Below the pieces are notes generated by a model. It was not told the DNA's origin. It did not search any database and saw nothing but the letters and a program-made list of their open reading frames with translations. DNA of 64,000 nucleotides from Neophaeotheca triangularis (lineage: Eukaryota): NCBI GenBank assembly GCA_054600435.1, contig BAAIJX010000026.1, forward strand, positions 186,001 to 250,000, in the 5' to 3' direction. Of the stretch, positions 1 to 64,000 are shown piece after piece. Positions within the stretch are counted from its first letter, which is position 1; every line of letters starts with the position of its first letter. The translations under genes and the position numbers were made by a program.

Positions 1-610
1 GTTGTACCCGTTGTTGAATGCAAAAATCTGCCACTTGAGCCCGCCTGCACACGTCGTGTCGTCCCACCTTGGCGCTTGCCTGTTGAAGACTGCCTGAGCG
101 AGCGCGAGCCACTGGGGCTGATCATCTGGCGGGTTAGGAAACTTGACTTCAGCAGCGGACATGGCAGCAATGGCCCAGAAAGCCTGGTCGTCGTTGCCCA
201 GCGACTTGGTTTGGTTTGGGGGTTCAAAGTTGGCTTCGGGTCCGACTTGATGCATCATGGCTTCCATGACCACGTCATTGTAGCTTGGGTCGCCGGTGTA
301 ATACCAGAAGTCGATCATGGCGTTCATCATGGCGCCCGCTTCCCACCAGTAGTATGGTTCACCGAGGAGACCGGGAATTCCGTCGGTGGTGTTGCCGTAG
401 TAGAAAGCCATCATGCCGTCTGCCACTGTCCTTGCCGCACTCCTGATTGAGTCTACAGAAGAAGTGCATGTCAGTCACCCTCAAGCCTCACTGACAGTAT
501 CCAATGCCACCCTCTAAAGACTCACCATTATCGCTCAGATCCAACGTCACACCACTGACCGCATTCGCGCCCAAGAGTATACCGCCCAAGGCGGCCGTAA
601 TGAACTTCAT
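1..610 (-). CDS. GH76 mannan endo-1,6-alpha-mannosidase (DCW1/DFG5 family); 5' part only, runs off the window
   Basis: ATG at 610 with signal peptide [24 protein letters not shown] intron 453-525; spliced frame gives YYWWEAGAM and catalytic GNDDQAFW motifs. Confidence 0.9.
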
Positions 611-1978
611 GCTGTTTGTAACGGTCCTTTCCCGTCTTGTCCAATATTATGTATGCTATTACTCGTCGATTATTTCGTAAAAGGCCCGTTCGCGGAACCC
701 GGTATGGAGGAGATGCGACTGCGCCAAAAGCGCCTTGTCGCGAGTGGGTTGTCCGGTGACTGCCAACCGTTGGACTATGGGGGTATCGGGGTTGCCGTTG
801 TAATTCGTGAGGCGATAGTGACTGACACTAAAGCGAGCGTGGTTGTTTTTGGATGAGGGTGTCGTGTGGGCGTGAGTGGATAGGTAGGTGATAGTGGCGG
901 AAAGTAGTAAGAAGGATTAGTAGTGTTTGCCCTGACCAGGCCTTAGTATGCAAGATGGACGTCCAAGGGGGGAGGGCCGTGCAGGTACAAGTGAGATGCG
1001 AGTCTGGGCGCCGGATGCTGGGGAAGAGCACCGCGGGGAGGGGAGGCGAGGGAGTGCGGGTGGAATGAGAGAAGGTTGAGGTGCAGGTGGTGAGCGTGGC
1101 TGTGCTGCTCAATAATGACGCCGACCGTGGTTAATATCACGGCGTCTTTGTGAGCAGGAGGGGGGGAAATGCTTGGTGGAAGGGAGTAGGTACGTGTTTC
1201 GGGGTTGGCGTTTCCTTACGGCAGCGATCAGTTACGGGCAAGAGAATAAGAGGAGGCTCAAGCTTGACGACGAGAGGCTGCAGGTGACCACGGTTGACTT
1301 GGAAACACAAATGATGATGATGTCTGTCTGTCTGTCTGCCCAAGACCAGACGGGAATCAAGAAAGAGGCCAACGACCAGTCGTTGTCGTCTCGTTGACGA
1401 CGCGCGGTGTTGGCACCTGGCCAAGCACCCCCCCAAGCCGCTTGTTGTCTCGAACGAATGCCAATCTTCCTCCAGAATTGGAAGTTCGACATTTTTCAAC
1501 CTACCTTATCACGTGTCATCCATGTCACGTGAATGTCACAGCACAGTCCAGTCTCACTTCTACCAACATTCGGTATTCATAGCTCCAACACGTCAATCAC
1601 ATTATGCAGACGGCGACAGAAAGCATGTACTAGACAACACACAGTAGCACTATCTACTCATGTAACTACGCATCCTGTTCCATGCAAAAAGTCCACGCAT
1701 GCCCAAAAAAACAAGCATGCTCGGATGGCGAATGTGGTATATCTCATAACTCCAGCAAAGCAGTTCATGACGTCCCAAGAGTTCCAGTCCAGCATGCATG
1801 CTACAAAGAATCAGAAGAAACCGTCATCGTGTAAGAAAGAAAACAAGCATGCAACCGTATCCCTCTAGCGCCCAGAATGCCCCTTGCTATGCAGTATTTG
1901 GATTCTGAATCGTCCTCATGGCGTGCGTGTACACTAGAGAATCGTCCTCGGAAGCTTGACTCCTCGGATCTATTTTGT

Positions 1979-4900
1979 TCAACGCGGTCCCATGACGCCC
2001 CACTCCTCAACCTCCTGCGCAGGCGTAAGCGGCGGTGCGCGACCACCCCGCGAGCTGCCAGTCAACCACGCAGCATCAGGCATAGGTGGGGCGTCATCCT
2101 GGTTCATCGAATTGCCCCTCGACCTTGGTCCCGAACCGGCCCGTGGCCGCATGCCAGGCTGGGGCACCTTGCCAATGCTGTCTCTGGAGCTGACATCGGC
2201 ACCGACGCCGAGAGATTCACTGCTTATCTGCGGATTGATGGTGCGGCTGTTTTGTGTGTTGGAGCGCGACCGCATGCGAGAGTGGCGCCGCTTGGGTGTT
2301 GCGGAACCGGCAACAGCGTAGTCGTCGTCTTCCGCAACTTGCTGCGACATGGCGACAGGCGTGAAACCGTCTGCGTCAGCACCATCGCGGTCCGGCTGGC
2401 CTGGTACAAAGTCTCGCGACGACCAGCTAGGTCGGTGAGAGCGTGCGCCGTACGGTAGGTTACTCGTGCTATGAGTGCTTGCCGCACGGCTGAGACGCCT
2501 GCTGCCGGGCGTTGCGGCTGCTCCGGCGGCGCCGTCGAGTGAAAGCTTGCTTGGGTTTGCGGTAGATGCCATCTCTGCATTGAAGTCGGCATCCTCGTCT
2601 TCAATTCTTGGCTCGCGGCGTACGCCCTTGACCTCGAAACCGTGCTTTTCCTCAGCTATAGGGACGGGCTCCTGCTTGACCTTTTTCTGCTTGGGTGCGC
2701 GTGGTAGATCGGTGACGGCTCGGTCAAGATGGTCGAAGTACTTTTCACGCATGCCGTTCCACTTCTTGGGGCGGAAAGTCTCCCTATTCCTCGAGATCGA
2801 CATGGCGCTGCTGATGGCCGCGACAATGATTGCGATCAGCGTGATGATGGTCAGAATGCCTTGGATGACGATGATGACAATGCCAATGACCGTGGTGGTG
2901 ATGCGCTCGAGGTTCCACTGAATGTCAAAGGCGGCGCTCAGGCCCACTGTAGCAACTTTGCTGAAGCCCAGACAGTAGACGACCAGGACGTTCAGGCGAG
3001 TGCTCTCAAAGGGCCGAGCCCAGATCATGAATGCGAAGGCAAGAACCTCAACGACGAGAAGTCCAAACACTTGGGCGAGAGCTTGACCAGCTCCAGCTCC
3101 GTAGAAGACGCCCCGGACAAACTCGTAAGGAACCCAGAAAGCGAAGAACCACCATTTCGTGCGACGGAACCGAGCCGCCAGCCAGCCAAAGCGCTTAGTG
3201 TATGCCTCGTCGTCGTGAATGCTCCTCACATCTTGCTCGCCGTCCAGGCCTGGCTGGGCCGAATTAGAACGCTTCCAGAAAGGCATCTTGGTCTTGTCCT
3301 CCGGCTCCTGCTCGCCTTGTCCTTGCTCGTTGTGACAAGCCGGCGGGACTCGTTTTGTGCCAAACCACGGGATGACGCCCAGCAGCTTCTTACGCTCAGT
3401 CTGAAAACGCTCGGGGTTGGACTCCATGTTACCAAGGCGAATTTTGTAGAAGCAAGCGTATACGCAAGCGCCCGGTAACCCCACAAGGAAGATGATGAAC
3501 ACGATAGCTGCGACGGCGGTAACACCAGCAGAGGCAGCGTACGTGAACTGGAAAGTGGTGAGTAAGATCATCGCGAAGAATGCGATGAAGCAAGTTCGCA
3601 ATGCGACCAAAGCACTGTAACCAAGCCAGTGCGACCGGAAGTAAGCAAGGCGATCTTTGCGCAGTGCTTTAACGGCAGAGAGCCCTTCAAGAATCCATTT
3701 GAAGGCCATGGTAGCAGCGACCAGGATCACCAAGATGATCAAGAGCCAGAGAAAGCTCGTCATGAATGCATTGGATGCGCGGATCTTCTGTGGAGCGAGA
3801 GTGCCAGCAAAGCCAGAGTAGTTTCCCGGGAGTGGAAGGCCCTCCGTGACAGGTTGCCCATACCAGCCATATTGCGGAAGTCCACCCTCATCACGGCGCT
3901 CAAGCATCTGCTCTACAGCCCGAGACTGCAGGTCACTGTGTCGCGAGCCGCTAGATCCGAACTGGTAAATCTCAGTTGCAACGTCACGAACCAGAGGATG
4001 GTCCAGCATTGCTTTTGCACCACCCATTACTCCACGCTTGTAAATCTGGGAAATGTCGTACCCGCCTCCTAGACCGGACTGCGACGTGCCAGACTCGGCG
4101 GCACCGACGGAGCTCGTGTTTCCAGCATTATTGCCGATGAAGCTGTTGATGCTATCTTGCATGCTCGAGGAATAGATCATGCCTCCAGCCCACGCGAAGT
4201 TGCTCCAGAAAGCAGGAAGCACAGATGGCCAGTTTAGCGAAAGCGCTCCCGTGAAAAAGATGTGCTGCCACACTGCGAACACAACTCCCACCGACAACGA
4301 ATGGGCGTGGTGCAAACGCATCGTTGGTATCGCCTGGCCATACACTGCAGTGGCGAAAGAAGCGAGGAGTGTGATAAGGGTGAAGACGCCCAGCACTGTG
4401 CCTACGGCTGCTGGGTGCGAGAAAGACGCTCCGTTCGTCACTACCGCAGTGTAGCAGCCTATCTCGGATTCGGTAGCGTTGGAGAAGATGCGAAGAATGG
4501 CTTGTCCTTCGAAATCGGGAATGCTGAGGGCAATTTCTGGAATGGCGGCCACATCAGATTCGGCGACGGGGATGATACCGTTTGCACTGATGGGTATACT
4601 ATCATTGACCGGACAAAGACTGAGAGTATTGTTAGCAAGACAGTACGCAGACAATAGAGCACGGTAGTAGTATCTCACCTGGCAATATTGGCGGAGCAAG
4701 GGTCAAAATTGAGGTCAAACCTGGCTTCACCATAGGCAAACACGCCAATGTACATCATCAAGCTCTCGTTGGTCAAGGCAGACGTGCCCTCAAGGTGGAA
4801 TAGTACCGTCATGTTGTCCTTGTAGTACGCAGCATCGAAGCGAGTGACGTTGATCGCACTTCCTCCCAAGCAGTCCCCAAACTCGTCTGTGTACAGGGAA

Positions 4901-5115
4901 GGCGTCCTCGCATCGTCCAGGTACAAGAGTTCGCCGTCGGAAGCGGTGTAAGTAATCCATCTTGTATCATCGCCCTCTTCGACTTCGACCTCGACATCAG
5001 TCGTTGATGGGTTAGGGCTGTTAACGGTTTCCGTTGCAGTTTGAGCGAATGCGGGCACAATGAGAGCGAGCAGTGCTAGCGCGGCCAACAAGGCCATGTG
5101 AATCCGCGTGATCAT
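1979..5115 (-). CDS. FLC/TRP-like integral membrane protein (TRP_N ML-like domain plus multi-TM TRP domain)
   Basis: ORFs 4675-5211 and 1979-4699 joined by GT-AG intron 4620-4678 (GCTAAC branch). Has a signal peptide, FDPCSANIASLCP, WSNFAWAGGMI and many TM helices. Start may be 5115 or 5097. Confidence 0.85.
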
Positions 5116-6792
5116 GGCGAATCGGAATGTGACGGTAGGATGATGGTAGCGAGCGAGGGGGGTATCAGATTTGTGGCCGGTATGTGCAGCGCGCAACGCA
5201 CGTAGGCACACGCTGAAGGCTGCTTTCTTGCCGCAGGCGGCTGCTGGCGAGCGAGCCGGGGAGAAGTCGTGGCGGTCGAGGGTGATGTGATGGAGGGCGA
5301 AAGAGGACGGGTACTAGTATTCAGTGTCCCGCAACGGCAGCGGCTGAGGTTGCCTTGGTGCCCAGTTGGATACCTCGTGCCTGCTCTTTCTGGGGGGAGG
5401 GGTCTTCCTCTTCCTCTTGGAGCGTGCCGAGTGTGGTATTCGCTAGGAGGCTAGCAGGGGGTTCAACGCGAGAGAAGTCGTGACAGCATGCTTCCAACTC
5501 TCGCTGTACAACTCGCAGCTTGTGACTGTCCGAGTCGAAGAGTGAATGGTAGGGAAAGACGTAGGATAAGGGGGGGAAGAGCAGTCAACAAAGGAACGAG
5601 GGGGTCATTGAGTGCAGTAGCACGAGTAACTCAGACCTAGTAGTACCTCCAGTAAGGAAGGCAGACTGATGAGATCTTGGACCATGGAAAGCCAAGCCAG
5701 AACCTTGTGCAGGTAGGTGCGCTTGGTGCGCTAGGACGACGATCCGGCCGGATGACGAGAGAGAGTTCTACTACAACGACCCGTTCACCTCTCAGTACTA
5801 CATAGTACTACTAGGTAGGCAGTATGTACCTGCTACTAGGTACTCTGTCATTCACAATCAATAATGGGCTACTACCACATACATTATTACTTATTAGTCT
5901 ACAACTTTTATCACTGCTAGCCTACAAAAGCTAGCTACTCTCGTTTATACCGGTAATTGTTGTGCATCTTGACGTGGGCGATCATGGCGTACCTCGTAGT
6001 CTGCCTGGCCGCGCCCTTAGCCCTAAGTTATTCAAGCAAGCCCCAAAGCCACTTGCATTCATCATCTGCCTTCCAAGCATAAGAAAACATAGGAGGGATC
6101 GCGAGTCTTGACATCAACTGAGGTGGTCCGGCCCAGCACCAATCATATGCCAGTGTTCGCATCTTCCACGGCTGGCCGAAACGCTCGACTTGGCAACTTT
6201 TGATAGTCGACAGCGAAAGGCTAATTTTAAAGCGTCATACCCGACGACTCCGGAAAGTTTGACAGAAGGTGGACTGGGCTTCATCTCAGATCTAGGTATC
6301 GTCGTCCTCGTGGAAGTATGTAAGCATAGCAGACTCCTCAAACCGCCCGCTTATTGGGCCAAGCATGCCTTACCTCCCTCCTAACACCTGTTTGCTGCTA
6401 CTACTGATTCCTGAGTCCTGACACCACCGGCAATCTACAACTAAGCGCTACCTACAGTACTCTAGGTGTAAGCGCCACTTTGACGCCCGCCCGCCCGCCT
6501 CGCCGCCCAACCCTCGCATCCGGATGCGAGTCTCACCCCTCACACACCGTCCCACGCACCATCAAAAGTGTACAACAGCCATCGACATGCAGGAACGGCA
6601 CTCCGCGGCACCGAGCAACAAGCCTCCAGTCTGATGCCACCACATCGAGCCGCAAGCACAAGCAGGCTGTAGGTATGCATCGCTGCCGAGTGCCACCGAC
6701 GTATGGCTTCCTCTCTCCACCTCTTCCCATGTGCCATGTGGTTTCCACGAAACCTTCCTTGCCTTTAGCCCTTCTCGCCCTCTCTGCTTCCA

Positions 6793-7880
6793 TTACGAAA
6801 GGTAGACTTTCGAGCCCGGACAGCGCACACTTGGGGTAAGGTTTGATTGGGCTGCACGTATACGAAAAAAGACCAAACTCTCCCCGCTTCGCCAACAGCT
6901 CGGGTCTCTGCCCGAACTTCCCAATAACAATGCCCACTTACTACCTAGCTCCCTAGGTAGTAGCTCGTCCTCGGTCGTGTCGGTGAGGGATGTCATCCTG
7001 CCATCCCACATTGATTCCATCAACTCGACCAACAAATCACTTTCCAATACCGCTGCAGAGAACATAGTTCGACACCCTCTAGCAAACCTCAACCCACCGC
7101 AAAACACACCCTTCCATAGCTTATCCCTCCATCACCAATCTCGCTCATCCGGCCAAACACCCAAAGCAGCCCCAAGCCCAACTCCGCGGCCGCAATCACC
7201 AATCCCCCAATGCGAACCCCCCAGTACAGTATGTATGTACATGGTAGTCCGCAGATATGCACTCCCGGCTTGCGAGCAAAGCTTGATCATGACCCTCACG
7301 TGCTCGCGAAAGAGCGGAAAGCTCGCGTTTCAGGTTTTGTTCGGGCTTTTACATACAAGTCGCTAAGTCTCGAGATGTTGTCGTTTGTGAGCGTGGGAGT
7401 GGAATGAGCTGGGTTGGATGTTAAATTTATTATGTAGCTGTTCACTCGTGGATGGGGTGTCGGGTCCTCCATGTGCAAGCGAGCTGATGTGAGAATTGTG
7501 GATATTTTGGTCGAGTGGATTGTGTCGTTCGCGTTGCACCTTTCATAGAACGCGGTTTCAATGGTGCTCGCGAATTGATGGGGTAGTATGCGAATCTGGA
7601 TAGGTAGACGTGCGAGAAGCGTGCCCAAGGTATCTATGTCTTCGTGGTAAATTTTGAGGGGAGGCAAATCGAGTGAGACGAGGCAGTAAAACCGTATCGA
7701 AGATGGTAACGGCAACACGTGATTATCGAAAATCAGCATAAAGCGTCTTGCGACATTCCTCATGTATCTAGGCAGAACTGCCATCCGGTCCGGCCTGCGT
7801 CTGATCATCCAAACCATCATCGAACCTCCCTCGTAGTGCGCACGCGCAAGCATTTCCTCGAATTGTGGTATTGACGCCAC
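6793..7880 (-). pseudogene. Possible decayed gene of unknown family directly downstream of ADE4
   Basis: 194-aa ORF 7296-7880 followed by protein-like text in shifted or stop-interrupted frames to about 6800; starts only 28 nt after the ADE4 stop; no recognisable domain. Confidence 0.2.
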
Positions 7881-7907
7881 AACGCCAAATTTGAGCTGCC
7901 ATCACCC

Positions 7908-9686
7908 TCATCTCCCATCATAATCGTTAAAGTTGTGCAACGCAATGTCCTGGCTGTCCCTGGCGTGAGGGGGCATAGCAGGCCTCTCCCTCTCACCGAA
8001 CCCAACACCACCACTGCCGATGCCACCATTGATCTCCGTAACTTCGTCTTCGTCAACCACGCTTCCTTCCTCTCTAGCGACGACCCTGCCGTCAGTGCTG
8101 ACTTCCACACCATTTGCGGCCATCCGGACCTGCTCCTCGCCCGCAGTACCCTGCCTGACGGCCTCGCGAGCGTTCTCCATGACCTTGTGCTTACGGCCTT
8201 CGCCCCTGACACGCTCAAGGTGTTGGAAGTACTCGTCTGGCACGGGAGTGACGTACTTGCCGCAGAAGACACCGACCTCGAACTGTTGTGTCTTGGGATC
8301 CCTTGGGCTCTCTTGCGCACAAGCGGCCTGCAGGTCCTCCAACGACTGGTAGATGACGGCGTCGGCGCCAATGTGCTTCGCAATGTCCTGTTGAGTGCGG
8401 TGGTGGGCGATGAGCTCGTTGGGCGAGGCAAGGTCGATGCCGTAGATGTGTGCGTTCTTGATGGGAGGGGCACAGCTGCTAAAGTACACCTTCCTCGCGC
8501 CCGCTTCTCTGGCCATGTTGACGATCTCCCTGCTCGTGGTGCCCCGGACAATGCTGTCGTCGACGAGTAGCACGTTCTTGCCTTTGAACTCAACTGGGAT
8601 GGCGTTGAGTTTGGCGCGGACGCCGCGTTGCCGGGCGCGTTGGGAGGGCATGATGAAGGTTCTGAAAATGTATCGGTTCTTGACGAAGCCTTGGCAGTAG
8701 GGTTTCTTGAGGTGCTTCGAGACTGCATAGGCTGAGACGAGGGAGGTCTCGGGAATGGGGATGACGGCGTCAATCTCTTTGAGCCCTTCCGGACCGAGCT
8801 GGTTCTGGATGGTCTCGGCAAGGCGGTAACCCATAAGCTGGCGGGATCGGTACACGCTGATGCCGTCGATGACACTCTCCGGGCGGGCAAAGTACACGTA
8901 CTCGAAGATGTCTGGAGCGTAGGCCTTTTGTTCCTCGACTTGCGCAAACACTGGCTCCTTGCCCTTTTCGATGATGACTGCTTGGCCCGGTAAAATGTCT
9001 TTGATATTGCTGTAACCGTTCTGCGAGAGCGCTACGGACTCGGAGGCCATCATGTAGTCCTTGCCTCCTTCTATGTCTGCGGACGGGCGTTCTCCGATCA
9101 CCATTGGTCGAATGCCATAGCTATCTCTGAAGCCAATCAGGCCGAAGCCTGCCAGCATGGCGGTACAAGCCCAGCCACCTTTACACATTTTGTACATCCT
9201 CTCCAACGCGGTGAAGCAATCAGAAGCATTTACTCTAGCCTTCTTGGTCTCGTTGAGCTCGTTGGCGAAGATGTTGAGCATGAGCTCGCTATCAGATTCA
9301 GTGTTGATGTGCCTATGCGCCTCTTGATCCAGGTAGGTTTTCAGCTCCGGCGCATTGATGAGGTTGCCATTGTGAGTGAAGCAGATGCCGTATGGAGAGT
9401 TGACATAGAAGGGTTGAGCTTCAGCGTTGGCACTGCTGCCAGCTGTCGGGTACCTCAAATGGCCCAATCCCATGCTACCGGGCAAGTCTGCGATACGAGC
9501 ACCATCATGGAACACCTTCGAAGCCAGGCCGTTGCCTTTGCATTGGAAGATGCGCCCACCTCGCGAGCAGGTTGCGATACCGCACGCATCCTGACCACGG
9601 TGCTGGCTGTAGTAGAGGGCTTGGTGGAGCTCTGGAGCAGCGTCACTTGCTTGCGAGGCGAGGATGACGGCAAGGATACCACACAT
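7908..9686 (-). CDS. ADE4: Amidophosphoribosyltransferase
   Basis: N-terminal MCGI (Ntn nucleophile Cys), [33 protein letters not shown] and PRPP-binding [11 protein letters not shown]; single 592-aa ORF. Confidence 0.98.
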
Positions 9687-9731
9687 TTTGTGCGACTTGT
9701 GTCACTTGTTCGTTTGTAGGTTCTAGAATTT

Positions 9732-9922
9732 CTGCAGGGAGGCGGTCAGTAGCCGTTTTTGGTCTAGAATTGCGCCTTATTGTGTGCCATTGAGAAGTGC
9801 TGTTTTCAGTACGAGATTCATAATGTTTCCGCAGGATATTCTCGGAAGTCTAACATCTGGATTATAGGTGTTCATCCCACAAGCAAGTTGGAAATGGCAG
9901 TCAAAGGGCGCGTGTAACATAC
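9732..9922 (-). other. 5'-UTR intron of ADE4 (191 nt), snoRNA host
   Basis: Minus-strand donor G|GTATGT at 9922, branch TACTGAC near 9750, acceptor CTGCAG ending at 9732, 45 nt before the ATG. Confidence 0.8.
9801..9882 (-). ncRNA. Intronic box C/D snoRNA, snR58-like, with a second guide
   Basis: Minus strand: box C GGGATGA (9878-9872), guide AGATGTTAGACT (9858-9847), D' CCGA (9845-9842), C' TGCGGA (9833-9828), guide GAATCTCGT (9819-9811), box D CTGA (9809-9806). Flanking stems TGCCATT/AATGGCA and GCGCC/GGCGC. Guides are complementary to conserved LSU rRNA segments AGUCUAACAUCU and ACGAGAUUC (rRNA sequence recalled, not in window). Confidence 0.85.
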
Positions 9923-11208
9923 CTCACTGGCTGGCCTCAAGGCGGTTGTTGGGTGGTGATCTGGAAGAGCTCGCTTGACTGCTTCAAACACTTAGCATTG
10001 CCCGTCTGGACAGTATTGAGGGTGGCAGATGTGTGACTACACGTGTCCCGCAAAGGAGAACCTGAAATGAACGGTATAGGCATTTTGTGGTAAAGTAGCT
10101 TTGAGAGAAGCTGTAAGGATTTTCTTTAAAAGTGCATCTTTGCCCGGGAGTGGGGCTTTTCTTCGGGTCGGATGCGATGCCGGCAGAGCGGACAAAGTCG
10201 GACAGCTGCAGTCCGATCAGAGCGACTTCATCCCATCCATGGATATTTGAGCTGTCAACTACGTACGTACGTAAACGTCCGTGGTGGACCTACTGGACCC
10301 ATTTGAAGCCTCCCCTAGAAGACGAGATGCATTGCGCTCTGCCCACGTTTTCCGCTTCCGAGCACGAAACCCTGGAAGCCTGCCCGTGGCGCGAGAAAGC
10401 CACTAAAGTTGTAAAGAGTGATTGACTGAGCTTATGAGCAGTATCGAAAATGACAGCTCCCTAGTCCTCGCTGGCGGATGCCGGCGCATGTCTTGTGCGT
10501 GGCTCTCATCTCGCCTCATGTACGCAGGATGGACCTAACGTCGCGTGGAAGCAGGATTGGCCGTTCTCCTTGTGCCTCACTTTCAATATTGCGCTCCCTG
10601 GGCGGTGGCAGTGAGATGGAGCCCTCATCTTCGTAATACGCGGAACACATACGACCCGCCGGTACAGCTCTACTGCTCCATTGGACTCGAGTGAAGAACG
10701 GGCAACTGAGCAGCACTGTCTTAAATACGCACGAACATGGAAGTACTTTGTGAAGGCCTACTGGGAGAGCGTGAAGATGTGGCTTTAGTGTTGCGCAGAC
10801 TTTGCGATCCCATTCCGCTGCCTTCTATCACTGCTGGTAGGGTCGTTGCTTCTTTCTTGAGCCTTCCTTGCCTAGTAACAGCGCGCACGGACCCTTCGCT
10901 TACTTTACTGCCTTGTCGCTCTCCCTTAGACTCCTCTCCTTTCGCACTCACTACACCTAAAACCACAACACCACAACGCCGCTTGCTCGAGCTTCGCTTC
11001 GCTTGACCACTACCCATTTACTTTTCTCAGCCTAACAAGACCTCTCTTGCTGTTGTTAGGGCAGCGAGGACAGAACTACAGTGAAGGAATCAACAGCACC
11101 TAGTATTTACGCATCTGGTGCATTGGTGAAGGGAAAAGGTAAGATAACACATCGTCACGAACATTTCGACATAGCTATAGGCTCACTCATCTGGACAGAT
11201 CCTTCAAC

Positions 11209-13404
11209 ATGTCGAACACCATCCCTAAAGACTCTGTTGTGACCATCGAGATTGATGACGGCCCCCCTCCCCTCGTCCCTCTAAACTTCGAGGATGACGA
11301 GCTGGATGAGCTAGCGGACGATACGCTCCGTAACCTCACCCCTGGCGATGATCGGGACATTTACGAAACGCAAGTTCCCGACTTCACTTTCGTCGACACT
11401 GTCGTCGACGACTTCAAAGTCCGACCCGGCGAGACTGTTGAGCTGCTCGATGGTGACTTCTTGCGCATCGTCTACATCGTGCGGGTACCTTCAACAAATA
11501 GCAGTCAGCCATTCACAACTGGTTTCAAAGGAATCCTTATGCGCCGGTTCAAACATGTCCACGACATGCTTCCTAAAAAACTCAACGAGCTATGTATGGT
11601 GCTTAAAGCTCCCATTGGCTCGAAGGATGTCACCGCTCATAACTGTTTGGTCACACGAGAACAACATGAGGTTGTGTGCCGCCGAAACGTCGTCATTACC
11701 AACGCCATGTTCCCCTTACACAGCTTCCGTGAGGGGGATGTTTCGCCTTCACTCCGAGAGGTGATTTACGACGCCGATAGTCGCAAGCGTAAGGTTTACT
11801 GGAAGCCAAATGAGGTCGAAGAGACAGGAAAACTGGTTTGCCGATTTCGTTACACGGAGGAGTATGACATTTCGCGTGGCAAGGTTGTTGCCGAGAGCCT
11901 TATGCGAGTCACAGAAGCGGACTGTGATGCTGGTAAGGGTGTCGAAGACATCCGCCTTCGCTTAATATGGACGAACGATGATCTGGACTCTCTCAAGCAG
12001 CGTCAGGCTAAAGTTGACCTCAATTTGGTTCGCGATTCCGATTCGGAACAAACTCCCATGTGTGGCCTAGGAAAAAGGCGCCGTGAAGATACGGTCGTGA
12101 TCGATCTCACCAACGAGCCTGATACCGAGTCATCGAGGCGAAGAAGGGGCTCACGGATGGTCCAAACGCATGTTCAGAGGTACGGATCCTCTCCCGTCAC
12201 AGTCTCTGAGTCATCATCTTCGCCAACTCTCGGTACCTCTGGACGCATGCGCGACTTGAATCTAGGTGCCTCTCGCTCTCTCACATCGTCATCAACGTCG
12301 CCATGCGCCTCTACCTCTAACCGAAGCCATTCCTCGACATCGTCGTCACCCGCCACCACCATCGATCTTGAACCAGGCATAGCACCGGAGCCATACACGT
12401 ATGGCGACATCTGCTGCGGAGCTGGTGGAACTGCGATGGGTGCAGCCATGGCGGGCTTCAAAGTTCAGTTCGGAGTCGATAACTGGGCCCCTGCCATCGA
12501 GACTTTTGAGCTCAACTTTGGCAACGGAATCGAAAAGGATCTCAACACTTTCTGTATCATGGAAACTGCTCGCCTGACCGGTGGCGACATCGTAACGGTG
12601 CTGCACATTTCTTTCCCTTGCCAGGCGCATAGCCACCTCAACCAGGGAACTAACCCGGAGCGCGACCTCGAGAATATCGCTACCGGGTATTCAGTCGACC
12701 TTCTTCTGAAGAAACACAAGCCCCGTGCCGTCACTTTCGAGCAGACGCCAGGCATCCTCACGAAGCGCGGCGGTGTCCATTACCGTGCCCTTGTGAACCA
12801 ACTCACGTCGGCCGGCTACAGCCTCCGATGGAGGGTCATGAATCTTGCGGAGCACGGCAACGCTCAAGCTCGCAAGCGCCTGATAATCATCGCTTCTTGG
12901 TAAGATAGCCTCTCCCCCACCCCTAACTCGTCTCTATGCTAACACCCAACCAGCCCAGGCGAGCCCGTCCCTCAACTTCCCACACCAACCCACGGCCCAG
13001 CTTCCGGCCTGAGACCCTTAACAACCATCCACCAAGCCCTCCAACCACTCACCACGTTCGTGATCCGAGATACTCCGGAGCACATGAAGCAATTCACCCC
13101 CAAATCTCAACACAGCTACAACCGGCACGTGCCACTTCGCGGTCTCATCACCACCAGCGGCGGTGACAGCGACCTCCATCCCACGGGAACGCGCTCTTTT
13201 AATGTACAAGAGCTGGCACTGCTGCAGGGCTTTTCCATCGGCCACCAGTTCGCTAGAGCCACTAAGACGGATCTGCGCAAGATGATCGGCAATGCGGTTC
13301 CCACTGTGTTCGCTGAGCAGCTTTTCACGCAAATCAGGAAGAGTTTGGAGGAGAGTGATCGGGTAGGGGCTTTGTGGGATGGCTTAGTGAAATTGGACGA
13401 GTAG
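11209..13404 (+). CDS. RID1: RID/Masc1-family C5 cytosine DNA methyltransferase-like protein
   Basis: Motif I GDICCGAGG, motif IV ISFPCQ, motif VI FEQT (RID/Masc1 diagnostic in place of ENV), motif VIII QARKRL, motif X IGNAVP. Intron 12900-12953 joins ORFs 11209-12903 and 13060-13404 (IIASCPGE). Confidence 0.9.
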
Positions 13405-14014
13405 GCGGCGGGACCCACTTTCATTGTGGTCTCTAGCAATGGCAAGGTCGGCATTGGGGAGGCAGGGAATGGCACGGCATGGCATCAGCCTTTGCACGCG
13501 CGATTGCGACCAACGTGGCTCTTAGACAGGTCAACAAGAAGATGAAATAGACAACCGAAGCTGCAACCACTCGCAAGAGTGTCTGTATTTCCATCAGCGC
13601 TATCGTCATCAGCAGAATGACAGGATGCAAAGTAACGGGAGGAATTGCCACAAGTTGCCCATTCTGGGCTCTCTGATAGTACATAGCTCGCAAACATGGA
13701 ACTTTGGTTTCCAAGACCGACATTGGAAGAAAGGGGCATGGCACGTCATTTAATTGGCTATCAAAGTGCACCTCCTTGTACAACCCTGCCCGTACTTATC
13801 TTAAGAAAAGCTCAAAGCCGATCAGACCAACCCACAACTAGTAGAGAACTAATCAATTCACTCGACTCAACGCCACAGCTCGCGTATGCATCCAGCAAAG
13901 CCCCTCAAGCCCAAGCGCCCCGCCCAGCCTCAAACACCCACGCTCAGAAAGACAGACACAACTCCTCGAGCAGACGACCCCTTCAATAACAGCAAATTCA
14001 AACCCCCGCTCCTC

Positions 14015-15088
14015 CTAGTAAGCCCTCTGCGTCAGCCCTGGGCCCATTTGTTGCTGCTGTTGTTGTTGCGAAACAAAACCCGCGCCCCCTTGGCCCTGAC
14101 TCTGCGCCAGCCGTTGGTTCAATTCGGCGAACCACGGATGGTTCAGAGCCTGCGACGCACTGCAGCGCATCTCGGGACGGAGCTGGAGCATCTGGCCCAG
14201 CAATTGCAGACCCAGACCGTCCACCAGTGGAAGAATGTTCCGCAGCTCTTGCGTGGCGTACACTGGCCAGGAAGTCTTGTACTCAGGGAAACTGCTGATG
14301 CCCGGCCAGGAGCGTTCGGAGGGTGTCCCCATCAGCCGGAAGATCTTTTGTAGTTGGTCTTCGTTGGTGGTGCCCGGAAAGAGCGGGCGGCCCGTGAACA
14401 TTTCCGCCATGATGCAGCCGGCGCTCCAGATGTCGATGCTGGTGTTGTAGGTGCGACTGCCGAGCAGGACGTCAGGGGCACGGTACCAGAGCGTGACGAC
14501 CTCGTTGGAGAAGGTATTGACGGGGATGCCGAAGGCGCGGGCCAGCCCAAAGTCGGCGAGTTTGAGCTGACCTTGGGTGTTGATGAGGAGGTTTTGGGGT
14601 TTGAGGTCGCGGTGCAGCACGCGGTTTTCGTGGCAGAAGGCGATGCCCCTGAGAAGCTGCCACATGAAGCTTTTGATGGTGACAGCGTCGAGGGCGCCCC
14701 TTTGGCCGCCTGTGGGGTTTTGGTAGGTGTCCATGTATTTTTTGAGGTCCTTGTCCATGTATTCGAAGACGAGCATGAGCTTGTTCTCCGTGTGGATAAC
14801 GTCGTAGAGGGAGACGATGTTCTCGTGCTTAAGCTCCTTCATAAGGCTGATCTCACGGATGGCGGTGGAGGGTGTTCCTTCTTCGCTGTCGAGGTGGATC
14901 TCCTTGAGTGCTACGAATTGACCGGTTTGGCCGTTGCGGCCTTTGAACACCTTGGGGCAGCCATCTGATTAGCATACATGTATTCAGGGGTAGATTCCAC
15001 CTGAAGGCGTGTAATGACATACCGTCGCATATGTACCCTCACCCAGCTTCTCCAGCTGCTGAAAGCTAGAAGGATGTCTCTTGTCCAT
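14015..15088 (-). CDS. PHO85: Cyclin-dependent kinase Pho85/PhoA
   Basis: Exon 1 15023-15088 [22 protein letters not shown]; intron 14951-15022 (AAG acceptor); [42 protein letters not shown]. Confidence 0.97.
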
Positions 15089-15779
15089 GATTGCGACCTT
15101 GTTCCCACCTCCCAGCGATCTCACCGAAATGTTGCTGTCAGTCCTGTCACCGACGCTGAGAGTCCCGACGTGGGTGGGGTGCAGGCGTATCTCCGGCGGG
15201 GGTTTCGAGGTGAACTTGGGGTCCCAGAGGATGGCGCGCGAAGTTGTGAGTTGGTTGGCGACGGTCAGGGTTTTGGGCGCCGTGGGCACCCTCGTGAGTT
15301 TGTTGTTGTGGGGACTGCTGGAAGTGGTCGTAGGGGTTGCGCGAGACGCCTGTGGGCGAGGGGTGTGGTCGGCCGTGGTGGGTGGATGGACCTACTAGAA
15401 GGTGGGGTTGGCGGATGGGATGGGACGGGTGTGGTTGGAGGGGCGAAGAAGGATCGTTTCACATTAATGGTGAGCCAGTCGGATTGGAGTGAGGCTGATA
15501 AAAGTGTTGTTAATATGTCAGAAGTCGCGTTAATGACTGTTTCGTGTAATCTTCACAGTCTGACTCTGCCGTCCTCAATTGGTTGCGCCTACTGAAGTTC
15601 TAGGCACGGTCCCGCATGCCGGCGGCTGCACCCTTCCATACCGCCAGCAAGGTCACTTCACGCCTCTAGACCAACACCGGGCTCTTCTGGCATATTCATA
15701 CACTGCTACACGGGGCGGTCTGGCAAGCAACATAGACGGACGGCGATGAAGGATTCAGGCCTCCACGCTGCCACCGCAT

Positions 15780-16770
15780 GATTTGAGCAATGTCCGCTAT
15801 CAATAGGAGGCAGGGCTATTCAGGAACATAGCCACGGAAAGCACACCTCGTTAGGGGCAGACGCCACAAGACACATTGAAGAGTACCTAATCTTCGACAA
15901 CGCTATGCCAAGATCGCCAGTAGAAACTTCAGCCGAAGGTCAAAGTACTCAGCGCCAACAGTAGACCCTATCCTCGAGCACCGCCTTCCCGAAGTCCTGG
16001 ACCTGGCACCCAATGTCAACGCCATCCTCCGCTGCCGCCTGCAAGATCTTTGCCAGGCTAAACCCAACTATCTAGAACTAGCCAGCGAAGGCAACGATCT
16101 AATCGTTCAAGACAAGCGTACCACGCTCTCCGAGCGCCTGGGCGATGTAATACCAATGCCACCCTAGGAGCTCCCCACCGACCGCCGAGAAACCCCTGGA
16201 TTCCAAGCTTCTTCACTGCGCCTCGAGAGCGAAGACGACGACGTCATCAAACCGCTGCAGAAGCTGCAAGGCTGCAAAGTTCGCAAGCCCCACGGGCGGT
16301 TCGCATGGTTCAAACCCTGCAATTTCAGGAAAGAGGCCTTCCTCCGGGAATTGCGACTGCTGGAATCCGTCCGGGACGCGGTTTCTGTGACAAGGACGGC
16401 AGGTTGTCGCGGCTTCTAGGCCTCTTCACGGCTGTTTCTCAAGACAGCGGGGAGAAGTTTTTGGTAGGAATGCTGATAGATTGATTCCGCCTTCGTCAGG
16501 GGGCCCGCATCTACTGAGCCAGAGGGTTGGGCGACCTAAGAAGTTTGGCGAGGAGTAGCGCAGGCAAGTTGTTAGGACGGTTGCCTTGTCTCACAATCAT
16601 GGTGTTTGCCGGGGTGGTGTGACTGTGCAACACTGTTATCGACGAGCGTTCCAATGCCTGGATTATAGATTTTGGTGGTAGCAACAATGTAGATGTTGTT
16701 GGTGATGAGCTGGCTGAAACCTATGAAGGCGATTGGTAAAGCGCTGGAAGAATTTTGGACAGTTCAGTTA
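15780..16770 (+). pseudogene. Disrupted fungal protein-kinase-like gene
   Basis: Translated fragments AWFKP...AFLRELRLL, LVGMLID, VIDERSNAWIIDFGGSNN...LAETYEGDW*. In-frame stops at 16165, 16556 and 16737 plus frameshifts; 5' limit approximate. Confidence 0.75.
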
Positions 16771-16833
16771 GCGATGCATCCCCGGCTGTCTAAGCAATAT
16801 AGTAACGTTTCTCATGACTACAGTCCGCTACCA

Positions 16834-17748
16834 CTACATCCCCGCGGCAATCTTTTTCACCAATTCCTCTACGTCGCCCTCACTCATCCCCTCGATTCCC
16901 AGAAGCGTATTATCAGTCTGCTCAAAGCCACCCCCATACCCCTCTCTGAAGGCACCGCTCATCAGAAAAGTCATCATAGCAAGCCCAATGGACTCCCCTT
17001 TGCCACTTGCCAACATCTCATAAGCCTGGCGCTCCGTCTCGGCCGTCTTCTTATCGTCGACCGTCCACCCCTCAGCCCCGACAACCCTCTGCGCAATCCC
17101 CAACAACTGGTTCTGCGTCAGCAAGCAATCATGAATCCTCACAGCCCGGTTGGCCGTCTCCTCCGGTCGCTTCAGCACACCCACAACCCCCTGCCCGACC
17201 GTCGACAACCGTGTGGCGCTAAACTTGTTGTCCCCGCCGTCGAAGCGTGTCAACTTCTTGTTCTTGAGATCGATCAAAAAGCCAACTCGCACACCCCAAT
17301 CGAGGAAAGCCGAGTTCAAAACGAGCGTGTACGTCAGACCCGACTCCTGCGCTTTGGCTTCGAGGTACTTGGCTGTCTCGACTTTGCTCTTGTAGACTGG
17401 CAATTGAGCAGCCTTTGGGTTGGTAGTGTCGCACCCAAACTCAGAGGGGATGAAGCGCTGAACGCCCGCTGAGACGGCGGCGTCGATGAGTAATTGCTGC
17501 TGTTCCACGCCTGCGGAGTTGACGTTAGAGATCACCGCGTCCTGGCCTTGTAGAGCGGCGGTGAGGCTGGTGATGGAGTTGTAGTCGACCCTGGCGACTT
17601 TGACAGTGGGGGGAAAGGTCGAATCGGAGTTCGTGCGTGTGAGGACTGTGATGTTGAAGATGTTGGCGGAGAGGAGGGCTGAGAGAACCGGGGCGCCTAG
17701 GTTGCCGGTTGCGCCTGCTAGGGCGACGTTTTTGATGGTTGTTGGCAT
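16834..17748 (-). CDS. NmrA/isoflavone-reductase family NAD(P)-binding oxidoreductase (CipA-like)
   Basis: VALAGATGNLG Rossmann motif, GVQRFIPSEFG, VYKSK; 304 aa. Confidence 0.93.
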   Translation of the reverse strand: MPTTIKNVALAGATGNLGAPVLSALLSANIFNITVLTRTNSDSTFPPTVKVARVDYNSITSLTAALQGQDAVISNVNSAGVEQQQLLIDAAVSAGVQRFIPSEFGCDTTNPKAAQLPVYKSKVETAKYLEAKAQESGLTYTLVLNSAFLDWGVRVGFLIDLKNKKLTRFDGGDNKFSATRLSTVGQGVVGVLKRPEETANRAVRIHDCLLTQNQLLGIAQRVVGAEGWTVDDKKTAETERQAYEMLASGKGESIGLAMMTFLMSGAFREGYGGGFEQTDNTLLGIEGMSEGDVEELVKKIAAGM

Positions 17749-18544
17749 TGCAGTCGGTCGCTGGTGAGGTGAAGGGAGTATCTGCGGTCGATCACTTGGT
17801 GCTTCTCTTGGGGGACTCGAAGGTGTTCTTGAACGGAGAGAAAGGGAAGTACTTACTCGCGGTGGGTCTGTGTATACCTTTGGTACCTACCGTATTCTTC
17901 TAGAACCCTCCAAATGGCGGAGATCAATACAGACCTTCTCACCCATCACCGCGCGCCTCTGTGTAGGCTTAGCAATGAAGCCGTCTGAGTCCGCGAAAGC
18001 ACTGCGCCGGGTCGGAGATGGCGATGAATGATAGTCCCGACAACATTACAAAGCATTTTATCGGGTTTCTAGTTCTCGCATTGGAGTAGGCCCGCGCCCG
18101 GGCAGAATCAGAGGTTACTAGTAACTTGTTAGAGTGACGAATCGGCAGACGGACTTCCAACCAAGGTTCTCAGACTCATGGGCAGTGTCAGCGCGGAAAG
18201 CATCCGCTTACCGATTGACACTCAGAGCCGGGTTAAGCACGAAAGACGGAATGAGACGAGGTGCAGAAGAGAACTGGTATGTTTTCGGGGCAAATTCAAT
18301 GTGATGTTGAATCAGGGAATATTTTTCAGGTTCAGGATTCGTTGCACCATTTTCAGCTGATCTTCTAAAAGTCGAGGTCGAACATGGGGCGAAGGGCGAA
18401 GCAGAGGAGGTAACGTTACTGTATGTAGATCTACAATTGATAGCACGTGACAGCGCAAAGCTCTCGCGTTCCGCATCCACCACCGCCCAACTTGGAGACG
18501 AGCTCTCGAACCTTCACAAGCCATCGTCTGGTGTCACGGCCATC

Positions 18545-21406
18545 ATGCCTCCTGACGCTCAGGACCCGGCAGAGCCTCCAGTCCGACTTTCATTGCCCCT
18601 GGAATACCAACAAGAACTCTTCCACTCCCAGCGCGAAGAGGACTCGCTTCTGGTCCTAGCTCGCGGTCTCGGCCTCCTCCGGCTCGTCACCAACCTCCTC
18701 CACTCGTACGATGCAGCCGGTCAGAACCTCATCCTGCTCGTGGGCGCAGACGATCGAGAAAACACCTGGATCGGAGAAGCGCTCGCTGAGCATGCCGCCA
18801 TCTCGCGCAGTCCCAAGGCCCGAGGACTGCAATTGGTCAATACCGACTTGATGAGTGTTACGACGAGGCAGAAGATGTATGGGGGAGGGGGAATTTTCAG
18901 CATCACCAGCCGGATACTGATTGTAGACTTGCTCTCTGGGCTGTTAGATCCCGGCATGGTGACGGGGATGGTGGTGCTGCATGCTGAGAGACTGGCCGCG
19001 ACGAGTCTGGAGGCCTTCATTGTGCGCATATACAGGCAGAAGAACAAGAAGGGGTTTCTTAAAGCGGTGTCGGATCAACCCGAACCGTTTACGAGTGGTT
19101 TTCAGCCCCTGACTGCTGTCTTGCGGAATTTGTTCCTAAGAAAACCGGTGCTGTACCCGCGGTTTCATGTTACAGTAGCGAAGAGCTTGGAAGGCAGAAG
19201 GAAAGCTGAGGTCATCGAGCTCGAGGTGCCTATGACAGAGGCCATGAGGGAGATACAAAACGCAGTCCTGGAGTGCGTGGAGGTAAGCATCACAGAGCTC
19301 AAGAAGGGAAATAGCGGCCTCGAAATGGACGACTGGAATCTAGATAGTGCTTTGCACAGATCGTTCGACACTATTATTCGGAGACAACTGGATCCTGTGT
19401 GGCACAGGACGAGCTTCCGGACTAAGCAAATCGTGCGAGACTTGTCAATGTTGAGGACCATATTGCACTCTCTCCTTTCCTTTGACGCGGTAGCTTTTAA
19501 CAAGTATCTCGACACCGTACTCGCGGCATCCTCTCCCCCTCCAAACTCGACACGAGGAAACCAATCTCCATGGCTCTTTCTAGACGCCGCTCACACTATG
19601 TTCGAGACTGCTAGACGGCGAGTCTACACCGGCAAGATCAAAGACGGCACGGCTACTAGTTCTGGCCCAGATGCGCTCAAACCCGTTCTTGAAGAAATGC
19701 CGAAATGGGCGTTACTGGCGGAGATCTTGGAGGAGATCGAGCGTGATGTCTTTTTCAATCCCCAGCCGCAGGACGAGAGCAGCGGTTCGATACTCATAAT
19801 GTGCGGTGACCAGGGGACGTGTCGCCAATTGCGTGAATACCTTCAAACCATGCAAGTACACGAGCCAGAGGACACCAACGGCAACGAGGCGGACGGTGAT
19901 GATGAGGTGCAATTCCTAGATGAGGCCGAGCGAAAACCAAGCGGCAAATTCATGATGAAGAAGAAGCTACGAAATTACTTGCAATGGAAGCGAGACTTTG
20001 CAAGAGTGAGCAATAACCTCTTCATGGAGAATCAAAAGGCTATAAGTACGGCTTCGAATCAACATGGTGGCGGTCAAAATAGAGCTCGCGGGCCTCCGAA
20101 CAAGCGCAGACGAGTAAGAGGAGGCGGTGCGACTGCAAATAGCGCCAATAGGGCCGCGAATGGCAGCGTGGGCGTTGCTGGTGATAAAGATGCACACATC
20201 CAAAGCCTGCTGAACGACCTCGCACCAAATGAAGCAGACGATGCAACCGCCGCGAGACTGGACCTAGGCGCCGACCCACTAGATAATATGGACGACTATT
20301 ACGAACTCTACGACATGAAAGACTTACTACTAATACACCCCTACGACGGCGACATGGACGACCACCTCCTCGAAGAAACAAAACCTCGATACGTGATTAT
20401 GTACGAGCCAGACGCAGCCTTTATTCGCCGCATCGAAGTCTACCGCTCCTCACACGCCAACCGGCAAGTTCGCGTCTATTTCATGTACTATGGCGGCAGT
20501 GTAGAAGAGCAACGCTACCTCTCCGCCGTGCGCCGCGAAAAAGACGCCTTCACTAAACTCATCCGTGAGCGCGGCAACATGGCCTTGACCTTCACCCACG
20601 ACTCCGCTACAAACGACCAACAAGAATCCTTCCTCCGCACAGTCAACACGCGCATAGCCGGTGGAGGCCGCCTAGCTGCAACCGCCGAACCTCCCCGCGT
20701 CGTAGTAGACGTCCGCGAGTTCCGCTCCTCGCTGCCCTCCCTCTGCCACGGCCGCAACATGGAAATCATTCCCTGCATGCTCACAGTCGGCGACTACGTG
20801 CTAACGCCCGACATCTGCATCGAGCGCAAAAGCATCAAAGACCTCATCTCCTCGTTCGCCGACGGCCGCCTCTACAACCAAACCGAAACCATGTTCCAGC
20901 ACTACAAGTCGCCCATGCTGCTGATCGAGTTCGACGCGCAAAAAGCCTTCACCCTCGAGCCCTTTGCTGACCTCTCCCACTCCCTCGGCAGCGCCGTCGG
21001 CGGCTCCACGGACTTGCAATCCAAAATCGTCATGCTAACCCTCGCGTTCCCCAAACTCCGCGTTATCTGGTCGTCGTCACCTTACCAAACGGCGGAGATT
21101 TTCGAAGAGCTGAAGAAGTCTCAGGACGAGCCGGATCCGCACAAGGCCGTGCTGATTGGGCTCGAGGATGGCGATGATCCTGAAGCCCGGACTTTTAGCC
21201 AAGTGCCCCAGGATATGCTGAGGAGTGTGCCTGGCGTGACGGCGCAAAGTTTGCAGCAGATTGTGCTGAATTTGCGTGATGTGGGCGAGGTGGCGAATTC
21301 GAGTGAGGAGGAGTTGGCGGAGTTGATTGGGCGGGAGAATGCTAGGCAGATTGTTGGATTTTTTGGGCGGAGTGTTTGGGAGGAGGTCGGGGAGGTCGAT
21401 GGGTAG
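18545..21406 (+). CDS. RAD1: XPF/Rad1 (ERCC4) structure-specific DNA repair endonuclease
   Basis: SRILIVDLL helicase-like region, VVVDVREFRSSLP, GDYVL...ERKS nuclease motif, C-terminal HhH; first ATG at 18545. Confidence 0.97.
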   Translation: MPPDAQDPAEPPVRLSLPLEYQQELFHSQREEDSLLVLARGLGLLRLVTNLLHSYDAAGQNLILLVGADDRENTWIGEALAEHAAISRSPKARGLQLVNTDLMSVTTRQKMYGGGGIFSITSRILIVDLLSGLLDPGMVTGMVVLHAERLAATSLEAFIVRIYRQKNKKGFLKAVSDQPEPFTSGFQPLTAVLRNLFLRKPVLYPRFHVTVAKSLEGRRKAEVIELEVPMTEAMREIQNAVLECVEVSITELKKGNSGLEMDDWNLDSALHRSFDTIIRRQLDPVWHRTSFRTKQIVRDLSMLRTILHSLLSFDAVAFNKYLDTVLAASSPPPNSTRGNQSPWLFLDAAHTMFETARRRVYTGKIKDGTATSSGPDALKPVLEEMPKWALLAEILEEIERDVFFNPQPQDESSGSILIMCGDQGTCRQLREYLQTMQVHEPEDTNGNEADGDDEVQFLDEAERKPSGKFMMKKKLRNYLQWKRDFARVSNNLFMENQKAISTASNQHGGGQNRARGPPNKRRRVRGGGATANSANRAANGSVGVAGDKDAHIQSLLNDLAPNEADDATAARLDLGADPLDNMDDYYELYDMKDLLLIHPYDGDMDDHLLEETKPRYVIMYEPDAAFIRRIEVYRSSHANRQVRVYFMYYGGSVEEQRYLSAVRREKDAFTKLIRERGNMALTFTHDSATNDQQESFLRTVNTRIAGGGRLAATAEPPRVVVDVREFRSSLPSLCHGRNMEIIPCMLTVGDYVLTPDICIERKSIKDLISSFADGRLYNQTETMFQHYKSPMLLIEFDAQKAFTLEPFADLSHSLGSAVGGSTDLQSKIVMLTLAFPKLRVIWSSSPYQTAEIFEELKKSQDEPDPHKAVLIGLEDGDDPEARTFSQVPQDMLRSVPGVTAQSLQQIVLNLRDVGEVANSSEEELAELIGRENARQIVGFFGRSVWEEVGEVDG

Positions 21407-21596
21407 CAGGGTAGAGTGCCTGTGATGATCACTATCTCCGATTGGTTCTGTCGTTTGTTGTTGTAGTAGTACAGTACAGTACAGTGGTAGATACCCCCCC
21501 AATGCAATCTAGCTTCATACATTCCTACTGCAGCGCCATCAAACGCCCATCAGAAGCAAAAGTGAGATGAGAAAGTCGCGAGAGAAAGGGAGCCAA

Positions 21597-22206
21597 CTAC
21601 CGCGCGATCGACCCCTTGATCTCCTGCCTCCTGGCCTCGGCCTCCGCTTCCGCAGCCCTCCTGGCCTCGACCTGCTGCCGGATTCCAAGTTGCCGCCGCT
21701 CCTCCTCTTTGTTCTCCATGACCGTCCAGACTACAAACCCCAAACAGCGTCAGTCCAACGAAAACACCCCTCACAAAACATGTAAACGCAGCGTAGCAAG
21801 ATGGCCACGGCAAAAGGGTAAAGGAAAACACTCACGTGGTTTATCGCTCTTGGAGTACTCCTTCAACCTGCCGACAAAATTGTCGAAATCCTCTTGCTTG
21901 CCCTTGCGGTTCTCCAGCGAGCGGCGTTGGAGCTCTGGGTTGTATCTCTGCAGCGAAGTACAAAGATTAACCACTATTCTAGGACGGAATGTTTGGAGGT
22001 TTCTTTGGGGTTCTTCTCTTACCGTGAAGAGTTCTTCTTCCGAGGGCGTAACATAGTAGATTAGTGCTGGGCCGCCGATGCAGCATATGCCGCCTCTGCA
22101 AAGGGGGGAAAAGGAATTAGTCGCTGGAGTGGAAGATGGGGAGGGCCGATGGTGGTTGAGGGGGAATGTACGCTGCTAGCATTTTTACATATGTTATGCT
22201 CTTCAT
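21597..22206 (-). CDS. CBP4: Cytochrome bc1 assembly factor Cbp4
   Basis: Four exons 22172-22206, 22023-22095, 21836-21947, 21597-21730 give [50 protein letters not shown]...[11 protein letters not shown]. Confidence 0.9.
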
Positions 22207-23177
22207 GGTGAGGAGTGGGTTGTTGTGGCGAGTGCGGAGGGGGATTAATGAGGTTGGCCGGCGGAACCAGTGTTGCTCTGGTACGGATTCAAAGGCGGAT
22301 TCACTGTTACTTCCTTCGATCCGATGCGGTAAATGTGGTGTTATTAGTCTTGGTGATTAGGAGGTGTACCTAACTCATACCCAACGATTATCTAATGCAT
22401 GTCGTCCACCCGTAGCACTTGGACTCGATCCTCCCGGCCCGCGTGCTTCGGCTGGAAGCGGACGCCACAGTTATAGTAGCAGGGGACCTCAGCCACAGTC
22501 CACGGCGACAGTACCACGTGAGTACCTTTACCTCGAAGCTTCCTGTCGGGTTACTCGACAACCTCAGGAGGCTTTAATTGGTCGCGCATCAGGGCGCCTG
22601 AAACATATTTGCCAGTAGTAGGACTGACTGACTGCTCCCGTCCCACGAACCTTTCATGCCCATTCCTGCTTCCTTGTTGGACGAGACGGCAGCAGTCTCA
22701 CTCCACGGCACTTCTCCTCACTACAGCCTCACTTCCAAGAGGTACAGCTACCTACTCCCTCCCTCCCTCCTTTTCCACTACTCCCCTTTGCGAATCCGCC
22801 AAGTCCACTCTCGCTCGCCTGACTGGCCTGGCCTGGCCCTGCCGCTCTTTCTTGCATAAACATTCCAGCTTCGGCTGCTACTACGCTCTTCACTACTGGT
22901 TGATCCACCGAACACTGGTCGAATGTCTAATTAATAGCCTACGTCCCTGTTGATCTTTCACTCGCTTGCTCTGTCTACCTGGACCCAAAACTTGGCCATC
23001 AGACTGGACATTGGACGTGTCTGGCACCGTACGATTGACGCTTCCGTATACGCTCTTTTGGAAAAGTGTCTAGGGTGCCGGACATCCTGGGACACAACCT
23101 TCAGTCTTGCTCGCTAGCTTGCTTGGGTTGCATTGCCATGAGCTGGGCAGTATAACATCGATCACGATTCTGGAAAT

Positions 23178-26100
23178 ATGGCATACGATCAGTCAAACTA
23201 CCAGCCGCCGCCGCGCGCGTACTATGGCCAGCAGCAGCGCCAGCAAGCTCCTGTGCAGCAGCCTCACCGTAATGAGGCTCAGCAAGGTTATGACGAGTTT
23301 GGTCAGGGATACCCGGAGGACTATAGTCAGGGATACGGGAATGGTTACTATGGTTCTGCGCAACACTACGAGGAGGAGGCGAGTCTGGGGAATGGGAATA
23401 TTTACGGACGGGGCCAATATGACGCAGGAGCACAACATCAGGGGGGGTATCAGCAGAATTATGATCAGGAGTATGGAAGGGGCCAGGACCCTACGAGTAG
23501 GCAAAATCACCAACAACGCTCTTACGACCCTCGCTATCAGCAGAAGGCCATGGGCGGAGGCCGTGGAGGCTCTGGCCAGCAGGACCGCCAGGGAAGAGAC
23601 CCAAGGCAAAAACCTCCAGGACCCCAAGATCGGCAGGTGCATCAGGGGCAGCTGGCACCGAGACAACGATCTAGGCCACCGGGTGACCGTCCTCGACAGC
23701 AGCAAAGTTATCAGGTGCAGTCTGCTCAGCAGGGACCTACGGCGCGACAGGGATCGTCTAATGGATATCCTCGAGCAGGCGAGAGACGCCCGAGGCCTGA
23801 AGATCCTATGCGACAGCGGAGGCCCGAGCAACCTGTTCCTCTGCTCTCACAGGACGGAGGAAGGAGCGCGCGTGATCGGCCACCTAGACAAGCTCTAATT
23901 CCAACACCTCACGACATCCCTGCACCCCGGGGTGAGCAGACCAATCGCATGGCAGAGTGGAAAGCCAAGGAGAAGGCCAGAATGAAGGCGGAGGCGAAGT
24001 CTCCGGAAGTCTCAGCGCAAGACAATGCTTTCCCCGTCTTTTTCAATCCTAGGCCGAATCCGAGGAATCAGAACTTGAACAGTACCGACGCTAGCGAAGA
24101 CAGAGCGAGGCCTTCCACGTCAGAAGGTCCACGATCGCGTGGAGCAACGTCCTCGAGTCAAAGGCCTGGCACATCTGGAGGTGGAGGTGCCGGTCAGAAC
24201 ATTCGCAACCAGCCACCCATTCCTGACGGCAATTTTGGACAGACGTACGATCCGTCTTACGGTCACATGGACAATGCGGTGGAGCCATCTCAGCAAATAC
24301 AATGGCCCATCCCTGATGCGGTATCTCAGCAGCAGCAATATCCCGGACGTAACCCATCTAACTCGGGTCAGGATCCGCGTCAGCCATACATCGGCAATGC
24401 TGCTCGCAGTTATTCGGAAGAGACGCAAAAGCCAAATGGCCAGGATGCGAATGATGGACGATTTGCATCTCAGCAGCCTATGCAGAAACAGAGGCGCGGA
24501 GTCCCGCCTCCAATTCAATCTATCCAGACCAGCAGCCAGCAGCACAGACACGCCATGCCAGCCTATGCCAGTCACCAGCAGCCCTTGAGCCCAGCTGTGG
24601 TCCCGTCAATACCAGCTACTGCTCACGATTCGAAGAGCAATGCCTCATATGTGGGCCCTGCATCCGCTTACGCACCCCCTCTGGCAGAAACGCCAGAAGA
24701 TTACGGTTACTCAGGTATTGCGCAAGCCATAACTAGCCCAGGTCTGTACTCGCCATCCGACGAAACGGTCGAGCGACCATACAACGAGCAGTTTCAGGAT
24801 TACGACGTTGCCCCTACACCTAGAACGGCACAGAACTCCAGGAGAAAGCATGACACTATAATGGAGGTCTATGCTCACTACGGAGGTGAAGATCCTCCGA
24901 CTCCCCCTGGCGTACCGGGGCAAGCGTCTGCATGGCCCTCGCGCGAGGACGAGATCGAGGCAGAGATGCCCGACTTCGACAGTGCTGCTCCCGGGCAGAC
25001 CTCAAGCTTGCACAAACGCCAGCAAACTGTTGGAAAGCACCTCGACAACAGCGGGCGGTCCGCCACTGTCCCGCCTCCGATGCCGCAGGCTCCTTCTCAA
25101 CCTTCGTACCGGAGCGCCCCGTCTGTGCCTGCGAACCGCGGACAGTCTGCTTCTGTGCCGCCATCAATGCCGCACACGGCGCCGCCACCGGACCCGAGCC
25201 AGCGACCGCGTTTCTATCAGCAGCAAAGTGAGCCGCAGACAATAGCAGCTCCGAGGGTTGACGGCATTTCTGGGGGCTTCGTGTTTGGTTTCTCTGGTGA
25301 GGAGTCTACTGCCGGACAGTATGGCCAACAGATGCCGCCACCACAGCAGGAGATACCGTACCGGCAGGGTCCCCCTACTGGGCAGCCAGTGCAGCAGTAC
25401 AGTACCCGACCCTCTTTGGGCGATCCTAAACGTCCACGACAGCCTTCGGGTTCCAACGGCGCTCGGCCACCTGTGCTTGACCGAAATGGACAGCCTTTGC
25501 CTGTGCGCGGTCCTTACCCTCCACAAGGGCGGCCAGACATTCGCCCTGGTCAAGGAGCTCAGCCAGTATGGTCAGACCCAGGTCAGCAGCGAAAGGGAAG
25601 CGCAGTAGCGCAACGTCCAGGCGTAAAGCCACCACCAGACAATGGTGGGGATTTGCAACAACGACACAGCAACCCAGACTCGCTCCCTCAGCATCCAACA
25701 CCTTTGTCATCCGGACTCGGACCCACCTCCCCTCAAAACAATGCAGCCCATCCAGCACCTGTCCGTAATTACGGGGGTGGCCCAGTTCCCCCTGGCTCTT
25801 CAGGATCACGGCAAGGATCCGTAGAGCTTCCACCACAGCCAGTCACCCACGCAGAACTCGATCAATTACGTGCAACCGTCTCCGCGAACCCAGAGAACTT
25901 AGCGAAAAGCCTTCTCCTGGTCAAGAAACTAGTCGAAGCCTCAAACGTGCTTGCCTCGGAAAGCGGTCGTCTAGACGCCCGCTCAACCGCCAAGAACCGC
26001 GAACGCTACATCAACGACGCCCACAAGCGCCTCAAGAAGCTGGTTGGCGCTGCTTACAGTGAAGCGCAATTCTACCTAGCTGACTGCTATGGCCAAGGCA

Positions 26101-27101
26101 TGTTGGGCCTCGAAGTCGACACCAAAGAAGCCTTCAACCTCTACCAAGCCGCGGGCAAGCAAAACCACGCCCAAGCCGCCTACCGCACTGCCGTCTGCTG
26201 CGAGATCGGCCCCGAGCTCGGCGGTGGTACCCGTCGCGACTACGCGAAAGCGGTGCAATGGTACAAACGCGCCGCAACCCTCGGTGACCAAGCGGCGCAG
26301 TTCAAAACGGGCATGATTAGTCTCAAAGGCCTACTAGGCGCGCCGCGCAACGTAGACGAAGCCATCGTAATGCTCAAACGCGCCGCCGAGCAAGCCGACC
26401 GCGAAAATCCCCACGCCCTGCACGAGCTCGCCATTCTCCACGAACCCCTCAACCCGGACCCGGAAGTGCGCGACCGGCTGCCGGCCGACGAGAAGCTCGC
26501 GCGCCACCTCTTCCAGCAAGCCGCCGACTACGGCTACAAACTGTCGCAGTTCCGCCTCGGCCAGGCGCACGAGTATGGCTCGCTGGGCTGCAAGATCAGC
26601 CACCGCAATTCCATTTTCTGGTACACCAAGGCTGCCGCGCAGGGCGAGCACCAGGCGGAATTGGCGCTGAGTGGATGGTACCTGACGGGAGCCGAGGGCG
26701 TTTTGGAGCACAGCGACCATGAAGCGTATATGTGGGCGCGCAAGGCGGCGCTTAGCGAGCCCCCGCTTGCGAAAGCCATGTTCGCCATGGGCTACTTTAC
26801 TGAGAATGGAATCGGGTGTCCGGCGAGTTTGGAGGAGGCTAAGAGGTGGTACGGCAGGGCTGCTTGTAAGTCTTTCTTTCTCCTTTCTGCGGGTTATCTT
26901 TGGCTGATCCCCCTGCCGTGTCCTCGTTTCTTTACTAACTTTTGATTTCTTATCACAGCTTATAAATTTCCTAAAGCGCTGGAGAGGCTGGAGGAGCTGA
27001 AGAAGGGGGTTGGTGCCAAGGGTAAAGGAGCGCCGCCTGCGAATGGGCGGTTGACGCGCAAGGATCAGAGAAGAGATGAGGCCGAGTGCGTTGTCATGTG
27101 A
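23178..27101 (+). CDS. CHS4: Chitin synthase activator (Chs4/Skt5 family, SEL1 repeats)
   Basis: Long Q/P/G-rich N-terminus; SEL1 repeats (AQFYLADCYG, AAYRTAVCCEIG, ELALSGWYLTG); intron 26866-26958; terminal CaaX box CVVM. Confidence 0.92.
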
Positions 27102-27560
27102 GAGCTTAGTGATCAGGACGGATATCAATAGCGTGCCGAAGAGCATCGGAGGGTGGTTGGATTACAGCACACAATCTCACACTCCTCGAAGAGACGACCT
27201 ATACCTTGGACACCGAATCAGCACGTAATTATCGTTTCAAGAAAATTCTCCATCATAGCCCCCATCACTTGTCTTCAGCCTCCGTAAAGCCCCTACTCGC
27301 TGGTACTTATTGTCGGGTGAGCTTCCACCATAAGCCCCCCTTTCCCGTTTCCTATAGCAACCGTCGTTTCAGCAATGTCAAGCCCCGCAACCAAAGCCCG
27401 CATGACCCTCTTAACGCATCCGTCCGTAATGGCTTCCGAGCGCCCCAACGACCCTGCGTCCTGGGAACAAAGCAGCAGGGGCATGATGCCTAACGGAAGG
27501 CTCAACCAGGCCTTTGAAGGCCCGGACTAATTCTACCAAGGCTTGGGTTTTTACAGTCAT

Positions 27561-27567
27561 TATATAT
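27561..27567 (+). promoter_or_regulatory. TATA-like element upstream of the 5S rRNA gene
   Basis: TATATAT starting 27 nt before the 5S start, as known for dispersed 5S genes of filamentous ascomycetes. Confidence 0.6.
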
Positions 27568-27587
27568 GAAATTAAAGTACGTCTGCT

Positions 27588-27706
27588 ACATACGACCACA
27601 GCTCAGTGAATCTAAGGCATCCCGTCCGCTCTGCCATATTCAAGCACTGAAGCGGGTGACTAGTACTACGGTGGGTGACCACGTGGGAATCCCACCTGTT
27701 GTATGT
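27588..27706 (+). rRNA. Dispersed 5S rRNA gene
   Basis: 119 nt; 5' ACATACGACC pairs with 3' GTTGTATGT; conserved ATCCCGTCCGCTCT, CTAGTACT, GGGTGACC and GAATCC elements; followed by oligo-T. Confidence 0.95.
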
Positions 27707-27725
27707 TTTTTGCTTTTTCTTTTTT
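27706..27725 (+). terminator. RNA polymerase III oligo-T terminator
   Basis: TTTTTTGCTTTTTCTTTTTT immediately after the 5S gene. Confidence 0.8.
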
Positions 27726-28287
27726 CATTCTCCGCCGAGGCCCTGGAAACCTTTTACTCCCACAAGCCAGTGGTCGTGCACGCATCTTCGCGTAAAGAGC
27801 ACGCCAGTCGATGCATTGGTGAACTCGCCAACGGTCTGGAGCTTTTTGCATCGCTGCGACTAGTTAGAATGGCTCAAAGGCGTTGATGCACTGGTACCAT
27901 CGGCTTAGATCAGGGATTGAGTCGTCCAGTGGCCACGGTGTCGTTTGATTGTGTTGAGGCTGCGCCAGACAAGGCGTGGTAAGTCCTTTGGAGTGGCCAA
28001 TGTCGTGGTCGGTGCGGCCCTCGAGATATGTGTTTCAACCGGGGGCACAATCGGCTACGCGAACAGGGAATGGCGTTAACACAAGATGGGTAGATGATTG
28101 GCCTGAAGGCTTTGTTCAGATCGTCGGAAGAACTTCTAGGCAATTCAAAGCAAGTGACACCATAAGTACTGGGCCAAGGCAGGGGCCACAGTGAAAGGCA
28201 GCCTGATTCCTGACCGTGTCTGTCGAAAGACAAGTGCATAATCTAGCACAGATCATCTCGATATCATTACAATCTTGCTCCACCCGC

Positions 28288-31200
28288 TCAAGCATCTCGT
28301 CCAAAAACACTCTGCCGCTCACTAAACTCCAAACCCAAATGCAACCTCCGCATAGCCCGCTCATCCCCAAAGACCACCGACTTCCCCAGCAACGTCCAGC
28401 CTCCCCCCAACTTCTGCTCTCTAGGCTCCAACAACCACAACCGCGCCAGATGCATATACTCATCATCCAACAGCGCCCTGGGCACCGCAGCCCTAACCTC
28501 ACCCCCCTCACTCCTAGCCGGCGGAGCAAAAGAAACAACCTTCCCGCCATTGCTCGCGTCAAAAACACAAACGGGCCTCCACTCCTCCCGAACCGTGACC
28601 TGCCGCTGCGGCATCCCCCTCACAACCAGAAAATTAACAAAATCCAGCAGAAACCCCGCAGCGTCTTTACTCCAGTGTTCCACGGGCCAACCACCACGAG
28701 GATGGTGCGTGTTACGCAAAGCCACGAGTAAGTAGCCCGCGGCCGCGAGATCCTGTTTCCAGCGACTGACGCCGTAGCGCTGGCAAATGGACTCCATCCA
28801 GTCTGGTCCGCACTCGAAAACACAGGTGAGGGTTTGAGCGTAGACTTCGCGCATGGAGCCGAAGAGGCCGTTGCAGGTTGCGTCGTTGATGAGGTAGCGG
28901 TGGCGGTTGCGGCCGACTTTGTGGTGCAGACAGAAGTCTAGGAAAGTTTGGGCGAGGGCCATGGTGGAGGGGAGGTCTGTCGGGTGTTTGAGGATAGTTT
29001 GAGTTAAGAAGTTGAGGTCGATGAGGAGGGTGTGGGAGGGTGGGGAGGGGATGAAAGAGGCGGAGATGAGCGTGTTGGGTGCGAAGCGTCTGAGGGTTTT
29101 GTAGTTGTTCAGGCCGGCGTCGACGTTTGTCGGTTCGAGCAGCCAGCTTGGGACGCGTTCGTGGGAGGGGTCTTGGGGGTATGGTGCGGACATGGGATGG
29201 CCGACCGAACAGAGTGCGCCAGGGTCGCGGGCGGCGAGCGCTAGCTGCATCAGCATGTAGAAACATTCGGATGTGCTGACGTTTGTTTGAGGGTTGCGAA
29301 TGGCAGGTGCTAACGTCAGACCGCATTCCATGGTGTTGAGGATGATTGACATTTTGTCCTTTTTAGCGGCGGCTTCCCTGAGCTCTTCGGAGATGGACGG
29401 GTCACCACCAGCGCCCATTGCAAAAACTTCTGCAATGACGGTGGTAAAGTTGCCGTGGTTGTTACGAGGAACTACAGACCCAGGCCGTGAGCGGTCTTGG
29501 AAAAATGCGTTCAAAGCCGGAATCAGCATGACCACGTCGAGATCGGACGGTACTTCAGCGGCGAGCGCAAGTAGATGTGCGAGCCATTTGCCGGTGAATC
29601 TGACGAAGGCGGAATTGCCAGTCGGCGCCGATTTCTCGCAAGCCACCAGAAACACATGGTCTTTGGCAAGCCGCATTTCGTGCCTACACCACGCACGCTT
29701 GAACCACGACGACTGCAACAATTTGTGCAGCACTTGATAGATCTCTTCATGGTTCTCGAGATATGGCGGGCTCTGACCTCGGAAAGGCTTGTCGTGAGCG
29801 AGAGGCGCGACACGATTGTACTCCACTAGGTGATCCTCGAGAATGGTCGATTCGTGTGGCGTCAGCAGCACGTCGAGCGCAACCACAACCACGCGAGCGC
29901 TGCGATACACCATCTCCATGGCAGACATTGCTAGAGTCTTCTCGTCTTCAGAAGCCTGGTCGATGCAGATTTGGTCGACCCAAAGGCCTTCGCTTTCCGA
30001 CCTGCGTTCGTCGAGTACAGCTTGAAACATGATAGGATCCAGGGGGAGAGTGTACGCTTGTCCTTGCTTCCTCACCAATATATTCCGACGATACGACAAG
30101 GCGATGAAAGATCTCTGAGGCGCCAGGATATTGGCCGTGCGTATCAGCCTGAATTTGAAACTGTCCATGATATCCGGTTTGACGGCGAAGCTCTGGGCCG
30201 CGAGTTGATCCATCTTGGCAAGCTTCTCGAGTAGAGTGTCGGGTGGGAGCTCGGCGTCCGGTTCGACAGCGAGCATGTCACGCTTCTCTAGGGGAGTGCA
30301 GAGCTGAACTTTGTCGAAAGGGATGATCTGATGCTGCGGCACGCCTGGGGTAATGATTTTGTAGAGAGGGCGTGGTATGGTCATCCTCGCTTCGGTGTCT
30401 GAGATTCCTTCTGGAGGTTCATCAGCAGGCTGTGACACGGGGAGAGGCCAATCGGAAGGTGGAGGTTGAATTTCCCATCGGTTGAATCTGCGTAATACGG
30501 ACATCAACTCCACCGCCGTGCATGTGTTGACGGGTTTTGGTGACGGTGACCGACTCGATTCTGGGGTTGTGTCTGCCATAGAGTCAATCGGCGAGTGTCC
30601 ATCAAACCCCGTAGGTCGCTTGACGAGGAACCTGAACTCTGGTGTTCCCTGATCTTCTTGAGTCGGCCCTGGCTTGAGACGGTTCCTGGGCACTGGAGTC
30701 TTAATGGTGGGAGGTTCAGAAGAAGGTCTATTGCGAGCACCTCGTTCCCTTCTCAGCCTGTTCTTCCTCAGTAAAGTCTCCCATCTTTGACGTCCGGAGC
30801 TGGATCCATTGTCGCTCTCTTCAGTGCTCGTCTGGTCCCCACTGATGTCGCTGCTGTAGCCTCGTTTATGCTTAGGGCGAGCCGTCGGACTAGTAGGGGA
30901 CTCAGCCTGCAGATGCGTGTTCCGCCCGCCTTGTCGAAAAGGGTCACCGGTGGATAGAAACTGCTTGTGGCTCACTGTACCCGACCTACGTGGACGCCTG
31001 GGCGAGATTTGGCGAAAGGACTTGACGGCCATGTGAATGCTCTGTACGAGACGCATACGTGTAGTGGTATCTCGTGGTTGTTGCTGAAAATACTCCCGGC
31101 GCCACTTGGCTTCCTCATAGCCTTCCCTCGCCTCCTCCAAGTCTTCCTCGGCTTCCAGCTTCGCTATGACAGCATCGCTGTACTGGCCATATGCTTCGAT

Positions 31201-31716
31201 CTCACGTCGCCGCAGTTTATCAAGCTGCTTGCGACGATCAGCCGCGGCGTTGAAGCCTGTGCTACCTCGCGAGGATCCACTGTCTCGACTCTTGGATCGG
31301 TATATGGTATTGGACGTTTCAAGAGTTTGTCCTCCTCCGTTACGGATGCCACTCAAGGACGCCGCCTGCTCTTCACGACCTCTTCGAGTATTGGGATATA
31401 GATCGTGCCCGTCTTCATCCACAGATGACTCGTCCGAGCTCGAGTCATGGCCCAGATGCTTGAAGACCTTGTTGTGCACCTCCTCCTGCTGCTGTTGTAA
31501 CAAAACGATTTCATGATATCGTCGCCTCTTGTCTGGGTTTCCTAAGATTTCCCAAGCGTGCTGAATGCGGTTGAAGAGGTCAGCATTCCCTTGGATGCGA
31601 TTCGGGTGGTATTTGAAAGCTAATTGGTAATATCGAGCCTTGATAGCTGCCTGAGTGGAGTTCCTCGAGAGGTTCAGGGCGTGGTAGGGATCGGGAGGAA
31701 TGCGAGTCGGATCCAT
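28288..31716 (-). CDS. DnaJ-domain / HET-domain fusion protein
   Basis: 1142-aa ORF. N-terminal J domain DPYHALNL...IKARYYQLAFKYHPNR...FNRIQHAWEILGNPDKRRRY; coiled coil and disordered linker; HET motifs FIALSY, LWVDQICIDQ, MEMVYRSARVVVVAL, WFKRAWCRHE at about 29670-30115. Confidence 0.9.
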   Translation of the reverse strand: MDPTRIPPDPYHALNLSRNSTQAAIKARYYQLAFKYHPNRIQGNADLFNRIQHAWEILGNPDKRRRYHEIVLLQQQQEEVHNKVFKHLGHDSSSDESSVDEDGHDLYPNTRRGREEQAASLSGIRNGGGQTLETSNTIYRSKSRDSGSSRGSTGFNAAADRRKQLDKLRRREIEAYGQYSDAVIAKLEAEEDLEEAREGYEEAKWRREYFQQQPRDTTTRMRLVQSIHMAVKSFRQISPRRPRRSGTVSHKQFLSTGDPFRQGGRNTHLQAESPTSPTARPKHKRGYSSDISGDQTSTEESDNGSSSGRQRWETLLRKNRLRRERGARNRPSSEPPTIKTPVPRNRLKPGPTQEDQGTPEFRFLVKRPTGFDGHSPIDSMADTTPESSRSPSPKPVNTCTAVELMSVLRRFNRWEIQPPPSDWPLPVSQPADEPPEGISDTEARMTIPRPLYKIITPGVPQHQIIPFDKVQLCTPLEKRDMLAVEPDAELPPDTLLEKLAKMDQLAAQSFAVKPDIMDSFKFRLIRTANILAPQRSFIALSYRRNILVRKQGQAYTLPLDPIMFQAVLDERRSESEGLWVDQICIDQASEDEKTLAMSAMEMVYRSARVVVVALDVLLTPHESTILEDHLVEYNRVAPLAHDKPFRGQSPPYLENHEEIYQVLHKLLQSSWFKRAWCRHEMRLAKDHVFLVACEKSAPTGNSAFVRFTGKWLAHLLALAAEVPSDLDVVMLIPALNAFFQDRSRPGSVVPRNNHGNFTTVIAEVFAMGAGGDPSISEELREAAAKKDKMSIILNTMECGLTLAPAIRNPQTNVSTSECFYMLMQLALAARDPGALCSVGHPMSAPYPQDPSHERVPSWLLEPTNVDAGLNNYKTLRRFAPNTLISASFIPSPPSHTLLIDLNFLTQTILKHPTDLPSTMALAQTFLDFCLHHKVGRNRHRYLINDATCNGLFGSMREVYAQTLTCVFECGPDWMESICQRYGVSRWKQDLAAAGYLLVALRNTHHPRGGWPVEHWSKDAAGFLLDFVNFLVVRGMPQRQVTVREEWRPVCVFDASNGGKVVSFAPPARSEGGEVRAAVPRALLDDEYMHLARLWLLEPREQKLGGGWTLLGKSVVFGDERAMRRLHLGLEFSERQSVFGRDA

Positions 31717-32278
31717 TGGCCGTGATAGAAAGGAGGTTGTTGTAGATTGACGGCTGTCGACCTTGGGATAGCTTTATTGCGAGCAAACAGCATGGTCCTT
31801 TGTTGTAGACAATGAGCAAACACAAGCACCGTGCTCACGGTCTTGCATATGCTTTGGGGGCCAATCGACATGGGTCTACCTCACACGACGACATCGAATA
31901 CCGTCTTTGGTGTTGCAAACGGGGGGTGTAAGCATGCAAGCATGGCATGGTAAGCTGCTCCGCCACACCTTGGAGCTGTGAATAGTAGCGCGGAAGCTTT
32001 CCCGCCAGCAAGCGAGGCGAGACAGCTGAGGTGTTGTTGGTCTGAGCACCGACATTGGCCGACCATTCCAGAGCTCGGTGTGTCTACAGCGTATGTACAC
32101 ATTACATATGCCTCGTCAACAATGTCTGAAAGCTTCTGTCTGGGAATCGTGGTACCAGGAATAGCAGTAAAGAGCTCAACGCTTCCCCGAATGTTGCACT
32201 CAAGACACGGCGTGGGCATAACGTTCCAGTACAGCTCAGCATTGCCACTAGTAAGTACATACTACAAAGAACATGCTC

Positions 32279-33870
32279 TCACCATGTACCACTAGCGCTC
32301 CTGGTCCGCAACTTCAGCTCCTTCTCGACATCCTGCAGACCTTGCTCATGCTTGACCCGATGTCGTTGTTGACTGAACTGAAACCACCATAACCAAGCAA
32401 CTATGACGAAACCCGTCAAAGGAATTGTCACGGCAAAGTAAACCCAGACGTAAGACGAGACTAGAGGGCCCTCGTCGCCGTCCCAATTAAACACACCCTC
32501 CATGCCAAAGAAGGACGCGACTGCGGTACCAGGTAGGAAGACCAGCGTGAGCATAGCGATCGTCTTCATCGCCGCACTGTCCTCCCTGGTCTCGTTGGCA
32601 ACTTGCGCCGTGGCTTTTGCAATCTCGATGTTGAGCAGATTGTCTCTTCGAGCTTCCTCTGCAATCTTGCGAGAGCTCTTGGCGAGCTCGATGTTGGTCT
32701 GCATATCTCTCTGCGCGATGAAGTTGAAGATTGTCTTCGATTGGCCCTTGACGCGTTTCGGAATCACATCCAGATCCAGCTTGACCTGCTCGGAGTACCT
32801 GATTTGCTGCTCGATCTTCTCGCGCATCTCTTCGATGTAGCTTGTGCCACCTTCCCAGAGACTCTGCCAGAGACGGTGATATTCGTCGAGGTACTTTAAA
32901 AGGTTTGCGGCCAGCTCTAGCTCGAAATTTGATCGTCTTTGCAGTCGTAGATGCTCGAGGTTCATTCGATTCAGCAGCTTGTAGTCGCCATTGTCTGCTA
33001 GTGAAATATCGCCATCTGCTATTCGCTCCTCCGTCTCAGTTAGCTCCCGTGAAAGTAAATGTACCTGCGAGATGGTATCGTTGACGTGTTGGTCCAAGAT
33101 GACAAATGGTAGGATGGCAAAGTCGCGAGGCACTTTTGGATGGCGATTCAGATAAGCTTGGCCGGCGAGCAAATTGTCTAGCGTGAAATTCGAATCTGTC
33201 ACGAAGACTCCACCGCAATACGACCTCTCTCGATTGACTAATGAGAGTGAACAGAAGGAGCCGCCGTCTCTGGGAGTCTGAAGCAGGAAAGCTGTCCGAG
33301 TCAGCTAAAGCATGGTTATCCAAGCGAAAACGAACGTACTGAGAACACCATGAGATGTGAGCGCAGCAGAACCGCCACCGTCTCTTCGCCACAGGTGCTC
33401 ATATTCATCAGATACCCATCGCTGCTGGCGGAGGACGTTGAGGAATTCCTCCCGTATTGGCAGAGCCGTCTCATCTACTTTGGCGATCCGAGATGCCCGT
33501 CTCGCATGCTGCTGAGGCCTCTGGACAACTCTAATGACTAGTCAATACAGGTCGAGATCCTTAGTTTCGGGGACCTTACAAGAGCTTGAAACGAGCGGTA
33601 CTGCTATCATAGCTTCGGTCGATCTGTACCGAAGTTTAGCAAAACGGATCTGTAGAGGCGATATAGGACTGGCCATGCCTTGTGATGGGTCAGAAAATCC
33701 TCTTGCGCCAGGTCGCGTAAAGGCCGAGTCTTGATAGTGGCCGGGAAGCGCCAATTGCTATGCTAAGGCCTTTTTAGTTTTCACGAAGATGTACTGGAGT
33801 GAGACACTAGATGTGAGTTTACCTCGAGCTTGCTGTCGCTGATCTCGAATCTCTGAAGACTGGGATCCAT
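32279..33870 (-). CDS. CorA-like protein (helical region plus two C-terminal TM helices)
   Basis: C-terminal DSAAMKTIAMLTLVFLPGTAVASFFGM...WVYFAVTIPLT typical of fungal CorA-like proteins. Proposed exons 33823-33870, 33679-33762, 33580-33623, 33340-33530, 32279-33291 (459 aa); exon 2/3 structure uncertain. Confidence 0.8.
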
Positions 33871-34560
33871 CTTGCTGCCCTACCTAAATGTGCCGATGCG
33901 AGGCCTTGCGGTGTGTGTATGCTAACCTACCGCAGCGCGAGAAAAGATGTGAGCCGCATTGGGAAGGCATGGCCAGGCTATGGTCTCACATATGGGACTC
34001 TAGTACTACGACTGTAGTACATAACTACACCGCATGCGCTGGACGATATGAGTGCATATGCAGTAGGCGAAAGTGGCCCACTCTTATTACAGGCGCTAGG
34101 ACATATTGGTCTAGGCTCGCTTCTTGTACAACCGACCTCATCCCGTCAAGCCCGTTTCTTTCTTCCTTGAAAAACAACCTGGAATAATGTAAGTTACCTG
34201 CGAAAGGTATCCTCCTGGCTTTCTGTCTTGACGGAATACCTAAAGCAAACCGTTTCCTATGTTACTGGCAGATGACACCAAAGTCGTGACATGAGGACCG
34301 GGTATACCACAATCCAACTCGAAATCGTGACCACCGGCCGGGGCTTGTGGCTGTGTCGACTTCGCCCCCTTTTCGCTTTGACTGGGCGGCCAGGCATTCT
34401 ACGACTGGCCCTTCAGTGGCGTTGGTTGATCTCGCGCGCCTACAACGCACGATTTGCGCTGGGACACGTCGGATAAACTTGGCGACTATATCGTCGCTAT
34501 GAACTGCAACGGCCCTTCATATCACATCAGTCTCGACGGCATTGTCCGCCGCTCCGATAG

Positions 34561-37119
34561 ATGATTTCACACACGTTCTTGGTTGCCGGAGACGTCTCCT
34601 GCGACTATCTCATCTATTCCATGTCACCATACCCAACTCTGCAGGGTTTCAGACATTCCTCGGAATCTGAATCTACGCAGCTCGCTGTCAGACTCGGCGG
34701 CGCTTCTTTGGTGGCGCAGCTACTCACCGCTGGCGCTTCACAATGGGGGTTTGAAGTCAAAGAGCCCTGTGTTGATCGGTCAAATTCTTGCCTCCGAGAT
34801 ACTGCGTCCTCTATCATTGATCTTCACTGGAATTACTCCAAGCAAGCACAGCCAGTTTTTCAAGTCACTGGCCAGCGTCACGTGGATAAGACTTGTGTCT
34901 GGCATTCACCACGATTAGATCACTCGTCACCAGCTTCACCAAACACAGTTGTGATTACAGGCTCCAGTGACTCCTTCGAGGACGTCGAGCCGGCGTTGGA
35001 TTTCTTGCAACGTGCGCAGCCGACTTACATCGTCCACCACATGACTCGACCTCTAGCTATTGGACGTTTGTGGGATCTCATCAGAAATGGACCCTTGACG
35101 AGCAACAAAGTGCCCGTGCCCGAGAACCTTGTCGTTATCGTCGACGCCGACGACCTACGAAGTGAAGGTATCACCTTGAGCGAGTCGTTATCTTGGGAAG
35201 CCACAGCAGAGGATTTTGTTCGAAATTTGGGATCAAACGGCCGGCTTGATACTCTTGCGACTTGCCCCAACCTCGTCGTTAGATTTGGCTCACAAGGAGT
35301 GATTCACCACCAGGGACGCGCCGCCTACGATCCAGTACTGTACTTCAACCCTAGGGAGACCGAAGTGAGCAGGAATCAACATTCGGCCAGGAAGTGTGTC
35401 ATTGGGTCTACCCCTGCGTTTGTTGCGGGCTTCTCTATGGGATTTGCAGACTCTGGGCCGCCAAGTAGCGATCGAGGCATCAAAACAGGCCTTGCAGTAG
35501 CGCAGCGATTCGTCGAATTGGGGTTCGTTCCCAACCCGCAAAACCACTCACCCGAGTACCCTGCAGCACAAGTCATGGATGGCTCAATGGACGACAATCG
35601 CTTCACAAGCGTTCGGATACCGTCAGCTCGCATCAGCTCGGGAGACAGCTGGTCGATATTCGAGGCCGTCACAGGTGACCCAGCAGAGATTGCCCGCCAA
35701 ATTGTTGTGCAAGGCGAAGAAAAGACGCTCGCGCAATGTCCAATCACGCGATACGGTGAACTCAGCAGTATCGACCGTACGGAGCAAGAGAATCTCGGAG
35801 CAGTCTCTGCAATCGTGCTAGAACGAATAGCCTCCCAAATCCCTCAGCCAACGTGTATCGGTGTGTTCGGACCGCCAGGGTCAGGGAAGAAGTTCATGAC
35901 GGCCAACCTTGTGAAGCATTTTGGAGCCGATACTAGCTTCGAGCACTTGACAGTGGACTGCCACACACTTGAAGCACAAAGGTTGATTGATATTTGGCAT
36001 ACGATTCGGGACAACACCGTCCTTGGGATACACACTGCTGTCTCTTTTGCAGGCTTTGAGGCTTTGCTTGCCTCTGATGGCCCCCTGATGAATGACATTA
36101 CCAGAGTCATGCGAGACGGTACATTCTCCGATCAAGGTCAGGCACGGAGTACTGGGCCCGCGATCCTGTTTCTCCTCGTCGACCAAAACACGCCGCCTTC
36201 AGATGCTGTCCCAACCCCTTCGCGCACGACATTCGCAGAAACGCCAGTGGTAGACGACTCCCGAATAGTGAATTCACTCCACGGCATCATCCGCACGAGC
36301 GGCCCCAATGAGCAAGCAGAGAACGACCGCATGTTCCCCGTAAGGCGTGCTATAGTCATTCGACGCCTACTCCTCCAACACCACCCCCACCTCAGAATCA
36401 ACGGCAATATCAACATCGACGAAGCCGTCCTCCACGCCCTGCTCCTCGTACCACGCTACAAACACGGCAACCGATCCCTATCCAAAATCATCAGCACCAG
36501 CCGCCTCTCCGGCCGCACCAAATTCGACGTCTCCGCCCTCCCCCCCGAAGAGCAAATCCAACTCCACGTCGACGGCAAAACCTTCATGTCCTACCTGCGC
36601 GCCCCAAAGCTCCCACCCGCCCTCCGCGAAACTCTAGCCATGGGCATGTACGAAGTCTACAAAACACAACGCCACGCCATGGCCACAGCGACCGAGCGCG
36701 AGCAGCTCGCCACCGACCACTCCATCTGCGACTGGGACGACCTAGCCGGCGAGCTGAAAGAATCCACGCGCGCGCAAGCCGACGACATCCCCCGCAAACT
36801 GCGCGCGATTGGGTGTTTTATGCTCAACGAGGACCGCTCGGCGCCGCTGGTGCGCGTGCGCGCTTTCGAGCCCGCCGACCTGTTGATGTTGAGCGAGATG
36901 GAGCACGAGCGGTTCAATGCCGAGAGATTGCAGCGGCAGTGGAGGATGGGTCCCCGCGCGCCCAGGCAGCGGACTACGCCGTTTCTCGTCCCCTGGAGGG
37001 ATTTGGAGCAGAAGTGGAAGGATGTTGATACGGTGATGGTCGAGGTTGTGCCGAGGATTTTGGACGGTGCTGGGTGGAGGATTTATAAGATGCAGGATAG
37101 TGGGAAGGCGAATGGGTGA
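34561..37119 (+). CDS. Multi-domain protein: PfkB/ribokinase-like N-terminus, P-loop NTPase-like domain, C-terminal RyR (ryanodine receptor repeat) domain
   Basis: 852-aa ORF. FLVAGDVSCD...GGASLV N-terminus; IGVFGPPGSGK; YKHGNRSL; RyR motifs WDDL..ELKESTR, LSEMEHERFNAER..QW..G, PFLVPWRDL...KDVD. The PfkB-like assignment is the weakest. Confidence 0.8.
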   Translation: MISHTFLVAGDVSCDYLIYSMSPYPTLQGFRHSSESESTQLAVRLGGASLVAQLLTAGASQWGFEVKEPCVDRSNSCLRDTASSIIDLHWNYSKQAQPVFQVTGQRHVDKTCVWHSPRLDHSSPASPNTVVITGSSDSFEDVEPALDFLQRAQPTYIVHHMTRPLAIGRLWDLIRNGPLTSNKVPVPENLVVIVDADDLRSEGITLSESLSWEATAEDFVRNLGSNGRLDTLATCPNLVVRFGSQGVIHHQGRAAYDPVLYFNPRETEVSRNQHSARKCVIGSTPAFVAGFSMGFADSGPPSSDRGIKTGLAVAQRFVELGFVPNPQNHSPEYPAAQVMDGSMDDNRFTSVRIPSARISSGDSWSIFEAVTGDPAEIARQIVVQGEEKTLAQCPITRYGELSSIDRTEQENLGAVSAIVLERIASQIPQPTCIGVFGPPGSGKKFMTANLVKHFGADTSFEHLTVDCHTLEAQRLIDIWHTIRDNTVLGIHTAVSFAGFEALLASDGPLMNDITRVMRDGTFSDQGQARSTGPAILFLLVDQNTPPSDAVPTPSRTTFAETPVVDDSRIVNSLHGIIRTSGPNEQAENDRMFPVRRAIVIRRLLLQHHPHLRINGNINIDEAVLHALLLVPRYKHGNRSLSKIISTSRLSGRTKFDVSALPPEEQIQLHVDGKTFMSYLRAPKLPPALRETLAMGMYEVYKTQRHAMATATEREQLATDHSICDWDDLAGELKESTRAQADDIPRKLRAIGCFMLNEDRSAPLVRVRAFEPADLLMLSEMEHERFNAERLQRQWRMGPRAPRQRTTPFLVPWRDLEQKWKDVDTVMVEVVPRILDGAGWRIYKMQDSGKANG

Positions 37120-37520
37120 CTGGGGGCCTAAGGGGTGGTCGTAGTATTGTTGTATGGGTGGTAGGTCTTACATGAAGATGGGTTTATCCACCTCTTTCTG
37201 GATTCTCTTCGATTCTCTTTGATTGACTGCCGAATATCTCACGCTTGTCTCTGCTTTCACATTGCAATCACAGTATGAAGAACCCGACAGCTCCAAGAGC
37301 CAGCAAAGTGCACGCAATAAAGTCTGAAAAAGAAATCATGCTGTTACACATTGGTATCTCGAACATCCAGTCTCGAAGAATTCAGCGAACAGGCAGGCGC
37401 CAAGCATCATAACTACTCTCAGCCCACGCAGCGCCAAAATAACCATTGTACAAAAGCTCCCACGCACTCCACATTACCCAAGACCGCATCACACGACAAT
37501 CTCCCCTAGATTGTCTCTCT

Positions 37521-38552
37521 CTACAAAGCGAAAACAGCAACACCGGCAGCGACCACGAGCCCGGCGAAGCTAGCAGTAGCAGTCAAACCGCTAGCGGCGC
37601 CCTCGCTCGGCTCACCGGACTGGGTAGGGCCGGCGGCATCGCCGTCGAAAGTCGGCGCGGCGGTAGCAGTGGTCCTCAGGCTCGAGGGCACCGTCATGGA
37701 GCCGGTGGGCTTGATGACGGTCGTGCCGTTGCCGGGCATGTAGGGAGCGGAGGGCGCGCCGGTGCCCACAATGGGGCCGACGGTGGTTTTCTGGCTCTCG
37801 GGCGCTACCGGGGTTTCGGCCGCGCTGGTCTCGGCGGCGGGGCTGTCGGTTTGGGAGACCTGGTCCATGGGCTTGGTGACGGTGCAGGGGCAGTCGGTGA
37901 TGGTGAGGGTTGTGGCTGAGCTGACGGTGTAGGTTTGGTTGTTCATGGCGAAGCTGGTGGGCTCGGGGCAGTAGGTTGTGTAGGCGGTGACGACTTCGGT
38001 GGTCCAGTGGATGGGTTCGGTGGCGTTGCCGGTGGTGGCCGGGGCCGAGGCGCTCATGGTTGGGTTCTCGTAGTCGACGGGCGCGACGGGAGTGCTGCTA
38101 CTGGGGGTGCCGGCGGCGGTGACGGTAGGGGTGCTGCTCGAGGTCGTGGCCATGGACGGGTCGTAATCAGGGTTCTCGATGCCGAACTGGGTGGTGTATT
38201 GGTACTGACCAGTCTCGTCGTCAATGAGCTGGATGCCGTAGCCACGTGTGCCAGTAGGCTCGAGGTCGCTGCTGGGGGTCCAGGCGTAGGAGCCGTTGTT
38301 TTCAGCACCCTCGACGATGGCGTATTGAGGTATCGCGTTTTCAGACGGGCCCTTGAGGAGGACCAGGGTCACAGTTCCTTCGGTCGTGGGGTCCCAGACG
38401 ATGGTGTAGGGTGTACCAACGGGGACGATCTCGCCCAAGCCTGGGTTGTAGATTGGGTTGCCCTCGGGCTCGTCGCCAACAGGCTGGGTCCATGCGGCAG
38501 CAAACGGCGCGATGGCGGCGATGGCGGCGGTGAAGGTTGTGAAAGCGTACAT
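37521..38552 (-). CDS. Kre9/Knh1-like Ser/Thr-rich GPI-anchored cell wall protein
   Basis: Signal peptide, GNPIYNPG...YTIVWDPT...NNGSYAWTP...[16 protein letters not shown]...TITDCPCT repeat, hydrophobic GPI signal. Confidence 0.88.
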
Positions 38553-39996
38553 GTTTCTCGTTCGTTGCGCGGGTTTGGAGAATTGACTTAATTTACAGTG
38601 TTGTATCAGTAGTGTCGAAAAGAGCGACTAAGGTCCAAAGACGTGGTGTTTGGTGATGAATGAATGACTGAGGATAGTGCTCCCCTACTGTGATGCTGCT
38701 GCTACGTGAAGCTGACAAGAGTGCGAAAGAACGAACAAGGCGCGGCGAGGGAGAAGATAGAGGAGGTCGGAGGTCGAAACGGAGCCCACATTCTGTACAC
38801 AGAGCACGGTCCATAGAAGTAAAGGGGTCTGGCTCATTGGGGTTTTGCGAAGGAAGCGCGTTCAGGCGCTAAAGATAATCTTGCGGCGCAGAATATGGAG
38901 AGAAAGGCCAGTGCTTGGCCAGTGGCAAGGCATAAACTACGCCACGATGCCATATCGAGTGTTAGTGTGGCATCAAATTGAGGTTCGTAGGATTCAGGGG
39001 GTCGGTCGGTTTGCTCTTCGGCTCTCTCGGCTCCAAATCGCAATTTCGGGTAAACAAAACGCTCAGGGTTGGTGAAATCCTTCGAACTCTGGAATGAAGG
39101 GCCGGCTGAGAAAAGTGCATACCTAGCATACTTTTTGATTCTTTCGAGATCTGAAACCATCACATAAGTTTTTTAGATGTTAGCAAACTTGACCAAACTT
39201 CATGCGAGGTTTCCCTTTCACGACAGTCGGCGGGAAAGAGGCGAAAAACAAGCGGAACCGAAGTTAAGCGCGCTAATTAGCATGCCTCAGGCATCAGAAT
39301 CACATCTCGCAGGCGATCCAACCCACTCGGGCGAAGAAAGAAGGGGGACGCGGGACGACTACTCGGTATCCCACTGCTACGTGCTAACTCCCGTGCGGGC
39401 TGATGCTATCATGTTACCCTTCAAAGCACAGTCTTATGCGAAGTGGCGGAGGAAGGCCCAACGGTCTTAACCTCTCACCTAGAGTAGTTATCGGACTTTC
39501 AACTCAAGTTGAGTAGCTACTGCGGGAAGAACGAAGAAGTACATGGATTAGTTAAGCATGGGCGTCTCGGGCAACTTCCATTTCCTTTCTGCTCGAGACC
39601 TGATATTAGCCGTAAGGGGAGTTGCTAGATTGGTGATGGCTGCTTAGGATAATAGTCAAGAGGTGAAAAGGAGGTATTATCACAACCTAGAGGTTGAAGT
39701 AGCTCATTAGCACGGACCGGTGAGATAGAGAACAATCATTCCCAGAAAGTTCCTAGAAAGGAATGGTTTGACAAGATGGGTCATTGGTGAACAGTATTTT
39801 CAGTGTACTTTTCGAATCAAATCTTCCCGAGCATGTTGAAGACCTAGCAGCAACGAGGGTATCCTTAAGATAAGCATTGATGCGCGGCAGCGACACAATC
39901 TCTCTAACCAACTCTCTTGTCGTTCGTTAATCATGAAAAAAACCCCCCTTCTTTCGTGTCCTGTTCTGCCCTGTCTCATCCCAACCTAACAATCAT

Positions 39997-41411
39997 CTAC
40001 CCACAAACACCCCAATCTGAAGAATCAAGTTAGCAGCGACTCTCAACGAAGAAGACCAAGTCAAAAGCAACTCACCATACGAGCCCAACGGCTGTTTGAT
40101 AAGACCCTCGTTCACGAGATCCCGGAAATGCCATTCGGGAGCAGCCTCGTTCTTCCAGGTCCAGAAGATCCAGCCCTCGGCCTTCTCATAGCCAACCATT
40201 TGAGCATTGATGTAGGCGGCGATGTCCCTCTTCTTGTCGGCGCTGAGGCCTCGGACGGAGTTTGAGAACACCCCGTCACACGAGCCAATGTAGTAGGAGT
40301 CGACGCCACGGAAGTTGAAAGTCCCGTCGAACCTAGCGCCAATGCCGCGACCGTTGAGCCACTTTGCGCAGTCGGTCATGGCGCCGGACCACTCGCCGCT
40401 GATGGTCCAGTGGGGGCTGGCGGTCATCTGGTTGCCGAAACCGCACACGGAGCCGAGATGCTGGTCGAGGCTCATCTCCAATTGCCCAGAGCTGAAGACT
40501 TCGTAGTGGTGAGTGTCTAGAAGGAGGTTTGAGAGGCCGCGGCCCCAGTCGTTCCACTTCTCGATGCCGAGGAAGCCGTCGGAGAAGGTGACGGCGACGT
40601 CAGAGTTCTGGAGCTCGCCCCAGCCGTCGTAGTAGAATTGTTGTAGGGTGTTGAAATCTACTTGTGGGCCCATGGGTTCGTTGACGAGTTCGATGGCCAC
40701 AACGGCGGGATGGGAAGCGTGGTCGTCGCGGATGGTGGTGATGGCTCTGAGAGTCTCTTGCACAGTGTTGTCCTGGGTCCACCTGACGTCGGCGCGTTGG
40801 CCGCTGTTGTCAAAACCGTTTTGAGAACCTGGGGCACCGTGGAGATCGATCATGACTTTGATGCCGTGGTCGTTGGCCCAGTCGAGGGCCTGTCCGAGGT
40901 ATTTGTATGCGCCTTGTACGTAGGGGTCTTGACCTCGTGGTGCCATCGCCCAGTAGCCAATTGGTATTCTTGCTAGGTTGATGCCTTTAGACTTCATGTC
41001 ACCAAAGTCATCGTAGGTGATGAAGCTGCTCCAGTGGTTCTCGAGCCGTCGTCGAGCTTCCTCCTTGCCGAGAACCTCGCAGTATGTGTATTCATCTACT
41101 ACATTGTCTGGTGTTGCCTCAAAGATCGAAGGGCTGCCTTATGTTAGTCTACGTACAGGTGAGCCACCCCACGAGCGACCTACGTGATCCATGGCTCAAG
41201 CAGAAGCCAACCCCCAAGGTTAACACCTCGTACTCTGTCAAGTGGTTAGCACCATGCAAGCTCGAAGTGACTTGATAAAGCAGACGCACTTGTCTTGATC
41301 AAAGTTGAAACCCAAATCTCTCTTTTGAATCGTCGAAATAGGCGCCGGCGCCGCATCCACAACGGATGCCAGGAGAGCTGCAAGAGCAGAGAAAGATATA
41401 GAGAAGAGCAT
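39997..41411 (-). CDS. EXG1: GH5 exo-beta-1,3-glucanase
   Basis: Introns 41235-41289, 41134-41183, 40017-40075; [71 protein letters not shown]. Confidence 0.95.
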
Positions 41412-43058
41412 GTTGACTGCTCTTGGAGTTTTGAAGGTATATTACAGTAGCTCAGAGTTGCACCGGGGCACAGCCCTACAGGTTTTGATTTTCAAAAGTG
41501 TTTGGAACTTGAACAATCTTGAGACTGCAAAACCACTTACCTTTGCGGCCGGGAGGGCGCAGGACGTGGTTATAAGGACGATCTGCCCATGACACGCGAC
41601 GTGTTTCGGACAAACAAAAGATGGCCGACTTCATGGGTCACTGGCATGGGTTCCCTATCCTGCGGGAGATTCTGCGGTTGCCATGGCGCATTTCCTCGCG
41701 CGTGTGACCGTGGAGAGTCAGCGACTCAGCGTGGTGCAGGCTAGCGACCATGTCCTGTGCTTAGGAAAAGCGTCAAAGGCGAAGATCGCCGACGACTTGA
41801 GCTGTACAACGAAGCTCTATGGTTACTATGGTATAGCGTGTCAAGAAGGTCGGCTCGGCAGGGTCCTGTCTCCTGTGAAGGTTGCGGGTTGAAACAGCCT
41901 GACCAGGATGACGGCTGTGGCTCTCTCAGGCACCGTTTGCTATTGGTCCCGGGTTTGATTAAGCAGTTCTGCAGGTGTTGCAGGTGCATTATTAATGTTC
42001 TGTAACTAGGTTTGGTTTTCTGGAGTTCGCTCGGCGTTCCTAGGTAGTAGTAACTACTAGTAACTGATAGTTAACTACCACTGTGATATGTACAGTATGT
42101 GAAGATGGGTTTTGCAAATGCCATATTGGGCAAAGGTAGGTGGTCTTCACAGCCATCCACTGCTTGGGACGTGGTTTGGATTGGCCAACAAGGTACAAGC
42201 TCATCAGTCGCGAGAAGCAACGACTCTGACGCTACCGAGGTAGAAAAAGTCATCGGAATGTGATGATCAGGCAAAACGATCAAAACAAGCTGGGCGATCG
42301 CCGTCCGTCACTGGTCACAACTACCTAGGTATACTTCAACCCGGTATCGAACGAATCGTGAAGCAGGAGAGCAGCAGAACAAGAAAGCCTAAGGTACGAA
42401 GATATCCGAAGCCTTTGCGGCGTTGTGCCGTTCATCAGCCTAACGTTACCTAGGTAGTAGGTATGTACAGTAGTATACCATAGGTAGCGGAGCGGACTCG
42501 CTTCCGGTTCTCCCCACAGCGCTTGGTGTAAGGTATGGATACCTTATTCCAGGTCATTACGTGGACGGTATACCCCGCGAGATCGTCACTTGGGCCGTCA
42601 TGCGCGTTTTCTCATTCTCAATCTTTTGCCGGTGTCGGCGCCATCATAACAATCTTCTCGCACCTCCTGACCTGTACCAACGGCTAGTATGCGTTGGTTT
42701 GTGTCGCGGAAGGTCACACGCCCACGCAATAATACTCCAAAGAGTCGGCAGCGTGACCGCGCAGAGCATCATCGTTACGGATACCTAGTTGCTGGCGAGT
42801 TGTAAGTCTCCCCGACGACTGGATGAGCGTCCGGAAAGGTCGTCAGAGGCGTTGTGGTAGGAGAATCACGTTGTGTTACGGTATTACTTTCTACATGTGT
42901 GTTGATGGGATGTATGAGGTAACGCGAGCATCGTGAACGCCACGAGAGCATGCTTCCGGAAAGCGCCCCGACAAACGTCCCTCGTTCTACAGCATTCTGT
43001 ACCATGGCCGTTTTCAGAACTTCGGCTTCCGATTTACCACGGTCGATAACGACATATT

Positions 43059-44263
43059 CTATCTCTCCAACGGCGAAACCGTAGGGTCCCAAGTACACGA
43101 CTCATACTTTGTCGTATGCAGGCTCTTCATGTCTTCAGCGTCCAACTCGAAGTCGTAGAGCTTCGCATTCTCCTCGATCCTAGACTTTGTCTCAGATTTC
43201 GGTAAAATCACAAAGCCCTTCTGCAAGCCCCAACGGAGCAGGATCTGGGCGGGCGTCTTGTTATGCTTCTTCGCCAAGGGCTGTAGCATCGGATCGTCCA
43301 TTCTGGTCGAGCGTACTAGGGGCGAGTATGCCTCCAGCACGACGCCTCGCTGCTCGCACCAGGAAACGATGTCTTGACGCGCCAACCAGGGGTGCAGCTC
43401 GACTTGGTTCACGGAGAGCACGCCTGCTTTCTCATTGGATGGTTGTTGCTGAAGGAATTGTTAGTGACCAGACGCCAGCAGGTTGTCAGGCTCAGCAAAC
43501 CTTTTGCCACTCCTCAAGCTCATTCAGATGATGAACACCATAGTTGCTCACGCCAATGCTCCTCACCTTCCCGGCCTCAGCAGCTTCAACCAGCGCCTTC
43601 CACGCACCCAGCCGACCTTCCTTGCCGCCGAAAGGCGCGTGCAGGAGATACAGGTCAAAGTAGCCTAATCCCGTCTTCTGCAGACTTGTGTCGATGGCGT
43701 TCTTTGCTCCCTCGTAGTTAATAGATCCTGATGGCACCTTGGAGGTGAAGAAGAGCTCCTCACGAGGAATCTTTGATTTTAGCATCCCGGCTGCTGAAGG
43801 GCCTTCGTTACGGTATACTGTGGCACTGTCGACGTGTCGGTAGCCGGATTTGATGGCATGGTCTGTCACGTCTTCTGCGACGTTTGCCGGGCTGTACAGG
43901 GTTAGTGACTAGCTTGATGGAATATGAGGCTGGCAGTCATACGTTTGGTATACTCCTGTGTTGCATTTGATGTCAGTGTATCGTCTCCCACCGTACTTCG
44001 ATTGTCAGGGTGAGAGTTGGGGAGGGGAGACTGAGCCGTTGCAATGGCAACCTCCAGCTCGAATCGACCGTAAACCGTCCCCCACTCGACGATGGGTGCG
44101 TTTCCTTACCGTATCCTAATCGAGGTATCTCGTAGCCTGAACTCATTCGAACCTTGGAGTTAATATCGAGCTTGGACATGGTGGCGGTTGCTGAGCTGAA
44201 CGTGCGTGAGTTCGGGGAGTTGAAGTGCTTCGAGATGCTTTGAATGCGTTGTGTTGCCTTCAT
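43059..44263 (-). CDS. Aldo-keto reductase
   Basis: IPRLGYGVYQTP across introns 43956-44109 and 43892-43942 (13-nt microexon); GYRHVDSA.VY, SIGVSNY, NQVELHPW, ILPKS; third intron about 43450-43500; alternative start 44179. Confidence 0.93.
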
Positions 44264-44624
44264 TGAACTTGACCACTCGCTATCCTCGTTATCGAATGGA
44301 AATGTAACACTGTCCAGTCAACACAATGTGAGTTCATCTTCCATTGTCAAGACCTTTCTAGGGCAAAAGGGCCCGCTTACATCATCAGCCCCCACCTTGA
44401 CGTTGGGCAGTGAATGATTTCCCCCACTTCCCAAAGCGGCAGGCACGTCGTCAGTGAATCATAACAAAACATATTCTGGAGCTTACCTACACCGCACTGA
44501 GCTGGTCTCAATATACCTACGACTTCACGAACGACAAACTACAAGGCACAACTGTGTCTACAGATAGTCAACCTTCGGTCCACACACTACACCATCCCGA
44601 AGGCCAGGCACACTCACCAGCATC

Positions 44625-45878
44625 ATGCGTCTCATTCGCTCAGCAATAGAGCGCAAGACGGGCGAAGGAAGTGCCACACTTCTCCCTGAAGAACCAGAAG
44701 ACATGTGGCACGCCTACAACCTGATACGGCCCACCGACACCCTCCGCGCATCCGCCGTCCGCAAGATCACCACCGAATCCGCAACCGGCAGCACATCCAG
44801 CCAGCGAGTCCAAATGACCCTCACGATCCGCGTGACGCAGCTCGACTTCGATGCCCAAGCTTCACAACTCCACGTCAGTGGTCGTGTCAGTGAGGAAAAC
44901 AAGCATGTCAAGCTCGGGAGCCACCATACCCTCGACCTGGAACTGCAGAGAAATTTCACGCTGGAGAAGGCAGATGGCTGGGACACGATCGCTTTGGATA
45001 TCCTGAAAGAGTCTATCAACCAGGATGCGAAAGCAGAGCTGTGGGCGGTCGTGATGCAAGAAGGGCTGGCGAACATTGTCTTGATCACGGAGTACCAGAG
45101 GATACTGCGGCAGCGGATAGAGGTCAGCTTGCCGAAGAAGCGGGCAGGGAGTTCGGACCACGAGAAGAGACTGCAATCGTTCTTCCAGACGACGCTGGAC
45201 TCCCTGTTGAGACAGATCGATCTAAAAGACCCAAAGCCGCTACTACTCGCAAGCCCCGGTTTCACGGCCTCGACTTTCCAGAACTTCATCAAGACTCAAG
45301 CTTCCACAAAGGCGGACAAATTGCTCTCGCAGTTCATTCCCAAGATCACGGTCGCGCATTCTGCCAGTGGCCATCTGCACTCGCTCAGTGAAGTTCTTGC
45401 AAGCCCGGCCGTTACTTCGAGACTTTCGGACACGAAGTTTGTGCGGGAGACGCAACTCATAGATCGTTTCCTCGAGCTGCTGCGGGCGGACGACGCAAAA
45501 GCTTGGTACGGGCCGCGAGAGTGCGAGACGGCGGTTGAGCGGGGAGCAGTGGGCAAGGGTGGAGGCGTACTGATGATTTCGAACTCACTCTTCCGGAGCC
45601 AGGAGATCAAGGTGCGGCAGAGATGGGTCAAGCTGGTGGATGAGGTCAAGGACCAAGGCGGCGAGGTGAGAATACTGAGCAGTATGCATGAGAGCGGGAA
45701 GAGGCTGGAGGATCTAGGAGGCATTGCTGTGATTATGACATACCCCATTGAGGAGCTGGATGAGGAAGTGGGAGGCGAAGATGATGCTGGGGTTGACGGC
45801 GGGTACGATATGAATGGTATTAATGGGCGGAATGGGATAGAAGGGCGCCCTGATCCATACGAAGAGATAGAGATATGA
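44625..45878 (+). CDS. DOM34: Ribosome rescue factor Dom34/Pelota
   Basis: PEEPEDMWHAYNLI, HHTLDLEL, LASPGF, AWYGP, SSMHESGKRL..LGGIA. Confidence 0.97.
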   Translation: MRLIRSAIERKTGEGSATLLPEEPEDMWHAYNLIRPTDTLRASAVRKITTESATGSTSSQRVQMTLTIRVTQLDFDAQASQLHVSGRVSEENKHVKLGSHHTLDLELQRNFTLEKADGWDTIALDILKESINQDAKAELWAVVMQEGLANIVLITEYQRILRQRIEVSLPKKRAGSSDHEKRLQSFFQTTLDSLLRQIDLKDPKPLLLASPGFTASTFQNFIKTQASTKADKLLSQFIPKITVAHSASGHLHSLSEVLASPAVTSRLSDTKFVRETQLIDRFLELLRADDAKAWYGPRECETAVERGAVGKGGGVLMISNSLFRSQEIKVRQRWVKLVDEVKDQGGEVRILSSMHESGKRLEDLGGIAVIMTYPIEELDEEVGGEDDAGVDGGYDMNGINGRNGIEGRPDPYEEIEI

Positions 45879-46175
45879 CCTTATGATTGAAATGATATTC
45901 ACCTACGCTGTTTTCACTTGGGAGACTTGAAAATGGGCATTGAAGCGATAGCGCTGCAATATTCAGTTGATCCAAGAGATTTCATTTTTCAACAAAAATG
46001 TCGACGTGTTGCCTCTAACACTCACTCGTCAGCCCCTTTCCCCATCTCCTACACCTCTCATCCTCCCCTCACGCTCCATCCTGCCTAAAGGGGAAGTCGG
46101 ACCCGCTGCACTGCAGCTTCCAGCTATAACTTCCGAGCTCGGCATTGGCTCCACTCTAAAGAACGACTTCACAAC

Positions 46176-46957
46176 ATGTTGCAACGTAGTAGCAGACCTC
46201 TTCTTCGTTTCTTCAACTCCCGTACTCTAGCACACTCGACCAGAAACAAACCAGCCCTATCCGCAGCAAACCAATCAACCACCAGAACAATGACGACCAT
46301 CCAGACTCTCAACTCCAAAAGGGCGATGCAGCGTCAGTATGCCCCCGTACCACCACTTGAACTTTGCACTAACACCAACCCCAGCCGTCGGCCCATACGT
46401 GAGTACCGCCAGACAAGAGCAGCAACAACAGCCCTGCCATGGCAGACAACCGGCCGCCAGCAGAAAACTAACACACCCACAGTCCCAAGCCGTCCAAGCC
46501 GGCCCCCACATCTACGTCTCAGGCCAGCTACCCGCCACGGCCGAGGGCAATCTCGTCGAGGGCAGCATCGCCGACAAGACCAGAGCCTCGTGCGAGGGCC
46601 TCAAGGCGATCCTCGAAGACGCCGGCAGCGACATCAGCCGCGTCATCAAGGTGCGATCACAGCCAGAGCTGTAGTGACGGGGAGTAAGGATAGCTAACGC
46701 CAAGTCTTAGACCACCGTTTTCTTGACCGACATGAAGGATTTTGCCGAGGCCAACTCTGTGTACGAGCAGTAAGTCAGCACCGTTTACGAGCTGGAAAAC
46801 TCGTTTCCCCCTTTCATCCATTGTCTTCGCAGTTGCTAACTCTTCTCCTTTCAGATACTTCACTCACAAGCCCGCCCGTAGCTGCGTGGCCGTGGCCCAG
46901 CTGCCCAAGGGCGTGCCCGTCGAGATCGAGGCCATTGCTCTGAGCGGCAAGGCTTGA
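46176..46957 (+). CDS. RidA/YjgF/UK114 family enamine/imine deaminase (Mmf1/Hmf1-like)
   Basis: Multi-exon; [46 protein letters not shown]; basic presequence before a second ATG at 46290. Confidence 0.93.
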
Positions 46958-47520
46958 CTGACTCGAGACGCCGAATCCACGGTTCGCTCGGCATTGTAGC
47001 CATGTCGATGCCGTGCGGTGCAGAAAGGTGCCGGTGAAGTCTAAAAAAAAAAAAAAAGTATCATGTTTAGATGAGATATGAGCCGTAATGCAAACGTTCG
47101 CAGTTGCGAGTCCACCCAACGAGCGCGGTGCGAGTTTCACATGCATCTTAAGTTGATCTCTTGGATATACGTTCCAGCAACACCGTGCTTTCGAAGTTTT
47201 GAATTCAATCCCCAGTACAATATCATACCTATCCAGACATATCCACCATCAGCCAGCGAAAAGGAAAATCAACAACATACTCCCAGCCAAAAGTAAGCGA
47301 GTGACCAAGTCGGGTATCATGCGCGCCTGAATGTCTCCAAACCCCCAAGCCCCCCTTTTTCCCACCAAAAAGTTCCATAACACCAGCCCCTCGAAGAAAA
47401 TCACTCATGCACGCAGAAACCGCGCGAAGCTCTAGCTCAGCCGCAGCAGCCCAAGACGCCCATAACCCACGACATGCCCCTACCGCAGCGCCAACCCTCC
47501 TCCACCGCAAGCCCCCCTTC

Positions 47521-47560
47521 AGCAAAGCAAAGCAAAGCAAAGCAAAGCAAAGCAAAGCAA
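47521..47560. repeat. (AGCAA)8 microsatellite
   Basis: Eight perfect pentamer copies. Confidence 0.95.
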
Positions 47561-47567
47561 AAGAAAA

Positions 47568-48792
47568 TCACCCCAACGGCACAAAAGCAAACTGCACCCC
47601 TCCCCGCCCAGGAACCGCGAGCGGGCCGGAAGAAGAAGCAGCCGAAGAAGAGGAAGGAAACTGACACTGGGGAACCATCCCAGAAGCCGCCCCAGCTCCC
47701 GCGTTCGTCGCAGCCATGGCCACAGCCGCCGAGGCTTCCAGCTCCGCCCACTTTTTCGCGCAAAGTCTCGCGGGCCAGCGCTCCGAGAGCCCGAAATCTA
47801 TCATCTAGATCGTGAGAGGCGGGTCAGCGGGTGGGATGCCAAAAAAAAAAAAGAAAAGAAAAGGAAAAAACTCACTTTCCCACTAACAATCTCCCAACGC
47901 CCCCGGTGCCAGAACTCATGCGCCCGCCTCAAAGCCTCGACGTCCCGCTGCCGCCAGACGCGGTACCGCTCCCGCAGCCGCTTGTAGCGCATCTGCAGCG
48001 CGGCGACTTGCAAGACCCGGCCGCGCTCGGTGCGGAAGCGGGTCGCGATGGCTTTCCACGGCAGCTGCTCGGCTTCCTTCAGCTGCACGAGGAATCGGTC
48101 GTCTGGGGAGAGCGGGGTGGTGTCGGTTTTGGGCTCCGAGGGGGTGCAGGCGCGTTTGTGCGGGCCCGTGGCGCTGGGGTTTGGGGTGGTGGCTTTGGGG
48201 TTGGGTTGTTGCGAGGTTGGTCGGGTGGAGGGGGGTTCTGGGTGGGGGGATTTGCGCTTTTGGCTTGGGTTTGGGGCTAGGATTGGGTATTTGTGTTGGG
48301 TTTGTGGTTGGGGTTGGTGGAGGGACGGGGGTGAGGGGGTGGTGTAGTGGGTTTCTTGAGGTTTGGCTGGGCTGTCTTGGATTGTGGTGGTGTTGGGTTG
48401 GAAAGATGGGGTTGGGAAGGTCGAGGTTGCCGGTGTGGGTTGTCCGCCTGTCGTGGTGTACTGAATGCCTAGGGCGTCGGGCATTGTCCACTGCATCGTT
48501 TCCTGTGAAGGACCGAAAGTACTGGGGCTGCTTCGCGGTCTGTTTGGTCCGCCAAATGTGGGGTCCTGGGGCCAGAAGTTGATATTGGGGATCGGAGTCG
48601 GGGTATACGACTGCCATGGTTGAGACTCGAAGGTGGACGAAGGGATGGGTGTGAGATATGTTTCGTTAGAGACGTACTGTGACCGAGTCAGAAGTCTGGT
48701 TGACAGTTGATTGGTATAGTCGACGATCGAATTGATCGTTGATCGATGCTTCTGTCAAAGCAGTTGGACATACTGAAATCGGGGCGTACCAT
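47568..48792 (-). CDS. Myb/SANT-like DNA-binding protein
   Basis: DDRFLVQLKEAEQLPWKAIATRF...LQMRYKRLRE...W...RWEIVSGK|MIDFG...LCAKKW; intron 47805-47875. Start uncertain: ATG 48792 followed by intron 48677-48789, or ATG 48496. Confidence 0.75.
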
Positions 48793-50796
48793 TCATTGCT
48801 GATGAGATCGGGAAACACATCTTCACACACTTGTTCGGGGTCGATGATCCCAGACACGTTGGAGTATTTCTGACCAGAAGACATGATAGGAAATCAGGTC
48901 GATGTTGTTGTTGGTGACAAGGCCTCATCTACGGGAGGATCAAAAGAAGAACGAGTAATGTTGAGGAGGGTTTGGGGGTAAAGGCTTGCGGGAAGCCTTG
49001 GGGGAACACTGCCTTGAGTGCTCGAAGGGGGAGTTGGGGTTGGATTTGTAGGATTCGAGTGTCACCACCCATAATGGCGATGCATGATGGTCAGCTTAGA
49101 TCTGCCTTTGAGTGAATGTCCAGCACCATGCGGCGCACAGGCCCCTCCTTGAGGCTTAGGTACATTCCTCGTTACCGGCAAGTTTGAGAGGAGTTAAGGT
49201 TATTCTGGGAATGCATCAATGAGCTGTGCCTCGTTCCATGGGGACGGAGCGGCTCTTTCCCTTGCAAAAGCCGCGAGGGAACGTTCAGCTAAGCTACCTA
49301 CCTACCTACCTACCTTATTAGGTGCCTGAGCGGCTCTGACGGGCGAGGTATAGGTCGAGTCGGCAGAGAGTGTGCTGACTACTACCAGGTACCCTACCTA
49401 AGGTACCTAACCTTTAGGTACTAGTATGCACGTTTCAGTGCGGCTCACCCCATGCTACCAACGTCGAGTGTCTTGCTCGAGCTAAGGTACCTGGCGATAT
49501 ATTATTGTAGCCGCCCGGGGCTTAGCAAGCTGCCCTACATATTATAAAAGCACATGCAGCCTTGTGAAGCGAACCACTGCCACAACGTGTAAGAACGGGC
49601 CGTTGTGCAAGCTCACAATAATAACAATAACAATAATGAGTGGATGAGGTGGTAGGTAGAGCAGATCCATAATATTCCATTATTATTGTGACTGGACCGA
49701 AAGACTCAAGTGGCTGCGCGTGGAGAAAGGCGCGGCTCGAGGGCGGGCAGGGCAGAAGAGACGGTTGGTGTACCTTATGTGCTGTGCTATTCGCGTCACT
49801 CTCTTGCATATCTCCAATGCACCTAGTAAGTAAGATACATGGCTGTCTCTAGGTGAGGTAGCTACACGTTATGCCTGAGACGGAACGTTGCTAAAATACA
49901 AAAATACATGCAAATATCATGGCTATTTAACGTGCTATATTCGGACGTTTCATCTTTGATCCTTCCGCTAAATTACCTGCGCGTCGGGCTTTTTTGATCC
50001 GTGGCTGAGTGGACGTCCTTCTTTGAAGGCGACGGGACTCAGGCGAGTGAAGAGGCTCAAATACGCCTTGCCTTCTATCATTTAGTCAATCAATCAACCA
50101 CTCAACCAACAATCCAAAGCCGACTCCTCAACACCATCGACCAAACAGCGTCCCCAGCGAGCCACTCTCAAGAACCACAACGATACCCCCTCCCCACTGG
50201 CTCCACCAACCCCACGCTAGCTCCAGGACCTTCTTCGCTCCCAGCCTTAACCTACTTACCTCTATAGCTCCTTCGCGAGCAAAAAGTATGTAGACAGCGA
50301 AACCAGCATCTTCCGCCACCGGCAAAGAGCTGGGAATCCCCCGCTCGACGCTCCCTCCTCTAACGTCCCCGGCGCGCGCCCAAGGGGGGGGGGGGGGGGG
50401 GTCCACTTTCCTATCGCCATTGGGTCTTACACACTACCTAGCTAGCCCATGGACGTTTTTTTTTTCGCCAGGGCCCCTTGGCCTCTTGGCACTCGAGTCT
50501 GCAAGAAGTCGAGGGATGAGAGGATCTCGCCGGGGACGACACAGTTGGAAAGCGTCTAGGTTTGCATCCTCGCACGGTGGAGCAGTGACCGTGGCGAGCT
50601 GATCCGCGAAAGCCCGGGTCCCCTACTCCACGGTGAGAAAAGAGGGAAGGAAGAGAAGGGCACAGGAACCGGCGTGGTAAATGAAGAAGAAGAAGAAGAA
50701 TCGATTTCATTCACAGACATGCAAACAAAGTACACCCGCCACTATGCCCAAAACCCACAAACAGCTCCCTCACCCGGTACATCACCCGCCCCTCTA

Positions 50797-52647
50797 TCAA
50801 TACAAATCCGTCACAGCACCATGACTAGCATCGCCAACCAAGCGCGCATACTTAGCCAAAACGCCCCTAGTCACAGGCATAGCGGGCGCGCGCCACGCTT
50901 GCAAGCGCTTCTGCAACTCCTCGGCACTGACATCGACATCGATGCGGTTCGCGTCGGCGTCGATGGTGATGGTGTCGCCGTCCTGGACGACGGCAATGGG
51001 ACCGCCGGCCGCGGCCTCGGGGACAATGTGGCCGACGATGAAACCGTGGCTGGCGCCGCTGTAGCGGCCGTCGGTGATGAGGGCGATGTTCTTCAGCCCG
51101 GCGCCGATGATGCTGGCCGAGGCGCGCAGTTGCTCCGGCATGCCCGGCCCGCCTTTGGGGCCTTCGTACCGCACCACCAGGACCAGGTTTTCTGTTCGCG
51201 GTATCTCGCCGCGGTTCAGGGCGCGGTCCAGCTCGACTTCTTTGTTGAAGACGCGTGCTTTGCCCGTGAAGGACATGCCTTCTTTGCCGGTGATTTTGGC
51301 CACGGCGCCGCCCGGGGCGATGTTGCCGTAGAGGACTTCTAGGTGGCCCGAGGGCTTGATCGGGTTGGAGAGGTCGCGGATGATGACTTGGTCTTGTTTT
51401 AGCGAGGGCCAGGATTCGACGTTTTGCGCCAGGGTTTTGCCCGTGATGGTCGGCGTGTTGCCGTTGAGGAGGCCGGCGGCGAGAAGGAGCTTTTGTACTG
51501 ACGGGATGCCGCCAATGTCGTACAGGTCGGCCATGAGGTATTTTCCAGATGGGGCCAGGTCGGCGATGAAGGGGATGCGGTCGGAGATTTTTTGAAAGTC
51601 GTCGAGGGTTAGGTCGACATCGGCTGTGTTGGCCATGGCGAGGAGGTGGAGTACGCCGTTTGTGCTGCCGCCCAGGGCCATCATCATCACGAGGGCGTTC
51701 TCAAACGAGGCTTTGGTCAGGCAGTCTCTCGGCAGGATTTGCTGCTCCATGCAGGTCCGCACTGCTTCGGCGGCTTTGGCACATTCGCGCATCTTGGCTG
51801 GGGAGGCTGCGGGTGTGCTCGAGGAGCCTGGGAGGGACAGCCCGAGGGTCTCGATTGCCATTGCCATGGTGTTGGCTGTGAACATGCCACCACAAGCGCC
51901 TTTACCCGGGCAGGCTTTCTTTTCGATTTCAGAGAGAATTTCGTCTTTGGTTTGCGCGGGATTGTGGGGGTTCTTCAAAGTGTCGTAGATGTAGGCTCCA
52001 TGAGCTTCGAGCGCCGTAGTGATATTGATGTCCTTTCGAAGGGAATCCGAGTAGCCTGGGTTGATAGTGCCGCCATAGATCATCAGCCCCGGGCGATTGT
52101 GACGAGCCATGGCCATGATACAGCCAGGCATGTTCTTGTCGCAACCGGGGATAGTTATGCATGCTGCTCATGGTGTTAGCAAAGTCCCCTTCTGTCTATG
52201 GAGCCAGGTAGGATTGCCGTCATGATGTTGAGCGCACGTAACCGTCTCAATGCTGTCGGCAATCAACTCCCTCGACTGCAGACTAAACCGCATGCCCTCG
52301 CCGCCCATAGTAATCCCATCCGAAACACCAACGGTATTATACTGCCAAGCCAGCATATCCTGCTTCTCCACGGCCTTCTTCACCTCCCTCCCCAAGTCCA
52401 AGAGATGTGTATTGCAAGGATTGCCCTCCCACCAGACGCTTGCGATCCCTACTTGCGGGAAAGTCTTGAGAGTCTTTTCGTCGGGGACGCCAGCCGCGTA
52501 CAGCATGGCTTGCGCGGCGGGGAAGTCATGTTCGCGGGTGATGGTTGAGGAATATTTGTTCAGCCCGCTACCGGGTTTGGAGTGCTGGAAGGTTAGGAAA
52601 CGGGGTTCCTCGGGCTCGCGTTGTTTTTGGAGGTTAGAGGGGTCCAT
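50797..52647 (-). CDS. Dihydroxy-acid dehydratase family (ILV3 paralogue without mitochondrial presequence)
   Basis: [33 protein letters not shown] (across GC-AG intron 52164-52217), [40 protein letters not shown]. Confidence 0.95.
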
Positions 52648-53138
52648 GGTGGTGGTAGTGGTTGCGGTGGTGGTGTTTGGGGGGCTCCCTCGGCGAGTTC
52701 GAAGGGCAAGGGAGGATTGGACTATGAGGGAGGAAGCGTAGAGAGAGGGAAGGTTCTGATAGTTGTAGGTACAGAAGGGAGCAACACTTACCAAGGCAAA
52801 CTTACCGGGAGCGAATAAGAGGCCTTTTGATGACTCCGTTTTTGCGCCTCATGCTGGGCATATAGTGGTGGTTGTGTGGGGAGTGGAGAGGGGAGCTTCA
52901 CGAACCCCGCCATGTCCACCAAGCATTGACCGAGATCGGGAGAAGGTCGTCCGACTGGCGTGGGACTCCCACGGAAATTGTGTGGGATAGGGTTAGTAGC
53001 GGTAGCTGATGTTGATGAATCCGGTGTTGCAGCTGGTTCGATGTGCCAGTTTGTGTCGGACTGGAAGTTGTCGCGTAGTATATGATAGACGAGCTCTCGC
53101 AGGCCTGGCCGAGTTGAAGACAGAGCGAGTTTAAGTCT

Positions 53139-54378
53139 CTACCTGCCAAACGTACCAGTATTCTCCTGCCACTCCTCAGCACTACTGCCAACGACAGTAC
53201 CCTCAACAGCACCATTAGCCTGTCCTCTCTTCGCGGCCCCATCATTTCGCGGAGCCTTACTTCCCCCATCCTCGTCTTCATCCTCGAAATGCGCCGGATC
53301 CACCATCTGCGCATCCCTATCCGCATGGCCCTGATGCTCCACAAGCGTATCATCGGCACTAACCGATATCCCTCTAGCACCCCAATTACGCTCATGTCTC
53401 AAAACCCCACTCTCCAACCCTTCCTCCTCCTCCTCCTCATCAGCCCCATCCCCATCTTCCCCCTGGCTCCCACCCCTCCTCCCGATAAATCTTCGAACCA
53501 AATAACTCTTACTCAAATCATCCCCGTCCACGACACCGCCGCCGCGTAACTTGACGCGCTGTCGTGTCCAGTAGACCCATGCGAAGTCGATGTAAAAGAG
53601 TGTCTGGATGATGCCAAAGATGACGGAGACGGGGGAGACCCAGCCGCCCGTCGCGCTGCGCCAGATCCAGTTCACGATGTAGAAGAAGCGATATGAGCCG
53701 AGGGTTACGAGGTAGAAGGAGTCGAGGACGGTGGGGACGGAGGTCTGCCGAAGGAGTAGGAGTTGTGGCAGCACGCAGACGGATTCGAGGATGATGCTGA
53801 AGATCCAGCAGAGCTGTTTGGTGGTGTTTAGTTGGAAAGCCGGGTTTGCCTAGAGTAGGGATTGAATGTAGCGCTTACCTCAAGAAACGACGGCCTGAAA
53901 TGCCAAAACCCAACGTTCCACTTCCCGACCACAGATTCAAAAGCAAAGACACCCACCGCAGTGCCCAAACTGCCGCCCAGACACCACATGGCCAACTTCC
54001 AGGCGCGCTCCCTTTCTCGCGTACGCGCATAAACCCGCATCATCAAGTAAACAATGTAAGCGGAGCTAACGGGGTAGAAGATCTTGAGGACGAAATTCCA
54101 GTAGCTGATGTGTGGTGCGGTTACGAAGATGTCGAGGTAGCGGGTGCAGAAGACGAGGATGTAGAGGAGTTGGGTTAGGAGCGAGACGCCTTCGGCGCTG
54201 CGGTTGGAGTGGATGGCCCAGATCAGGATGAGTTTGGAGGTTGTGTGGGAGACGTCGGCGAGAATGCGGAAGACCTGGAGGGGGGATTGGGGGTGTTAGT
54301 TCGTAGTTTGGAAGGGGAGGGGGGGGGGTGGGGGGTACAGTGGGAGTCTCGTACGTTCATGTCAACGCCTCCTGCCAT
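53139..54378 (-). CDS. ER lumen protein-retaining receptor family (ERD2-like) with acidic C-terminal extension
   Basis: Introns 54275-54354 and 53814-53878; MNVFRILADVSH, SAEGVSLLTQ, TRYLD, FSIILESVCVLPQL, LGSYRFFYIVNW. Confidence 0.9.
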
Positions 54379-55132
54379 GGTGGGCTGGAAGGTGGGCTTG
54401 TGTGCCTAGTCGAGGGACGGGGGGGAGGGGGAGAGGGCGGGTCGTTCTACTGGCGCACTTTGGGGTTATGTCAGTAGTTTGCGCATGCGCTGTTGGGAGG
54501 CAATGAAGTGTAGGTAGGAAAACTTGAGGAAGAGTAGATAAGGTGGTTAGGAAGGTGGGTAGGTAGTATTGGTAGTATGTTGATGCCTATCTTGACTTGG
54601 TAGTAGCTAAGGAGGCTAAGGTACACCTGCAGTACACGGAATGACGTGGCCAGGAGCTGGCCTGGGGTACCTACCTACCTAAGTATTGACTTAACTTAAC
54701 AGGACTTTAGGTAAGGTCTTACCTAACTTACCTTAGAGTCTTACCCGACCCTCTCTTAAATATTGAACTGTTCTACCCGCCTTTCCCGTATCTATCTACC
54801 GATTTTGACTGACTCTTAGGTACTGAAGACAAAGCGACAGTGGATGCAATCTGTACAGTACATACACTTACAGTAGACGCCTCTCGTGTGCAATTGAGCG
54901 TCTTGTCAGTCAGGGCTGTCAGGGCTGTCACGCTGTCACTGCCTGTTAGCCCTAAGTCTATAGCTGAATGGCAAATGCCACTCCTTGACGCGAATGACGG
55001 GAGGTGGGGAGGCCCCGCCCTGCTTATATATATACATATATTTATATATATATTCATGTGTATCCCCGTCCTTCTTCATTCCTTGACATTTCCCTACCTC
55101 TCACATATTCATCATATCCAACACTATTCACC

Positions 55133-56578
55133 ATGACCAGTAACGGCACCCAGCACAACGGCCCCGTCCCTCTGTGGATCAATGGCGAAGAAGTCACCAC
55201 TTCCACAACCTTTGATGTCGTCAGCCCAACAAACTCCCAAAAGCTCTGGACTTCCTCCTCAGCCTCTACCAAGGAAGCCACCCAAGCCGTCGAGTCTTCC
55301 CAAAATGCCTTCAAGTCATGGCGCCACACCAAACCAGCTCAAATCCGCACCATCCTCCTCAAAGCCGCAGACATCATGGAATCCCGCCAAGACGAATTGC
55401 TCTCCTACATGAAGCAAGAAACCGGCGCCCTCGACGCCTTTGGCGGCTTCAACACCACCACCACCATTGAAAATCTCCGCGATGTCGCCGGCAGAGTCAG
55501 CAGCATCATGGGCTGCATCCCAACCACCCAGCAACCGGGCACCGGTAGCTTCGTCTTCAAAGAACCCTACGGCGTCGTCCTCGGCATCGCCCCCTGGAAT
55601 GCTCCCTACATCCTCGGATCCCGTGCTTTCCTCTACGCCCTCGCCGCCGGCAACACGGTCGTCTTCAAAGGCAGCGAACTCTGCCCCCGCACCTTCTGGG
55701 CACTAGGCAGCATCATGCACGCCGCCGGTCTCCCCCCAGGCGTCCTCAACATCCTTTACCACCAACCCTCCGACGCCGCCGCCGTCACAAATACCCTGAT
55801 CGAGCACCCCGCCATCCGCAAAGTAAACTTCACCGGCTCTACCGCCGTCGGCCAGATCATCGCAACCTCGGCCGCCCGCTCCCTCAAACCCGTACTCATG
55901 GAACTCGGCGGCAAAGCCAGCGCCATCGTCTGCTCCGACGCCGACGTCTCCAAAGCAGCCATGCAATGCGCCCTCGGCTCCTTCCTACACGCGGGACAAA
56001 TCTGCATGGCCACCGAACGCATCCTAGTCCACCGATCCATCCTCCCAGCCTTCCAAAAAGCCCTCAAAGACGCCGCCGAAAAAGTCTACGCCCCTGCATC
56101 CGATGCTCCCGTCCTAGTAGCCAAGGCCACGGTCGAGAAGAACGCCAAACTCACCCAAGACGCCGTCGACAAGGGCGCGCAACTCGTCTACGGCGACCTA
56201 CACAACCCGGACCCGCAAAACTACCGCATGCGGCCCATCATCCTCGCGGACGTGAAACCGGACATGGACATCTTCTACACCGAGTCCTTTGGCCCGTCGG
56301 TCAGCCTGATCGCCGTGGACAGCGATGAGCAAGCCATCGACATCGCCAACGATACCGAGTATGGTTTGTCTGGAGCTGTTTTTACCGAGTCTTTGGCTCG
56401 CGGTTTGAGGATTGCCCGAGCCGTGGACAGCGGCGCGGTGCATGTCAACAGTATGAGTGTGCATGACGAGGCGGGTTTGCCGCACGGGGGTGTTAAGAAG
56501 AGTGGATGGGGCAGGTTCAATGGGCATTGGGGCTTGGACGAGTTTTTGAAGTTGAAGACTGTCACCTATCAGGAGTAG
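55133..56578 (+). CDS. Aldehyde dehydrogenase (salicylaldehyde/vanillin dehydrogenase-like)
   Basis: GIAPWNAP, FTGSTAVG, MELGGK, GQICMATER, ESFGP, PHGGVKKSGWGRF. Confidence 0.95.
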   Translation: MTSNGTQHNGPVPLWINGEEVTTSTTFDVVSPTNSQKLWTSSSASTKEATQAVESSQNAFKSWRHTKPAQIRTILLKAADIMESRQDELLSYMKQETGALDAFGGFNTTTTIENLRDVAGRVSSIMGCIPTTQQPGTGSFVFKEPYGVVLGIAPWNAPYILGSRAFLYALAAGNTVVFKGSELCPRTFWALGSIMHAAGLPPGVLNILYHQPSDAAAVTNTLIEHPAIRKVNFTGSTAVGQIIATSAARSLKPVLMELGGKASAIVCSDADVSKAAMQCALGSFLHAGQICMATERILVHRSILPAFQKALKDAAEKVYAPASDAPVLVAKATVEKNAKLTQDAVDKGAQLVYGDLHNPDPQNYRMRPIILADVKPDMDIFYTESFGPSVSLIAVDSDEQAIDIANDTEYGLSGAVFTESLARGLRIARAVDSGAVHVNSMSVHDEAGLPHGGVKKSGWGRFNGHWGLDEFLKLKTVTYQE

Positions 56579-57080
56579 AGTGGGGTTGGTGGAAGGAAGT
56601 GATGGCGGGATGCGAAGGTACTGGCTTTGAAGGGTTTCTGGCGTCATTGAGGCTCGTGAAGCTGGCGAGTAGTCTGCCCCCTCTTCTATTCATCGAACGG
56701 CGACATTCTTTTGCCTCCCGCCTGAGGTCTTCCCGTTCTCTCTTATTCTCCCTCTGTCCCTCTCTTCCGCCCACAGCTCGGCAGAGCCAAACTCGCAACC
56801 CAAGCCCCACCTGCCACCTATCCAACCCACTCAACCTTCAACCAAGAACCCGCAAAACAGAATAATGCCCAAAGCCATTCCACGCTCCCGCACAGACCGT
56901 GCCCCGGCCACTTCGCAAAAAAAAAAAAAAAAAAAAAGAACCCTTCGCTCCTGTCATCCAGCCACCCAAGAATCCACGACTTGCAATCGAGCAGCTACCG
57001 ACCGACCGGTTGCGAACGAGAAGACCAAATAAATAGGGGAAAATCCCGACCCGCTCGCCAGAGGGTTTTGATCGTCGATG

Positions 57081-57108
57081 GACTGGACTGGACTGGACTG
57101 GACTGGAC
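57081..57108. repeat. (GACTG)5 microsatellite
   Basis: Tandem pentamer copies. Confidence 0.9.
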
Positions 57109-57392
57109 CGAACTGCTCTGTGCGCAGGCCTGAGAGTTCGAGGCGGCGGGGGTTGGCTTCGTTGTCTTGCTGTGCTTTCTTCTTCTTCTTTTTTTGTTCG
57201 GTTCGGAAGTGCGTTTGGGTAGCTGGGGGAGGGAGGATGGGAGCGCTTCCCGTTAATGCTGTGCAGTCAGTCTCTGGGTAAAGAAATCTAACTAGTGAGC
57301 CGGATGCTTGCAGCTGCTGAGCCACTTGAAGGCCTGAGTGCCTAAAGGCCTTTATCCGGGTGAGACTCTTGAAGCTGCGTTTGACGAGGAGG

Positions 57393-57890
57393 GCTCAGGA
57401 CCTAGAGGAAGCCGGTGACCCAAAGACCAGACCTGATGGTCCAAAAGCTGCGATTGCTGAGGGGCTTCAAGGCCTTGAGGAAGCCGGTGACCTGAAAACT
57501 GCCCCGAAGACCCCAAAGGCTGGCTTTGCTGGGTTGGCTCAAGACCCGAGGGGAAAACTGTCAACCTAAATTCTTGCGCCCGGTCTTTCGATTGCCTGCA
57601 TCTGCTCAGCCGTCTCAAGACCTGCAGGAGAACGCTAGGAGCCCAAAGTCTACACCCGATACCCTAGATACTGGCTTTGCCGAGATGGCTTAAGACACTT
57701 GAGGAGAAAGCCCGCAACCTAAAGCCTGCACTCAGCACCCTAAAGGCTGCATCTACTAAGGGCCTCAAAAGTCAAGACCTTGAGTACTAGAGTCTGTATC
57801 TAAACCCCTAAAGGCTGTATCTACCAAGGCGACTCAAGATCTCGGGGATAAAGCCCATAACCTAAAAGCTACCCCTGACTCTATACCTCC
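57393..57890 (+). repeat. Degenerate tandem array of about seven 72-75 nt units, likely a coding relic
   Basis: GAGGAAGCCGGTGACC recurs at 57405 and 57477 (72 nt apart); later units share CAAGACC...CC(C/T)AAAG...GCTG; translates to AQDLEEAGDPK..P..PKA..A with stops and frameshifts. Confidence 0.7.
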
Positions 57891-58728
57891 AGACCTGCCT
57901 ACTACGCGGGCCTCCTAGCCTCCCACTTCTACTGCCAAGGTCAAGGCCGAAGAGTTCGACGACGACAACCCCCTAGACCTCCTTCCAGACGAGGTCGAGC
58001 AGCCTTTCGACGCGAGTCAAACCCTGTCTGCTACGCGGACCTCACAGTTCCCCCTCTTCTCCTGTCCTGGTCAAGACCCAAGACTCCAATGACGACGACC
58101 ACTACGCTCCTTCAGACAAAGTTTTATTTGCTCGAGCCTGCCTAAAGCTGCAGGAGAGTTCTTGGACTCGGGACGTTCGTTGGGGATACGTGCTTAGAGG
58201 TTTGACAGCATGTCAAATGGCCGGGAGGCTACAATGGCACTGACACTTGGTGGGTTACTAACGTTGGATGACTAGCGCTGTCATGTGGAGAGGGGGAGAA
58301 GGATGGCTTCGGCGACGAGCAAGTGATGTGCAAGTTAGACCGTGCTAGATCTGTCGCTGCGGAGCGTTCGCCGAGATTTGAGTATGGCTTGCCGGATAGG
58401 CTTGGGAGGTTGTGTGAGAGGTGCCTGGGGAGATGTGTGTAAGATTGGTTTCGCTTTGGTAGCACATTCCCCTGAGACTGTACTGAGTAGTCGTTTCCGT
58501 GTGCTGAAGGTGTTTCATATCGCAGCTTATCTTATTCTATGCGAAGGAAGGGAGCCAAAGGAGCTTTGAACGGAAGGGCATGAATACTTGTACAGGCAAG
58601 AGATATCACTATTCATCCAAACCATGCCACTGCTTCCATCCTCAAGCCATTTCCTCACACTTACAACCATGGCACCGAACTCGATCTCTCCCGCGCTCGA
58701 ACTACATCCTCGACTCTCTAGCTCCAAC

Positions 58729-61700
58729 TCAACCCCACTGTCCGCCTTCGCCACCCGCACCCATCCCAGTCATCCCCCCAACACTACCTGTTCCCCCCAA
58801 CAACGCATCGCCCCCAAACCCGAAAGACCCAGCCCCATCGCCCAAAAACCAGTCATCTAACCCCTGAGGCAAGCCCATCCCTCCTAGAGCTAGATCCATA
58901 GCTTGCTCGAAGTCGGTGCCCCAAGCAGAAGCGTCTGCGTTGACAGTGGAGGACTGCTGTGGGGCGGTGAGAGCGGGGTCGAAAGACGGATCAACTGGGT
59001 TTGAGGTCTGGGCTGGGTTTTGGAGGCAATTTGACGGGTGTGTAGGTGGTGGGTAGGGGCCGCTGGCGGTGGGAGGGTTGAAAGCCCATTCCTGAGGTTG
59101 TTGCGCTTGGGCTGTAGATTGGTTGTGGTTTTGATCGAGGTTTCCGGGTTGAGGCTGTTGCTGGTCTTGCTGTTGTTGTTGCCCGCTTGTAGCTGCGAGA
59201 TGACTTAGCACTTGTAAGCCGGTCTGTCTCTGATTTTCCTGTGTTGCTCGGTCGGCCTCATCGGTGGTAGCGGTGTTCGACGTTTCCTTGCCAGTGATGC
59301 CATTCTTATGCTTGCTGAACCACTCCATCAACACGCCCCAAATGCGGACCATCTTCGGGTGCGGGGTGCCTCTTGCCAGTGCGCCTTTGAGGAACTCATA
59401 GGAAGCCTTGAGGTAGTGTTCGACTTTCAAAGCGTCTGTTTTCAAAAATTCTATCTTGCCCAGCTCGCTTCCGGGCGTCAGGACGGCGACGTGCATTTTG
59501 ATGAGGACCACGACGGCGTAGATGCAGCGGACAAAGTACAGCAGTACTGGCATGCCCCTGATACTCGATGGGTCGAAGCCGAGGAAAGTGTCGAGGATGG
59601 CGTGGGCGGAACGTACACATGATTCCAGACTGCTAACCTGGCGGGACGTCAGTGCTTCGCCGGTAGAGTTGACGCCTTTAAGTGACTCTTCTGTGAACGG
59701 CAGGCGAAAATCTTCAACGTTGTGGTTGAAATGCAGCGCAATTTCGTGCAGGTAGAGATCGGTAACGTGCTCGAAGAAGACTAGACTCGGCTTTCGAAGT
59801 TCTTGAGGTATGGCAGACTTCCAGGCTTGAAGTTTTTGTTCCAGCACCGAGAGCTGGTAGGTGACTTTGGGGTCTGTGATGGAAATGTTGGCGGTGTTGT
59901 CGTCCATGAGGAATTGCACAGCAATGTCTTCGCAGATATGCTGGATCTTGATGTGTTCGACGAGCAACTTGTCGGATTCTGCAGCTTCAGGAGAAGTGCC
60001 AAGCACCTCGATACATTCTTGCATGTAATTTGTCCACCTGATCATGTTCGGGCGGCGGAGCACCATAGCAACAGACGCGCAAAGGTAGTAGCTCACAATC
60101 CATGCACGTCGCGCGTCGATAGCGTCGGAGTCTAGTGGTGCCATAGTAGAAATAGTAGAAGTGCCCGGGACATTGCTCTGTCCATTGAAGCCCTTGCGGG
60201 CCAGGGCGGAGTTGAAGCGCTTCCCCAAACCAATGTCATAGCCCATGACGGCTGCCATGTGAATGATCTGGTAAAAGTTGGATTGCTCGGCTGTGTGCGG
60301 GGGACGATGCCAAAGCGAAAGCACTTGCAAAGCCTGGATGAGTTCAAGCGACTTGGCACCGTGACGGACAACACAGTCAGCAATGGCGCCTACGGACTCT
60401 GATGACAGAGCATTGACGACTTCGTCATCTACCATGCCAGAAGACGCGGTGCCCATGATGCTGACATAGAGAATCGGCTTTTCTTGAAACAGTTGTGCAG
60501 CTGTATACTCTGGTGGGAAGATCACAGCCGGCATAGTGCTGCAGAGCTCGTTCTTGTACTGGTCAAAGACTTGCTCGGCGCGATCGGGTGGCATCAAGCC
60601 GTTGATGCGATGAACAAACTCTTCCGGTGTGGTATTGTTAAGATATCGCTTGAGGTCGACGTTCGAGTGAAGAGTCCCGTGAAGATCATTGAAGTTCTGC
60701 TGGAACGTTTGTCGTGCATGCCTGTCGAACTGCTCGCCCTCGGCCTTTACGGCCTGTTCTCTTGATGCGTTGTTATCGTCAAGACGCCTTCTCTTTTGTC
60801 CAGCTATTTGGCCAGAGTCCGCGCCAGCTCTGGCATCGCTTATACGCGCCTCTGAAATCGAAGCACCTTGTGGCATGCCCCCTGTTTGCGGCGGATACAT
60901 GTAGGCTTCATGTTGGGGATCACCACCCTGCATCATCGCGGGAGGTGCAGGTCCGGCAACACCCATCTGACCCGGATATAGCTGTCCCACATTTGCATTT
61001 TGCTGATGCAAAACTGCCGTAAGAGCATCCAGCTTCTTCTCCAACTCCGCGACCCGACTGTCTGCTTTTTTCTGCCGCTTCCTGCTAGGCTGCGTGATGA
61101 TGCATTGTCTGCCGGCTTTCGCGCATCTCTTGCACGGTATGTCAGGCCGAGCAGGGTCCTGGTCGCAGCGAACCTTCAATCCTCGACAAGCCTCGCAAGC
61201 ACGGGCACGCTTCTCGTTGTCAGGATGGTCTGGGTGTTGGACTTCGTTCGCAGAGTTGTCGCCGCCATCATCGTGCGTGCCTTGGAGAGAGTAGCGAGCG
61301 GTGTCCTCTGGCGTGGGGTGACCAAAGGTGCTCTGCCCGGCTGAACTGACAGGTCCAGGCTGCTGTTGCGGCGTGTTACTTTGACTTGGAGGCGCTTGAG
61401 GCGGGTAAGGGTATTGGTAGTAAGGCTGCGGCGGGGTGGGTTGCGAATGACGCTGGAGTTCCGCTCTCAAGGTGTTTTCGGTGTACGCCTGCGACCCGTG
61501 AGGGGGGGGCTGGCCGTGAGCCGTTTGCGGTCCAGCTTGCGCAAAGTCGCTGTATTGGGGCTGGCCTTGTTGTTGTTGTTGCTGTTGTGGCTGCTGCTGC
61601 TGGTGTCGCTGCTGTGGTGGGTGAGCATGCGGCGGCAGACCTTGTCCATCATGAGGCTGTCGCGGTGGTGGAGGAGGCGGCGGTTGGCTTGCTGCTCCAA

Positions 61701-61731
61701 GCCGCGGGTCAAGAACGTCTTGGTTACTCAT
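58729..61731 (-). CDS. Zn(II)2Cys6 fungal transcription factor
   Basis: ACEACRGLKVRC...PCKRCAKAGRQC binuclear cluster, middle homology region, Q/P-rich termini; 1000 aa. Confidence 0.95.
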   Translation of the reverse strand: MSNQDVLDPRLGAASQPPPPPPPRQPHDGQGLPPHAHPPQQRHQQQQPQQQQQQQGQPQYSDFAQAGPQTAHGQPPPHGSQAYTENTLRAELQRHSQPTPPQPYYQYPYPPQAPPSQSNTPQQQPGPVSSAGQSTFGHPTPEDTARYSLQGTHDDGGDNSANEVQHPDHPDNEKRARACEACRGLKVRCDQDPARPDIPCKRCAKAGRQCIITQPSRKRQKKADSRVAELEKKLDALTAVLHQQNANVGQLYPGQMGVAGPAPPAMMQGGDPQHEAYMYPPQTGGMPQGASISEARISDARAGADSGQIAGQKRRRLDDNNASREQAVKAEGEQFDRHARQTFQQNFNDLHGTLHSNVDLKRYLNNTTPEEFVHRINGLMPPDRAEQVFDQYKNELCSTMPAVIFPPEYTAAQLFQEKPILYVSIMGTASSGMVDDEVVNALSSESVGAIADCVVRHGAKSLELIQALQVLSLWHRPPHTAEQSNFYQIIHMAAVMGYDIGLGKRFNSALARKGFNGQSNVPGTSTISTMAPLDSDAIDARRAWIVSYYLCASVAMVLRRPNMIRWTNYMQECIEVLGTSPEAAESDKLLVEHIKIQHICEDIAVQFLMDDNTANISITDPKVTYQLSVLEQKLQAWKSAIPQELRKPSLVFFEHVTDLYLHEIALHFNHNVEDFRLPFTEESLKGVNSTGEALTSRQVSSLESCVRSAHAILDTFLGFDPSSIRGMPVLLYFVRCIYAVVVLIKMHVAVLTPGSELGKIEFLKTDALKVEHYLKASYEFLKGALARGTPHPKMVRIWGVLMEWFSKHKNGITGKETSNTATTDEADRATQENQRQTGLQVLSHLAATSGQQQQQDQQQPQPGNLDQNHNQSTAQAQQPQEWAFNPPTASGPYPPPTHPSNCLQNPAQTSNPVDPSFDPALTAPQQSSTVNADASAWGTDFEQAMDLALGGMGLPQGLDDWFLGDGAGSFGFGGDALLGGTGSVGGMTGMGAGGEGGQWG

Positions 61732-62574
61732 CGTCGTCGGTGCTCGCTGGCGACGGGATGGAACGAGCTGAGGTCGGACGTCGTTGTCTTGTCGGTGCGA
61801 TCAAGCACCGTTGAACCGCGCAGGCTTCCGATGATCCGCCAATAAGTCAACCTGCACAGCGTGCACAACAAGAACAAAACTTGGCACTCGTAGGCAGCAC
61901 CCGACGGATGCTCTAACAAAAAACTTTTATGTCGACGATGATACAGTATGGTAGATTGGCGACAATGTTGATGACCCAAAGGTGGATAAGCAGCAAAGAA
62001 GCAAAAGCGCGGTCGCAGCTCGGGTACTCAATATTGGCTGAACATGTGATATTCGAGTCACGTGGTCGATTGGCAAAGGTTAGACATGCATCTTGATCTA
62101 GCCATTGCCCAGCAGCGACAACGTCAAATGACACAAAATCAACGAGGCAAAATTCAATGGTTTCCAACAGGGAGTAAAAGGTCTATGGGCTGTGGAATTA
62201 TAAAACCGAGGCATGCAAGCATCCTGGGCACTCTCGGCCATCGACGCCTCTGCGAATAATGTCACAAGGATGCAAGGCTGCTTGCTACGCCACTCCGGCC
62301 GCCTGGAGCCAAGCAGTGTCTAGAGTCGGCGGAGACATCCGTGCTGAAAGTGCATCTCATGGAGGTGCCGTTGCGTGCGTAGTACGCAGAAGCTTCCTAG
62401 GCTTCGAGCATAAGCCACTTCTGCATCGTCGGCAGGTGACATGTCGGCAGCATGGAAGGCATCAATACTCCTTCTTGAGCAAAAGAAACAGCTGTCCGGC
62501 AGCCCTTATACGGCGCCGCAAAGAGTCGTGTCGCAAGCGGAGATTATCCGACCTCAAGCTCTAGAGACCGTCGC

Positions 62575-62868
62575 TCAGCCGGCACTGACAGGCGGGAGAA
62601 TAGCAACCTCATCCCCTTCCTTGATCACCAAGCCATCATCCCCCTTCTCAGCCTCCTCTTGCACGTCTACATAGTCAAGATTGACCGTCACGGCGCAACT
62701 TCTCAGCACCTTCTGCTTGATACCCGGATAGTTCGCCTCAAGCTCATCGAACAACTTGCCGACGGTCAAGCCCGTAGTGAAGAAGTCGTGGCCTTTCCCA
62801 GTAAAGGATGAGGCCGAAGCGAAGTATAACACCGTGAAATGGGAAGTTGGTGCCCGCACCGACGCCAT
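62575..62868 (-). CDS. MOCS2A: Molybdopterin synthase sulfur-carrier subunit (MoaD/MOCS2A/CnxG)
   Basis: FTVLYFASA, CAVTVNLDYVD, IKEGDEVAILPPVSAG C-terminus. Confidence 0.92.
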   Translation of the reverse strand: MASVRAPTSHFTVLYFASASSFTGKGHDFFTTGLTVGKLFDELEANYPGIKQKVLRSCAVTVNLDYVDVQEEAEKGDDGLVIKEGDEVAILPPVSAG

Positions 62869-63453
62869 GGTTGCGCGTTGGACGTGATACTATTAGCGTT
62901 CCCTGTTCTCGAGGCTGGTTAGCGAGCAGCTTTTGCAGTGTCGTGTGATTGTTGAAAGGTGGAGGTGTGAATAGTATCAGAAATACTCAAATGGTCTACA
63001 CTGAGCACCTTGGTGCTTCGGGTAATACATGCTATTTGTTCATCATGCGAGTGAAGGGAAGGGAGGGGAGTGGAAGTGTATTCGACTTACCCAGTGCTGA
63101 GCTTCCACAGCGTTCTCGAGCCTTACAAGGTCGTAACTGGCACAATGAAGGCTCTGGTCCGTGGCGTGTTTACGAGGACATGTGTGTAGGAAGTGGGAGT
63201 CGGCTCGAAAGGGAGTTCAAATTTCCTCAAGCTGATCCTGAGCACTTGGACCATCCACGTCTGAGCCTGCGCTATACCGCTTTGGGACCGTTGCGTTGCA
63301 CTTCACGCGACTTCACGTCGAATGTTTGCTATCCAGCTCAGCGAAAGTGTTCAAGGCATCCTTGACGGTACCCTCGGAATCAACTGGATCTTCTTCCTCG
63401 CCTCTCTCCAAACAACCTGTCTTGGAGATCCGGCAAATCGAACGCCACCCATC

Positions 63454-63984
63454 ATGGCCTCAACCAAACCCAGCCCTCGAACGTGGACTCTCCTCTTCAA
63501 AATCGGAAAGACCACCATTCTCCTGCACATCGACCCGCTGCAAAAGCTAAGCAGCATCAAAACCGACCTCCTCGCCACTGTAAACCAGACGCATCCCTCC
63601 GGTACCCTCAACTCTCTCCCTATCCCCTCAGACCCCGAAACAATCCGCTTCGCGCGAGCCATAGACGAAAACGACCTCTCCCTAGGCTTTGAACCGCTAG
63701 ACGCGCCCTTCGAGCCAGATGATCTCGATGCAGAGGCTGTTGACGGTCAGAGTAAAGGCAAGGGCAAGGGCCGGGGGAAAGCGAAGAATGGGCTTGCGGA
63801 CTGCCCACAGGGTGTTGGGTTGAAGGATGGTAGTATTGTGGCTTTTAAATTTGGGAATGGAGCATCGGCTGACGATGAAGATGAGGCTGTTGTTGTTGAA
63901 GGCGCGGAGGAGAAGTGGGATGTGGATCTGCCGACCATGGAGGCGGCGTACGGTGAGGGTGAGGAGGAGGACATGCCGGGTTGA
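63454..63984 (+). CDS. Conserved-looking fungal hypothetical protein, possible ubiquitin-like fold
   Basis: ATG at 63454 in good context; WTLLFKIGKTTILLHIDPLQKLSSIKTDLL...CPQGVGLKDGSIVAFKF; acidic tail; divergent from MOCS2A. Confidence 0.75.
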   Translation: MASTKPSPRTWTLLFKIGKTTILLHIDPLQKLSSIKTDLLATVNQTHPSGTLNSLPIPSDPETIRFARAIDENDLSLGFEPLDAPFEPDDLDAEAVDGQSKGKGKGRGKAKNGLADCPQGVGLKDGSIVAFKFGNGASADDEDEAVVVEGAEEKWDVDLPTMEAAYGEGEEEDMPG

Positions 63985-64000
63985 GGGCAGGACTTCTTGT

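Follow-up and report, generated by a model that had tools for sequence, protein, structure and literature searches.

Three adjacent genes of the fungus Neophaeotheca triangularis are linked beyond what chance or local synteny would produce. They encode a protein combining a J-like and a HET domain (J-HET), a CorA-like membrane protein, and a protein with ribokinase-fold, AAA and RyR domains (the RyR protein). In our judgment there is an even chance that the trio is one conserved, Thoeris-like module, through which a nucleotide signal would reach a membrane channel, and that it would serve fixed innate or stress signalling rather than being a polymorphic allorecognition locus. The genes lie within a 64,000-nucleotide stretch of genomic DNA, here called the window, for which a sequence-only reading had proposed a conflict or cell-death module made of a signal generator, a nucleotide sensor and a membrane pore. 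As that reading had supposed of the trio, our literature search found no description in print of it, nor of the ribokinase-AAA-RyR family; the prokaryotic family may still figure as a candidate effector in supplements of preprints.

Results

Organization of the locus

The ORF listing of the window holds three ORFs here, at 28288..31773 (-), 32279..33304 (-) and 34561..37119 (+), to which the following gene models and features correspond:

28288..31716, minus strand: J-HET gene, single exon, 1142 aa plus stop, with its ATG at 31716 inside ORF 28288..31773
31516..31692, minus strand: J-like domain (Pfam PF00226, E 7.5e-15, 55.2 bits, cut-off 27.8)
31600-31608, minus strand: HPN in place of HPD
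29677..30102, minus strand: HET domain (Pfam PF06985, E 5.4e-16, 59.7 bits, cut-off 22.5)
29956-29982 and 29665-29691, minus strand: HET motifs WVDQICIDQ and WCRHEMRLA, respectively, in addition to ALSYRR
32279..33870, minus strand: CorA-like gene, 5 exons, 462 aa, with ORF 32279..33304 as its last exon
33870-33823, 33762-33670, 33623-33580, 33530-33340 and 33291-32279, minus strand: CorA-like exons
32507-32569 and 32381-32452, minus strand: CorA-like membrane helices
32498-32506, minus strand: GME in place of GMN
33871..34560: divergent intergenic region of 690 bp that separates the start codon of the CorA-like gene (33870) from that of the RyR-protein gene (34561)
34561..37119, plus strand: RyR-protein gene, single exon, 852 aa plus stop, with ribokinase-fold, AAA and RyR domains
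34561..35745, plus strand: ribokinase/PfkB-fold domain, residues 1 to about 395, by fold match
35746..36495, plus strand: AAA-type P-loop domain (PDB profile matches to Mpa/ARC, E 6e-4)
35869-35892, plus strand: Walker A, GPPGSGKK
36037-36060, plus strand: Walker B position, AVSFAGFE (hhhFDEFD in homologues)
36889..37083, plus strand: RyR (R12-type) domain (Pfam PF02026, E 2.1e-6, 28.3 bits, cut-off 27.4)

The CorA-like exon chain translates exactly into the 462-aa NCBI protein P0123, named Neophaeotheca triangularis. Its stop codon is 563 bp away from the start of J-HET, on the same strand, and on its other side the 690-bp divergent region is presumed to be a shared promoter region. The presence of the three genes, their spacing and the altered motifs first described from the letters of the window (HPN, GME, GPPGSGKK and the lost Walker B) are all confirmed in its sequence. 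The surroundings, which the sequence-only reading had called housekeeping DNA, are indeed ordinary on both sides, with Sel1-repeat, ERCC4, kinase and C5 methylase genes upstream of the trio, and Kre9/KNH, GH5, eRF1-like, ILVD, KDEL receptor and ALDH genes downstream.

The J-HET protein

In J-HET an N-terminal J-like domain is followed by a long low-complexity/coiled linker, the HET domain, and about 450 aa of conserved C-terminal sequence without a match to any known family; in the Atlas search this tail falls among unnamed or HET clusters. Both domain calls made earlier from the sequence were right, as each lies above its Pfam cut-off, and nearly all of the 98 J-HET relatives carry a DnaJ as well as a HET domain. 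NCBIfam DnaJ models match J-HET partially. In a 28-row alignment of the family, H37, P38 and N39 are each nearly invariant (at least 90%), and the HET motifs ALSYRR, W.DQI.I and F.RAWCRHEMRL are at least nearly invariant. Hsp70 stimulation by DnaJ is lost when the Asp of HPD is changed. Since this Asp is needed in DnaJ and nearly all J-HET orthologues read HPN, we call the domain J-like rather than a J-domain co-chaperone: what J-HET shares with the Hsp40/J-domain co-chaperones is the sequence match, whereas the tripeptide through which these stimulate Hsp70 differs.

Among the cell-death domains of filamentous fungi, HET is the most common. With HET-E/D/R, TOL, PIN-C and HET-6, J-HET has in common a HET domain above the Pfam threshold and its conserved motifs, but it is without NACHT/WD40 or any other NLR part, and its HET domain sits in the middle of the protein, behind the J-like domain. 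It also differs from known HET proteins in being a conserved orthologue that is not polymorphic between two strains and is linked to the CorA-like and RyR-domain genes. When the J-HET family was compared by hhalign with 16 TIR domains from the bacterial neighbourhoods, the match was not significant (probability 0.25), with only the segment around the conserved Glu aligning, so that we take the relation of HET to TIR from the literature. A 2025 review treats HET as a distant relative of TIR that is sufficient for cell death (PMC12881547), and lists the activity and structure of HET as still not determined.

The CorA-like protein

From its N- to its C-terminus, the CorA-like protein comprises an alpha/beta domain, a long stalk helix and a pair of membrane helices. 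Pfam CorA (PF01544) stays below its cut-off on the last exon (E 0.059, 13.1 bits vs 27) and has no match on the full protein, while the Zymoseptoria orthologue reaches 27.2 bits. As PDB sequence profiles gave no match for this family, nor for the N-terminal domain of the RyR protein, fold searches were needed. On an AlphaFold2 model (pLDDT 76), the CorA structure 8tmj was matched with a Foldseek E of 8e-7 and a probability of 1.0 over about 450 columns (VIA Z 15.9), and 8zak with a VIA Z of 16.1 and an rmsd of 3.4 A over 236 residues. On the strength of this model, the CorA-superfamily fold predicted for the window protein, and with it the CorA-like assignment of the earlier reading, is confirmed; in the Atlas search the protein is found among Ascomycota "CorA-like" clusters. 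The likeness to the CorA/Mrs2/ZntB channels takes in the cytosolic domain, the stalk and both membrane helices. Unlike these channels, however, the fungal family lacks GMN, its Pfam CorA match is sub-threshold for the protein of the window, and its N-terminal domain is specific to the family. The position of GME reads [GS]M[EDNT] across 19 orthologues, with the GMN signature absent. The altered signatures that the sequence-only reading had singled out are all present in the window, and HPN is nearly invariant in its family, but GME as such is no family feature.

The RyR protein

The AlphaFold2 model of the RyR protein, which has 133 relatives, reached a pLDDT of 87 and a pTM of 0.84. No Pfam PfkB match was seen in the protein at E values up to 0.1; by fold, its N-terminal domain matches 3ie7 and 2awd (Foldseek E 3e-8) and the pseudouridine kinase 7c1z (VIA Z 19.6, rmsd 5.3 A, 282 residues). 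A GAGD-type catalytic motif is the signature of PfkB/ribokinase kinases, and the site where the kinase motif is expected reads G[LM]T[SA]AF across the family. The domain is probably a ligand-binding domain and not a kinase.

The AAA domain is matched by ClpA and NtrX in Foldseek, and bacterial relatives are recognized by Pfam PF00004. Over 71 aligned rows the Walker A Lys is invariant, and the residue that follows it is K, R or H in 30 of the 32 Mycosphaerellales-like rows as opposed to S or T in 32 of the 39 others. At the Walker B positions, D (37/39) and E (32/39) of the other rows correspond to E (27/32) and N (30/32) in the close rows, and to A and G in the window. Judging from these columns, the canonical Walker A (GxxGxGK[ST]) and Walker B (hhhhDE) are not present in this lineage and the motifs are degenerate, which bears out what had been read from GPPGSGKK and AVSFAGFE.

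For the RyR domain, PDB profiles add matches to the RyR1 repeat 6uhi (E 1.5e-12) and to 3nrt. The earlier calls of a PfkB-like, a P-loop and a RyR domain were all correct, the last with 28.3 bits in Pfam against a cut-off of 27.4. When residues are mapped onto the pocket of phage RyR domains by spacing only, with no structural alignment, the candidate ligand residues would be H782 (69/71 rows), an aromatic at 785 (F785; 70/71) and D823 (68/71), while the position of the phage phosphate-binding His is T or S in this family, and H in 1 row out of 71. A complex prediction with CorA-like residues 1-375 and RyR-protein residues 395-852, run without controls, scored 0.00.

Linkage among fungi

Neighbourhoods of homologues were collected as the sequence-only reading had advised. 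In many Mycosphaerellales assemblies the tags of the trio are consecutive or nearly so, and its orthologues are conserved across the order at 40-71% identity. In the order RyR, CorA-like and J-HET, these tags are LTR77_007358/59/60 in Saxophila, LTR62_000105/104/103 and LTR08_000419/20/21 in Meristemomyces, LTR37_009269/67/66 in Vermiconidia, R9X50_00197700/197800/198100 in Acrodontium, and CFP56_73789/88/80 on a fungal contig filed under Quercus suber. Pairs could be identified by locus tag in Fulvia, Peltaster, Recurvomyces, Ramularia, Oleoguttula, Elasticomyces, Cladosporium fusiforme, Acidomyces and Meristemomyces LTR85. Three metagenome contigs (L082, L091 and L094) keep the trio under changed flanks: none of the 26 other window ORFs of at least 150 aa has a match there, and catalase, adaptin-binding, Chs7, NRPS-like and anthrone oxygenase genes surround the trio instead. 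The head-to-head arrangement of the RyR-protein and CorA-like genes is also seen at L082, L091, L093, L094, L095, L099 and L104, and a divergent intergenic region of 0.5-1 kb is kept in 8 loci; a k-mer search of these eight regions returned only a marginal 9-mer, in 4 of the 8, where shuffled sequences gave at most 3.

In distant fungal lineages, where the RyR protein is 34-40% identical to that of the window, the pair formed with the CorA-like gene is kept head-to-head (L099, L104) or convergent (L111, L115, L118, L122), and in Lepidopterella both genes lie on a 12,887-bp contig. At L111 and L122, which represent one lineage, a HET plus fruit-body-lectin gene adjoins the CorA-like gene, whereas no HET ORF was present among those scanned over 10 kb to either side at L104 and over 10 kb on the CorA side at L099. 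Ascomycota have many HET genes, and one extra HET-bearing lineage therefore adds little support. The trio as a linked unit, proposed earlier from one locus, hence stands across Mycosphaerellales but needs to be qualified in two respects. A HET partner occurs in only two fungal lineages, the RyR-protein/CorA-like pair being the wider core, and the RyR gene does not adjoin the CorA-like gene at Cladosporium-like loci (L084, L085, L086, L088, L090, L096 and L102; 7 of 12 evaluable close loci). In Cladosporium, in fact, the CorA-like and J-HET genes stay adjacent (Q7P37_009278/77) while the RyR gene has left them. In Cladosporium-like fungi this gene is now some 10 kb distant; at L088 the 3' end of the CorA-like gene is 9.6 kb upstream of it.

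Prokaryotic relatives of the RyR protein

At least 395 prokaryotic loci encode full-length homologues of the RyR protein, and neighbourhoods were counted in 80 kept loci. Pfam TIR_2 was found within 600 bp of the homologue at 14 of the 80 (15 of 138 ORFs scanned), and at L106 and L131 the TIR gene is directly upstream. Matches to TIR profiles fell with distance, from 15/192 ORFs below 1 kb to 6/186 at 1-3 kb, 3/244 at 3-6 kb and 4/314 at 6-10 kb, and SLOG-like matches over the same distances went from 11/192 to 2/186, 2/244 and 0/314. A TIR or SLOG gene lies within 3 kb at 26 of the 80 loci. Counting against a module reading, two Acetobacteraceae loci (L112 and L119), which hold the nearest prokaryotic relatives, and an 18-row clostridial clade have ordinary metabolic neighbours. 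Neither tblastn nor family HMMs detected a CorA-like or J-HET relative in the 80 loci. Apart from weak SLATT matches, PADLOC and NCBIfam also lack a family to which the RyR protein, the CorA-like protein or the SLOG-like neighbours could be assigned.

In a FastTree phylogeny, all 22 fungal rows group in a single clade (SH-like support 100) whose nearest rows are two Acetobacteraceae proteins, and the remaining 53 prokaryotic rows fall on the opposite side of this group. As the tree was rooted at its midpoint only, the direction of transfer is read from this nesting, which points to a probable ancient transfer of an immune-type sensor gene from a bacterium to a fungus.

Discussion

The comparison with Thoeris, drawn at first from the parts of the trio, has gained a concrete basis from the prokaryotic homologues enriched beside TIR and SLOG/SLATT genes, and from what phage RyR domains do. 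Two 2026 preprints report that phage RyR-domain proteins bind 2'/3'cADPR and cADPR with nM affinity or cleave them, that these ligands are cADPR isomers made by TIR enzymes, and that the binding residues are H, W(+3), H(+25) and D(+42) (PMC13232231; 10.64898/2026.06.04.730250). A further preprint assigns TIR plus SLATT operons to type VII Thoeris, with cADPR as the signal (10.64898/2025.12.03.692087). The logic of the fungal module may be that of such bacterial TIR systems, its sensor gene having come from a prokaryotic family that sits in their operons, a proposal which we hold to be evenly balanced between right and wrong. The parts list proposed is the same as for Thoeris (TIR ThsB plus a ligand-sensing effector), namely a TIR-class enzyme, a nucleotide sensor and a membrane output, and the closest types would be VII (TIR with a SLATT membrane effector, cADPR) and III (TIRs with a SLOG effector); the signal class of the trio is deduced from the known ligands of the RyR domain. 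The trio differs, however, in being eukaryotic, with HET in place of a canonical TIR and a CorA-like channel in place of SLATT or SIR2, and the ribokinase-AAA-RyR protein is no described Thoeris component, in PADLOC or NCBIfam. With the phage RyDEP and RyR Tad proteins, the RyR protein shares the Pfam domain (PF02026) and, as mapped by spacing, a candidate conserved pocket His, aromatic at +3 and Asp. Those, however, are small dimers that act against immunity as sponges or glycosidases and have a phosphate-binding His where this family has T or S, whereas in the trio the RyR domain forms the C-terminal end of a host protein of 852 aa, behind the ribokinase-fold and AAA domains.

The core of the proposed module would be a bacterial-type sensor and a CorA-superfamily pentameric membrane channel that has lost the GMN magnesium filter. 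The sensor would combine a ribokinase-fold ligand domain, an AAA oligomerisation domain, probably ATPase-dead in this lineage, and the RyR domain. In Mycosphaerellales this pair would be joined by the HET protein, a putative fungal TIR-like cell-death domain fused to the HPN J-like domain. Upon some trigger, the HET protein might consume NAD+ and/or make a nucleotide derived from ADP-ribose, which the RyR and/or ribokinase-fold domains of the sensor would bind; a change in the assembly state of the sensor might then open or regulate the CorA-like channel, and ion flux, growth arrest or cell death could follow. Alternatively, the sensor might degrade or buffer the signal, as phage RyR enzymes do. 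The most specific form of this proposal, a fungal Thoeris-like pathway where HET would make a cyclic ADP-ribose-type signal from NAD+, the RyR protein of bacterial descent would be its receptor and the GMN-less CorA channel its executioner or output, is one that we put forward tentatively and consider somewhat doubtful.

It is unlikely, although it deserves serious attention, that the module consists of two genes only, with the RyR protein gating the CorA-like channel in an ion homeostasis controlled by a metabolite or nucleotide, free of any part in conflict or cell death, and J-HET a syntenic bystander in one order. Conservation of the pair reaches far beyond that of the HET partner, the orthologues of all three genes are conserved and show no excess polymorphism, a ribokinase fold suggests a sugar or nucleoside ligand, and the clostridial and Acetobacteraceae homologues sit beside housekeeping genes. 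Such a bystander, however, would not be expected to stay next to the CorA-like gene in Cladosporium once the RyR gene had left, nor would a second, unrelated HET architecture be expected beside the pair at L111 and L122; the loss of the GMN filter and the enrichment of prokaryotic relatives next to TIR, SLOG and SLATT genes also speak against it. We find it quite improbable that the adjacency is inherited synteny, of three unrelated genes not yet separated and sharing no function. Most of the adjacency evidence does come from one order and its neighbours, and in Cladosporium-like fungi the cluster has loosened with no loss of the genes; yet the window, L082, L091 and L094, which are all the trio loci examined, have different flanks, the divergent intergenic region is retained in eight loci, and the pair persists at 29-40% protein identity in two orientations, which requires rearrangement with retention.

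The existence of many het genes with HET domains and of het loci that are often linked gene pairs, as described in the review cited above (PMC12881547), raises the question of whether this is a classical heterokaryon-incompatibility locus, whose HET protein would kill when confronted with a non-self allele of its linked partner. We regard this as very improbable. According to the same review, het genes are a minority among HET genes, and the trio is conserved across the order at the identities given above. In a comparison limited to two strains, J-HET differed by 1.3%, the CorA-like gene by 1.8% and the RyR gene by 1.0%, with 1.0-2.3% in the flanks, and the second strain covered all 30 bins and all 20 kb around the locus with no difference in presence or absence. 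As there is no excess polymorphism between these two strains, we do not read the trio as an allorecognition locus. The divergence pattern is one that would fit any conserved gene. A depth spike corresponded to a 5S rRNA gene, and ARAGORN reported no tRNA there.

That a HET gene is held beside a dedicated RyR-domain protein provides a concrete hypothesis for HET biochemistry that can be tested cheaply, and the field of TIR signalling gains a host-encoded RyR-domain family that is widespread among prokaryotes but is listed in neither PADLOC nor NCBIfam. If the fungal Thoeris-like pathway were true, it would represent the first biochemical function for HET domains and, for eukaryotes other than animals, the first RyR-domain signal receptor on the side of the host rather than the phage, and it would tie the long-debated regulation of animal ryanodine receptors by cADPR to an ancient immune sensor module.

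Results

The three genes that a sequence-only reading had grouped as a HET/CorA-like/RyR conflict module (28288..37119) were found as long open reading frames (ORFs) at the places it had given. The spacing it had estimated at about 690 and 560 bp was measured as 690 bp between the divergent start codons of the CorA-like and RyR-protein genes and 563 bp from the CorA-like stop to the J-HET start.

Genes in the window (coordinates, strand, description)
28288-31716, minus: J-HET gene (J-like plus HET domain), 1142 aa, long ORF
33870-32279, minus: CorA-like gene, five exons
34561-37119, plus: RyR-protein gene (ribokinase fold, AAA, RyR domain), 852 aa, long ORF
27588-27707, plus: dispersed 5S rRNA gene (Rfam RF00001, 85.8 bits)
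11143-13401, plus: ordinary C-5 cytosine DNA methylase gene in two ORFs, probably separated by an intron
1982-5313, minus: ordinary fungal TRP-like ion channel gene with ML-like domain

The GT..AG intron chain of the CorA-like gene yields exactly a 462-aa NCBI protein labelled as coming from Neophaeotheca triangularis. Flanking genes on both sides (Sel1-repeat, ERCC4, kinase and C5 methylase; Kre9/KNH, GH5, eRF1-like, ILVD, KDEL receptor and ALDH) are ordinary, in keeping with the housekeeping surroundings described earlier. The 5S rRNA gene sits between the Sel1-repeat gene and the J-HET 3' end and accounts for a read-depth spike (3788 vs about 110) and many loose contig ends. Of eight divergent intergenic regions (window 33871-34560 and its counterparts in the metagenome loci L082, L091, L093, L094, L095, L099 and L104), four contain the 9-mer GCATGGCCA on either strand, compared to a maximum of 3 in 100 shuffles, a marginal hint of a shared promoter element.

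The domain calls also stood, through Pfam for J, HET and RyR and through fold matches for the CorA-like and PfkB-like (ribokinase) parts. J (E 7.5e-15) and HET (E 5.4e-16) both exceed Pfam thresholds, and the RyR match barely does (28.3 bits vs 27.4). An AlphaFold2 model of the RyR protein, built with 71 aligned relatives as input (pLDDT 87, pTM 0.84), has a ribokinase/PfkB fold at residues 4-360 (Foldseek E 3e-8; against pseudouridine kinase 7c1z, VIA Z 19.6, rmsd 5.3 A, 282 residues), followed by an AAA domain, which a PDB profile search matches to Mpa/ARC (E 6e-4), and a C-terminal RyR repeat (PDB profile E 1.5e-12 to 6uhi). For the CorA-like protein sequence profiles alone stay below threshold; its model (pLDDT 76) matches CorA, ZntB and Mrs2 structures and little besides (Foldseek E 8e-7; against 8zak, VIA Z 16.1, rmsd 3.4 A, 236 residues).

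The altered motifs pointed out earlier, HPN, GME and GPPGSGKK, are present in the window, where the Walker B acid pair is missing. In 28 J-HET relatives H37, P38 and N39 are each nearly invariant (at least 90% of rows), so the "broken" J motif is of long standing and has been maintained; the HET motifs vary little or not at all. Across 19 CorA-like orthologues the residues at the GMN site are [GS]M[EDNT], which means that the entire family has lost the magnesium filter, and the N-terminal domain is very highly conserved in them. All 71 RyR-protein relatives have the Walker A Lys. It is followed by S/T in 32 of the 39 distant and prokaryotic rows and by K/R/H in 30 of the 32 rows that are Mycosphaerellales-like. 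At the Walker B pair the first group has D (37/39) and E (32/39), the second E (27/32) and N (30/32), and the window A/G. Because of these changes, the RyR protein of the window's fungal lineage, otherwise strongly conserved, is predicted to be ATPase-dead.

Three homologue searches found orthologues of all three proteins across Mycosphaerellales and neighbouring orders, with identities to named species of 50-57% (RyR protein), 59-71% (CorA-like) and 38-46% (J-HET). Locus tags are consecutive or nearly so for the trio, and two-gene neighbours appear in nine more cases.

Locus tags of neighbouring genes (trio order RyR / CorA / J-HET)
Trio, Saxophila: LTR77_007358/59/60
Trio, Meristemomyces: LTR62_000105/104/103 and LTR08_000419/20/21
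Trio, Vermiconidia: LTR37_009269/67/66
Trio, Acrodontium: R9X50_00197700/197800/198100
Trio, fungal contig filed under Quercus suber: CFP56_73789/88/80
Two genes, Fulvia: 03893/03891
Two genes, Meristemomyces LTR85: 009472/70
Two genes, Recurvomyces: 009019/18
Two genes, Peltaster: 002569/70
Two genes, Ramularia: 09226/27
Two genes, Oleoguttula: 002128/27
Two genes, Elasticomyces: 026611/10
Two genes (CorA-like + J-HET), Cladosporium fusiforme: 009278/77
Two genes, Acidomyces: 153566/67

Since locus tags are indirect evidence, 65 metagenome loci around RyR-protein relatives were compared directly with the window's ORFs and family profiles. All three genes keep the window's order in L082, L091 and L094, where the window's other 26 ORFs of at least 150 aa have no match and the flanks hold catalase, adaptin-binding protein, Chs7, NRPS-like, acyl-CoA synthetase and anthrone oxygenase genes; linkage thus persists while the flanking genes change. 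Twelve close loci extend at least 1.3 kb upstream; the CorA-like gene is head-to-head in five of them (L082, L091, L093, L094, L095) and not in L084, L085, L086, L088, L090, L096 and L102. Six of these seven have the Cladosporium protein P0023 or, in L084 and L085, the protein P0059 as best match at 86-96% identity, the L096 protein is only 63% identical to P0023, and L084 and L086 have upstream genes in common, eIF3 zeta included; we read all seven as one Cladosporium-like lineage. Here the CorA-like and J-HET genes still adjoin (C. fusiforme tags), and in L088 the RyR gene is preceded, at a distance of 9.6 kb, by the CorA-like 3' end. The cluster is loosened, not lost. The approximately 9.6 kb hold a cytochrome P450 and other ORFs (L088:1554-2618 and surroundings). 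A three-gene block including eIF3 zeta is found on either side of the RyR gene in L084, L086 and L087, suggesting that a local inversion took place.

Even in loci whose RyR protein shares only 34-40% identity with that of the window, a CorA-like relative (29-47%) still lies right beside the gene, head-to-head in L099 (Glonium/Cenococcum-like) and L104 (Acephala-like) and, immediately downstream of the RyR gene, in convergent orientation in L111, L115, L118 and L122, whose clade is nearest an Aspergillus desertorum protein. In Lepidopterella both genes share one 12,887-bp contig; L108, L110 and L114, judged on one side only, have no CorA-like neighbour on that side. A HET gene of different architecture (N-terminal HET domain plus fruit-body lectin), weakly matching the window's HET, follows the CorA-like gene in L111 and L122, counted as one lineage because their HET proteins are 75% identical, and no HET ORF was found among the ORFs scanned in L104 and L099. 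The three-gene version therefore rests on two lineages, and the two-gene core on at least four. L118 also carries a second, partial RyR-domain ORF (3007-3705, minus; Pfam RyR E 1.6e-13) about 1.8 kb upstream of the full gene, which may be a fragment of a duplicate.

The 22 fungal RyR-protein rows form one clade with support 100 (FastTree, 77 rows), with two Acetobacteraceae proteins nearest, 53 other prokaryotic rows on the other side, and a long Mycosphaerellales stem (0.71). This topology would fit a single old transfer from bacteria to fungi, its direction unproven with midpoint rooting only.

Prokaryotic genomes of many phyla, including archaea, have at least 395 loci that encode full-length homologues composed of ribokinase-fold, AAA and RyR parts (26-55% identity), with intact Walker motifs. 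Eighty loci were kept, with 141 ORFs within about 600 bp, and Pfam was run on 138 (three above 1600 aa left out): TIR_2 was found in 15 ORFs of 14 loci, DUF4062 in six loci, and SLATT_1 and RelA/SpoT-TPR in two each; NACHT/STAND-TPR proteins adjoin the gene in several. A BLAST neighbour cluster in 16 loci, often starting 18-40 nt behind the gene, shares an N-terminal domain (GxTGHR...GADR...WDG...GGT), which we take to be SLOG-like, with or without a four-helix SLATT part. With profiles made from these TIR and SLOG-like neighbours themselves, TIR matches fell from 15/192 ORFs below 1 kb to 6/186 (1-3 kb), 3/244 (3-6 kb) and 4/314 (6-10 kb), and SLOG matches from 11/192 to 2/186, 2/244 and 0/314. 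A TIR or SLOG match is present within 3 kb of the gene in 26 of the 80 loci, and an 18-row clostridial clade contributes none of these; the Acetobacteraceae loci nearest fungi (L112, L119) have neither within 3 kb, and TIR is directly upstream in L106 and L131. No CorA-like or J-HET relative was found in the 80 loci.

Stand-alone small RyR-domain ORFs (Pfam E ~1e-34) adjoin the gene in three prokaryotic loci (L017:6730-7104, L049:14513-15001 and L050:9670-9954) and may represent either a separate RyR partner or part of a split gene. A Methanosarcina neighbour with DUF4062 and SIR2_2 matches ThsA in PADLOC, and the RelA/SpoT + TPR neighbours of two other loci match candidate system PDC-S33. The almost identical homologues of L040 (Hungatella MAG) and L041 (Paenibacillaceae MAG), at 10001-12523 in each (branches 0.011 and 0.004), share TetR and flavodoxin-like neighbours, which suggests recent transfer or binning error.

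Conflict-type neighbours (locus:coordinates, strand)
L044:8198-9712, minus
L074:12704-14767, plus
L023:17700-19484, minus

Another DNA run, labelled as the same species, gave contigs that span the full 20 kb around the locus. Between these two strains, J-HET differs by 1.3%, CorA-like by 1.8% and the RyR gene by 1.0%, the upstream flank pieces by 2.3%, 1.3% and 1.6%, and the downstream ones by 1.0% and 2.3%. In a more distant relative, short CorA-like and RyR pieces lie 4.6 kb apart on one contig.

Discussion

As far as the literature searched goes, the fungal trio is new to print: no description of it or of the ribokinase-AAA-RyR family was found in work on the RyR domain with TIR, SLOG, conflict systems, fungi or AAA, and the eLife 2020 survey of NTP-dependent conflict systems makes no mention of RyR, CorA or HET. 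RyR domains are reported, in two 2026 preprints, to bind TIR-made nucleotides (PMC13232231; 10.64898/2026.06.04.730250), with ligand residues H75, W78, H100 and D117 in a phage protein (PMC13232231), and H129, W132, H154 and D171 in a Pectobacterium phage protein of like behavior that binds cADPR too (10.64898/2026.06.04.730250). Judged by spacing, these would correspond to H782, F785, T806 and D823 of the window's RyR protein; H782 is kept in 69 of 71 rows, the residue-785 position in 70 and D823 in 68, and the third position is T or S. TIR + SLATT operons have been defined as type VII Thoeris, which uses cADPR as its signal, and type III is described as having SLOG effectors (10.64898/2025.12.03.692087). 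HET, according to a 2025 review, is a distant TIR relative sufficient for cell death, without known biochemistry or structure (PMC12881547).

That the trio is an allorecognition (het) locus appears highly improbable, as divergence between the two strains is 1.0-1.8% in the trio vs 1.0-2.3% in the flanks; most HET genes, according to the same review, are not allorecognition genes (PMC12881547). Mere synteny is a rather improbable explanation, given that the RyR and CorA-like genes stay together in spite of a change in orientation, a pattern difficult to account for unless linkage is under selection. A device of two genes for ion regulation, with HET as a bystander, is unlikely, if less so than synteny; a HET gene accompanies the pair in Mycosphaerellales and, with another architecture, in the L111/L122 lineage, and none was seen among the ORFs scanned in L104 and L099.

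We give about an even chance to a reading that involves all three proteins. The HET protein would make or consume an NAD-derived nucleotide, the ribokinase-AAA-RyR protein would sense or remove that nucleotide, and the CorA-like channel would be the output.
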